A stretch of DNA of 63,651 bases, the filler included, from Hyphochytrium catenoides (taxonomy: Eukaryota; Protista; Hyphochytriomycota): NCBI GenBank assembly GCA_900088475.1. It is 11 parts of 11 records of this genome, joined end to end, with 100 filler letters (N's around TTAATTAATTAA, not from the genome) between each part and the next. Parts side by side here need not be neighbours in the genome. Positions count along the whole stretch, not along the records: positions 1 to 21,572 come from FLMG01002296.1; 10 more parts are not named here. The stretch is one strand, 5' to 3'. Positions 1-63,651 of the stretch are shown here, in pieces (within the stretch, counting starts at the first letter, position 1; the number at the start of each line of letters is the position of its first letter). The notes beneath the pieces were generated by a model. That model worked only from the letters and a program-made list of their open reading frames with translations. It was not told the origin of the DNA and ran no database searches. Made by a program: the position numbers and the translations under genes.

Positions 1-700
1 CGACAAAGTTGTTTTGTAAGCCTAGCTATGAGGGCGCTGCCAGGAATGGTAGAAATGCAGTTCCTACTATACTGTATGCGCTTGGTTCGACCTGCGAACC
101 TTCTAACCATAGTTCTACCTGTACAACTCTTCATACAAACAGGTTGGTTGTCACTTGTCTTTGGATCTTCATTTCGTCTCCGAAAAGCCATGGCTGGCTT
201 GTATAGTAGTAGACCATGTGAAAAGAAGAGCTTTTGGAATAACAGCATGCAGGTCCAACGGTAATAATCCTTAGTTAGATCTACTCCCCAATAAATGATA
301 ACGCTATTCTCACCAAGAGCGGAGATTTCCCAATAGCACTGGGCACCGTCTAAACTGCCCATCATCGCTATGAATAATAAATGTCCTACGTACAGTTAGA
401 CGAACAACACCAAGCAGTGAACCAAGTACTTGTATAAGTAGTCGAAGCCAATCCGGACTTGTCCGTTCCCATACTTGAGAAAGAACAATATACACCACAC
501 ATATAAAGTAACATAGGATACTACGTCGTACAGGTTCAGAAAAGTAAAGGCCGCTATGAAGTTTAAATGCCCTTCCCGCGTGAAGAGAGTGCATAGTTCT
601 CCACCATACTGTAGAACTACAGCCGCGGCATTGCCGTCTGGGGAAGACGAGGCGCGGACCTGCTGCAGTGAACTGCTAGGGCCAGGATCTTGTCTCTTTC
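1..700 (-). pseudogene. Decayed multi-pass membrane protein fragment
   Basis: One minus-strand frame is open for ~230 codons apart from one TAA near 397. It reads ...NFIAAFTFLNLYDVVSYVTLYVWCILFFLKYG...LVHCLVLFV*LYVGHLLFIAMMGSLDG..., with several hydrophobic segments, and runs off the window edge. Confidence 0.3.
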
Positions 701-1059
701 ATCGTAGGTCTCCGCGACTCTGCTATAGCGCTTCACTAGCTGCATCTCACCCCTAATCCATTGCATAGTCCACCATCTATGTGCACCGTGGACAAGACCG
801 CTCTTGTTTATTGCCGATGCTTGACTAGCAAATGACCTGTGTCCAGGGCGGACATACACCTACACCTGCTATATTTAAGCGGAACTGAAGGCACGAAGAT
901 TCCCTTCATCGCTCTCTAGAGCTTGTTATCTAGCATCTGATAAAGCGCCAACACCCGCTAGTACTACGTTTTCGCTTGAAGCAGAGGAGCCGCCCGAGAC
1001 TGATGACACATCAGATACATCATAGCTTTTGTAGGCTGGCTCCTTGAGTGAGGCTCACA

Positions 1060-3661
1060 ATGGAGCCGTCCCTCAGTGCTTGGAGGATGCCCCTTGAACC
1101 AGACGCCTGGGACGCGGAGGTTTCCATGCCGTCCTCGGCCACCAGGACTGGAACTGCGGAGAAAGGTTCGATGACCGCGCTCTAGTACACTTTATTTAGA
1201 TACCTGGTCTAAATTTGCCTATCTCTCGCTCTCTTTTGCCGAAACAGTCATACCCTCACTGCCAGGGCAGCTTATACGTAAGTGGCACATATGTTATGCG
1301 AGAGTATTGTTGAGACGCTCATCCCGTGCTTTCCGTAGCTGAAGCAAATCCTCCTACCATGTCGTTCCTGAATGATCCAAACCCTCCGGATGCCTGGCTC
1401 GCTATTCAGGAGCAGTATGACGGTCCGGGGAACAATACGTCCAGCTTAATACTACCTGAGGACAGCTGCACCATGCAGATGGCTCTCAAACGTGTCATTG
1501 AACCTAACACCAGCACTATGGCCCCACCGGCAGAGCCTGCGAAGGTATATAGCATAAATAGCATAGTACTGACCCCTTAAGTCTGTGAATGGGTATCGTC
1601 ATTAACGCCTGTCACCCGCAGCAGATCCCTCCTTTAGGAGCTGGTAGGGCTCTGCAAGGTGAAGTCAATCGGCCCCTACGCCTTCTCTGCCGACATTGCT
1701 ATCAGCCCAAAGGGTGGTCCCTCCTAGTTGGTCCTGCAGCACCTGAAGACCAGTCCTGGGAGTGCACAGACTGCCACCATCGCTTACTCGACTCATCCAG
1801 CCCTAAGTGGACTGCAAAACAAGAAGCACAACTCGCGCACTACTTGGAGAAGACGGAGGGCTTGACACCACTGACTGCCACAAGCTACTTTCTCAATATT
1901 GGCAAGTTCTTGAGGGCCAAGACTGTGGGCCAGGTAAACAAATGTTCCGTCAATGTTGAAGTCCTCGCACCTAAACACTGTCCATAGATCAAACTTCACT
2001 ACCTTTTCTGGGTACGAAGAGGTAAAAACTTAGTCTCTCTTGGCGGAGTGCAAGGATTGGATCTCTCCAAGAAAGATGATTTCTCTGAAACAGGAAGGAT
2101 GTTAGCCAGTCACAGTTACCACGTCCTCCAGAGCCTGAGGTGAGCCTTCAGCGGATCGAGCATATTGGAATTGCATCCTAAGATTCTCTCTGCAGTTCTC
2201 CAAGGTTCGCTAAAGAGGGCGATCATGCGTGGAATACTTTCTTGAAGACCTTCAGGGAGAGCTTTACTGCCATCTTAGAAGCCGTAAGGAAACCCAGTCC
2301 AACGGAGCGATTAAGATCCAGCAAACGACAAACCCTTGCACGAAGTCATTCCAGCACCAAACTCGACAGTGCGCCGCGGAAGGTCGTCGCCTCCAAGCGT
2401 GAAAAGCAGCGGAGTCGCGCTAAGAAGGTCAGCTGTCTGGTGCAACTCGTTCCCATGGACAGAAAGGCCAAACAGAAAGTAGCAGATGCGGGTTGCTCGC
2501 CAAAAATTGAGATCCGAGTGTCGGTATGTTCTCTCCATTCCTCGTTAGTGTCTTGCGCATAGCACCAGAAAAGCTCTCTCTCTTTCTTCTTGAATCTCTC
2601 TCTTCTTTTCTCTTCTCTCTCTCTCTCTTTCCCTCAATCTTTTTTCCTTCCTCTCTCTTCTTGATGTCTAATCACTTGCATTTTTCTATGAACAGGCGTC
2701 GAAGACTATGGCGGAGCTCTATGAACATATGATGAAGAAGTGGAAAGCAGCGATTGTCTCGGAAGCCGACCAACTGCGCTTTGTTCCTCTAGGCGACCGG
2801 CTGCACCCTGGCTGGGGCGGGGACGACATCAGCGTCACTGTGGCTAGTCTCTTACAGATTCTTGCTGGTGCTCAATCCGCCAATCTGGCGGTAGAATCGC
2901 CTGTCATTGTGTTAGAGTACAGGTGGATCCATCTTGCGCCCGGAGAAATAGCCCATCGAGAGCTTGTCACTGCTTCACCCTCTCAGCCTGCATCTCCTCT
3001 TGCTGCTCAAGAGACAAGCCGGCAAGTGTCTCTGCCATTGCCCAGAAAGAAGAGGAAAATGCCTGAGTCCTCTCACTCTCAGGCATTTCCTCCAGCGCCT
3101 ACTTCTTCCTCCTGTGGCTCGGCTCGCAGCGGTCTCTCCCAGGGACCTGTCGCCACATACCAAAAGCCACTGCCAGCATTAGCTCTCGAAGGACCATCGA
3201 AGAGCTCCTTCGACGTGACCGCTTCCGTTCTCCCGTCTGGCCTTATTGGTAATGAGAGTACTTTAGGTGCACTTATTGGGGCCAACACATGCGACGCCAT
3301 TGCAACGGCTGCTGTTGTGGCTCATGCTGCCGACAGTCACTGCTTAGCGGGCAGTGAGGATCCTGTTACTCCTTCTCCAGACATCTCTCTTTTGTCAGAG
3401 CCTCTGTCCGTCGTAGACCCGGCCAATTCCCAACCGCCTTCCTTCCCAGATCCTTATACGACGCCTGAGCCGAACCCTGAAGCCAAGAAGTTGGTCACGG
3501 GTCCAGAGAGGACACCATTGGACACAATGACGGCTGCCCAGGGAAGAAAGAAGAGGAAACGGATCACGCCCGAACTGATTTCTCCAGGTTCCGCGCAGAA
3601 ACGAGAGCCGCCGAAGCCCATCCCGGCATCCAGCTTCGCTCACATTTTCAAGAAATGCTGA
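1060..3661 (+). CDS. Cramped/TKI1-like SANT-domain nuclear protein (multi-exon; 5' exons and one internal intron uncertain)
   Basis: SANT/Myb-like KWTAKQEAQLAHYL...GKFLRAKTVGQ|IKLHY is joined across a GT-AG intron ending at 1987. VQLVPMD...GCSPKIEIRVS|ASKTMAELYEHMMKKW resembles the conserved Cramped/TKI1 block. A low-complexity tail carries NLS-like RKKRK motifs. Confidence 0.5.
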
Positions 3662-4491
3662 CAGGCTCGCTTTCCTTTCTTAGACGTTCCTCTACTGTTA
3701 CGGACATATATTAATATTTATAGAGCAGATGCCGCACCTGCTTCCCCTTCCTACATCTGTCACCTTCCGCCGTCCACCTCCGCATGACAGTCTGATAAGG
3801 ATAAGGATACTGCGTGGTAGGTGCCCAGAGCTTTCCGGAAGCGTTCTCATAATGATAGGGAAACAGTGAGCCTGACACCTGTATGGAAACGTCGGAGTGC
3901 GACTGAGGGTGACGTTGATAAAGCTGGCGCCTCACATCCACTCGTCCAGGACAGACCATGGCCGCAAGCAAATGTCCCGAAAGGGAACAAAAGCTTTGCG
4001 GCCCGCCTGTGAGAACGGCTCAGGAGGTTAGGCTCGCTCCTTGCAAACCGAAAGTGATTCCCAACGGTGCCTTGTGCTACTGGCGGAGACCTTTCTCTGT
4101 CAAGAGGATGGCACCAAGATGTGAGGCTATAGCTTCGACGAAGTTCCTTGTGGCAGGCTAGGAGCTTCTTGCACTGCAGGAGAGGCATTAGAGCCGCCGC
4201 GTCCGCCCCGATAAGCTCTCCTCTTCCACATGCTTTGAAGATCTCTGGATGTCTGAGGGAAGCATGGAGACGGGCGGACGATGACTCTTCACAGCAGTTC
4301 CGATCAGAAAAACCAGTACTAGATCAATAAGCTCTAGTTATCATACCAGAGTGATTCTTGTGATGTAGTTCTATTGCTTCCTGTCTTCTGCTGTCTCCTG
4401 TCGGTGAAAGCTGGGAAAGGGATCTTCAGGCCTGACATTGGGGAAGTGCAGGCGATTGAGGGCAGCAGCTGCTGAAGCTTCAGCGATGTGT

Positions 4492-4757
4492 GACAGGACA
4501 GGCCGCAGACAGGAAGCAGACAGGCCGCAGACAGGAAGCAGACAGGCCGCAGACAGGCCGCAGACAGGCCGCAGACAGGCCGCGGACAGGCAGTAGACAG
4601 GCCGCAGACGGGCAGCCGACAGGAAGCGGACAGGCAGCAGACGGGCAGCCGACAGGCAGCGGACAGGCAGTAGACAGGCAGTAGACAGGAAGCAGACAGG
4701 CAGTAGACAGGCAGTAGACAGGCAGCAGACAGGCAGCAAAGAGGCAGAAGACAGGCA
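4492..4757. repeat. 11-nt minisatellite (consensus GCAGACAGGC[A/C]), ~23 copies
   Basis: Directly visible tandem units GCAGACAGGCC / GCAGACAGGAA / GTAGACAGGCA. Confidence 0.95.
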
Positions 4758-5183
4758 TCATTATCATTGATCGGTAGGCTGTGCGGAGCAAGGTCGGAAA
4801 GAGAGATTGACTGCCCGTAGTTAGTAGAGAACTCTAGCATGTTGACCGGGGACAAGACCAACCGACTTGAGCTCAGCGCGAAGCTTTCTCATAATAGGAC
4901 CGAAGACCTCTAAGATTCAGTGACACGCTCCGTCCGGCAAGCACGTGATCGTGTCTTAGGAGGGGTGAAAGGCGATCAACATCTATCCTGCTCCCTCTGA
5001 TCTTCCTTTCCGCTGCTGGAGACAGAAAGTGAAGGACGACAGAGGCAATTTTAAGGGCCCACTGCTGAAGCAGGAGACACTCGACAGCGCTCTCCTCTCT
5101 CCACTCTACTGCTAAGCTTAGAAAGGAGTATCACTGTTCTGCTATCAGGCGCTGTGAAGAGATTAAGGCTCCCAGCAGGGGCA

Positions 5184-6188
5184 ATGATGAGGGCCTCGGG
5201 AGAGCCGAGGAATGGCAATAAGAATGGAGCCGGCTATGGCACATTCGACCACATCCACCAGGTTAGTCTTGTGCAGCAGTAGGCGATTGCAATCATCTGA
5301 ATCAAATTTTTATCTCTTCTCCTTAACGTCATCGCTCTCTCTCTCTGCTCTCTTCTCTCTCTCTCTCTCTCACTTTCTCTCCCGTCTGCATCTTTCTCTC
5401 CCGCGCTCAGTCAATGCAGGAGCTGGAGGAGACAAACAGAATTATCACGGAATCCAAGCGTGAGCTTGCTGATGTGGATTCTTTGGGGCGAGAGGTGCTG
5501 AGAGACGTTCATGATCAAGGACAACAGCTCCGGACGGCCCATAGAGATGTCAAAGACACGCATTCCATCCTGGACAGCTCACGGAAGGCAATAAAAAAGA
5601 TGGGAAGCTCCTCTAGAACGAACGTGGTAAGGTTCATCTAGATTTAAGCAACGTCTGGGCAGAAGCATCTCGGATGACCCAGTCTCTCTCTCATCTCCCT
5701 CTCCCTAAACTGTTGGCACTTCTGCCTTTGCTTATGATTTTGCGAGCATATACTTCCACATCGAGCGTTTCCTCCCTCGTTGGCTTCTTGGCTGTTCCTT
5801 CATTTCAAGTCCATTGCGCAAGCAGACCCTGCAGCTCGTTCCTTTCGTCTCTCTGAGTTCTGCTCATGGTCCGTGGTGCTTAGCAATGGGGCATTTCTTT
5901 CAGAATGCGTTCTGGCCCATTCTTTAATGCACTCTCCACCTGTGTCTCCTGTCCCTTTCTCCTGAGTTGTCTCTCTCCGTTCTAACTCTCCTTCGTCCCC
6001 ACCCCTTCTCTCTCTGTGTCTTTACTTCTGTCTCTCTCTCTCTCNNNNNNNNNNNNNNNNNNNNNNNNNNNNNNNNNNNNTCCGCGGCTCGGCTCGGCTC
6101 CCGCTTTCTCTAGGCGCTGCTATGGGCGATTATTATTGCTTTGTCTATCGCTGACATCCTGGTTTTCTATTATTTGTTTTTGAAATGA
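5184..6188 (+). CDS. Short Qb-SNARE (Vti1-like), 3 exons, ~119 aa
   Basis: Exons 5184-5261, 5420-5626 and 6114-6188 join in phase 0 with GT-AG. The SNARE helix is ELADVDSLGREVLRDVHDQGQQLRTAHRDVKDT and the C-terminal TM segment is ALLWAIIIALSIADILVFYYLFLK*. Confidence 0.75.
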
Positions 6189-6255
6189 GAACCACCCGAT
6201 TGTGTACAAAGCGCTCCTCCTCGCCTGCCTCCGGCTGGACCCTTAGGGCTCTGTT

Positions 6256-7484
6256 TTACAACTCAGTGAACTGACCGCTTGAGGGCTGGCCTGTCCCGGA
6301 ACCTGTAGCTCCTTCGGCGCAGCGGCAGAAAGCTTTGTCCCGCCGACAGCGTCTGCATTGTACGCCAGCGCCCTGTGGGTCGAGGATGAGCCCCCAAGTC
6401 AAAGTGTCAGACAGAGAACAGGAAGACACAGAGAGTACGAGAAGAGCAGCGAACCAACGGCACCTGAGTCCTTTCCCTTCTCATATCCGCTTGCTCTGTG
6501 GGAATCTGCGCATCCGTTACTTCCTCTACCACCTGATCTTCACCTTCCAAAGGACGGAAGAGATCCAACAAAATTCTAGTCATAGCTTCATCTAAGCCTA
6601 GCTCTGTTATGGCCGCCCTGGGAATGCACGAGAGAGAGAGAGAGGGAGAGAGAGAGAGAGGGAGAGAGAGCTGTGAGTCAATAAACTTACGGACGCTTTG
6701 ATCTATTTCTCCTCCGTCATTCTCCCCTACCTCCTACTCTCGGGCTTGATGGCGAGGCTAGGAAGATCCTCAAGGAGAGCGAGAACCAAGATCAATGCGA
6801 CAGAGTCCCACTACATAAGGATTCAAAAATTAGTCACAGATCCGCTCTGTAGTTAAACCACGCTCTATCTGCATCCCAACGATTTACTGCCTCCTTGCTC
6901 ATCGATAACTTGAGCAGGATAACTCTACCGTCGGGTGTCCTCTCCTCTCGTCTCTCTCTGTCATTCTCTTTCTCTCGCTCTCTCCACTCTCTCGCTGCCT
7001 CCCCCTCACTTTCGCTTTTGAACTCTCTATTTTCCGAGCTTTCCCGGTACAGAAGACTTCCTGGGCTTGTAGTTCTGTTGGCATCTCATCTCCAGCCCCT
7101 GTTCTTGACCCAATAGTTAACCTGTCTGCAGAGCGGCCCCCTCCAGGCGCTCCACGACTCTCATCTATCATTTCCATGCAGGACCGCCTTACAATGTCTC
7201 CCACATTTGCTTCTCACCAGATCAGATGTATTTCCTGGCAATGGTCTTGTGAGCTTGAAGGTCTGAATAAGCCGTCGAAGGTCATTCTGCACAACGCTGG
7301 CCGCAATCCCTAGCTTACTAGCCAGGGTCTAAGACGACAAAAAGTGAAGAGGCGAGGAGAGGGAAACAATGTCTTAAGACCCGAGCTCGGTGGTCAGAGG
7401 GACGAGGCCCGCAAAGGATACAATCCTGCGAAACACGTGGCCTGGACACGGTCCTATTGCTGAAAGCGTCTGTCAGTTCCGGCC

Positions 7485-7523
<39 letters not shown>

Positions 7524-9776
7524 TTTGCGCTTTCTCTCTCTTCTCTCTCCCTATCTCTCTTGGCTTTTCATCTGTCGTTGGCAACAAGCGGGACACGTCG
7601 TGTGCCCTTTCTCTCTTTCTTACCGGCAATCGAGAGCCCATAATCCCTTCGAACACTTCCAGGCGCTTGGCCATTGGGCTTGCTGGCAGGCTGATCCTCT
7701 CAGGGATAGACTTCCATCCGCTCTGGGGCTGAGTGGGGCCGCTCCTCTTTGTGGTCCCACTAAGGTCTTGGCGCCGCCGCTCACTCCACTGCCGAGTATG
7801 GGGAGTGACCCAGGTCGAGAGTTGGTCCCATAGCTGGGCAAAGAGGGAAACAGGATTTTCGTCATCTTCTTCCTCTTCCTCTTCTTCCTCTGTATCCTCA
7901 TCAGCGTAATCCAGATTTGCTTCTATACCTCTTTGTACTTCTTCCTTAATCTTTGACTCAGCCTCCCCAAGCGGCAGAAACAAAGGTCGGAGATCCAGCG
8001 GAGGGGAGGGCATCGGAAGATCCGTGGATTCTTTAGTTTGATCCTCTGAGGGAGTGATGTTCTTCTCAACAATTTTGAGCTTCGGTGGAAGATTTGAGCA
8101 GGCGGCAGGATCTGCAATAAGCGTCTCTCCGCGCTGGGGCAGCTCCGGTGGTCGCTCTACCACTCTGCCCTCTCCTCCTCCTGTTGCCCACCGCTGCCTG
8201 ACAGTCTGTGCTTCTGTTCGAGGCCTTGGCTTTTCTCCTCGACCCAATCCTGAACGGAAACGAGACGGCTTCTTCCCACGTGGTGGTGCACTACCTTCCT
8301 CGTCCTTTATGGCGTCCTTCTTCGGTCCACTCTCAATGCTAGCTTTGAAGGAAAGCTGAGCAGCTAGGTCCTCGGTCTTAGGAGAAGACGGTGGAGGAGG
8401 CTCTTTTGGGGACTCTAGAGCTTGGCGCTCTCTTTCCTTCTCTTCTCTCTTGAAATAGTCCTTGGACCAGCTCACGAACTCCTCTCTCTTCTTCTTTTGC
8501 TCTTCGCTGTTCTCATCATCGTCGTCCTTTGTCTCCACGCTCTCTTGCTTACCAACCCCCGATATTCTCCCCTCTGTCTCCGTTGAAGGAACAAGAAGCT
8601 CAAGACCACTGGGTAGACTCAGATTGTAGCGCGCCAGGACTTCTTCTACCGGCGGTCTCAGGGCGAAAGGAGTCGTCAGCAACGTTCTTCGAAACTTCAG
8701 ACTGTCCTGCAAGTGAGCCCAAATGCTACTTAGAGACAAGTATGCTCAAGCCAAGGAAGAGTAAAGAATCAATAGAGCAGTTGCGAGAAGAGAGAGAAAG
8801 ACTAAAGCAAGCTACCGGCAAAGAAGCGTCAGCCGTCGTGTTCAAAGAGAACGAAAGAGAAGGAAGGGGCAGTAAACGCGGTGGACGAGGGGACAGCATT
8901 GTTAAGTGTTCTACGAGAGGAGAATTCCAACCTCATAGCAAGCTGTGGAGCAGAAGCTGTTCTCTGGCAAGTGTTCCCATTCCACGATCTTTCTCTGGGC
9001 GGGCCGAAGCTTCACCTTGCTGGACGGACGTCTATAGAGGAGCAGAGACAGTTAAAGACAGGTGTCAGGCAGAGCAAAACAGAGAGAAGAAAGCGAGAAG
9101 ACGAGCGACGGAATAGAGAAGAAAGCTGCCAGCCTACCGCTCAGGAAGAGAATTGCAGCACTGCGGGAAGCCACAAGTCTGAGACACCCGCCGTTCGTCC
9201 ACGATTTGATCGTACGCCGCAGGCTGCCCCATAACGCGACAACGAGAGGACATCGCAGGGCACAGCCGGATACCGGCAGGACAGTCGCAGGTATGTTAGA
9301 CAAAGCTGAAACGATAGCGCTACACAGGTCCAAAGACTCAGCAAAGATTGGATAGCATGAAAAGTCAACAACCGCCTTTGTGGCTGGGACTTACCGTCAA
9401 GAGCTCTCGACAGGCTCGCATAAGCGGCTCGGATGCCGTCTCTGAAGATAGAAGTGCCTGCACACGAAAGATCTGCAAGGAAAAAGCGTAGCTGCGCTTA
9501 GCAAGAGGCATGACAGAGATTGATCGGCGACCTATGACATTGCATGGACAAAGACGAGGAAGAGTAATCTGGGACCCTTCAAGGGAAGGATCTCTTCGAC
9601 AAGGATAGACACGAGTTCAAAAGGTCGTAAGCCTGTCTTATGGCTGTTACCTCCCATTCCCTCTTAAGGTTGCTCTGCAGTACGGCGCGATCCGTCGCCT
9701 TGGCCCCTCTCGTTCTGTTAGCGCCAGCCCCTTTCTTAGCCTTGGCTGCCTTTACAGGCATACCAGGTTGGGCCAT
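6256..9776 (-). CDS. RPAP2: RNA polymerase II-associated protein 2 / Rtr1 CTD phosphatase homolog (multi-exon)
   Basis: Spliced exons give AYDQIVDERRVSQTCGFPQCCNSL and ENSFCSTACYE, the RTR1-type zinc finger. A long acidic middle exon includes SLFAQLWDQLSTWVT. The last exon ends ...QFTEL* at 6256. The 3' exon structure is less certain. Confidence 0.8.
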
Positions 9777-10361
9777 CTTGAGAGAAGGAGCTGACAGTAA
9801 TTGTCTGCCTTGCCTCTATCTAACAGAGCTACAATCGGCAGTTACTTGCATGTCAAGGCCAGGTGGGCATCTTGTATAAGAACTCTTTAAGGGCTCAGTC
9901 CAACTGCAGACCTTCTTATCCCATTGCATCAGAGGAGGTCTGGCTTGTCTAGAGACATCCGACGGCCGTCGTTTTGATGAAACAACAAATTTTTGGCCTC
10001 AAAAGAGTGTCAATAGCGCGCTGTTATAGCCGGCGGACTGCTGCTCACGCTGAAAGGCCCGTATTTTTTTCGCTAGCCAGAGGTCTAAGGGTCTCCCCAG
10101 CGGCAGAGACGGAGCTCCCAGATCGCATTCTGAAGCTTTTCCGATGAGGCCGCGCGGAGGATGGATTCGCATGTTTCTGATCACCAACAGCCCCACACCA
10201 TGCCATAACGCCATAACATGATGATCCAGAATAGTAATGCTGCCAGAGAGGGAATAAGGTGTTTTTATTCCCGATCTGGGTTCATGATGTCTTTTCATGT
10301 TCCACTTTCTCAGTCTTTCCCTTCAGAAGATTCTTCTTTCCGCCTCCCTGTTCACAAAGGC

Positions 10362-10393
<32 letters not shown>

Positions 10394-10442
10394 NNNNNNN
10401 NNNNTCTCTCTCTTTCTAGCTCTCTTTATCTCTCACGCTCAG

Positions 10443-10478
<36 letters not shown>

Positions 10479-10727
10479 CGCTACCTCTTTCTCCCCTTTT
10501 CTCTCATCTATCTTTCTCTATTCCTCGCTTCATCTTCTCATTCGTCTCTCCTTCTCCGCTGAGTACCTTCTCTTCTCATCCTTTCGCCCATTGCTCATCG
10601 CCCTTCTGACTCAAGGCGCAGAATTTCCCGCATCCCCAGGCAGAACTCCACACTCTGACATCCGCAGATCTGCTGCATTAGGCGACAAACGAGAGAGAGA
10701 GGCGAGAGCGAGAAACAATAGGAAGTC

Positions 10728-11113
10728 ATGGCAAGATCTCAGCGCCCCCGCGTGTCTCCGCTGCTGGTCCTCAGTGTGTTCCTGCTTCTGGAGCTGGTCC
10801 TGGCTGAAGATCTCTTCCCTGACTTTAGCTCTTCATGCAAGAACATCACTTCCTGCAGCGAATGCGCCAACACGACCGGCTGCCACTTCTGTGCTAAGGA
10901 CCGGAGATGCCACCGTGTTGGCTCCGTGTTTGGCTGCGTGGTTGGCATGGACTGTGTAGAAGGTGAGGAACTCTAGATCGAGGAGAGAGAGAGAGAGAAA
11001 GAGAGGCAAATGCAATAATCAAGGAAGAGTCAATCCCTGGAATGCAGCAGGGACAGACGAGCAGAGACAGTGGGGAAGGAGGGATACAGAGAGCAGAATG
11101 AAAGAAAAATAGA

Positions 11114-11163
<50 letters not shown>

Positions 11164-12680
11164 TGACTTAAGACAAGGGTCTCACCATGATCCCGTATCT
11201 GCAGAATGTGCCAGGAAGGAGCCAAAGTTCGTCGGCTATGGCACTCCTCCCATGACAGAGCTAATCGCTGTGGTGAGCCTGGGCCTTACCATCCTGCTCT
11301 CCTGCTGCGCCTGCGCCATGTGCTTGAACTACTGCCGCCGCTCGCGCGGAAGGCGATCCTATGAGGTCCGAGAGCTGGAATCCTTCGATAACGAAGAGGC
11401 AAGAGAGGCGCTGCTAAAGAGTCCTGCGGCGGGAACCTCAGAGAATGTCTTCGTAGTGGAGCGAGCTGCGAAGAAGTCTAGGTGAGACAATAGGAGCTGT
11501 CAGAGGCGGAGGGACGTTGGCCTGTGAGACGTAGAGAGAGAAGGGTAAAGGAGAGAAAGAAAGAGAGACGGTGCGGTCAAAGATGGAGGAAGAGAATACT
11601 GTGTGAACTAGTGAGGAGCTAGATATCCTCATTAGCCTTTGCTCTTTGTTTCGTCAGATTCTCCTGGGGCAAGCTGGTCTTCGGTCTCTTTGCGGTTCTC
11701 TTGGCTGGCGGCATCACCGTGAGTCTGCCCTCTGCTGTCCATCCCAGCTGTCCATCCCACGTCTCTTTCAATGGCGTCCACGAGGACTGTCTGTCTGCCT
11801 TCCTCTTTCCTAGGAGCTCTCATTCTCTAGTTCTTTCCCTTCTTTGGACCGATGACCTTCTCGCCTGATGAGGGCCAGCACTGACCCCCTCTTTCAACTC
11901 CACAAAGGCCCTTGGAGTGCTCTACTCTCCGCAGATCCCAGTCCAGAATGTATGCAACCGCGCAGTAAGTCAGACATAACTCTGCCCGCCGGTGATGCGT
12001 ATCACATCTCACTGACGTCTCTGTCTCGTTTATTATGGAACCAGCTGGACATCACCTCTGTGTGGGAAACGATCACGGACCTGAGCTTTGACTACAAAGT
12101 GCTGGTTAGCACCTACAACCCGAACAGACTGAGCTTCGTGCTGCAGGAGGCCAACGTCACCTTCGGTCACAACGGGAGCGAGGTCGGCTATTGGTACACC
12201 AACGACACCTGGGTAGCCCAGGCGGGATCAATCTCCGATGTACGATAAGAGGACGAGGAGCTGGTTTGCAGGCCTGATTGAATCTTTTGTCTTCTCGGTT
12301 CTAGTCTTCTTCGGCTCCGTCTCTTCTCTAACCCTCGTACCTTGCTCAATTGATAGGTGCTAGTGACCGCGCACTTTAAACTGAAGTCACTTGGTGAGGC
12401 GAAGGATATGTACTCAGACTTCAAAGCCAACAGGCTATGGCTGGATATTAACGCAACGGTGCGAGGATACATCGAGGCGGGCTCTACCCCGGTACGACCA
12501 TTAGCTATTCTTTCTCCTCTCCCAACAGCCCGTGTCTATTCTCTCCGTCTGGTTCCTAGGGGCTAAGCTAACCTGGCTTCCTACCTCTAGATCTACTACC
12601 TGGGCTTTAAGGCGCCTTCTGTCCGCATTAGAGTCGGAGCGGATGCTCCACGCGATCTCTGCAATTGTCCTTGGGCATAA
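10728..12680 (+). CDS. Signal peptide + PSI-like Cys domain + two TM helices + LEA_2/WHy-like domain membrane protein
   Basis: Signal peptide, then CKNITSCSECANTTGCHFCAKDRRCH (PSI pattern). TM1 is ELIAVVSLGLTILLSCC and TM2 is LVFGLFAVLLAGGIT|ALGVLYSP. VSTYNPNRLSFVLQEANVTFGHNGSEVG matches LEA_2. Stop at 12680; exons splice in frame. Confidence 0.65.
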
Positions 12681-12869
12681 TATAAATAATAGAGCAAAGT
12701 ATGTGGCAGCAACTAGCAACTGAAGACACCAAGACCTAGTGACGTCCCTCTAAGAGGCAGAAGGCCATGACTCTTCTCAACCTCAACCTCTCTGTCTTCT
12801 TCTCTAAGACACTCTGTCTGTCCGGCGCTTACGGCCATATTAGGCTGGATCCCCTCCGCAGAAACGTAG

Positions 12870-14046
12870 CTATGCTTTTGACGAATGTTGGGTCTTTCCT
12901 TGCTTCTTGGCCTTCTTATTGGAAGGAGGATGGGCTATTGAGTGTGGCTGTGGCTCATTGTCTCCCTCTTTTTCCACTTCTTGACCCTTCGCCGCATCTT
13001 TTGACTTCCGCCTCTTGCCGTTGCTGGGGTTAAGTCTGGACTTTCCGGTCCCTTCCTTCCCCACCTTCTTCTCTGCACCGCTACGCGTTTTTCCTGTCGA
13101 GACAGATTTTTCTGCTTTCTCTACTCCGCCTACGTCCTCAGAAGCTTCTTCAGACTCTCTTGGACGCTTACGTTTCCTCTTGATTGTTCCATCGGCCGCG
13201 TTCCCTTGCTTTTTGTCCTGAATCCTTTTCCTCTCCACCCTCTTCTGTCGCTTCCGCTGATTTTTCTCTCGCTTGGCTTGAATCTGTGCAAGAGCATAAC
13301 CCATGCTGAGTCTTCGGAGAGCGGGAAGATCAGAGGCATAAAATTCCTTACCATCTCTGGGGTCCAGTCCGCTTTCTTCTGGCGCAGAAAGGCCTTGCGA
13401 TGTTTCTATTGAAGAAGAAAGAGAGAGGGAGGAGGTTTCATTGTGAAGAGGTGGACATCTAGTGCAAAGACATTAGAAGAGCTTGTCACCTGCCCCTTCA
13501 AATGGGAAGCTACGGAGGATTCCGCCTTCATTACGGCCTTGGGACAGATCTTGCACTTGAACTCCACCTTGCCGTCTCCCATGATTTCTCTTGATATGTC
13601 TCCTAAAGGACCTTTCCGCAGCTCTGCTGCCAGAGCTTCATCATCGTCAGAAAGTCCACCTTCCTCCAGTTCTTCGTCTCCTTCTGTTTATTGGATAGTA
13701 TACACTTAAAGCCCACGCTGTTGCCATTTAGAGAAGGTTTTCAAGCAATACCTGTGGGGCTTGAAAGGTCAGAGTCATCCTCTGCGCCTAGCCTCTTAGC
13801 GAAGGGCTTCTCAGGCTGGCTCCCGTCACTATCATCATCGCTTTCACTTTCACTTTGGCCGTCGTTGCGATACTTTGAGAAAAGAGTCTCGAAACGGGCA
13901 GAGCTTCTGGTCTTTTTAGGCCCGCCGGCATGAACTAGATTCGTCCTCGCAGTAGAGTTATCTTCTTCTTCCTCTTCCTCCTCTTCACTGGAGTCACTCA
14001 CCCCGCCATGCAGAAGTTCTTTTTCTAAATATCGGAACTTTGACAT
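12870..14046 (-). CDS. Acidic/basic nuclear protein with a matrin/U1-type C2H2 zinc finger (4 exons)
   Basis: In-frame splicing gives FKCKICPKAVMKAESSVASHLKGQ|KHRK (CX2CX13HX5H), an acidic N-terminus and a K/R-rich C-terminus. Confidence 0.7.
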
Positions 14047-14911
14047 AGCTCTCAACGGAGGGCTGCTGATTGAGCTGTCTGCTAAGAGAAATTTGCTCTG
14101 GACAAAGCACTCTGAAGACCAACAGCAGCTTCTTTCTGCGTGGATAAATCAGCCCTAAACGGGTGACGCTTCTAGGGTGATGTACAGCAGTCAACGACGG
14201 CCGTATTCCTCTAAACGCCTTGATACAATGTGCCTGCGGATGCAGACTTCAGTTAATGATGCTAAGAAGATCAAGGCTCGAGAAGCATCTATATTGACGC
14301 CAAGGGAGACGATAGCGATAGCAAATCTTCATCTGCGTCTGCAGTAGATTGCGCTTTTTGGAGCTTTTGGAAGGTGGATTCTGATCTTCACTTGCGGCCA
14401 GTCCTCCAGATGAACCCCTGGACTCTACGACAAACACCAGAACAAACAAACCTCGGACACTACAGAGCTCCCCCACGATCCCGGAAGACGATGAGAGCTC
14501 TTGAGAAAATGAAGATCCGATGTCAGAGAGAAAGCTCGATGATCCGATGATCCGACGATCGCGTCAAGTCATTGACTATGTACGCTGCTTTGTAAGAGGG
14601 CAGCCATTGGCCCCAGCAAGAGTGCGTCAGTGCAGCAGCAATGCAAGACGATTGACAGGAAGACGATTGACAGGAAAGCTCTGGACTTTGGCCGGTGTAA
14701 TCCGCTATAATTGCAGCATTGATGCCACAGAGGGAAAATGCATTTGATCCCGAATTACTCGTCTCTTGATGTGCCACTAGGGACCAAAGCCAGTTCATAA
14801 GCATCTCCTTCTTCGTAGATATCAATGACATTCGTAGAGCGCGGATAAGGCGCCCTTAGTGACGCAGTGTGGAGCAAAGAGATTGGCGACGTGAGCGTCT
14901 GCGCTTGAAGA

Positions 14912-16995
14912 ATGAGTTCCATTCTCCGCCAGCTTGAGGAAGAACAAGACAAAGTAGAAGCCGACAGGGGCTACAACTGGGAGCAGGGCTTCGAACGCAG
15001 CTGGGAGAACATTGCAGAGGATGAGCATGGGCTCCTGCGGCCCGTTGAGACGGCCCAACGCCAGCGCCAGAAGCGGAGGTAAGTGCCCTAACATCAACAG
15101 TCTATGGCTCTTGAGGTCTCACCCGGCCCTTACAGCCGGTACTTACAAGCACCGCGAGCTGTGCAAAAAGGGATGATACGCTACCTCTACCTGATCCTAG
15201 ACCTATCCCGTGGACTCGAGGATAACGATTTCAAGCCTAACCGCCAGACTGCTGTGCTTAACCTCGCTGAGGTCAGGGTTGGATTGTGCAAGCACGAAAG
15301 GGACACCAGCCCCGCCCCTTACTGATGATTCTCTTTCTGTACATTCGACTCTACATGTCTCCGATCAATCTCTCCTGCCCTGTGGAGGTCCATGTGTCTC
15401 CTCTTCTGTTCCTTTCCTTAGCGTTAATCCGCTATCTCTTCCCTTAAATACTGCGATGTCAGGAGTTTATCACGAACTATTTTGACCAGAACCCGCTGTC
15501 CAATCTTGGCATCATCGTCACGCGAAATGGCAAGGCAGAGAAGCTTACAGATCTCTCGGGGAATCCGAAGAGGCAGGTTGAGGTCAGTCTTGTCCCTACG
15601 AACATCGTTGGAAGCAATTGTTCTGACGAAGAGTTGGCTGCTGACAGGCCCTAAAGGCAAACTTTAGTTTGGGCGGCGATCCCTCCATCCAGAACGCCCT
15701 GGAGTTGGCGCGAATCTCCTTGAAAGTGATCCCTGCGTATGGAAACTGCGAGGTAAGTGAGACAAACAGCCCAAAGAAGCTAGCAACTCTGAAATGATCA
15801 TGACTGAACATTCCGTGCAAGCCGTTATGCTATGCCTTGTCCTCTGACGCCTCCTCTCTTACTCTCTGTCTTGGCTCGTGCGTTATTATGGCCTCCTCAT
15901 GCAGATTGTGATGGTGTACGGCAGTTTGTCCACCTCTGACCCTGGTGACATTCATACTACGATCGACGCTCTGAAAGCCGAGGTACGTCAAAAGAGAGGT
16001 TCTGTCTCGTTCACTCTCTGTCTCTTTGGCCCTTTTATCTTGACCGTCACTCAAGGGTTTCTCTCTCTCTGGCACTCCAAGAAAGTTCGCTGTTCAGTTG
16101 TTGGGCTGGGTGCAGAGCTCTATATACTTCACAAGGTCACCAAGGTGAGAGGCCGATAAACCGTCAACCAACCTGGGCACTCTACTTTTAACTTGATTCG
16201 CTAGACGACTCGCATGGCATTGTACTCTCTTCCGTCTTCGTCCTACAATTTTTGTCCTCGATTGTCCTTTCTGACTTTCAAGAATGTTAATCTATGAGTT
16301 TTCTTCCGGCCGTGGCTGACGAAATCCTCTTCAACTGGTCTTCAGGAAACTGGTGGTGCCTACCACGTAGCCCAGGACCGGGATCACCTGCATGAGATAA
16401 TGAAAGGCTTTCTCGTCCCACCGCCAAAGGCATCAAAGTCAGCGGTAACGTTTGCCTCATTAGTGCAGGTAAGACCTAGAGCTCCAACCTCTATTGGTAG
16501 ACCTTGCCTTTCGATCACTAACGCCAACCTGGCTCTAGATGGGATTTCCTCAAAAGAGGGTCGAAAAGAACCCCTCGCTCTGTATCTGTCATCAGGAGTT
16601 CAAGACCGTTGGCTATCTCTGTCCTCGCTGCTGGTCGAGAGTCTGTGAGCTGCCGACCTCCTGTTCCATCTGCAATCTTCCGCTGGTACGTGTTCCATTT
16701 CTTTATAGACCCTTTGCCTTGTCTACCACCTTCCTCACCCTCTTTGTCTTGGACTGTTGGGCCACAGGTGTCATCTCCCCAGCTAGCGCGTTCCTATCAC
16801 CATTTGTTCCCTGTAGACTTCTTCGTAGAGAAGAGCTCGAAGGAAAGAGAAACGTGCTTCAGCTGTCTGAGGATAATTGCCGACGGAGACGTTCGCGCCA
16901 GTTGCCCCACTTGCTCGCATACTTTCTGCGTAGACTGCGACATCTTTATCCACGAGTCTTTGCACAACTGCCCGGGTTGTCAGGAGAGGATGTGA
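14912..16995 (+). CDS. GTF2H2: TFIIH subunit p44 / Ssl1 (multi-exon)
   Basis: Exons encode GYNWEQGFERSWENIAEDEHG, GMIRYLYLILDLS, EFITNYFDQNPLSNLGII, GDPSIQNALELA, GSLSTSDPGDI, MGFP, GYLCPRC, VSSPQLARSYHHLFP and the C-terminal C..C...CDIFIHESLHNCPGC finger. Confidence 0.97.
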
Positions 16996-17247
16996 TCTTT
17001 AGTTTCTCATTCCAACAGCCTCTTTGGCAGTGATCAAGGAGCTGGGCGAGTGCCCAACAGGCTCAGACTGTGCCCGTTTTTAGACAACAGACACGCATGC
17101 CTGTTTTTAGACAACACGGAAGTCGAAGTTTCCTATCTGAGAGCGCGGACCCCTTTTCTAGTGAGTGAGCTCTGGCCTAGAACGCCATGACAAAAAGATA
17201 CTCTATGGTTAACTTATGGTACAAATACACGGCATATGCAGCCCCGT

Positions 17248-18231
17248 TTACGCTGCTTTAGAGTATTTGCTCGACCGAGAGGATGCTGGAGGACTCGCTG
17301 AGGCTTTGCTGGTTTTATACTTATTGATCTGGGGCTTGAAAGTGCATTCCATCAGCTCACGCTCCTGCCTCATACGGGCGAGCCGCTCTTCTCTTCGCTT
17401 GAGATAGTCTGCCTGATAGAGTCTACTGGACGCCAAGGACATGTCTGTTCGCACTGTGAAGGTAGACTCCATGCTTTCAATAGAGTCTGAACGTCGTATG
17501 CGCCGGCCGCCTGTGGGAGGCTCTTTAATGACAGGCTTGAACGAGCACTCCTCAAGCTCTCTCTGTCGCTTCATCTCCTCCAGCCTTTCTCTCCGCTTTT
17601 GAACGTACTTGGGATCGTAGAGTCGTGAGGAAGTGGCTGAGGTTCCCATCTCTGTGCAAACGGATAGCCGAGAACGGGGCCCCCGCTTTGGTGGCGGAGT
17701 GCTGTCTACGGCAAAGTTCGCAAGGTTCTCTTCCGTCAAGCGACCAAAGCTCTTACGTGGCTCGGACTTAGCAGGAGCCGAGCTGGGTGCAGGTGCAGCT
17801 CTCCGACTCTGACGGAGTGGCGTCGATGGGTCTTCTCGGCGGCCAGGTGTGCGAGAAGAGGAGCTCGTCATGGTCGGGGCTGAAGAATGCTTTCGGACGC
17901 CTGTGCTAGGGCTGCTTCTTGATACAGGAGAGCGGCTCGGTGTGCCGCGAGAGGAAGTAGAGGGAAGCTTGCTATGCGTTTGAGAGGAAGAGGGCACACT
18001 GCGGGTGGAGCGCTGGGGTGATGGGGAAGGTCCTAAGTCTTGGGTGGACCCGGACGGCGAGCTCTCAGGAGTGTGCCTTCCACGAGAAGAGGTGTGCTTC
18101 TGCAGTCGGTTCTTGATGTCCTTCATGTCCAAACGCAGCGAGTTCAGCTTCTCCCAGATGCCGTCTGTCGTCCGCCTGTGGGGCGATGAGCCATCCAACG
18201 TAAACTCTGGAGGTCTGCTAAGAGTCTCCAT
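17248..18231 (-). CDS. Ser/Arg/Pro-rich protein with two 'SRLY...REL.EC[S/T]FKP.I' repeats (protist cytoskeleton-associated type)
   Basis: Single ORF with a probable ATG at 18231. The duplicated motif reads SSRLYDPKY...RELEECSFKPVIK and SSRLYQADY...RELMECTFKPQIN. Confidence 0.65.
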   Translation of the reverse strand: METLSRPPEFTLDGSSPHRRTTDGIWEKLNSLRLDMKDIKNRLQKHTSSRGRHTPESSPSGSTQDLGPSPSPQRSTRSVPSSSQTHSKLPSTSSRGTPSRSPVSRSSPSTGVRKHSSAPTMTSSSSRTPGRREDPSTPLRQSRRAAPAPSSAPAKSEPRKSFGRLTEENLANFAVDSTPPPKRGPRSRLSVCTEMGTSATSSRLYDPKYVQKRRERLEEMKRQRELEECSFKPVIKEPPTGGRRIRRSDSIESMESTFTVRTDMSLASSRLYQADYLKRREERLARMRQERELMECTFKPQINKYKTSKASASPPASSRSSKYSKAA

Positions 18232-19398
18232 AGCTTTGTAAGATATGGACAATAGGTTCACGCTTGAGATGGGCCTTGCGAAGCTTTGAAACCTCCGGAA
18301 ACAGTGACCAATCCCCTTGGCTGACGCTAAGGTTGAGCCGCAAACCACAAAGTAGGCAAAGGCCCAAGATTGCAGATTAGGAGCGTCCTCGCTTCAAACA
18401 GAGAGGGCTCTTTTAGGAGTGGATAATAGATGGAGAAGAGAGGTGGTACCAAGCCGCTTTGCTGCTCTATTATCTGAGAGAGACAGACAGAGAGTGAAAG
18501 AGAGTGATTGACAGAGAGAGAGAAAGAGAGAGAGAGAGAGAGGAGCTGGGAGGAGAGACTGCAGCAAGGGCTGTGATTAGTTTGAGCTTCTATCATCGAG
18601 AGCGCGCCTTCCTTGGAAATATAGAGATTCAATGAGAAATGGATCAGCGCGGAAGCTTCAGAAGAGAGTTCATCAGTGCATCAGAATATTCGTATCGAAC
18701 GCACATAATAGTAATAGTCCTGAGTCTTGAGGATATTGAACCCTTCTCAGAGGCAGTAATAATGCGTCTTAGTACTAGCGGTTAACGGCTGTTTAGAGGC
18801 AGCGCCACTGCTCGGTCATGTGAAGAAGATGTAGCTGGAGATGTGCCGCCGTCCTGTCCGGCTGTCCCGCTCATGGTCTCAGGTCTCAGGCGCTGCTCCT
18901 CTGGGTGTGGTCGTGGCTTAGCGTTGCCTGCTGGCTGCTGGTGCTCGGCGTAGCTCTTGGCGTCTCCGTCAGCAGTCCTTCGAAGATGTTACAGGGCGTT
19001 GTCGCGCCTCGATTTGGAGGAAGGGTGTGGGATGTCAACCAGGAGATACGAGCATCACAATTGTACGATTGTTGTCGCAAGGACGTTGTTTGTTTGGTGG
19101 TAGCGAGAGGATGTTCTGGGTGGCTGCTGCCGTGCAGAAGAAGGGTGAAAAAGGTGGTCTGAACCAGCAAGGAGAATGTTGAAGAGTGTGCCGAGGAAGA
19201 AGGAAATAAGAAAAACAAGCCACCTCTATGAGACGAAATTTATCTAGCTACCAGGCGTCGTAACAGGGCGCCCTTTCTTTTCTTATTCACCAAGTCTTCC
19301 TTCAGTCACCCAGAGGCGACATTCTAGAGACTCTACTATTCATTGCAAGAGCTACCTAGCACGATGAGAACGGAGAGATGATGGCGGATGCTGCCGCC

Positions 19399-20906
19399 GT
19401 AAGTGTGCTGTAGTAGTAGTTGTTGCCCTGCGCCTTATCCAGCACTGTCTACTGTGCTGGCTGTAAGGCAAAGGACTGGCTACTGCTGAAGCTCCTGACG
19501 ACGGAAGGCTGGCAGCGATGCAACTTAGTAAGAGCTGTGAGAACTATGTGTGCCCTGGTAAATGTAGGGGCAAGCCTAGTAGCTGGACCCTTCAGCAGTA
19601 GCCACTCCTTTGCCTTACAGCCAGCAGCACCAGTAGACAGTGCTGGATAAGGCGCAGGGCAACAACTACTACTACAGCACACTTACATTCTCCTCCTTTG
19701 TCCTGTGGCAGCGTTGTCCAGTACTGGTGCCCTTTCATCCTATGCCACCTTGTCCAAGGGGCAAGACTGCTGCTGCAGGTGCCAGGCCTAATCCATCCCG
19801 ATGCTTGATGAAGGCAGGGCGTGGCAGGGCCTTTGTGAGAGTGTCTGCGACCATCCCATCCGTGCGTAGGTACTTCAGTAGAATTGTAGCCTTGGCCACC
19901 TCCTGTCTGGTGAAGTGGTACTTGATAGAGAAGTGTTTTGTGCGCTTGTGGCTTCCGGCACCTTCCTCGGATGCCAGGCGTAGGGCGGATTGGTTGTCTC
20001 ATAGATGAGTGTGGGTTTCTTCGGCTATGCAGATGCGGACCGGGGCAACTCTGTGGATGACTACAAGTCGACCATGGCATATGCCTTCATCGCTGCAAGA
20101 GGTTGTGTGAGTTGGCAATCTAAGAAGCAGAGCCTGGTGGCTCTCTCAAGCACAGAAGCAGAGTATGTTGCACTCTGTGAAGCTGGGAAGCAGTGTGGCT
20201 CAGGAGACTCTCTCGGGATGATCTGCCTACAGGTCATGCCCCCAAAGGCAACCCCACACTCATCTATGAGGACAACCAATCCGCCCTATGCCGGGCATCC
20301 GAGGAAGGTGCCGGAAGCCACAAGCGCACAAAACACTTCTCTATCAAGTACCACTTCACCAGACAGGAGGTGGCCAAGGCTACAATTCTACTGAAGTACC
20401 TACGCACGGATGGGATGGTCGCAGACACTCTCACAAAGGCCCTGCCACGCCCTGCCTTCATCAAGGATCGGGATGGATTAGGCCTGGCACCTGCAGCAGC
20501 AGTCTTGCCCCTTGGACAAGGTGGCATGGGATGAAAGGGCACCAGTGCTGGTCAGCGCTGCCACAGGACAAAGGAGGAGAATGTAAGTGTGCGGTAGTAG
20601 TAGTTGTTGCCCTGCGCCTTATCCAGCACTGTCTACTGGTGGTGCTGGCTGTAAGGCAAAGGACTGGCTACTGCTGAAGCTCCTGACAACGGAAGGCTGG
20701 CAGCGATGCAACTTAGTAAGAGCTGTGAGAACTATGTGTGCCCTTGGTAGGTGTAGGGGCAAGCCTAGTAGTAGGGGCACTGCAGCAGTAGCCAGTCCCT
20801 TGTGAGCTAGCCCCTGACTGGGCAGTAGGAAACCTAGCCAGAGTAATAGTCAGTTGTAGAAGATGAACAGTGAGACAGGAGTATCTTCCTACCATTCAGG
20901 GGAACA
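19399..20906 (+). mobile_element. Internally deleted, rearranged Ty1/Copia LTR retrotransposon (partial LTR + inverted RNase H/PPT/LTR copy + RNase H + PPT + LTR)
   Basis: Copia RNase H motifs are GYADAD, VSWQSKKQSLVALSSTEAEYVA, IYEDNQSA, RTKHFSIKYHF and MVADTLTKAL, with one frameshift. The PPT GGACAAAGGAGGAGAA precedes an LTR starting TGTAAG at 20582, with a probable end ...AACA at 20906. Confidence 0.9.
19591..20679. repeat. Long inverted repeat: ~430-bp arms (19591-20017 / ~20250-20679), ~97% identical, ~235-nt spacer
   Basis: Direct reverse-complement comparison. The mirrored ORFs 19592-20080(-) and 20288-20677(+) are near identical. Confidence 0.95.
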
Positions 20907-21423
20907 GGTTGATATGAGTTGTCCAGGTGTCTACAAATAACGAAGTTAATAGTGCTGATATTTCCTGACAGAGATCATTGGATTTCTCTTGAGCTTTGGT
21001 GAACGCTGTATCTACATGAAGTTCTAAGAACGGACACTGGGACTAATCGCCCAAAGGCTGTGCTAAGCAAGAAAGGCTAACAGCCGCACCTCGCCGCCGC
21101 CATTATTGTCGTTTGAACAACAACTAACAGTCCGAAAAACGGGACTAAGGTCGATAAGCGACTAGAGAATTGGCTGACAAGAAAGGGGAAGAAGAACCTC
21201 TTCGCGCGGCCGTTGTCCATCTCGCTTTCCCACTCACGAGCACGACTGCAAAGCAAAGGGAGGAAGGGAGGAGGCGAAGGACAGGGGAGTCATTTGAAAG
21301 TTCAATACTGTTGCTATCGTTATCTCAACGCAAAGCAGTAAAGAAAATTTTTCGGGTTCTTCGGCATTAGGTAAAGAGAAGTAGAGTTGGACTGAACGAA
21401 GGCCTTCTGCAGAATCTTGGTCA

Positions 21424-21572
21424 CTACTGTCCCATGCTTGTCGGCAGTGTAAAGGAGTTTGGGATAGGTAGAGGCTTCAAGGAGGTAATTACTTCGTCGA
21501 AGGTCGGGCGCTCAGCTGGGACTGCATTCCAACAACGCTGAACTAGCTTCTGCAGCTCTGCCGTCGTCCTAT
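21424..21572 (-). CDS. C-terminal exon of a TKL-group protein kinase (rest lost in gap)
   Basis: TTAELQKLVQRCWNAVPAERPTFDEVITSL matches kinase subdomain XI (CW..P..RP.F). Stop TAG at 21424-21426. Confidence 0.75.
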
Positions 21573-21672
21573 NNNNNNNNNNNNNNNNNNNNNNNNNNNN
21601 NNNNNNNNNNNNNNNNTTAATTAATTAANNNNNNNNNNNNNNNNNNNNNNNNNNNNNNNNNNNNNNNNNNNN
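21573..21672. other. Artificial contig linker N44-TTAATTAATTAA-N44 (others at 42882, 44265, 45853, 48863, 50614, 52258, 58508, 59790, 62139)
   Basis: The same 12-mer, with stops in all six frames, is centred in 100-nt N blocks ten times. Confidence 0.97.
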
Positions 21673-23852
21673 AGAGAGAGAGAAAGAAGAGAAGAGCAGC
21701 GCCTTTGTAGCCAAAAGACACCAAAAAATAGAGGAACTTTCCGGATCTTTCTCTCTCTCCTCTGTCTCTCTCTCTTCTCCCGTCTTGACAACTGTACACA
21801 AGGTGGCTCCTTGTCCCCTTCAGTGGTTTCCTTAGACCAATGTTAGGGCCTGGGCTGTACATAGCGCGTGCGGGGAGGGGAACCCCGGGACAGACAGGCC
21901 CCCGCACGGTGAATGTTTAGGTAGGATGATATATTAACTCGTATAATAAGCGGGCAAAGCGGCTAATGATAGGGAAGTAAGTCCTCCATAGATGGATCTA
22001 TGATCCAGATAAGAATTACAGTCAAAAATGAGCTCGTCCCACCGTCCATCACATGACACCCGTCCAAGATAATAACTATCAATAGAGGAATATATGGGAC
22101 CCCATTGTGACACATTTTGCGGCGGTGGGCCGAGTGGAAGCAGCTGATTTGGGGGCTTTTTACAGAACAGTTCCAAGGGTTTTGGGGATCTTGGATCTGT
22201 AGGTTGACGGGCTTGCCATTACCCACCCATCCCCTCCTCGAAGTAGGGATAACTCTAGGCCAGCGGGTGGGCTGGTTGGGCTTCAGACTCTGGTAAGCCG
22301 AGAATTGGGACAGTTTGGCTTTGACAAACCCTCCTGTGGGTCCTTGAAGACTCGCCACACTGGCCCTTTTCTGGCCATCTCTCCATACGATCACCACTGC
22401 ACCTCGAATAGTTCTTTAGCTCATCTCCACATTAATAGCTCTTCGTGAATACAAGGCCTAAGCTCCCCCTCTGTTTCGAAGAGGATCCTTCTCTGACTTG
22501 CATTTTGGCACAACTTTGTCTCTCTTTATAAGCAGCCATTGTACTCGTCCTGTCGATTGTGGAGCCGCCGCTTGGGCCCTCACTAGCCTCCACCCTCAGT
22601 AGCCAAATCAAGAAGAAGAGAGCCTGAAGAGATATGCAAAAATAAAGCGATAACCACCTCCCACTGACGAGACAGAGGGACCAGCAAGAGACGATGCTGA
22701 CCAGACGACGCAGCAGCTGATGGGTCCAAACCTTGTCCGCCCACACCTGGTCTACGACGCCAAAGCAAGCTTTACCTTTTACCTTATCATACACCGCTTT
22801 TTCCCCTTACATACAGGAGTAATGTAGCTATCAGTCTGAAGATATGCCGCATGTCGGTATTTCGGTGTTCATTGGCCATGAGGTGGCCCCTGTCCGCCAT
22901 TGAATTCTCTCCTCTGTCGCTTGCCGTCTTCTTGCACTTTTGAAATCCAGACGTGAGGCGTCCAAATCCTTCGCCGCTTGTGGTGCTTGGAGCTTCCAGG
23001 CCGCCCTTATCCGACCCTCGGCGCCCTTTGTTGCTCCACTTCCTCGTTATCCCGCCATCCTCCTCACTGTTCTGTCTTCCTCGTCGCTTTGGACCCATAG
23101 GAATAGGACAGGCCTCAACAGACAGGAGGACACAAAAAGCTTGAGCTCTAAAAGTATGCGGCATGAGAAGAAAGGAAGAGAGCTGTGCGTCAGCCAGAGA
23201 AGGGACCTGCTGAGTGATGCGGTGAAGGTCAAGAAGGAACAGGCACCAGCCGCGAGACGAAGAGAAGCCAAGGGAGCGCCGTGTCTTATGTTCCAAACCA
23301 GGGGAGCAGCAGCAGTGTTTTTATTAGTGGGAGTAGTGGGTACAAGGCACGGAGGAAGGCGAGATTCTTCTTGAGTGCACTCACTCTTGAGACATCAGCT
23401 GCTTCTCTGTTCTTCCTGGCCCGCAAGCGCAAGCGGCGCAACTTGATAGCCACCTCTGAGCCATTGCAGAGCTCCAGTCAGATCCTCTTTCTGCTTGTCT
23501 TTCTCTTCTGCAGTCCTTTCGGCATCTTCTCGCTTTCTACAAGCAAAGATTCGATTGCTCAGTCGTGCTGTCTCCTCTTTATAGGCAATGAAGTTATCGT
23601 TGGTTTGCGCTGGTGCTGAACTCTGAACGAGGCTCCTCATCACCACTTCTCGGATTTTCTAATAGAAGGAGATTCTCCTCCATGCTACCTTCTCCTATCG
23701 CTATCTGTCTGCTCCGTTGAGACTTCCATAAATAAGCTCTCTCTCTTTCAAGCTCTTCAGATCCTCCATTTTCCCCATTCTGCTATTCCGGAAGGCGGCC
23801 TCTACGTTCTGGTTCTTGGAGAGGGGTGGCCGCTCCAACATCGCCTGGTCCG

Positions 23853-26800
23853 ATGCTGAGCCCTCATAGTAGGCGGCGGCTAACCCTAGAAGAAGTTATT
23901 GCCTATGGTAAGTCTTTCCCGTTATCCCGATCTCTGCTGCCTGTTCAGAGGGCTGACCATTGTTGATGATTATATCCGCCCTCACAGAGTTCATTCGAGG
24001 AAAGAAGAAGCTCACGATCGGATGCACAGAGTATCATGTGAGGGAGCTCATAGACGGCATTCGGCGGACCAAAGGCCGGAACCTGGTCTACAGAATCATA
24101 GAAGCGCTAGAAGAAGACGAAGAGGCGGAGAATTGCAGTTTCAGTGACGAAGAAGAGTCCAAAGTCCTAAAGATCTTCCTGCCAGAAGACATCCAAGCAG
24201 CGGAGCGGGAATTCAAGGCGCTAAGCGATCTTGAGAGTGCCGCTTTCGTGGGCTCTCGTCGCTCCGTGGTGCCATCGTTAGGTCGCAGCGAGATTGTGAA
24301 GTTAGCCTTCGGTCCCAGCCATGACTTCCAGTGCCTGGGATTGGTCTTGGAGGCCGGTTATCGACCGGTCTCTGAGATCATTCGAGGGTTTAGAGAAAGC
24401 ACAGAAGGACCAGTTCTGAGAATGAACCTCCGTGCGACTGCTCTTCAGATTGCTGAGGCGCTAGCAGGGCTACATGCCTGCGGCTACGTCCACGCGGACC
24501 TGAAACCCGAAAATGTGGTGAACTTTAGCTCGACTGGCTCGTTGCTCAAGCTCATTGACTTGGAGGCATGCCAGCGCGTCGGACTGCCACTGACCGGACA
24601 GTATACTCTTCCTTACTGTCCTCCAGAGATGGTTACTAGATCCTTGAGCTCTTCTGATGGGACAGTCTTTGCTGATACAAGCTATGACATCTGGTGCTTT
24701 GGCGTCCTGCTCCTCAAAATGTTCTGCGGAGAGCACTTTCCTCTAGAATTCTCAGGTCTGAGCGCCTCTCAGATGGTCCAGAAGCTTGCTAGCGATGGGT
24801 TTGCCTTCGAAGAGAGTCTAAAGCACATTGAAGTTCATAGAAGGAACCTGCGCCATCTCATCCGCCAGTGTCTGAGAAGAAACCCAGAAGAGCGCGTCAC
24901 TGCGGAGCAGATCCTCCAACACCCTTTCTTTGCTGACAACCCAACCAGGGCAGCTTTCCCCGCTAGTCTGGGCGGGATCGCCTCTCTCGTCGCGGAATGG
25001 GTGAGTGGGCCCACACCGGAGGTGAAGAACGAGGCAGCGCGAATGGTGTGCCTACTTAGCGTCCACCAAGAGAATGAGGCGCGCACACGGCGAGCATTGG
25101 TGGAGCTTCTTATTGAGACAGAGAGCCCAGAGACGAAGAAGAACGCAGCCAATGCTCTCCGCGCCTTCTCGTCATCTGGTGTTGTTGCAGCTCTAAGGAG
25201 GAAAGAGGTAGAGCTGGCGATTGAACTGCTGGAGAGCTTCAGATATGTCCCCGATCAAGAGAGTCAGTATGCAGAGAAGAAGAAGCTCTTCCACCGTTCG
25301 AACAGCGGCAATAACCAGCAATGGGATAGAGTGGTGGCTGAGGCGGGCAGTCCAGAGCAGCCTGCCCCAGCAGTAACTCTTAGCAGATCCTCAGCCAAGA
25401 GGCATCGGAGGCGACAGTCGGTCTCCTGCATCCCTCTACGAGAACTTAGAGTTGTCGTTGAAGCTGAGAGTCGACCTCGCCGCCATCCCGAGGTTGGCAG
25501 CAAAGAGAACAAGGTTGGAGGAGGCGGAAGTCCCAGCCAGAGCTTCCTGCCTGAGAGACGGCGGCGGCTGGATAATGCCCTGACGGAGCCCGCACATGGA
25601 CCAGGAAGAGATTCTCCAATGGCCATGAGTGCTTCAAGAATGCGCGCNNNNNNNNNNNNNNNNNNNNNNNNNNNNNNNNNNNNNNNNNNNNNNNNTCAGC
25701 AGTCTTCAGAGCAATGATCTGGAGGCCGTCCTCCGTATTCTGATTCACGGCAGCAAGAGCGGAAGAATGGACTATTTGCAGTCTCTCTCTGAGAATCCTG
25801 AAGAGCGAAGGAGGTTGCTAGATGCCGGTGCTCTGCGGATCCTTGTACGCTATCTAAACCCTGAGGCTGAGCAGAAAAAGACGGCTAATGCCGTACGCGT
25901 TCTCTGGTATCTGGCGACCGACCAGTCAGCCCGAAAGAAGATCCAGGAGGCTGGCGCAATCCCCAAACTTGTGGGCGTACTCTCCTATGGCTCCGACACA
26001 GCAAAGCAATACGCAGCTTGCGCTCTGTGGTCTCTTTCTACTTCAGAACGCGCCATTCAGGTCGATATCGCTAATGTTGGAGGCATTCCCCTCCTGACAC
26101 AGTTGCTGCGTGACGGCACCGATATTGCCAAGGACAGAGCAGTGGCGGCTCTCGCCAACATTGCCATGGCGAATGAAGCTCGGCAGGCAATTGTGACAGA
26201 AAATGTTCTCTCGCCTCTCATTGCCCTTCTCTGCCAACATAACCGGAGATTCACCCACCTCAAGGAAGCCTCTGCGACACTGGCCTCATGTCTGCCTAGC
26301 GAAGAAGATGGGACCTTTATCCGAAATCAGGCAGCGAAGCAAGAAGAAGGATCCTTCAACGTGACCAACAGAGACATTGAAAAGCTCATTGATCGGCTTG
26401 TGAGTGGAACAGCTACAGCGCAGGAGGAGGTGGCGCTATCCTTATGGGCCCTGGCAACGCAATCAGAGGAGATCCAGCGGATGGTGGTTCTTTCTGATGG
26501 GATCTGGGCGCTGATAACTTCCCTTCGTGACCGTTCCGTCGTAAAGAAGGATGCTGCCGCGTCTCTCCTTGTCCTTCTGGCCACCTGTACGAGCCGTGAC
26601 GCTGTCAGCAAGGCCGGAGGGATAGCGTTGGCAGTGGACTTAATGCGTGACTCGGCTGTTACTTTCATGGTGCATGAGAGCGCAGTGGCTCTTCTCCGAC
26701 GGTTGGCAGAGCCTGAAGTGGAGGGAGATGAGGCAGTCAATGACCTGCTGCGGCGCCAAAGAATCACGGAAGTCGGGGGCGTCTGGCCTCTTGTGGACCT

Positions 26801-28493
26801 AGCCACGCATGGGACAGCTGTTGCTCGCCAACATGCGGCTGCAGTGCTCTTTTATCTCTGCCAGTCGGAGGCTTTCCTTCTTGACATTGTGCTGGCTGGA
26901 GCCATTGGCCCTTTAGTCCGGCTTTTGTCAGACGAGCATTCTATGGAGTTTGCTGCTGGGGCTCTCTGCCGCCTGGTTAGTGTCAATGACTCTTCGAGGT
27001 CAGCTGTAGCTGACGCCGTCCCACATTTCTTTGAGGTCCTCTGCTCTTCCAAGGCGTCCCCCAAGGCCAAAGAGTCAGCTGTTATGACGATTGCAAGCGT
27101 AGCCTCTGTCTACTACGAGCGAACAATAGAAGTGGCGCATTTGGGTGGTGTGCAAGCGTTAGTGCCCGTGGTGAGAGATGGGATTGCTCTGGAGCCTGCG
27201 ACCTTGATCCTCCTTCTTCTAACACGGCTCGAGGCCAATCAGGAAAAATTTATCTCAGCTGGAGGTCTAGCTGCTCTGCGCGATGCACTGATTAGCGATC
27301 ATGAGTGGTCGGATGACCGAGAGCGAAAGAAGTTTGAGGAGAATGCGGTGAAGATTGTATGGAACTTTGCTATCTGCAATGAGTATCGGACGGAGATCTG
27401 TAGAGCCAACCTCCTACCACCGCTGGCCAGACTTCTTATAGATGGAGAGCCAGACGTCTATCTCGACTATCTAGTTGAGTCCCTCTTAGGAGCCGTTAAT
27501 GGCGACATACAGAGGCTTAAGCACCTTCTGAAAACTGCGGAGGATCCATCCTATCCAGAGAAGGTGGAGCTGCTTCTGCGGCATTATAGGAAGAGCAAAA
27601 GCAGCCAGAAAAAGCGTGCAACGCCGGGGAAGAAGAAGAAGAGGGAGGCGAGGCGTTTGGCAATGGAGCCAAGTCCTGAGGAAGAACCCCTAAGTGATGC
27701 TGCTACGCCCTCTCCGGAGGTAGACAACGAGGAATTGACAAGGCTTAAGCCTCCACGCAATCGCCGTTCTACCTCTGGGTCCATCCGGAAAGCGGCAGCT
27801 GCGGCATCTTTAGAGCTACGTCTTGAGTACGACTGGAGCCGGCGAAAGGTATATAGGACCCGATCAGCCAGCAATGGAATGCACTCGGTGGCTTGTAAGG
27901 GCTGCGGCATGACACCCATCCGTGGGAGACGGTACTCTTGTCTTGAGTGCGAGGCGTTTGACTTCTGTGAGGCCTGCAGAATGACCAAGGCACACACCCG
28001 CACTCACAGGTTCGAGGAGATCGTTGCTGGCGGCGATGTTGGGCTCACTCCTGCGAGAGAGACGACTACTGGCAGTGATCTGAGCACCCCAGCGCTTTCT
28101 CCCTATGAACCAGAGAATGAGGAGGATCTGCACGCTTTGGTGCGCAGCTACACGAGGATGGTACACACAATGTGCCACACTGAGGACGAGATGTCCGTAG
28201 CGTCAGAGGGCGTTGAAGAGTGCGTACAAAACTGGCTGGCGATGCTTGGCAATCCTCATGCAACTGTTGACCAGATGCAGGATGCTGTAACATCCTTGAC
28301 GCTCCTGATTGTTGAGTATGCTGAGAGGCAACGCCGACTGGACATGGAAAATGAGATTGCGTCCGCATTTGACAGAATCATTGGCAATCGTAGGCTGCCA
28401 CGCTTTATGCGAGACTCTGCGCGGGTAGCGCTAACGACTCTTAGGCCCAAGCCGAAGAAGAAGAGCGTGTGGTCCCGTCTGTGGTCTTCTTAA
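23853..28493 (+). CDS. Protein kinase - armadillo repeats - ZZ zinc finger protein (probably one gene spanning the 48-N gap at 25648-25695)
   Basis: Exon 23853-23907, intron 23908-23987. Kinase motifs are VLKIF, AEREF, HADLKPEN, KLIDLE, PYCPPE and DIWCFG. ARM repeats include AGAIPKLVGVL, GGIPLLTQLL and GAIGPLVRLL. The ZZ finger is HSVACKGCGMTPIRGRRYSCLECEAFDFCEAC...HTRTHRF. An ARM-like segment already begins before the gap. Confidence 0.8.
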
Positions 28494-31400
28494 TGGTCTT
28501 CTGTGTATGTCCTTTGTATTATTATCATATTGTCTGGATAGAGCTAAAGTGGTTGTTTGAGCCGTTGTTGCTGTGCCTTTCTTAGACAGCGACCTGGCTC
28601 TGAAAATGTAACTTATAATTTATGCTGGTTATCTAAGGATCCTCCGCTTATCTTCGCTACTCTCTCTTCCAGAGGTGACATCCTTGCTCTCAATAGCAGC
28701 CATCCCATTTGCTCTTCTGTGCTTTGCCTGGAGGTGGTGAAACGCGCAATGGCCGTTCTTCTTGATTATACCTTCTTTTCATCGTTGAGGTCAGAGAGCT
28801 GTTTGATGACCTAACGACATCGTTCATCGATCAAAGTAGCGGTCCCTAAGGGCTGCCCTTCTTCTTTTTCTCCTCTATCTTACTGAGTGCCTTTTTTTTC
28901 CTTTTTCCGTTCCTCGACTGAAGATGAGGATCAAACAATCGGTTGCGTCGTTCATTGTCTTGTTCCTGCTTCTGCGTAGCGCTCACAAGCATTATCGAGG
29001 CTTCTCTTGCCATTCTCGCTCTCCTTAGAGAGATTGGGACGTGGTGCCCTGACTGTAGTAAGGATGGTGTTACCTATGATGGCGGCCAAAGCGATGCTCT
29101 GTTCATACCTGTTCTACGGCACAGCAAGCAGACTGATTAGCTGTGACAGCACCAGCTAGCTGAGAGCTATCCAAGTGCTCATATTGGGAGAGCACATTCC
29201 CGTCGATCAGCAGACCTCTTGGCGGCCGCCACTAGTCTTTCCTCCACGAGCGGCCTTCCCTTAGAACCAAACATCCAGTAGAAGCAGCAAGGAGGGTGGT
29301 GATGGCTCTCATGCCACCACAGATTTCTTAATCACTGGCGGGATATCGTAGCAATTCTGGCTTTCGGACGTCAGGTCCATCAAAGTGAGCGGGCAGCCTC
29401 TCACTCGAGCTGTTCAAAAAAGCTAAGCTGACCAGAGGTGGTAAGGAGGCAGCACTAACATTGAAGACTGTAAGAGTGGGTTCGGCCCTTCCAATACCGC
29501 TTATCCTTAAGTTAGTACGACGAATGGCGCGACGAGTGGATGGGAGACGTGTTATGTTCTCTGTAGGAGGCTGGGTAGAAGTAGGTATCGGTGACGGTTT
29601 GGCTCACTATGGCAGTCAATTCTCTTACTGAAGAATGGAGGAAGCCGTCGAGGTGATAAAGGCGCTGATAACTTATAGTGGCCAGCGCAGAAGAAGGACG
29701 AAAGGACAGTGATACCCTACTATGAGTGCGCTATAGAAGTGCCACCAAGCAGTAAGGTCACGGAGAAGTCCTTCACTTCTTCGGCTGCTGCCTTAACGTC
29801 ACTAGAAAATGAGGGCTCTCTGTGACTGCAGGAAGCTCTTCATCACGACCTTGTTAAATAATAGCTGAGGGCAGTGCAGTCCTCCTAACAAGTGTGAGGA
29901 TGGGAAAGGTTCTAGAACTGGGACGACGGGTTCCCTCTTTAGCAGACCCCATCCAATCTTCATAATGGCGTGAGTCTGCGCGCTCTGTCCTCCAGCGGGC
30001 ATCCTCCTCCCTTAAGCATCCTCCTCCCTTGGCCTCCTGCTGTTGATTCGTCGTCTCGTCCTCCGGTTTCCTCTTCTACTCTCCCTCATGAGGCCGAAGA
30101 GCAAACACAAGCCCGCTGAACGGGCGCCATTGTGGTCAGATGCACTAGAGAATCACGCAGCCTCGGCAGTGTCCTGAAGAAAGAGAAAAAATATTAAGGA
30201 AAGAGGAAACGTATTGTCAGCAGCAAGCAACCAACAACGAAGAAGCGGCGGGTGGTGGTTGTTCCAAATGCTTGTCATTTCTCATCTCGAGTTGATCTTG
30301 CATGTGAGGTCGGTTGTCCAGCGTGATGACCTGAGGACAGAGAGGAGCATACAGCTGCTGCTTGAAGCGCGGTGCACTACTACGAAGATTTTGCTGGTAC
30401 GAGTAGTAGCGAGAAGAAGAACATCCTCCAATCTCCTAATCTCCCTGGTGTCCTCCTCTAAAGGCCTTTACCAAGAGGCTTCTTCAAGCAACGCCCTACT
30501 CTCTCTCTTGTCCTTGAGCCTTGAGTCCTCATGTCATAAGGCCTAACCTCCCACCTATGGATAAACCCGTGCCGTCGTCCTGCAGGACAGTTGAAGAAGA
30601 AGGGAACAGACTCCATAGCACTTTCTGTCGTGTTATTTTGGTCAACTGCCAGCGGTAAGAAAGGGGAAGAGGTCGCCACAATGGAGTTCAGCATCCCCTA
30701 ATTATAACACGGGGATAGGAACCCAGGTCCACAGTAGAACTACCAAGCCAAGTACAGTCCCACCCATCAGAAAGCTCATACATTTATTCAGTAGGAGTGT
30801 TCGGGAGGCCTAAAAAAACACCCTTTATAAGACAGCCTTTTGTTTCTGTATCATCAATCTGCACTCATTGTGGCAGCGGCGGCGGCGGCTGACGCCATCC
30901 TCTGGTAATCTAAGAAAGCCGGAGGACGAGACGACGAAGCACAAGAACGATGGCCCAGTGCTGAACAATATTTGGTACATCTTCTGTGCTTCCAAGCAAG
31001 GTGGCTGTCTGTCTACTTACTGACGCCGCAATGCTGCATGCTGCCTCCGTGGTCAGCAGGGTGAGTGTAGTGTGAGTAGTGTGGGCGTGAGTGCTAGAAC
31101 GATCACGGTCTCTCCTGCTGCTTCTTTGATGGACAAGCGCTCCCCTCCTTTCTCAAGTTTGGATGTCTGTCGCTATCTGGGAAAGCCAGAGCTTCAAAAT
31201 TTCTTTTGTTAGAGCTTCACTCCTCCAATCTTCACAAGATCCGTCTACCTGTACCACGCATAGCACGACAGTCACTACTAGTAGTCATTAGTAGTAGTTG
31301 CCTAGTACCGCCCTGCCACATTACTAGCGTCCTTCTCCCTACTACTAGGAGGGCCTCTCTCATGAGTTATTCTTCCCGCTACTATCTAAGAAAGCCAGAG

Positions 31401-32464
31401 ACCGGAGTTGGGTTGAAGATTATAAGCTTATCTTAGACATAAGTAGTGGGAATCTCGTTCATCATAGGTAGCTGCATGCTTTGATAACAGTCCTCTGCTG
31501 CTGCCAGACCCTCAACTTCGACACTTATGAAGCAATCGAGCTCTCTCCGATTATTCGACGAGCCATCATCATGTTAGAAGAAGAGCCAAAGTGCCAGTAG
31601 TAGTGTGGGTTGCAGCCTCCTTAACGCGAGTTGGTCCCTGTCAGCTCGTTCTGCTACGGAGTATAAAGTTTTTCCCAAAGGGTGACTTGAGTCTTCCCAG
31701 GAGGAGAGAGGGTAGACGATCTCTTTAATGTATGTGAGAAAGGTGTCTCCCTGTGATAAGAAATAAGAAACAGCGGCAGGAAGCAAATTTTGCTTACGAG
31801 AAGAGCAGGTCAGTTTGGCGATGGCGTAGTTGGTGGCGATTGAATGGAAAGAGTAGACGAATAAACGTAAAACGCTTGTGCTTCGCCTGGTACCTTGTTG
31901 GGCCTCTTCATTACTTGGTCCCCCGTGTGCCACAAGAAGCTTTCTTGAGAACATGGCGACAGAACCGCAACAGATGTTCCAATGCAGCCATCAGTCCGTG
32001 CTCTTACTTACGTTATGACTGACTACTAATAGTTTGTTCTTTGGTTCTCCCACCGTCCTATGCTGCTGCGTATCACTGAGGAGAAGAAGGCAGCGTGGAA
32101 GAACGACGACAAGAAAGAGAAGGTACACTAGCGATCGGAGGGTTGATGCTTCATAGTCGGAGAGGGAGAAGATGCGGAAGGCAGAAAGTATTAAGACAGG
32201 AAGATCGGAGCAGAGATAGCAAAAAGGATCCGTAGCAATGGAAGTCTGAAGAGGAGGCGGCATGTCCTTTGCTCGATGCCATCAGTCATGCTCATTTAAC
32301 AATATTCAGAGTAAGGAGCACAAGGAAGTCTAACACGAAGAAGTAAATAGTCCCGTTCTGGGCGGCCTCAATAAGCTTCGCAGCTTCCTTGCACAAAAGT
32401 ATGTCTTTCCTATGGCCGGTAAAGTGCGAAAAGCTTCNNNNNNNNNNNNNNNNNNNNNNNNNNN

Positions 32465-33560
32465 AATTGAGAGGACTATCGTCATCATACGTCATGGGCA
32501 ATATGATTGGAGTGACGCTCCGGAGGATGAAGAGGGACACCTGACAGAAATAGGTCGGAGACAGGCTGAGGTCGTAGCCCAGAGACTCATAGGTCTGGGC
32601 TTTCACTTCCGCTCCATCTACTCTTCAGATCTAGCGAGAGCGAAAGAAACTACGGCGATAATTCGTCAGGTGGCATTAGACCCTCAGTGCCCGTATCACA
32701 TTGACCCAGCACTGCGTGAAACCATGCCAGCGATCCCTATCCCACCATTGCCAGGCTATGAAGTAGATATAAGGGAGGTCTTCACTTCAGCAGCGCTAGC
32801 AGAACATGCTTTCCGAGCCTACTTCTATAGGGCTGGGAAGGAAGAGGAGGACTATCTGGAAAAGGATCGCCTGGCTCAGGACAGTGATGGCAGTTCACAG
32901 CCAACAGTGGCGACTCCAGAGTCGTCTTCTGGCACGTTAACGATCCACCAGGATAGAGACGAAAAGGTTTCTCATAAGAGCAGAGATTTAGACGATATCA
33001 GCACACAAAAGAACGCTGCAGGTGTGCTCGGGATGAATGGCAATGATTCGGCGCTCCAGAGTCACGACCAGGCCGAGTGTGGAACATCCTCCGGAAGCAC
33101 GGGACCACCTGCGGAGAAACCGCGGGAAGTTTGTGATCTAATTGTCTGCCACGGGAATCTGATCCGCTATTTCTTCTGCCGAGCTCTACAGTTTCCTCCT
33201 GAAGCTTGGCTCAGAGTCTCTGTCCACCAATGCAGCATCTCCATGTTCAAGATCTCTGGCGATGGAAGAGTAAGGGCTTTGCAGCTCTCGGATATAGGTA
33301 AAAAAAGAGAAGGTCTCCCACCACCACCGACCCTCTAACCAGTTCCCCTAAATGTCTTTATCTTCGTCGTCGTCCTCCTCCTCCCACGGACTCTTAGAAT
33401 CCTCCTACCTCGCTCGCTATTACTTTCCTGCATCTCTAGTGCCACTTTGCCCTCGTTCTCTTCTCGGTTTATTGTCTCCGTTCTTCTTGTCATGGGAAGA
33501 TATTCTTACTCTATACAAATGGCAGGGCATCTTTCTGGAGATTTATTAACTTGGAGCTGA
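32465..33560 (+). CDS. PGAM5: PGAM5-like histidine-phosphatase-superfamily protein phosphatase (5' end in gap)
   Basis: Motifs are IIRHGQY, LTEIGRRQA, SSDLARAKET and DLIVCHGNLIRYFFCRALQFPPEAWLR. An intron follows DIG, and the last exon reads HLSGDLLTWS*. Confidence 0.88.
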
Positions 33561-33910
33561 TATGAAAAGCCGCTTTTCTGACGGCAAATGTCAGGGGCGG
33601 AGAAGCCGCCAAGTGCCAAAAGTTTCAAGGACTCGGCTAGCATTTTACCTTCTTGGTGCTAAGGAGTCGGCACATCAGCCACTGCAGTCTACGTTGGGTC
33701 AGCCGCGTCAATGGCCATCATTTGATGATAACACACAGGTGCTGGGTCACGACGTACTCTCGTCTGAACAGGAGGTAAAGCGGCTGAGAGCATCAGAGTA
33801 AGGAGTAAGAGTACTTTTGCCAGCATCGTTGATGATAATGAGAATATAAAGAAATCTATCAGCATAGTAGCTCATCCTGGCGGCGCACACTTATTCGGAA
33901 ACGTGAGTTG

Positions 33911-34825
33911 TTACTCCGCTGTAGCGGTGGATCGATTAAATGTGCGCAAGTCCTTACTTCTAATCTTCACACTCACACTCACCCCGCTCTGGTCGTCAAG
34001 CCTCTTGATATCCACCACGCTCACACGACTCCTGATGACGACGAAGTCGTTGGGATCTTTGAAAGCAAGGTAGGTGGTCCGAAGTATCATCATAGATAGG
34101 GTGAAGGCGCGATTAAGGAAAACTCCACCAAAGATAAGGTCAAGCGATAGGGATTTCCAGTGCGTCCATCGGCTTTTCCTGGCTGTTCCTCTTCCTTTTC
34201 AAGACTACCATTCAATAGGTCCGGTCGGTAGAAGCAGAGATGTGGTGATGCTCGCAAATAGATGATTCCTGTTAGCGACACGAAGAAGAGACTCCATATT
34301 ACTAAGGTCTTCCTCATCTTCTTCCTCGTGGTGCCTGTATAGCTTTCGTACAATAGGCAGACTTGAATGAGGACCAAGAAGGCGCTTACAGCCCACAGCC
34401 AACCCCACAAGTTTGCTGCGAGAGCGAGCTAAGAGCGTCATTTCCACAATATAGACTAGAGCTTCAAACGTCGATAACGAGATCACTAGGAGGCGTCTGT
34501 TCCAAAGTGCAGACTGCCGCAATGCGGTCACGATTGAGCAGAGAAGGACAGCCACTGTCAGAAGATTCCTTTGAGGCTCGGACAGCGGGAGGAGAAGGCA
34601 GCAGTAACCTAGCAAGATTGACAGAAGAAATATGCCTAGCGCTAGAGTTGCCGTGAGATGCCACGACCGCCACCACCACAAGAAAAACCTTCTCACAAAG
34701 AGGTTCTCCATGACCCTCAAGTCAACCTCTGCGTCGGTAAGGTCTGTATAAGAATGAACAGCTACCAGTGCCCGTTTCTTCTTCCTAGGCACCGCCGACC
34801 GACTAGCGGGGGGATTCTCCTGCAT
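33911..34825 (-). pseudogene. Frameshifted multi-pass membrane protein
   Basis: Three overlapping minus-strand ORFs in different frames carry successive hydrophobic helices (LALGIFLLSILLGY, LLVISLSTFEALVYI, WLWAVSAFLVLIQV, TLVIWSLFFVSL, LRTTYLAFKDPNDFVVIRSRV). No splice sites were seen that explain the shifts. Confidence 0.45.
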
Positions 34826-37512
34826 AAGGTGTAAGGAACAACCAGGTGCTTGCTGGACTCCAATGGACTGAATGTCTTCTCCTCTAACTAGGCCCGCCGA
34901 TTTATTGTGATCCGAATCCGCATCCTTAATGACTGCAATTCCTTCGAAGGTAGAGATCTCGAGCCGCGTATTGCTACGTTCTGGAGCGCAAGATTGTATA
35001 AATCGGTCAATATACGCTCTCGTCTCTTGAAGAGTTGTAAGTGTCCGCTGATCCCGGGGGAGCGTTCGCCCCTGTAGTTAGGAGACGAGAGATTGACATA
35101 GACAATCTATCTTATTATCAGAAGAGGTTTTTTGAACCGAGAAGTAGAAAGGATCATGGCAGGCGAGATTGCGAGTCTTGTCGATGAAGTCTTCTGTGTC
35201 ATTTGCTTTGCTAGCGATAAATGAATCGCGCTACGAGGACGCGGGCGCCAAGCGACAGATGTTTAGGAAAAGTACGACTCATCAATCCAAGGAAAGGGTT
35301 CTGACAATCTTGACTATGTTGTGGCTAGTCGCGGCGCAGCGGCGGCGCAGCAGCAGCGAGCCCTGCTCTTCTTCTCTTGGCAGGGTAAAGGGCCGGGCAC
35401 TGACTCTTGGCATTGATGTGATGCACTTGGGTCCCAAAGACGGAGAAGCGGGTGAAAGAAAAAAGTCTTTTGATCAGAGGTAGAACCCTTCTGTAACGGC
35501 CCTGCCAATCTTGTCCCATCATGTTATTCAGGTGCCTCTCTCCTCCAGCTTTTCGTTTCTTTCGTTTCATCATAACCTGCCTCCCTGGACACCATCCTCC
35601 ATAATAAAAACACTGGTGTTCCGTTCGCTAAAACCGTTTGGGTAGAAGCGATAGTTCTAGTAGCAACACCGGGTCACCAGGATCATGATGATGAGGCGCA
35701 AGTCAGTATCCAGCAGCAGAGGCGTACAAGGAAGAGAAGAGATGACGATCATCAGCACGACGACGCGTGACCACGATGAAGACTCAAACAAGAAGACCAA
35801 CATAGAGCAACCACTCGTTTATGGACAACGAAGATCAGCAATGAGGGGAACAGTCTTTGCTGAGCTGGAGGCCATTCCAGCACGTGAGAACGTCACAGGG
35901 CCTACTACTTGCTGCTCTGCAAACAGCTCGAGTATTAATAACATTCCGTAACGAAAGAAGTGCATATCTAGTCTATTAGTGCTGGGCTAGCTGTTGTTCT
36001 TCTTGGATTCTGCGCTCCGACAACAGTGTTAGTCATCTCAGATATTCCACAAAGCAAACAGGCCCTGACGCCTCTCCTCCTCCACGGAACTATGTGCTTT
36101 GAAAAAGAAGATGGGGGCTTGCTCCCCAAGCGTCAGCGTCTGCATCCACGAAACGCAACGTAGGTCCTTCATGTCGATAATATAGCTAACGGAAGAGTGC
36201 TGGTCTAGCCACCGCGCGGCCTCGAAGCCGGGAAAATGGCATGCACTTGTTGAACTTAGAAAGGCTGCAGGTTGTGCCAGCATGCAGCAGGAAGAAGGGA
36301 TCGTGTAGAAATAAGGATCGATACACTTACCCGTCGCCTCTTCCGTCCAGTACTTTTTCTGTCTACCGCTTTGTCTGAGCGACTCCCCTCCTCATCATTG
36401 GGTATAATCTATCTCATGAGTGATTTCCTGGTGTCTGCTTGTTGATCTTTCCACGTCCCCATACTTGGTCTCCTGTCTCGTCTTGTACTTCTCTCTACTC
36501 AGTGGGTTCCGTTGTTGCCCTATATATGACCCCTTGACACCTTGCTAAGAGTCACTTAAAGCTCCTTCTCCCCGTTCACTTATTTCTAGGGCGAGGTACT
36601 ATTATCGCATCTTCGATTATCGTTCAAGGCGATCCTTCCGTTTTAACGGCCTAAGAACCTAAGAATAAGTGAATAGCGTGCTGGTCAACAAGAGCCAGAT
36701 GGTTAGGATCAAGCCAACTCAGCTTTACTTGTATCTGCTTTCCGTCAGTTCTGCTACCTACTAAAGGTAAGTTCCCTGTGATCTTCGACCCCTAGCCCCT
36801 AGTGCTTGCCGGCTTTTGTGTCCCCTGGCTTTTCCTGCTTGGCGTCTATCCCTACACGCAGTCTTCCTTCTCTCACAGCATCTTTTGTACTCTTGCTTCC
36901 TGCAACTAGTGAGTATATCCGCATTACTCTTTCCACTGCTCATTTTGGACGAAGATCTTGTTGCGTCAAGCTTTGCTCTCCTCCCATGTATCCTCCCCTC
37001 ATGATGATTCCAGCGAGCAGCGCATGATTACATCCATCACCGTGCAGTTGCCATGACTACTAACCGTTCTGCTTGCTTTCCTGATTACTCTCCCTTGTTT
37101 ATTGCTTAGGTGTGTTTCGAGAAGTGAGCGCTGCCAGCGCCTCTTTTGTGTCTGTTTCTGCGGCTGACGAGCTCGTTCCCCAGTTCGTGCTGCGAGGATG
37201 AGGAGATGTACCGCATATGGGGTGATGGGCATGGCCAGCGGCTAGGCAAGACTGTCGTCTCCCTACCCTGTCTCAAAGGAGAGTTGAAGAAGTGTTGCTT
37301 GATCTACTCCTCCTCATAAATGCTTTTCTCGTATCACTTACTTTTAGTTTTAGGACTGGCTATCACTACTACTCTTTCAGAAGAAGGGGAAGAAGAGAAA
37401 AACGGGAGGAGAAGAAGAAGATGAAGACAAAGAACAAAGAAGAAGAGGACGAAGGAGAGACAGGAAAGGCTATACAGGCTTGGTCTTCTGATCGGCTCGA
37501 TCTGCCTCACAA

Positions 37513-40500
37513 TTAGCATTCAGTAAAAGATGAGCCATAGTTGACTTCGTCAGTAATAACAAGGGGGCGTGAAGAAGGAGGAGTATGAGGAGGTGAAACA
37601 CCGACGACTTTGTCACCACCATCATCATACTCCTCGACTACGAGGCAAGCAAGAGAAGGGTCCAGCTGCTCAAGAGGAATACGCTCGACTACGAGGCAAG
37701 CAAGAGAAGGGTCCAGCTGCTCAAGAGGAATACGCTTCAGAATCTGAAGCGCAATTTCCTCATAAATCGCCACAGAGATTCTCGTATCAGGGCGTTAAGC
37801 CATAGCCAAGCGAGGCCATTGACCAAGAGGCTGAGAAGTATCAAGAGCAGAGCGGTCACAATGCCGCTTCACCAGATGTCCCACACAGTCGACGACGCCC
37901 GGCATAGCTCGCCCCAAAGACTCCCACACTAACTAGGGGGACGAACTACAGCTCTACAGGCCGGCAAGGAACCTGCCTCGTACTTCTTCTTTAGCTTCAC
38001 TTGGTCAGATGATGAACGACCTCTCAACAACCGGCATGACTTGCTGCATAAGGAAGGGTTCTACATTACACCCGATTCGTGCTCTAACACATCGTAGGCG
38101 GCATGTTGATAGAGGCTGAGAAACCCACGAAGCAATTCAAGAAATCCCCGGATTCAGATTCGACCCTGGAAGGAGGTGACGGAGTTCACGAGAGACTTTT
38201 TGGCCAGAGTTCCGAAAAGCATGAAAGAGAAGGTCTTGTGCACGGCGGCGCCACTCCGGCGACAGACGATACCGTGATCTCCCAAAAGATCCATACGACA
38301 CGAGCAGGTCTGTCAAGAAACAGGAGCAGGAGAGCACACAAGCGGGATCATACCAAGAAGCACCACGACATCACGCGGAACACCATACGGACGAAACCTT
38401 CAACTGCAGCCAGGGATGAGGAGCAACCTGAAGGAGAGCCCCGCCATGCGGGAGAGAAGTCGCCCCCTAAGCGAGCATTGGACCGCAAGTCCAGGTCAGC
38501 AGTAGACAACAGGACCTTGGCAGACGCCCACGAAACAAACGGCGACAAGTTCTGTTGCAGCTTAGTGTTTTCTCCAGAGATCAATCGAGAGAAACACACG
38601 CACTTCCTTATGGTGGACATCGAGGGCATGCCAGAAGGCGTCGAGCAACTCGTCGGCTAACGGTGAGGAGTAGGCCTTCGATATCTGGCATACGCAAGAG
38701 TTGGTTGATGAGGTTGGCCGAAACACCAACAGACTCAGTGTACGTAGGAATCCCAAGGTAGGAGGAGGGGGCGGACGCAAGGTCAAGGGCCACCCAGGCG
38801 AACAGGTAGGATAACTTCTTGCCAAACCAGTAACCCATACAGAGTTAGACCCAAAAGACGAGCAAGGAAGTCACGGAGGTCAAAATGAGAACAAGGTGAG
38901 GCAAGCTGAGAAGGTGGACGACCGTGGAGCAGATGGCTGATCTTGGCAAACCCCAGGCAACCCTCACCCTAACCCTAAGGAACAGCGAAAGAGACAAGTT
39001 GGGGTCTGAGGAGAGGACACAGATTGAACTTCGCGCCTACTACATCTAGACGAGAGAGGACAGAAGGGACATAGGAAGAGACGAAAGAAGCAGAACCAGT
39101 TGGGACGCCTAAAAGGTCCACGCCACTGTCACCCACTAGTAGTCGAGAGACCGCCCTAGGGAAGACCGGAAGACGTGCAACGTCATAACACTGGGCCACA
39201 AAACCTCGCATTTGCCAAGGTTGAGCTTCCAAGCCAATTTCTGGGCTGCGGCCATGAAGGTAGCAAGAGCCGCAGCGACATCTTTTACTGAATCAATACG
39301 AGTACAGCATCAAGGTACCAAGAAGGGAGGTCCAATGAAGGAAGAGACGCAGCAATGTTAGTGACAATGGGATGGAGAGCTAAGGCGAATAACAAAGGAC
39401 CAGAAAGGGTCACCTTGCTGGACACCGCAGGAGCTTGCGAGCAGATCAGAGCCATGAAACAGGTTGGTCGGGGTTGATTCACAATGAGAAGCCTAAGGCA
39501 AAAGAGCGGGAGAGTGTTCTCAGACGCCGTCCAAGAGTAGCGGACGGCGCACCGAGTTGAGGTCATTCTTGAAGTCAACCTGCAGCAGAACCTTATCCTT
39601 GCTATCGCCAAGTCAGTAACGACCAACCGAACAGCATGAATAAGGCCCTCGGCAACCGCAGGGACTGCAACGCCCATCTGGAAAGGTGAAAAGAGAGACA
39701 CAGCCTGGGTTTTGACCTCTCCCCAGCAACATTTTGAGACCTATTACGCAAAGTTTCAACCGCGGCGAGGGGTCGAAGGCTACCATCGTTCTTGGTCAGA
39801 CCAAACAGATGAGCACCAGCGAGAAATAGGAGAGATCTGGAGAAGGAGCCTGTCCTTGGGCCAGTAGCGACACTAACGTAGTGAGATAATGGCATAAGGC
39901 CTGACGGGCCGAAGAACAAGGTGTGAATAGGCAGAGGTCTGCGAGGCGGTGAGGCCGCAGATGAGAGGCGCCAGCAACTGTACCAGGAGGGAAGGTAGAG
40001 ATCCGGTCAAAGACAGAGGGAGGAGAGAAAGCATCATTCGTTGTCTTGCGAAGGTGGTGAGAAAACTGGCGGCGAAGAGAACGCAAGGCCGAGAGAGGGA
40101 GGACACCCTTGGGGTGTTTGATTGAGAATGAGAAGAGAAAGGCAAGAGAGAGGGAGTAGCGATAGCGTCGGACACCAGGGCAGCCACAGCTTTAGTAAAC
40201 AAACCCTCTTCAGCCAGGTTGGAGTCCCGCACAATGTTTGACTTAGAGGAGAGTCCGAGGTAGGGGCAAGAGCTAGCCGCGTGATGGAGGACAGAGGAGA
40301 CAACAGTTGACAGGAGCTTGCCACCGAGAAAGGCGTTCTTGTTGAAGCAATTTTGACAGCCTGGCACTTTTGGATCGCGATGTTGGTGGCCTTCACGGCA
40401 GAAGCATGGGACCGGCGGAGAACAAACTTTAGGGAGAGGAGCAGCAGGAGCCAAGAGGCAAGAGAGTTGTGCGAGGCACAAATCGTCAGAAGATAGCCGA

Positions 40501-40900
40501 AGCAGACAGCACTTTCACTCAAGATTATTGAAGAAAGGGATCTTTCGAATGGACCTGCAGGAAAGCTGGTAGATGTCCATAGAAGAAGGAAGAGGAGGTT
40601 CATGCGACAAACAGAGAAGAGGAAAGGAGTGAGAAGAAGGGCTGGACAGAGAAGCGTCGCCAGGCGAGAGGGAGAAGAGGAAGGGCCGAGGTTGGAGGGG
40701 ATAGGCAGAGGTAGGGAGAGGAGGAGGAGGTGGTGTGGAGGCAAGCTACCAAAGGAGAGTGATTCGTCCTAGATCCAGGCAGCGGGCGAAGTGACCGTGG
40801 TCAGGTTGCGCCCGAGTAATGGTCTTGCAGGTCAGGATACGCTACGCCCACAATCACAGGGACAATATTGACGGCCTTGTTGATCAAGGAAGGACAGGAG
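37513..40900 (-). mobile_element. Degenerate CRE-clade (RLE-type) non-LTR retrotransposon
   Basis: Frameshifted RT motifs in order: GLTKNDGSLRPLA, PFQMGV..EGLIHAVR, VDFKND(L)N, GVQQGDP, PLLFALAL, WYLD, LLGVPTGS. These are followed by a CCHC finger (C..MDLLGDHGIVC), RLE-like motifs (SRELRHLLPG...PGD...AYDV), FVPLV..FG and RISVAI. Confidence 0.85.
37633..37735. repeat. Near two-copy ~51-nt tandem duplication in the C-terminal coding part of the CRE element
   Basis: CTCGACTACGAGGCAAGCAAGAGAAGGGTCCAGCTGCTCAAGAGGAATACG occurs twice in tandem (RIPLEQLDPSLACLVVE x2). Confidence 0.9.
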
Positions 40901-41339
40901 GTCAGGGTGAGCGGTCCAATCAAGAGTAAAGAAGATGATGAAACTTTGATTTATTATGTTCTCTATTTCATTTTTTTTCTCGTTCTCTCCCTTTTCTTCC
41001 CTCGTCTCTCTCTCTGTCCCCTCCGTTCCCTTCTTTCCTTATCTTGGATGTTGAGTCTCTCCTATGCCTCTATTCCAATCCTCCTTCTCCAGAACTCTCT
41101 TCTTATCTCCTGCTGCTTTTGGTTTTCCTTTATATTGTCTCGTCGTGGCTTGTTTCGAAGCTCTCTCTTCTTTTCTAGCTTAAAGAATGAGCGTAGCAGA
41201 GGACAGAGAGAGAGAGTAGGCACAATTAGAGAGAAAGAGTGAAGAGGAAGAAGAAGAGATGACCAACTAAGCTAAAGACATGGCTAACGGACTCAGTAAG
41301 TCTCCCTTCAGTTTGGGACTCTTTTTCCTTGCGGGTTAC

Positions 41340-42415
41340 TTCTTTCAGGCGTGGACCTACTAAGGTGGCCTATCGGGGTGGCACTTAAGGTCGTTATGAA
41401 GCTGGCGGCAGCCAGGAGAGCACCTAGGATGGAAGCTAGGTTATCAAGTATGAGGCGGACACCGTTCTTGGCTTCTCAGGCGGGTAAAGGCTATTTGTAA
41501 AGCTGGGACCGATGGTGGTACCTACGCTACTAGCACCTTGTAACTGAATCGACTAGGTTGGATATTACGTCTGCCACCCAGGGTTGCACCAAGGTGGAGG
41601 GGGGCAGTAACATAGGATGGCGTTTAGCCAGGCAGATACGGTTTGCATCCTGGCACGTAGATTGGACAAAGACTACCAGTCCATATCTTATCCTAACAAC
41701 TCTGATGGCAACTCAGGTTGGCAACTACTTATCTTTCACCTAACCTGGTCAAAAAGGTTATTATCTAGGCGGGCAGCAGGGCTTGAAATATGTTTACACC
41801 TAGGGCTCGGCCCTAGAATGGCCCAGAAATAGCACCTTTTGGCTGGCACCTAGGTGTAGCTCGGACTCTTCATCCCTGTCATTAGGTTGGCAACGAAGGC
41901 TGAGATATAAGCTGGCACCATAGCTAAATGAGGGTGGTAGCTGGCACGTAGGGTGCTCATCGTGGGGTTTAAGATCTAAAGTAATGTGTAAGTGTGACTC
42001 CTAAGACTGGCTCTGGACTGACAACAATGCTAATGCGTCGAGTCCATCAGCAAAGGTAGTACCTAGCTAGGTTGGCACCCATTCGGGCACCTACCCTGCC
42101 ACCTACAGCCGGCGCATAAGGTTGGCAGGAAGGCTGCTGCTGGGACCAAGAATGGCTCCCACATGGGCACTAAGCCTGGCACTTGAGGTTCACGCCGGAC
42201 TGGTACATTTTANNNNNNNNNNNNNNNNNNNNNNNNNNNNNNNNNNNNNNNNNNNNNNNNNNNNNNNNNNNNNAGGCTGGAGTCCAGGATCCTCCAGCTA
42301 ACTGGCGCCTAGGTGTCAGAGGGAAGCTGGCTCGTAGGGTGGCACCTAAACTGCCATCTATGGCTGGTACCACTACTGACACCTAGCTGGTACTTATCTT
42401 GGCACGTAGACCTAT
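41340..42415. repeat. Highly degenerate tandem array with core ~(G/C)TGGCACCTAG
   Basis: More than 20 variants such as CTGGCACCTAG, TTGGCACCC, CTGGCACGTAG, GTGGCACCTAA and CTGGTACC lie on both sides of an internal N gap. Confidence 0.6.
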
Positions 42416-42417
42416 AA

Positions 42418-42492
42418 AACCGCTCTGCAACTAGGAACCTTTTGCAAGCAGAAACGCTCTGCAACTAGGAACCTTTGCAAGCAGAAACGCTG
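42418..42492. repeat. ~34-nt tandem duplication (AAACGCTCTGCAACTAGGAACCTTTTGCAAGCAG), ~2.2 copies
   Basis: Directly visible. Confidence 0.85.
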
Positions 42493-42937
42493 AGGGAAAG
42501 GAAAGCGGTAGCAACCGGCAGAAAATAAAGGATCAAGGGATAAGAGATTTAGGCGACCAATGGCACGGAGGAAGCAGCTTTTCCGGCGTTATGGGCTGAT
42601 ACCATGCTGATGGCGGTGTCTTGATAGGCATATCATCACGTATTATCTCGTGGTCGTACCTACCGTTCGTCCCAAGATATTAGTCTCTACAGCATTATTT
42701 TTGAGTCTCTTTCTTTACGCCGGTTTCGGAGCAACAAGGTGATGTGTTCTGAACACCTCTTCCTCCTTAAACTCATGATTGCTTTATATTCCAGCTCGTA
42801 TAGCTATAGTGCCCTGCTTCTCATGTTACGCAAATCTNNNNNNNNNNNNNNNNNNNNNNNNNNNNNNNNNNNNNNNNNNNNTTAATTAATTAANNNNNNN
42901 NNNNNNNNNNNNNNNNNNNNNNNNNNNNNNNNNNNNN

Positions 42938-43002
42938 GTTGGGCTTATAAGTAGAGCACTCTCATCTAATGGCATTGTCCAATCATCCCATATAATCCAA
43001 CA
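42938..43002 (+). mobile_element. End of an LTR (family B) inserted into the Copia gag
   Basis: About 94% identical to 60971-61036 and ending CCAACA. It truncates gag before the protease; the rest is in the gap. Confidence 0.85.
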
Positions 43003-44220
43003 AGGGTAAGGGATTCACCGGAGTCGACAGAAGAAGACTTTGTATACTGATTGGCTTAGTGTCAACTGATGATCGAGCTCCTGGTGAAGAAGAAGTGGAG
43101 GATAGGAGAGCAGCTATGAGAGCACGAAGTTGCTGAGCATTGCTTTTACTGCTGGGCTCCTGTACCACCGGCAACTTGTCCAAGTGGACGCGACACTTCC
43201 AGCCAGCTGGCCTGCAAGGAGCGTTCTCCGAAAGCTCAAAACAGTGTGCGCTGTTATGTCCCTTCTTCCGGCAGATGCCGCACTGCGTGCTACCACGCAC
43301 AGGTTTCTCCTGTCTTCGCTGATCTGGGGGAGGATATTCTCTTTTCCTTTCCCCTGGACCAGAAAGGGCATTCATCTCCGAAGAGGGTAGAGTATCCGGA
43401 AAGTGTACAGAGCTAGACACTCTTCTCTGTTCATCAGCCATAATACGGTTGATGACCTCTTTTTTTGCAGCCAGAGAGGAAGTCCCTAGGACGTACAGGT
43501 GGCTCACTATAGAGCCAAAGGATGGAGGGAGGCTTTGGAGAATTGAAGAGGTCAGGATTGTCTCATATATGTCCTGCTGGTTCTCTTTCTTGTTTTTCCT
43601 TTCGAAGATATTCTTTAGAGCCTCTGTCCTCTGTTTCAGGGTGGTCAGGTGGGATCTCAGAGAGGTGGTCCCTCCAGAATCAAACCTTGAGTTGGTGATC
43701 TCCTGAAGCCGCCTGAGGACGTTGTCCCCTTCCTTTCCATCCATCTGCTCCTGCAGTTTGAGCCATCCCGCGTACACTGATTCTTGCCCTTCCAGCAGCG
43801 ACAGGAGCTCATCAGAAACTAGGGGAACCAGTTTGGTGATCGTCTTCCGATCATTCTTCTTTCAGTTCTTCTTGCTTGTCTCTGTGACGTCCTTACTACT
43901 GGTGAGCGGGTCTTTGCCATCAGCCAGAGGTGTCTGACTCTCATCCTCAATGTGAACGACGAGGTCTAAGTCATCCAGGTAACTTCGTACCCGGCTTGAC
44001 CAGATAGAATACTAGTCCTTGCTGTGTAGAGCAGCGAAATTGTGCGGATGAGCTCCGCCTTCCTTTGATGTCATTGTATGCGACAGGATCGTCACTCTAG
44101 CAGCTCCAGTGAGAAGAGGAGAAGCAACAGTCACGACCAACTGCGAGTGTGGGCCTAACATAACCTGATAAACTTTCACACATTGGACAAATGGACATAT
44201 AAATGGTTTGTACCTTACAA
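43003..44220 (-). mobile_element. 5' part of a Ty1/Copia element: LTR end, PBS, gag pseudogene
   Basis: The LTR ends ...TTTATCA at 44166 and is followed by a Copia-like PBS GGTTATGTTAGGCCCAC (44165-44149). From ATG 44074, gag has YSIWSSRVRSYL, ILQSLPPSFGSIV and the zinc knuckle CGICRKKGHNSAHC, with two in-frame stops (TAG, TGA). Confidence 0.88.
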
Positions 44221-44413
44221 NNNNNNNNNNNNNNNNNNNNNNNNNNNNNNNNNNNNNNNNNNNNTTAATTAATTAANNNNNNNNNNNNNNNNNNNNNNNN
44301 NNNNNNNNNNNNNNNNNNNNTAAATAGTCATTAACCAGGGTCCGAAGCACTGATTAAAGGGACGCTACAAGCTAACATCAACCACAGAGAACATAATAGA
44401 AAGGGCGACGCTA

Positions 44414-45262
44414 TCATCGCAGCATTAGACCGTCTAAGTGCAGATCCACGCTGCTATCAGAGCGACAGAGGAACTCCAGCGCGTTGCAGACGAGCTCCAG
44501 CTGTGCCTTCACCTCTGATATACTAGGTCTGTCAATGAGCTTGAGAGTCTTAGAGACAGTGAAAGGCGTCTCACTTGCGACCTTCTTGCAAGCATAGCGC
44601 TCTACGTGGGAGTCTCCTATTGAGACAAAGTGAAAGCGTCCCATGGTAGGATCCATAAGACTGGCTGAGCCTGTCTGGAAGCACTCTGACGCTATTAATG
44701 AGAAGACTGCGTATTTCCAATCCTCAGGGGAGCCTCTTAGCCCCGTCATGGGGTCAGCAGGATGGGGAGTCCCTTGCGCTTGAAACCAGGCCCGAGCCGA
44801 GACAACCATGATCTCCTCCAACTTCAGCAAAGATTCTACGCTAGGACCGAAGAGCGTCCGCGTTGTTAGCTCGACCCATCCTGTGTCTCCGGCGGTCACA
44901 ATGAAGACAGGGCCTAGTGTCCGAGCTTTCCATAATAAACGCACCACTCGTCTTGTCACTTTCCTGAGATAACGCCGAGACCTTTCATCCAAAGCAGAGA
45001 GGTTGGCAACGTTGACCGTCCCATCGGCATTGAAGAGTTTCTTAGAGTATGCCCAGGAGCTGGGGCAGAGCGTGTCATCCCAGTCTAAGATGATAGCTGT
45101 CCTCTCGTACTCGGGTAGCTCTGTGGGTGGCGTCACTTCCAAGTCAATGAGGTCGTCCGAGTCCCAATCCATCTCCATTTTAGAGCTAGACAGACAATCG
45201 CTGAAGTCATCGGGTAGAATGGACCGAGGGTTGAAAGGACTCTCGACGCTTACACTTCCCAT
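44414..45262 (-). CDS. HAD-superfamily protein (DWDDT family), intronless
   Basis: Motif I IILDWDDTLCPSSW, motif II IVTAG, WK, and motif IV SIGDSHVER. Confidence 0.85.
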   Translation of the reverse strand: MGSVSVESPFNPRSILPDDFSDCLSSSKMEMDWDSDDLIDLEVTPPTELPEYERTAIILDWDDTLCPSSWAYSKKLFNADGTVNVANLSALDERSRRYLRKVTRRVVRLLWKARTLGPVFIVTAGDTGWVELTTRTLFGPSVESLLKLEEIMVVSARAWFQAQGTPHPADPMTGLRGSPEDWKYAVFSLIASECFQTGSASLMDPTMGRFHFVSIGDSHVERYACKKVASETPFTVSKTLKLIDRPSISEVKAQLELVCNALEFLCRSDSSVDLHLDGLMLR

Positions 45263-45908
45263 GATTCTCAACGGAGGTCGGGAGGTAGCGAGCCAGATAG
45301 TAGACAGAAGGGAGGAGAGAGAGATGAAACGCGAGTGTGTCTTCGTGTCCTCGGCTAAGCTTAGGCAAGCGCAAGCGAAGACGAACCCGCTCTCCTGCGC
45401 TGCCGGAGTTAGCCGTAGGCGGGCTGTGGAGCTCTATCTCTGTCTTCCCTGATGGTTGCTGTGTGATGTCGGTTGGTCTCTTAAACTCCCCGGATCCCCG
45501 GACTCTGACGACAGTAGAGCTGACGAAACCGAGCTCAACTCAGTCACACAGATTTGCTGTTCTATCTGAGTCGGTCTTCCTGTCAACTGTCAGGGGAGGA
45601 AGAGAGGCAATGAAAGAGGGAAGAGATAGTTTGAGTCTGTCTGAGTGACGTCTGGGTAAGAACGAGCGGTGACAGCTTATGCAGATGCCGTGCCAGCGGG
45701 AGACGAGAGGAAGGTTGGCGACAGAGTAAGGACATAGAAGGAGGGCGGTTCGGAGGAGGAGCGGGAGGAGACGAGAGAGCAAGAGGACAGTGATGGTCAA
45801 CTTGGGTGNNNNNNNNNNNNNNNNNNNNNNNNNNNNNNNNNNNNNNNNNNNNTTAATTAATTAANNNNNNNNNNNNNNNNNNNNNNNNNNNNNNNNNNNN
45901 NNNNNNNN

Positions 45909-47102
45909 GGATGTGGAGATGGCAGACTCACGGTCCTGATCGCCTCCTCAGGAGCCAGTGTACTGGGTGTTGATAACTCTGACAGCATGGTGAAAGCCAC
46001 AGCTGAGAGGGGAATAGAGGCAGAGAGAGCGGACGCACAGAGACTAACTTTCAAAAAGGAATTTGACGCGGTCTTTACGAATGCTACGCTGCACTGGTGC
46101 AAGGAGGCAGATCAAGTCCTAGAGGGAGTGAGGGAAGCCTTGAAGCCTGGCGGAAGGTAAGACCAAGAAAGAAAGCGAGACACGGAGATAAGGAAGAAGC
46201 CTGAACCCGCTCTATAAATGGCCTCAATCTCTCTCTCGCTATCTCCTCTCTGGAGCTCTTTCCCTGTATCTCTCGTTCTTTCTATGTTTCTGTCACATCC
46301 GTCTTTCACTAAGTTTCATAGAAGCTATGCTAACTGGTGGTCTCTCTCTCTCTCCCTCTCGCTGCCGACTTCTCTGTGGTTGCCCTTCTATCATGTGCTG
46401 TTTGTGGCAGATTTGTGGGGGAGTTCGGTGGGTTTCTGAATGTTGGGACGGTACGAGTGGCGCTTCTCGCCGTCCTAAAGCGCAGAGGAGAAGAAGGAAA
46501 GGTGCTCCTCCCGTGGTACTTTCCCTCTGTGGACGAGTACAAGAAGAAGCTTGAAAGGTAAGCAGGCCCCATGAAAGAGCTGTGAGGAAGTGTGCAACGA
46601 AGAGAGAGGGAGAGATGGAAGAGAATTTACAGTCCTAAGATGTCGGGAAAAGAGAGATGACAAACAAGAAGCGCCAGAAGAAGAATGCGCGGCAACAAAC
46701 AAATGGCCCTGGCTCCCCATTCCCTCGTCTCTAGTCCTCTGTCCAGTTTCTTCTCCTGGCCGGTGTCCCTCTACTGACTGTTGATACTCTTGCATCTCCT
46801 TCCTGTGAGATAGGCACGGATTTAACGTGAAGTACATTGAGCATATTCCTCGGCCAACCCTACTCCCTTCTTCAGGCATCAGAGGCTGGCTGGCCACCTT
46901 TGGAAGCGGCATACTGAGGCAACTAAGGGAGAGAAAGAGAGCTGAGAGAGGAGATGACCGAGTAAATGACGAGGAAGAGGAAAATGAGGGACAGGAGATT
47001 CTTGAAGAGGTGGCACAGCTTCTGGACGATGTACTAGTGGATGCCAAGGGCAACTGCTTTCTTGACTATTACCGCCTCAGATTTGAGGCAACACTAGCGT
47101 AA
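45909..47102 (+). CDS. Class I SAM-dependent methyltransferase (5' end in gap; at least 3 exons)
   Basis: GCGDG..VLGVDNS..FDAVFTNATLHW..LKPGGR|FVGEFGGFLNV..PWYFPSVDEY..|GF..IPRPTLLP..GWLATFG..DYYRLRFEA*, joined by GT-AG introns. Confidence 0.88.
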
Positions 47103-47260
47103 GGGACAGACACACAGAAACACACAGGGAAAAAGCGAACCCGAGAGAGAGAGAGAGGTAACGGCGCGAAGGCACCACAGGGAGATGACTCGTAAAGCAA
47201 CATTGCAAACGCAAGGAGGCTGATATAGCAGGAGGACAACTTTCCAACTGACTAGAAGTT

Positions 47261-48818
47261 TTATGAAGACGAAAGGAGCTGCGTGAATTGCTTCAGCGCT
47301 CTATCTCTATCTCTGTTGACCCAACGCGCCCATACCTTCCCTGCCTCTCGTCCCGGAAAAGCTTTCATTGCGTGGTTTGCTAATGCACCGATGCGAGCGG
47401 AGGCGTCCTCTTTCACAGCTCGCAGGGCGATTTCCTCCCACTTATTGTCCCCTTTCTGCTGTGTACCATCTCCCTCACCAAGAGTGCGACGTGGAAGAGA
47501 AATAAACTGTCTCTCTAGCGACTCTAAAGCACTTATTGCTCGCTGAATCTCTTCCAGACGCTCTGCCTCATCACAGCTCAGGATGACTCGGATATCCTGC
47601 TTTCTTAACGAAAGGGAGGAAAGACGTCTCTGCCACGCTTCTGTCAGAATCTGAAGAGTCTTTTCCCGCTGTTCTTTGTGTTTGACGGACGAGAGAGCAG
47701 ATGGATGCTTCCGGTAGTAAAGGAGAACATCCCCAACATTGGTAGCATTGAGTCTATATCTATTTCCTTCTTCTTCCTCTCTGTCCTTCTGATGGTCAGT
47801 ACCTGCAGGGTCAATTCTTGGGGAGTAGTAGTGGCCCTTCAGGCTCCTCGTCCCTTCTTTGTCTTCCTCTTCTTGCTGCAGACGGTGCCAGAGGTCGAAG
47901 TCTTCTGCGTATTGATACTGAACTCTGTATCCTCCGAGAGAGAGAAGAGAAGATCTTCGTACCATAGTTCCGGGATGAGGAAGGGAGCAGCCAAAGTAGA
48001 GAGACCATGACGTGAAGAGAGGGTCAGTAGGATACCTCACCACCCTTTCTCCCTCTTCATGTTTCTTTCTCTCACTCTCTCCATCCCTCTCGTCCTCAAA
48101 GAGGACAAGAGCACAACCGACTACGGAGAGACATGGATGTGATGAGAGGAAGTGGTACTGTCGCTCCAGGCGCCGCGGATGGCTGATATCGTCAGCGTCT
48201 TGCCGCGCCACGTACTCGCCCTCACAGTGCTTTAACCCATGGTTTAGAGCTGAGACGATGCCTTGGTTGGTGGTGAGAGATATAACTTTCACTCGATTTC
48301 TCTCTCTGCCTTCCTGTCTATCTTTTTCCTCTTCTCTTCTCTCTATTGTTTGCATGAGAGAAAGAGAGCCATCCGTCGAGCCATCATCCACAATAATCAA
48401 CTCAAAGTCTGTCAGAGATTGCCGAAGGACACTATCTACCGCGGCTTCCACGGTCCTCTCTGCGTTGTACACAGGAAGGAGAACGGAGACGCGAGGCTTA
48501 CGACGAAGAGTAGGAGCGGAAGTGTGAGGAAGAGGCCTTGTCAAAGTCCCTCTATCCTGCCCATCAACCCCCGACAAACGAAGGCGGAAGTCTCCCACAT
48601 GCACGGAGTTGAACTGTTGTTTGCTATACCATTCGAGGTCAAGCTCCTGCTGTCCTTGCCAAAGCAGAGAGTCCAAGAAGTATAGATCGCCTTCTTCCAC
48701 AGCCATTATCCGTTCTTGTCTCTCTTCTAATGCCCCTTGGCCCTCTCCTCCACCAGAAACAGCAAGATATATGGGGTTCTGGAAGATATCTTGCACTCTG
48801 TTCACCGTGATAACAGCC
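47261..48818 (-). CDS. GT2-family glycosyltransferase (N-terminus probably continues into gap)
   Basis: Motifs are VSVLLPVYNAE, FELIIVDDGSTDGS, NQGIVSALNHGL, YVARQDADD, HPGTM and AEDFDLW. The frame is open up to the gap. Confidence 0.92.
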
Positions 48819-49463
48819 NNNNNNNNNNNNNNNNNNNNNNNNNNNNNNNNNNNNNNNNNNNNTTAATTAATTAANNNNNNNNNNNNNNNNNNNNNNNNNN
48901 NNNNNNNNNNNNNNNNNNACCCAAAATTTGTGTTGAAGCACTTCCAGGTTTCTCAGACCCACCGCCTACCTAGCTTCTCCTTGGGCAACTTCGTTCCTGC
49001 TAGCCGCCTATCTACCTAAATCTAGTATCAGTCTGTCTCCTAACCCGAAGTAGCCCAGATGGGCCTTTGCTAACGTCAACTGCCTCAAGGTACCTCGCGT
49101 TTACTCTGTCTCTTAGTGAATGTAACTCTGTCTCGTCGCGATGAAAGGAGAGATCGTCCTAAATTATAAAAATGGAGCCGGATAAGATCTGGCTGGTCAT
49201 AAGGCGGTTAATCTCAAGGACTTCTCTATTATTAAAGCTCTATCTTCCAGGTCTAATCGGCTAAGGATAGGATCTGTGACCCTTGCTTGTGTTGGATAGG
49301 GGCCAGCAAGAGGAGACAGAGGAGGTAAGCTGGGAAGACAGAGAGGAGTATTGGCCAAAAAGAGTCAATAAGTCCATCCATTCATAATTGAAAAAAAAGA
49401 GGGAGAGGAAGAGTGAAAGAAAGAGAGAGAGAAGAGAAAGAACACAAGAGAGAGAGAGAACGT

Positions 49464-49503
<40 letters not shown>

Positions 49504-49983
49504 CCCTCATGAAGCTATGTCGCCCCCATCATTCAACATACACTTTCTCTATGTGATTGAGAGGTGATGGCCATCATGCATCCCTTTCTTCATCCAACAC
49601 ATCCAGCTCATCAGTAGACCCAAGGCCCAAGAGCAAGCACTTTCTCTTCATTCAGCTCACTGACAGGGTCACTCACGCCAGCGGCGCCAAACACGCTCCG
49701 CTCGTCTCTCTGTCTGTCTCTCTGTCTCTCTCTCTCTCTCTCTCTCGCTCTCTCGCTCTCTCTCTCATCTCATCTCATCTCATCCCAGTGTTGGAACTTC
49801 TTCTTCGTTGTGCTCTCGTCTTTGCAAAGACTGTGAGAAGAAGAGAGCTTTATTTGCCGTCACTCCTCCTTTTGCAGCTGCAGTGGCGCCTGCAGATCAG
49901 TCTCTTTCCCTTCCTTTTCTAAATCTTTTGATTTTAACAAAAAGGTTAGGCTTTGCCAAGCCGGAGAGGAGGAGAACAGCACG

Positions 49984-50569
49984 ATGATGGTGAAGAAGCT
50001 AGCAGTTTTGATTGGATTGGCGGCGCTGTCGCAGGGCTCTGAAGGTTTTCTTACATGGGATCCTAGGGTTTGGGAAGAGAAGGCCAAGGCCGTCCAGGAC
50101 TTTATTCGACCATTCCTTACAAGAGGAGTCAGTCCAAACCTTCGCCCAAACTGGGGAACATCCACCCCTGCTATCGAACCCTCTCCTCAACCTATCAATT
50201 GGAACAAGACGCCCTCCTGGCTGCCCCGTGATCCTCCATATACAAGGCCCACCGCCGCTCCTACTCCTTCCGCCACTGCCCCACCGCAGCCGCAGCCCAC
50301 ACCGTCAACCGTCCCAGTAACAGCACCAACACCTTCAGAGGCTCCAGCAACTACTGCCCCTGCTCCTACCGTGCCAGCCACCGAACCTCCAACACAAACT
50401 CCACCAGTGCCGGCGCCAACTGTCGCACCTTCTGAGGCTCCAGCGCCTGCCACCAGCCAGCCTCCCTACAATCCTGTTACGGCCAGTCCAATTCCTGAGC
50501 CAGTGACGCCCAGTCCAACTCCTGAGCCAGTGACGCCCAGTCCAACTCCTGAGCCAGTGACGCCCAGTC
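49984..50569 (+). CDS. Secreted Pro/Thr-rich mucin-like protein with 9-aa PEPVTPSPT repeats (3' end in gap)
   Basis: Signal peptide MMVKKLAVLIGLAALSQGSEG, a P/T/A-rich body, and a 27-nt tandem repeat at 50483-50569. Confidence 0.8.
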
Positions 50570-52313
50570 NNNNNNNNNNNNNNNNNNNNNNNNNNNNNNN
50601 NNNNNNNNNNNNNTTAATTAATTAANNNNNNNNNNNNNNNNNNNNNNNNNNNNNNNNNNNNNNNNNNNNGCAATACCATTGTAAAGCATCTATTCTCAAG
50701 GAGAAGGAGAAACCTATCTGTGGACGGAAGTGACGACGTTAATGTCAGAAGGCTCAATCGCTCCTCCAATCTCTCTTCCTATCCCCAGAGGTCTTCATCC
50801 ACAGTCGCAGTGCTGTAGGATGGCTCTGATGGCGGTCTGATGCTTAAGTCTAGCGCCTATTGCAGTCTAAGACAGGGAAGGTCTGTTACTAAGGCCACGA
50901 GGCTCTGCCAGCAGGCCGTGGTGGGGCTAGCTCACCAGGAGACGTTAGCTGAACCTCTCTCCACCGCTAAAATGAGCTAGATTGCGTGCTTATACCAAGT
51001 CTAAGTGCGGCTGTGAGAGTGATGGAGCACGACACATCATGGGCTAAGAGCAGTGGCATCACAGCTGTCGATCGATCTTGAGCTGGGAATGGGAGTGATG
51101 GACGAGCTACGTATCTCATAGCACAGTAGAGCAAGGAGCGTCCCAAGAGACAGAGAAAGAAGAGCACCAAACACAAGGCGACGGGGTAACCTTCCATCCT
51201 GACGAGGTGTACCTATTCTCTCAAAGGGCTCTCAAAGGGCCAATATCGTCCCACGCAACCACCGTCAGCCTGCGAAGCTGTAAGGAAGAAATGGTGGATG
51301 TAGACTGTTGTTGCCTAATTTGCAAGCTGGACAACAGGATGCCAGTAGTCCGTCCCGCCAGCACAGACCCAAAGAGACTGCATAAAACCTGTCGCCGTTG
51401 GCTCATTAGAGAGCTCAGATCTGTCTACTGCTGCCTTCTCTTGGAAGAAGCTCCTTCTCCGCGGCGACTATTAACAAGTCCACCACTTGCCTAGCAGCAT
51501 TTCAGCGATGACTAATCAGCCATGAAGTGCCGTCAATGCTTAGTGGGGGTAGCAGCTGAGCCCAGTGTAGGAGAGATCCAGCCAACATGTCCTTTGCTGC
51601 TGCAGTGCTCTGCTGTGAGTTGGCTGTGTAAACAAAAACGTCTTCCAGACAAACTCTTGGCCATTGAACGTCTTCAACAAGAATGTCTGAGGTCTTCCCC
51701 AGCGGCGCCACTGGCGGTTCTAATCCATTAGCATCTGATCCTCGCCGGTAGACAGGCGGAGGTAGAGCCCACTTATCTTTCTGGGATCCAAGAAGCAAGT
51801 CATTGAGCTCATCGGTTCCTAGTCTTCTCACCTGAACCTTTCTTTATAGAATCAATAACCCATTCATCAGGCAACAAGATTGTCTTGACCTTCTAGAGAT
51901 GACCATTCTGTCAGCAGATAGACATTGCTATTCAAGGTACTTCCCTGCACAGCCAAGCTTGTGGGACCTGCTGTTGGCCCAACTTATGAGACTCGAACGT
52001 GCTATCGGGCCAATCACCATTCATGTCCGCTCCAGTGGATGGAAGCAGGATGACATCACGATGAGACATAAGAACTAGCATAAGCATAAAGATCAAAGAG
52101 CAACAATTTATTCATTGTCTTTTATCAGTCAAAGTCTACACAAGCAGCAGAGGTCTGAGGCTCTGGCAGAAGGAGCGAAGTAGCTTAGTACATCTCTCCG
52201 CCACCATCCTCCTNNNNNNNNNNNNNNNNNNNNNNNNNNNNNNNNNNNNNNNNNNNNTTAATTAATTAANNNNNNNNNNNNNNNNNNNNNNNNNNNNNNN
52301 NNNNNNNNNNNNN

Positions 52314-52323
52314 TCTCTCTCTC

Positions 52324-52357
<34 letters not shown>

Positions 52358-52844
52358 CCTCTCTCTCGCTCTCTGTCCTCGCCACGTTAGCTATCATTGC
52401 TGCTACATCCCCTCTCCGCTATTCATTCAGAAACCAACATCCTCTCCGGACATTGGAGAGAGAGAGGCGCCGTAGGGGGACCGCGCCAGCGTTTCTCTCC
52501 TGGGAAAGGTATTGCTAATGAAGCAGCAGCCGCCAAGCATCTAGTGCTAGGGGCTCTGGACTGCAGGATCTCTCTCTCTTCTCTCTCCCTTGCTAGTTCT
52601 CTCCATCTGTCTGTCTCCTGTCTTCCTGTCTCCCTCTTTCTCTGCACTTTGGTACGACGACAAACAAAGATCCCCTGATCCTCTCTCTCTCACTACCTTC
52701 GCTCCACAGCTTGATTTCCTCTCTCTTCTCGACTTTGTGCGGGTTCGGGCTGCATTTTGTCTCCTCCCTTCTCTCTGTTGGGATTCCTTTTTCTCCTCCT
52801 CTCCAGACTCTCTCTCTTTCTTTCTTCAGTCTCTGTCTCGTCTA

Positions 52845-52875
<31 letters not shown>

Positions 52876-53202
52876 GTTCCTCTCCTCTTCCTGGTTCACC
52901 TAGACGGAAAGAGAAAGGAGTGATTGGGCTGCTTCCTTGCCACTAGCTGCCGTAGATTGACCACAGGACAAGGACAGAGTAAGCAGGGAGAGAAGGGGGA
53001 GAGAAGAGAGAGACCTAGAGAGAGAGAGAGAGAAAAAGAGAGAGAGAGGAGAAGTAAAATAGAAACGCTTGGCGAGCGAGACGGAGAAGGAAGACGAGGG
53101 AGAAATCTCATCGTTGAACAGAGAAAGAGAAAGAAGAGGGAGAGAGAGAGGCGGAGAGAAAGAAAGAGAAAGGAGAGAGAGCGAGAGCGAGAGCGAGCGA
53201 GC

Positions 53203-53237
<35 letters not shown>

Positions 53238-53298
53238 CGANNNNNNNNNNNNNNNNNNNNNNNNNNNNNNNNNNNNNNNNGAGAGAGAGAGAGAGAGA
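52314..53298. repeat. CT-rich then GA-rich microsatellite/low-complexity block
   Basis: Long (CT)n-like tracts at 52314-52890 and (GA)n-like tracts at 52980-53298. Confidence 0.9.
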
Positions 53299-54384
53299 GG
53301 GACCACGGAGGAGGGATCTTGAACCCTTGCGGTTCATTTTCTATCAAAAGTGTCATTTCTTCTCATAACGGACGGTCAGGCCGTTTCTTGTTCTTCACTG
53401 CTATATTCCTAATCAAAGCTATCATAAGTCGGGGTATTACAAATAAGTTGCTGTTAAGGTCACTAAAAGCTTGACAATCATAAGACTGGTGGTTCTTCTC
53501 TAGAGGAAGCGGAGCTCTAACATTAAGTTAGGCTAAGGTGTCTCCAGGTGCAGCAGGCTCTCCTCTGCTTGGAACAAGACAGACGCGAAGGCCTTCTTCT
53601 GAGGCAGTGGAGCGCGTCGTGCCTTCTGCTGTTAAAAGCTAGAGGTCGAGCAGCGCAGAGCTTTTTCTTCTCATCGCATCGCTGCTGCTCCCACCACCAG
53701 GCCAGCGTGCTTCTTGAGGGCGAACAGAGGTATGATATATGAGGTGACGGTACTAGTAGATAGGTTAAGGAGAGTCTTTATGGGTGGACTAATTGCTACC
53801 CATCCTCGTCCTTAGCCGGCGGGTTAAGCCCCTATCAACTGAGCCTGCTCTTCTTACTGCCTGGCGGCAGCACTACTTCCGCGTTTGGAGGATGGCAAGG
53901 CGACGACGGCACCGCCCGACCACCACAGGACCCTCATGGACAGCTCCTCCTTCATCAGCAAGGTAAGGACTTATTTCTACACCGTAAGCAGGTGTGGCTT
54001 GACATCAATATAGCTACCAGTTCCCTAAGACTAGCTTATCCACTGCCGTCCTTGCCCACACTGCTCTTGTCTTGGCCGGATCGTCGCACCCTCCTGCGGG
54101 AGCCTTCTGCGGATAGTCTCTGCCATTTATTCACCGCCGCTCGACACTTGTAGTTGTTCATAGTTAAGATTGAAGCTTCTGAACTAAGCTCGGATGCTGA
54201 CGGTAAGACGAAGTTTGCCCCTGCATAGCAGGAGTGGTATCGGCAAGAGGAAGAACGACATTCCTTTGTTCTTGGTGTGAGCTTTTTATGATAGAACAAG
54301 CTTGACACGATGGCCGGCCCTTTATAATAGATTAAGCTTGAGATTGCCTGTCTATTATACATAGATCTACAAGGCAGCATCCCA

Positions 54385-56827
54385 TTATAAAACATGTCGT
54401 TGAGCAGAGGAAGAAGAGGAGCTCACGTAGCTGGCCTCAGGATAAGTTGTTAGGATAAACGCTACCTTGCCGTCCGTGAACTTCGCGTATGAACGCGCAG
54501 GGATGACTACGGGTCTCAGGTGCGCGTAGGGACTGGGAATATCCTCTAATATGGTAGAAGAAGTGACAGCGCTCGTCGTCTCCGTGAGCTGAGCACTGTT
54601 AGCATCAAGGATAAGCTTTTCCACTCTGCATCGGCGATCTTCGGCGGCCTCCTCGTCATCTCTCTCCTGCGGTTCAAGCCTCCGGAACTCCCCAATCAGC
54701 AAGTCATCAGGTCTTCTCCTGCTTTCTTGGTAGAAGTTTGGCTCGACAAACCCGCAGAGGGCGAAATCCAACCGGAGCTGGTCTCCCCGCATATCAAGAG
54801 GCTTGATGCCATAGAACTTGTAATGAAAGCCAACCACTTTCTGCCTCAATAAGCCCCTGGGTAGCATGCACCACGCAATAAAGACAGAGGGGAGTGCAAG
54901 AGAAGAGTTAATACGTCAGCACAAGGAAAATGACACCAAGAGGCTTGGGAAGGGCCGGGGGCATGAGTTGCGGAAGAGATGGACACATTAAAGTAGCCAG
55001 CAGAGGACATCTCCAAGACTGCTAGCAGAAGACATCTCCAAGACTGCTGACCGAGAAGGAGAAACAAACTCTCTTCCCTATCAGCTAACAGTTCCCAAGC
55101 CAGTAAGAGATAGATAGAAGAAAATGGAGAGTGCCGCGGACTATACGATCCACACCTCAATAGAAGCATTCCTTACCAGTGCTCAAGCAGCCGTTGAGGT
55201 CCAACGAGCTCCATCCGCACCATGTCCTCAGCAGTTACACAGTGCGGATGAAGATTGCGGTATGCCCAGTGAAGGAGCTCAACTTGATCTACGTGTGTAT
55301 GGACAAGCTCTGCGGCAACAGCTAGTCGTGAAGCTTGTAGCTTCTCAAAGAGGGCATAGCTGGCACCCTTTTCGAAGCCGTCTTCTAGAGACGGCAGTGA
55401 CTGCTGCCTGAGACGCAGCATCAGTTCGTGGTTCTTCGACTCAAGCTGTTGAAGCTTCTTGTTCATCTTATTCACCTTCTCTCGAGCTCTCTGACGGAAT
55501 CTACGGCACGCTTCTGTGTTACTGGTTCTCCTATGACTGTAGTAGAGGCAAGCAGTGTTATACCGTGATGTCAGAGAGGAAGAGTACAGGGCCAGGGTAT
55601 AAGCGCAGAGCAGATCCAGTGGCAACAAGCGTGCTGGTCAATAAAGACTCACATTCTTCTCAGATCTTCCTCTTCACCCTCCTTTGTCTCAAGAGAAGGA
55701 GCCCGTCTAATCCTCCTGCTGGCAATAGCTCCAGGTACCGTCTCATCGTCCACATCGGTCGTGCTCTCGACTTGACCGAGCCGATTTTCAAAGTCAAACG
55801 TCGAACTGCCGCTAGTATTGTCCCCTGTTGATTCGCTGACATCGTTCAACAGATCAGAGAACAAGGAGCTGGAGGCAGAGGGGAGTACCTCCTCTGCGAG
55901 AGGCTCGATGAAGGAGCAGGACGGGAGAGAGAGAGTAGAGGGATCCTGCCTCACGTGGTCCAGGTATCCAAGCTCTATTATCTGTCCAGAAGCACTAGAA
56001 GGCGTCGGTGGTTGAAGCTCATCGGAATTGTCAAGAAGGGAGAGAAGAGCGGTATCCCAAGAATGCTCAACGACCATAGAAGGCTTTGGCTCCTGGATGA
56101 GACTGAAGGTCTCCTCTCCACCTGCTGCGCTACCACCATCCGATGGAGCGGCAGCCACCACGAGCGATAAGGAAGTAGGCACCGACATGGGAGGAAGCTG
56201 TACAAAGTCAGAACTTGGCACCAGCTGATGACCCTCCTGCACTCCGCAGGCTGCGGCGGGGTACGCCAGAGCCGAAGAAGTAGGATAGGAGGCATCGAGA
56301 TCAATAAAGCATCCACCAGCAGCTCCTTTGGTAGATAGAGTAGGGTAGTCTAGGAGTCCTGGCCAAGCAAGGGACATCGGAGCGGTAGCTGCAGACGTGA
56401 TGCTGGGATACTTTCTTTCTTGATCAACAACTGTGAGATCTTCAGGAGTGAAAGACGAAGGGCGAGCACTGGAAGACACCACTGAGGACAGGATCAGCTC
56501 GATGCCAACACCGCTGTCTCCGTCTTCTATGAGGCACCCCTGCTTACCGTCCACATCTAGCCCCAGACAACGGTTGGTTGTGTCGGCTTCGGCTGCAGGT
56601 GTTAGCCGAGTGTGTGATGGATGGAAGCCCATGCTGCCGAGCTCCGATGGGTCTTGGTGCTCCCCTTCATCTCTTGGATCTTCCCATGATTGCGGCATTC
56701 CAGAAGCATTGCAGGGGAGCCATGTTGTGGAAGACGTTTCTTCTTCTAGGGAGCGGCTCATCGCTTCCTCTGGAGGGAAGATGTCCTCATCGTCATCTTC
56801 TAACTGTTCCTCTTCGGATAAGCGCAC
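54385..56827 (-). CDS. bZIP transcription factor (at least 3 exons; true start uncertain)
   Basis: A phase-2 intron joins EEEDLRRI to HRRTSNTEACRRFRQRAREKVNKMNKKLQQLESKNHELMLRL (N-x7-R basic region plus zipper). A second phase-2 intron joins LLEHW to GLLRQKVVGFHYKFY. The N-terminus is long, acidic and Ser-rich. Confidence 0.78.
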
Positions 56828-57904
56828 GAGGAGGGATTCAAGCGGGGAACTACCAGGGAACTCTCTCTCAGTAAAGAAAGGAGTCTGGAAGGTCGATGGC
56901 GCCGCGCGCAGCTATGAGAATGGGACAGCACTGACCCTGGGATCAAAGGAGACAGAGATTTATTGACCCACTACGAGAAAGAGAAGAAGAGACTGGAGCT
57001 TCAGAATGTAGATCAGCGCCACTCTTCTTCGCGCCGTTCCCATACATTATTGAGGGCCTCAAGGGCACTCTGTCATCCATGATGAGGATAGAGTGCGGGA
57101 GCCGCTGTGCTTTTTACCCGCCTAAGAAGGTAAATCGGGGTCAGAATTATAAGAATCATCGGGTAAATTCACAGCTTTCTACTAGGCATTTAAATGGACA
57201 GACCTAACGGTGATACTGGATGTAGAGTCGAGAGAACATCCAGAAAGAAATACAGCCATGTAGGAAATTCATATATCCCATCGCGAAAGCGACAATAAAT
57301 ACCAATTGTTACCGCAAACACCTGCAGCGATGCAATGGCAACCACCACCTTAGAAGGAACACCGTCCTAATGCCCCACCCCAGACGTCTGTTATAAATCT
57401 TAGGCTTTTGATTCGACGTCTGTTATTATCTTAGGCGACTAGAAATTGATCTACTGGTTTTGTAGAAGCCTAAGATGGGATGGTCGCTGGTTTTTACCAG
57501 TACATTTCTTAGACCTAATGGCCGGTAAAGGACGTCGTCGTCCCATGACAGTCATTCGGGAACTAAAACCCTTGAAAGTATCTCAGCAGAATATTATCTA
57601 TGGACATTTTGGGTCCGTTCCCCACCTTCCCCCCTGTCATCAGGGATACATCCTCTCGCCCACCCACCTTCCGCCGCCACCCTTTGATTGACGCTCCAAA
57701 CGGGTTTGTGTACAGACCTACCCACCCTAGGAGAGGTGTTTTGTCCCCATCGAAGAGACAGAGTGAGCTTTTTTGGGGTTATAGTTATGTAGAGTTGGTG
57801 TAGGAGATGGTCACGGGGGTTTAACTAGCAATGCGTACTGTATTGCAGGTTCTCAAAAGCAAAAAGTTGTTCCTTTATTATTAGGACAGTTTTTAGGATT
57901 TGTC

Positions 57905-58130
57905 GTTTTCCCCCTTTTCTCTCTCTCTCTCCCTCTCTCTCCCTCTCTCTCTCTCCCTCTCTCTTTCTCTTTTCTCTCTCTCTCTCTTTCTCCTTTCTCT
58001 CTCTCTCTCTCTTTCTCCTTTCTCTCTCTCTCTCGCTCACTCTCTCTGTCTCACTTATCTTCTCTCTCTCTCTCTTCTATTCACTGAACCAAGCAACTCT
58101 TTTTTCCTCTCCTTTTCTTCCTCTCCCGCT
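57905..58130. repeat. CT-rich microsatellite block
   Basis: Imperfect (CT)n. Confidence 0.9.
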
Positions 58131-58834
58131 GCGTTGCTCTCTGCCCCATCATTACCTTTCGCTCCCCTATCAGAGGCCAAGAGAAGAAGAATAGGGTTGA
58201 TAGGCAAGATCACAGGTGATGATGCGGTCGGCTCCCGAGAAATGGTTGTTCGTCGTCGGCTGCACAGTCAGCGGAGTGGCAACCCGCCTTTCTCTTCTTC
58301 CCTCTCATCATCACCCTATCCAAAAGAGAGAGAAGAAAGTGGGAGAGAGCTCATGCTAGAAGAGAAGAGAGCGGAAAAGTTGATTGAGAGGGGGAGAGAG
58401 GACAAGCGAGGCCATTGAGGGAGACTGAAGGAGATCCCCGTCTTTACTCGGATTTGGCTAATANNNNNNNNNNNNNNNNNNNNNNNNNNNNNNNNNNNNN
58501 NNNNNNNTTAATTAATTAANNNNNNNNNNNNNNNNNNNNNNNNNNNNNNNNNNNNNNNNNNNNTCCAATCTTACACTTTTTACGCTCACACCTGATACCA
58601 TCAGTTAGGCATCAGCACCTCCCCCCACAAACCCTACGCTTTCGTTTCACTCAGCGAAAGCAAAAATCTCCAAAACGGGGGTCAAACAAACATGGCACAC
58701 GTAACACATTGTCAAAACATTACTTTTCACTCGATCATTGCTAGCAGGCGGGTAGGGAAACCAATTATATACTTCAGGGAGAACAGGGTAACTGTGCCTA
58801 TCAGGCAAGAAATATGAAGATGTGACACACAGAC

Positions 58835-59187
58835 TGTTATAATGTAACGGATTCTGAAGACACTCTTAATTAGGTTAGCGTGGTCTACTACTAACATGGC
58901 AGAATGAGTGCGGAAAGCTTATAGGACCCTGGTTTCCTAGTTATTATGTGTCTAGTTGTTCTAGTTATTCTACAAGACACAGCTACTGTTTTTTCACTTC
59001 CCATGAAAACCTACTTTGTAAGAATACACCTAGCTGATATAACTCTGGAACACTTTGTGCTTTTTATCCTTCTTGTGAGGTGGAGTCTGGAACTGAGAGC
59101 TTTTTCAGAGCTTTTGTCAGCTTCGGCTCTCAACACCTCCCCCCAGGTCCAGACTCCTCGATTGTCCGCGGCCTCCACCTAGTCCTC
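58835..59187 (-). mobile_element. Copia 3' remnant (family A, copy 2): PPT + ~300-bp LTR
   Basis: On the minus strand, PPT GGGGGGAGG is followed by TGTTGAGAGC (59135) ... ATTATAACA (58835). It is a diverged copy of 59250-59620. Confidence 0.8.
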
Positions 59188-59249
59188 TTGGATTTGTATG
59201 AGATGATTGGACAATATCATTAGATGAGCCCAAGGGTGAGTCTCAAATT

Positions 59250-59745
59250 TGTTATAATGTATGGGATTTGAAGACACTCTTATTTAGGTTACGTGGTCTA
59301 CTGATATGCTCAGAGTGAGTATGAAGGCTTATGGGACCCTGTTTCCTAGTTATCAAGTTGTCTAGTTCTTATGCAGAGTAACTGTGTCTCGTAAAAACTA
59401 CCAGACTCAGTTACTACTTCTTGACGTCACATGATGACTTACCTAATGATAATAATCTAGTTATCATAACTCTGAAACACTTTGTTTTGTGCCTTCTTCC
59501 TCTTGTCAGATAGAGTTTGGAACTGTGAGCCTTTAGAGATCTTGTCAGCTTCTGCTCTCAACACCACCTCTCCGCAGGTCCAGACTTCCTGAGTGTCCGT
59601 CGGCCCCGCCTTGTCCTCCCCGGAAAGTAGAATTTGTCTTACGACGGATGTGGACAGGACAATCCCGAGTTGCGGAAGAAGTTCTCGGAACTGAGGTGCC
59701 GGTAACGCCTTCGTGAGAATGTCGGCAGTCATCTTCTTGGTTGGA
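59250..59745 (-). mobile_element. Copia 3' remnant (family A, copy 1): RNase H end + PPT + ~314-bp LTR
   Basis: PTKKMTADILTKALPAPQFRELLPQLGI, then PPT GGAGAGGTGG, then an LTR from TGTTGAGAGC (59563) to ATTATAACA (59250). Confidence 0.88.
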
Positions 59746-59845
59746 NNNNNNNNNNNNNNNNNNNNNNNNNNNNNNNNNNNNNNNNNNNNTTAATTAATTA
59801 ANNNNNNNNNNNNNNNNNNNNNNNNNNNNNNNNNNNNNNNNNNNN

Positions 59846-59976
59846 AAGCCATAGATATAAACAGGGACATTTCGTTTGCTTCATATCTCGGCCTCTACTG
59901 GGAGTTTAGAGCTGAAACTTGGGTAGTTAAGCTTGCTAGCTTGTAGTCCACATAGCTGTGCCCTCAGACTCCAACA
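59846..59976 (-). mobile_element. LTR family B, inverted copy truncated by gap
   Basis: Reverse complement of 60714-60844 with 3 mismatches in 131 nt. Confidence 0.9.
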
Positions 59977-60713
59977 TTTTTTTCTCTTCTTCAAACCAGC
60001 GTTGCTAGCTGTACGTCGCTTGGCTGATCCAGCGCGCTGACTAACAATCATGTTCTGCTTATTCAGTGATATAGGGTCAAACGGGCTTTCATTCTCCTTG
60101 TCGTTGTCGTTGCCATCAAACTCCTCCTTGGCTAACTGTTCAGTTTGCTCTATGAAAGCAGGAGAATAGAAAGGCCATAGTCAAGCAGAAGGCACATCTA
60201 GTGCTGGACTTACCATAGTATAGAATGCGGAGGAAGAGGTAAAAATGTACGCCTCAGCTGGATATGAGCCAGCCACTGGGAGTTCCCTGGGGACAATGTC
60301 AGGTCTGTTAAGTAGACGTAGCAAGTCCTGAGCCGGATCCTCTTCGTTTACTCGAAAGGGCCTATAACCACATCCCTCACAGAGCAGGGGAAGTCGGGCC
60401 CAGATCTGTTGTTCGACCAACAAGAAACTAAGCCGCACATAATGGAAAATAAGGCTCTTACCATCAAGGTACTTAAATACTGCTCACTGACTGACCTGTT
60501 CCATGCCTCTCCGAGCTTCAGCAATTCCCCGAGGGAGTCTTGCTGCTGCTTCTTCTTCCACTTCCCTACAAGGTGATTGCTGCCGCTGCCGCACGCCAGT
60601 TTGTCTACGGTAAACCTGCCGCAAATAATCTTCTACTTCCTCCAAAGTTGCACCATCATTTTCGTCACCTTCTCCACCTCCTAGAAAAGGAGGGCATGCA
60701 ATACGTCGTCTAA

Positions 60714-61036
60714 TGTTGGAGTCTGAGGGCACAGCTATGTGGCCTACAAGCTGGCAAGCTTAACTACCCAAGTTTCAGCTCTAAACTCCCAGTAGAAGCC
60801 GAGATATGAAGCAAACGAAATGTCCCTGTTTATATCTATGGCTTATGGTCAGTACCCCGGAATACCTTCAGGACGACTGTTCTAGACAGGGATTTCTCTA
60901 TGACTGAATATCTTCGGGTATATTAGGAATAGTTGGCATAGTCAGAATAGCTCTAGTTTATGGGACCCCAGTTGGGCTTATAAGTGGAGCACTCTCATCT
61001 AATGACATTGTCCAATCATCCCATACAAATCCAACA
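60714..61036 (+). mobile_element. Solo LTR (family B), 323 bp, with 5-bp TSD TCTAA
   Basis: TGTTGGA...TCCAACA terminal inverted repeats. TCTAA occurs at 60709-60713 and 61037-61041. Strand assignment is arbitrary. Confidence 0.93.
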
Positions 61037-63651
61037 TCTAAGACCAGCCACATCTTCTCCTGTAGCTAGAGTAGCTATCACTCTGCGCTGATCTAGCGGA
61101 ATCAAGTCGAAAAAGTTCGTCATTATAGCTAGGATGATTGATTGGGCTTATTGCGTTTGCGTTAAGCTAGGTTTCCAGGCGCAATGGAACTTGTCACCCG
61201 CCTTCACTCAGCCGCCTAGAGCTCTCAAGCAGCGCTCTAGCTCTCAATCAAAAGCTCCGGCAGCAGCCTACCAAGAAGGAAAACTGAAGAAACTGCGCGC
61301 GATCGTTGTGGGGCAGAGTTTTCGAAAGGTGCGCGACCACTGTTCCTGGAGGTTCACTGAAAGTATCAACGAAGTGTGATGACACTTTGTTGAGGAGCCG
61401 AACAGACCCCAAAATAGCTTCCGATATTACCCGTTTGTAAGGGATTTGTCAGGACTTTGTAAGCACAACTCCATCCTCATGCTGCTCGTTACCGGGCTTC
61501 GAGGGGTGCTCTGTCTGTGAAAACGCACAACCCTATTAGTGGAAGATGCTTGGATCACTGATATACTTGTACAAGTAACACCAGGAGCTCTCCAGTCCTT
61601 CTACATTGTTTTAATACTCGAGAACTAGTTCTATCAGTAGTAGTTCCTAGAGGAGGTAGGCACACTCTACTCCTTCACCCACGCTTCCTACAGCAGAGTA
61701 GTGAGTGAGTGAGTGGCGAAACATTCAGCGAAACTTTCTCAACTCTCGAATGCTGCAAGAGTCGCGTGACATGTCACCTTCACCCTCAGCTCCTACAGCT
61801 AAAAAACAGGATTGTAGGTGATGCGTCTCCGGCAATATGAGGTTACAACACAAATTCGCGTAGAAGCACGCGATGTGTCTCGGTTTATAGTGATACATCT
61901 CGCGTTACAAATTCGATTTATGTTCATAGAAACCCTTTCGCTCCTCCTCTGACCCGTTTTCTATCTCCAAAGTACACAAACAATGATTCAAACCCAAAGG
62001 AAAAGCCCGAACAGTGATTAGTAAAAATCCAAATAGTGAAATTTTGCTCACAGACAGACTCGAGGCCTCCCCTTTGGGAAGGCGTGGAACCGCTNNNNNN
62101 NNNNNNNNNNNNNNNNNNNNNNNNNNNNNNNNNNNNNNTTAATTAATTAANNNNNNNNNNNNNNNNNNNNNNNNNNNNNNNNNNNNNNNNNNNNTGGCTG
62201 AAGGAGCGTCAGCTTTCAGTATCAACTACCGCCCACCCCCATCCAGAGGTTTGAGACCGTTGGTCCCAACATGGCGGCTGGCAAGTTGCCCATATCAGGC
62301 CTCCCTGTTCTCGCCATCATTGTCCGTTTCCGGTTGATATGGATCCAATATGACAGCGTGAGATGACAGCAAGATAGATAAGTGGGAGGGAGACGCGTGC
62401 CACACCTCAGGCGTCCAAAAGCCGCCAGCGTTGGAAGGCGCAACAGAGAAAGCGATAGAATAGAGATATGTTGAGACTTATTGTAAAGGAGAGATGAGAG
62501 CATTGTCACTCTTCTATTAAGGGCTGCTGGTGGAAGATGACGCCAAGGCAAGAGGAATCTTTGGAGAAGGACAGCTTGGCCATATCTTGGTCCACCGTCA
62601 TAGAAGAAAGAATGTTCTTCTACCCTCGGCATTTTCTTACGACTGGTGTGCAAGCCCCTAGCACTTGGGGAAGGGTGGACAATGTGTCGACTCTGAATGT
62701 GAGAGATCGCTCACCCCGATGGCTATGAGCCATCTGATAAACTTGGAGATGTCTCCGCCATTATCTGGCGCTTCAACAGGGATCTGTCGCACTGTCCGAA
62801 CTTGCATCCGGCCCCATGTCCGTCCTAACCCCTGTTGTTTTCAAAGGACGGGAATGGGTATGATGATGATGCTTGCCAGTGTCATTGTCCAGCTGGCTGC
62901 CAGCTGGGAGATGATAACATAATAAACTTTGCGGTCAAGGTCTTTGTTGTCCTCTGATCAATGTTGAAGGAATCTTGCTACTAGCTAACGAAGGGTGAAC
63001 TCTGATGAATCTTTAAACTCTTTTGGCAAACACCATAGGAAGGAAATCATTCTATCTCTATCTGTGAAGCGTGCTCAGCGATAGACTCAGCTTTTGCATG
63101 ACGATAGCATGCTGTTACTTGCTGGCTTCAATACTCAGAAGCAAAGAAAATGAACGCGCCTATGTTTCCTAGTAGTAAAGTTGGAGGTATGTCATAGATA
63201 ATCGAAGCGACATGGCCTGCTGGAGATTTGTAACGTCGCTTGGAAGGTGCACGAAGTTGCCAGAGTAGTAGTCACGGTCGGGAGAAGGCAGGCAAGGATA
63301 CTAGCGGGAGCGCTGTGTGGGCTCCATTCAGGGAGCCTCTACCCTGCCGATGAGACCGCTAGAAGAGACTGAGATGGAGAATCGTTCTTTTTGAGGCTAG
63401 GCTCTGTAACCTGAAATAGATATTTCCGCTCAGTGAACGCTTTAGGCCAAGGTGGTGACTCTTAGGCTGACCCGGCATGCTCCATCGGTGCGTCGCCCCA
63501 ATCCTGCCAGCCTTGTTTTGGCAGAGGTCATGGTAGTCAAATCGATGGATTTTTTGGATAGTTCTCCTTTGTGTCGGGCCTACGCCAACGATCTCCGGTA
63601 GCATGAGACACAATCTTCGTCGACTTTATACAGAGAACTAAACAAGGTAGT

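Follow-up and report, generated by a model that had tools for sequence, protein, structure and literature searches.

Positions 1-21572 of the window (the whole stretch of DNA that was analysed, 63,651 nucleotides) correspond to FLMG01002296.1 of the Hyphochytrium catenoides assembly GCA_900088475.1. Within this piece, positions 19398-21082 (1685 bp) very probably stem from the integration of one non-autonomous Ty1/copia element with a rearranged interior, and the feature spans 19393-21087 when both copies of its target-site duplication are included. Its segments follow one another in the order of a 5' LTR fragment in forward orientation (segment A), an inverted segment that holds the end of RNase H, the polypurine tract (PPT) and the start of the LTR (segment B), and a forward stretch of RNase H, PPT and LTR. 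About 4.6 kb of the interior is missing: the remainder of the 5' LTR, primer-binding site (PBS), gag, protease, integrase, reverse transcriptase (RT) and the start of RNase H. In their place, the unit carries its own 3' region once more, as an inverted copy of 430 nt. The individual features are listed below.

19393-19397, no strand: target-site duplication GCCGC, left copy (direct reading; same as 21083-21087)
19398-19582, plus strand: truncated 5' LTR, segment A, LTR positions 1-190 (repeat search, LTR alignment)
19583-19589, no strand: left-junction filler CTGGACC, 7 nt, unlike either partner (alignment of 7 LTR copies)
19590-19687, minus strand: inverted LTR start, LTR 98 to 1, within segment B (pairs with segment A in a 93-bp left stem)
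19688-19704, minus strand: inverted PPT (reverse complement of 20565-20581, direct reading)
19705-20018, minus strand: remainder of segment B, inverted RNase H C-terminal coding sequence and 3' untranslated sequence (tblastn match 19998-19789)
20019-20249, plus strand: unique N-terminal part of RNase H, from the GYADAD motif; 231-nt loop of the long hairpin
20250-20679, plus strand: forward arm of the long inverted repeat, with the RNase H end, the PPT and LTR 1-98 (422 bp with segment B in the MFE fold)
20019-20534, plus strand: RNase H coding remnant, frame broken near 20190; pol stop codon at 20532-20534
20565-20581, plus strand: PPT AGGACAAAGGAGGAGAA, abutting the LTR (kept in C1346, C2698 and C3316)
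20582-21082, plus strand: full 3' LTR, 501 bp, TG...CA (limits from C3096, C2115, C3288, C3316 and C2698)
20661-20679, plus strand: left arm of an imperfect inverted repeat in U3, LTR 80-98, family-wide (LTR alignment)
20780-20798, plus strand: right arm of the U3 inverted repeat, LTR 199-217 (LTR alignment)
21083-21087, no strand: target-site duplication GCCGC, right copy (direct reading)

The repeat search returned a direct repeat between 19399-19582 and 20583-20771, and an alignment of 19398-19582 with 20582-20771 contains 5 substitutions and 2 indels, the first base of segment A (19398) being C and not T. In the same search, the inverted repeat runs without gaps for 409 nt at 98% identity (19590-19998 against 20271-20679); with one 1-nt gap, the long arms comprise 19590-20018 and 20250-20679. 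The left stem consists of 19399-19454 paired with 19631-19686 (56 nt, 100%) and of 19455-19491 paired with 19590-19626 (37 nt, 97%), with a 4-nt bulge. A preliminary description of this DNA had claimed the three-segment order, a left stem of ~92 bp, a stem of ~430 bp with a loop of ~235 nt, and ~12 differences between the arms. These claims agree with our measurements: the repeat search gives nearly identical segments, the left stem is 93 bp long by repeat search and LTR alignment, the long stem is ~430 bp with a 231-nt loop, and the long arms, which are ~97% identical, differ by 11 substitutions and 1 indel. The end of the feature and of its LTR, which the same description had placed at 20906, proved to be wrong, as other copies match for another 176 nt, to 21082.

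Identity of the element and evidence for a single insertion

The LTR limits agree among the copies on C3096, C2115, C3288, C3316 and C2698, with TG...CA termini that are shared with other copies, and the boundaries were fixed from these copies independently of the duplication. GCCGC at 19393-97 and 21083-87 exactly abuts LTR base 1 on one side and the terminal CA on the other, forming a perfect 5-bp duplication. Base composition gives a probability of ~0.0012 for such a coincidence at fixed positions, and an empirical estimate at the same spacing gives 0.0015. Solo LTRs of the family likewise carry 5-bp duplications, TGCTA on C3096 and AGGAC on C2115. Since a single GCCGC duplication brackets the whole 1685-bp unit, and the solo LTRs of the family show duplications of the same length, the unit reflects one integration event. 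Read in this way, the outer ends are the true LTR termini of one integrase-mediated insertion and not those of separate copies that accumulated at the site.

Two reading-frame pieces, at 20014-20190 and 20193-20531, sit in different frames and align to residues 442-497 (E 2e-16) and 500-590 (E 3e-17), respectively, of the intact Copia Pol on C3860 of the H. catenoides genome, in which the RVT_2 domain lies at 115-356, upstream of the aligned residues. Because the aligned residues directly follow this RVT_2 domain, the pieces can be assigned to RNase H, from the GYADAD motif onwards, and the identity that had been proposed earlier for this segment is thereby confirmed. Farther along, the PPT at 20565-20581 abuts TGTAAGTG, the first bases of the LTR. 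The unit consequently combines what characterizes a Ty1/copia remnant, namely a TG...CA LTR, a 5-bp duplication, and RNase H as the last domain of Pol, followed by the PPT.

A tblastn search of the whole 21.5-kb piece with two Copia polyproteins returned the RNase H pieces as the only matches, and no gag, integrase or RT was detected in it, as the preliminary description had also maintained. No PBS is found at the locus; the only one seen is in the relative on C651. Because the PBS, gag and pol are missing, the locus is a non-autonomous remnant and not a functional member of the family. Pfam searches of the RNase H pieces and of the large ORFs of the window gave no match, and a search for known RNA families (Rfam) across 18000-21572 gave none at E<=0.1. 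A 66-nt repeat at 18476-18542, seemingly of high copy number, turned out to be only an imperfect (GA)n microsatellite.

Junction anatomy and occurrence in the assembly

The right junction (20018/20019) displays a 1-nt microhomology, a single T overlap; the end of the inverted arm at 20018 was set with the C1346 sequence as a guide, and the start of the forward RNase H at 20019 by the point at which homology to C651 begins. The left junction passes from LTR 190 through the 7-nt CTGGACC to LTR 98 in inverted orientation. In all LTRs of the family, U3 contains an imperfect 19-nt inverted repeat (positions 80-98 and 199-217), and the breakpoint of the inverted segment (LTR 98) lies exactly at the edge of its left arm, while the 5' LTR fragment ends (LTR 190) 8 nt before its right arm; a rough estimate gives p <1% for such proximity if breakpoints are uniform along the LTR. 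Because both breakpoints adjoin the arms of this repeat, we infer that it acted as a facilitator and drew the breakpoints of the two strands together. A clean template switch within the U3 inverted repeat was rejected, since it fails to reproduce the 7 nt at 19583-19589. Neither internal junction uses an LTR terminus: one joins LTR 190 to LTR 98, and the other has RNase H sequence on both sides. The PPT still adjoins the inverted LTR start, and no 5-bp duplication flanks the inverted segment.

The junction and family searches covered the assembly of 61 Mb (4759 contigs, ~52% GC), which is fragmented and heterozygous, and in such an assembly haplotypes or separate copies could have been joined by mistake with one of them inverted, or a palindromic read of chimeric origin could have been incorporated. 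The left junction pattern has one occurrence in the 61-Mb assembly, hence on one contig, and the right junction pattern is found there on FLMG01002296.1 and on contig C1346 only. The latter (1618 bp) is a second version of 19960-21572 that shares its end base with FLMG01002296.1; identity reaches 97% in the element and 96% in the unique flank, and the contig covers 63 nt of the inverted arm before it stops. The fragmentation of the assembly, the presence of the left junction on a single contig and the early end of C1346 would all be compatible with an artefact. Nevertheless, C1346 independently holds the right junction base for base, and a chance mis-join would give no matching target-site duplication. 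Chimeric palindromes, moreover, predict identical arms, whereas a three-way alignment assigns 6 private changes to the forward arm, 6 to the inverted arm and 5 to the C1346 arm. Because the inverted arm matches neither the forward arm nor C1346 exactly, a mis-join or chimera can be set aside, and we consider an assembly artefact very improbable.

As each arm has private changes, the structure is older than the split of the two locus versions, although C1346 could be a recent segmental duplicate instead of an allele. The preliminary description had proposed searching the genome for further copies with the same junctions and for intact members of the family; the former search is the one reported above, and the latter found none in the assembly. 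Since the left junction is unique and the right one confined to two contigs, the rearranged unit has never been amplified, and this lack of further copying is expected of a unit without PBS, gag and pol.

Timing and mechanism of the rearrangement

The divergence between the 5' LTR fragment and the 3' LTR is ~2.5% (5 substitutions in 190 nt), that between the inverted and forward arms ~2.6% (11 in 430), and that between the 5' LTR fragment and the inverted LTR start ~2.1%. Because these pairwise divergences are alike, the copies of the LTR start would have originated nearly simultaneously. This equal-divergence argument, which rests on 5-12 differences, is suggestive of three copies that began diverging together and of a rearrangement at or soon after insertion.

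The best reading of the unit is a fold-back or template-switch product that arose from reverse transcription or soon after insertion. We lean towards the former as the most likely course, in which both switches took place inside the virus-like particle during reverse transcription and the element was dead on arrival. In this model, synthesis of the nascent minus-sense strand would have proceeded from the LTR as far as the start of RNase H, where the tip would have folded back onto the strand 231 nt behind it, via the 1-nt microhomology, and would then have been extended by 430 nt, across the PPT and into U3. There, at the U3 inverted repeat, the extended strand would have been linked to a plus-sense strand carrying LTR 1-190, with the addition of 7 unmatched nucleotides. 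The plus-sense partner would be the product of PPT-primed plus-strand synthesis in the virus-like particle, and a PPT-primed start would account for the exact coincidence of the left end with LTR base 1. The model requires a fully double-stranded aberrant product with integrase-competent ends, which is plausible. The border between PPT and U3 is the site of strand priming and strand transfers in reverse transcription, and all breakpoints of the unit lie within ~800 nt of it.

An alternative to be taken seriously is that a full-length copy was inserted first and was subsequently rearranged on the chromosome by a double-strand break with fold-back priming or by replication template switching, together with end joining. 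The target-site duplication and the intact outer termini fit this sequence of events equally well, end joining or microhomology-mediated repair typically leaves traces such as the 1-nt microhomology and the 7-nt filler, and the U3 inverted repeat could anneal two resected ends. In contrast, the divergence between the LTRs (2.5%) is not above that between the arms (2.6%), and any rearrangement after insertion must for this reason have followed it closely. In addition, the breakpoints are clustered at PPT/U3 in reverse transcription, yet they would lie 5 kb apart on the chromosome. An antisense nested self-insertion followed by deletions, or an inversion product of autointegration ('suicide'), is extremely improbable here, even though both are known makers of inverted LTR-retrotransposon segments (PMC11624286, PMC7197481). 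Either route should leave an LTR terminus abutting internal sequence, together with a separate 5-bp duplication, neither of which is present, and two additional precise deletions would be required; we rejected them on the grounds that LTR termini are absent from the internal junctions. The inversion circles that Ty1 and SISYPHUS form by autointegration (PMC7197481) resemble the present unit in their inverted internal segment and arise in the virus-like particle, but they are circular and non-integrated and have LTR termini joined internally, whereas the H. catenoides unit avoids these termini and is integrated.

The template-switching fossil put forward in the preliminary description gains genuine support from its true termini, its duplication, its switch-like junctions, the equal divergence of its parts and the uniqueness of its junctions in the genome, observations that suit both an origin during reverse transcription and early repair after integration. 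By default, the unit as it stands today is to be regarded as a neutral fossil, on both sequence versions of the locus. Defective retroviral and retrotransposon cDNAs arise by template switching and self-priming of reverse transcriptase. The unit resembles such cDNAs in its breakpoints around PPT/U3, in the microhomology and non-templated nucleotides at its junctions, and in having kept both integrase-recognised termini and a normal target-site duplication. A described genomic Copia insertion with this exact layout of LTR fragment, inverted 3' end and 3' end was not found, and the H. catenoides unit is a new example of a known sort of transposon fossil. It provides a clean, datable rearranged retrotransposon with an intact target-site duplication, and it indicates that a fold-back product either was still integrable or was formed right after integration, with a short U3 inverted repeat as the likely facilitator of one junction.

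Hairpin potential and possible silencing of the family

The predicted RNA fold of 19398-20700, in which the inverted arm forms 422 pairs with the forward arm, has an energy of -1089 kcal/mol, and a minus-strand transcript folds equally well (-1040 kcal/mol). On this model, transcription of either strand would give a hairpin of ~422 bp. The preliminary description had portrayed the leftward and rightward folds as competitors; both stems are indeed possible, but the competition is one-sided at equilibrium: the long hairpin by itself, at -1007 kcal/mol, is far more stable than the left one (-214). Only in a plus-strand transcript could the left stem arise ahead of the long one, and then merely for a time.

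Given this potential, the locus might be a silencer of the kind represented by Mu killer, with an inverted repeat that is transcribed and diced and small RNAs that silence the Copia family in trans; we consider this unlikely. An inverted repeat of 430 bp and 97% identity is available, and its RNase H end, PPT and U3 start are all contained in the genomic RNA of the family. The genome also encodes one AGO-clade Argonaute (which has a protein atlas match as well) and a Dicer-like protein in which a Dicer dimerisation domain is accompanied by two RNase III domains. This Dicer-like enzyme and the Argonaute may process the putative hairpin, and any small RNAs would then be a by-product. As to a source of transcripts, the retained piece of the 5' LTR (1-190 of 501) probably has no core promoter; it ends well before the only TATA-like motif (~350, by eye), and because this motif lies beyond the retained 1-190, LTR-driven transcription of the hairpin is unlikely. 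The most plausible source would be minus-strand read-through from a kinase gene that ends near 21427 on that strand, 345 nt from the element.

The arms themselves speak against a maintained function, as 7 of their 11 substitutions are transversions, which are incompatible even with wobble pairs, and they consequently bear no sign of selection for pairing; nor are they better conserved between the two locus versions than the flanks (97% vs 96%). A possible target is the best relative, on C651, which is 93-94% identical, has a gag-pol reading frame of 1204 aa, and presents an LTR end and a PBS, along with gag, protease-region, rve and RVT_2 domains in Copia order. It is, however, frame-broken and interrupted within RNase H, the relatives other than C651 are 72-92% identical and degenerate, and no intact family member was found in the assembly. 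Exact 21-mers of the arms match degenerate copies and solo LTRs only. A search of the genome for an RdRP, a weak search with an uninformative control, returned no match. Searches for a light-harvesting protein, a silicon transporter and an elicitin were likewise negative. Hairpins of rearranged transposons and endogenous viruses are an accepted trigger of silencing (PMC11624286, PMC9868043). The silencing hypothesis can be carried a step further, to a hairpin-RNA gene that a one-step error of reverse transcription produced, that the integrase of the element itself inserted, and that has silenced the Copia family via Dicer and Argonaute ever since, a scenario we regard as rather improbable.

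Among known systems, maize Mu killer is an inverted duplication of a partly deleted transposon (Slotkin et al. 2005, as described in PMC11624286 and PMC9868043). The structural property of this class, an inverted duplication of part of a transposon, is present in H. catenoides: both loci are natural inverted duplications of a partially deleted element without mobility functions of its own, and both offer a long hairpin homologous to the family transcript, provided that the H. catenoides locus is transcribed. They differ in origin, as a DNA transposon (MuDR, 5' end) gave rise to Mu killer and the 3' end of an LTR retrotransposon to the present locus, which, in contrast to Mu killer, is bounded by its own target-site duplication. 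Furthermore, Mu killer is transcribed from a flanking promoter and demonstrably yields small RNAs and heritable silencing, whereas all of these would be hypothetical in H. catenoides, where no intact target was found in the assembly. For the Arabidopsis EVD element, an antisense nested insertion has been proposed, and not shown, to trigger silencing through an LTR hairpin (PMC11624286). That case is likewise of Copia type, with LTR sequences in opposite orientation and a potential LTR hairpin RNA, but it involves two complete insertions with LTRs 2-2.5 kb apart, compared with one insertion, an internal fold-back and arms 231 nt apart in H. catenoides. Rearranged endogenous pararetroviruses with inverted repeats yield siRNAs (PMC9868043) and similarly represent micro-scale inverted rearrangements of an integrated reverse-transcribing element; their loci consist of non-integrase viral DNA with matching small-RNA peaks, while the present locus goes back to an integrase-type integration and its small RNAs would be hypothetical.

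If such units are transcribed, each dead-on-arrival fold-back copy would be a ready-made hairpin trigger against its own family and, if this is true, there would be a simple route from transposon activity to self-silencing. Should the silencing hypothesis hold for the present locus, it would be to an LTR retrotransposon what Mu killer is to its family, and this in a eukaryote that is neither a plant nor photosynthetic; retrotransposons would then be able to give rise to silencers of themselves as an immediate side effect of replicating. The locus itself is small and single-copy, with unique junctions.

A second version of the locus

A contig of about 1.6 kb from the same assembly (C1346:1-1618) is a second version of the locus of the rearranged Copia remnant, matching window positions 19960-21572 at 96-97% identity. 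This contig begins 63 nt into the inverted arm of the element, and its last base coincides exactly with that of the contig in the window. It is probably an unmerged haplotype of the locus, in which case the genome would be that of a highly heterozygous (3-4%) diploid or of a hybrid; a recent segmental duplication of the locus is a possible alternative explanation.

Relatives of the Copia family

The closest relative of the family, with 93-94% identity, lies on the minus strand of a contig whose two limits are both repeat edges (C651:1-4197). It contains:

LTR end
primer-binding site, TGGTTATGGGCCCACA
1204-aa frame that encodes gag, integrase and RVT_2 domains of Copia

The frame is broken near 520, after the 1204-aa frame, and in the RNase H region the homology stops abruptly near base 60, from where unrelated sequence starting with TGTTG, possibly a nested element, takes over. 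A more distant LTR (72-74%; C3288:200289-203631) has the primer-binding-site sequence of C651 directly after it, which makes it the 5' LTR of a sister lineage that is older and shares the tRNA primer.

The Argonaute gene

The sole Piwi-domain gene detected in the genome (C2026:5401-9300) is an intronless AGO-type frame of >830 aa; a run of N at an assembly gap interrupts it, appearing as 29 X in the translated sequence.

Genes and repeats beside the element

Coding features on the contig of the element include:

16609-16995, plus strand: ORF with a cysteine-rich motif at its end, read by eye
17248-18348, minus strand: 366-aa Ser/Pro-rich ORF
21427-21570, minus strand: end of a TKL-type protein kinase, covering its 48 C-terminal residues (PK_Tyr_Ser-Thr, E 1.8e-4)

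The kinase match spans profile positions 230-258 of 258. The gene continues beyond the contig end, and 345 nt separate its stop from the 3' LTR of the element. By eye, the cysteine-rich end of the first ORF resembles the zinc finger at the C-terminus of the TFIIH subunit Ssl1/p44. The Ser/Pro-rich ORF, whose likely start is on the side toward the element, matched no Pfam family except DUF3336, below threshold, and contains internal repeats of a motif of ~35 residues (SSRLY..Y..RRE.RL..M..QREL.EC.FKP). The segment at 18476-18542, considered as a dispersed element, was rejected as such: it is an imperfect (GA)n microsatellite, which gave about 90 spurious 'repeat' matches in the genome-wide DNA search.
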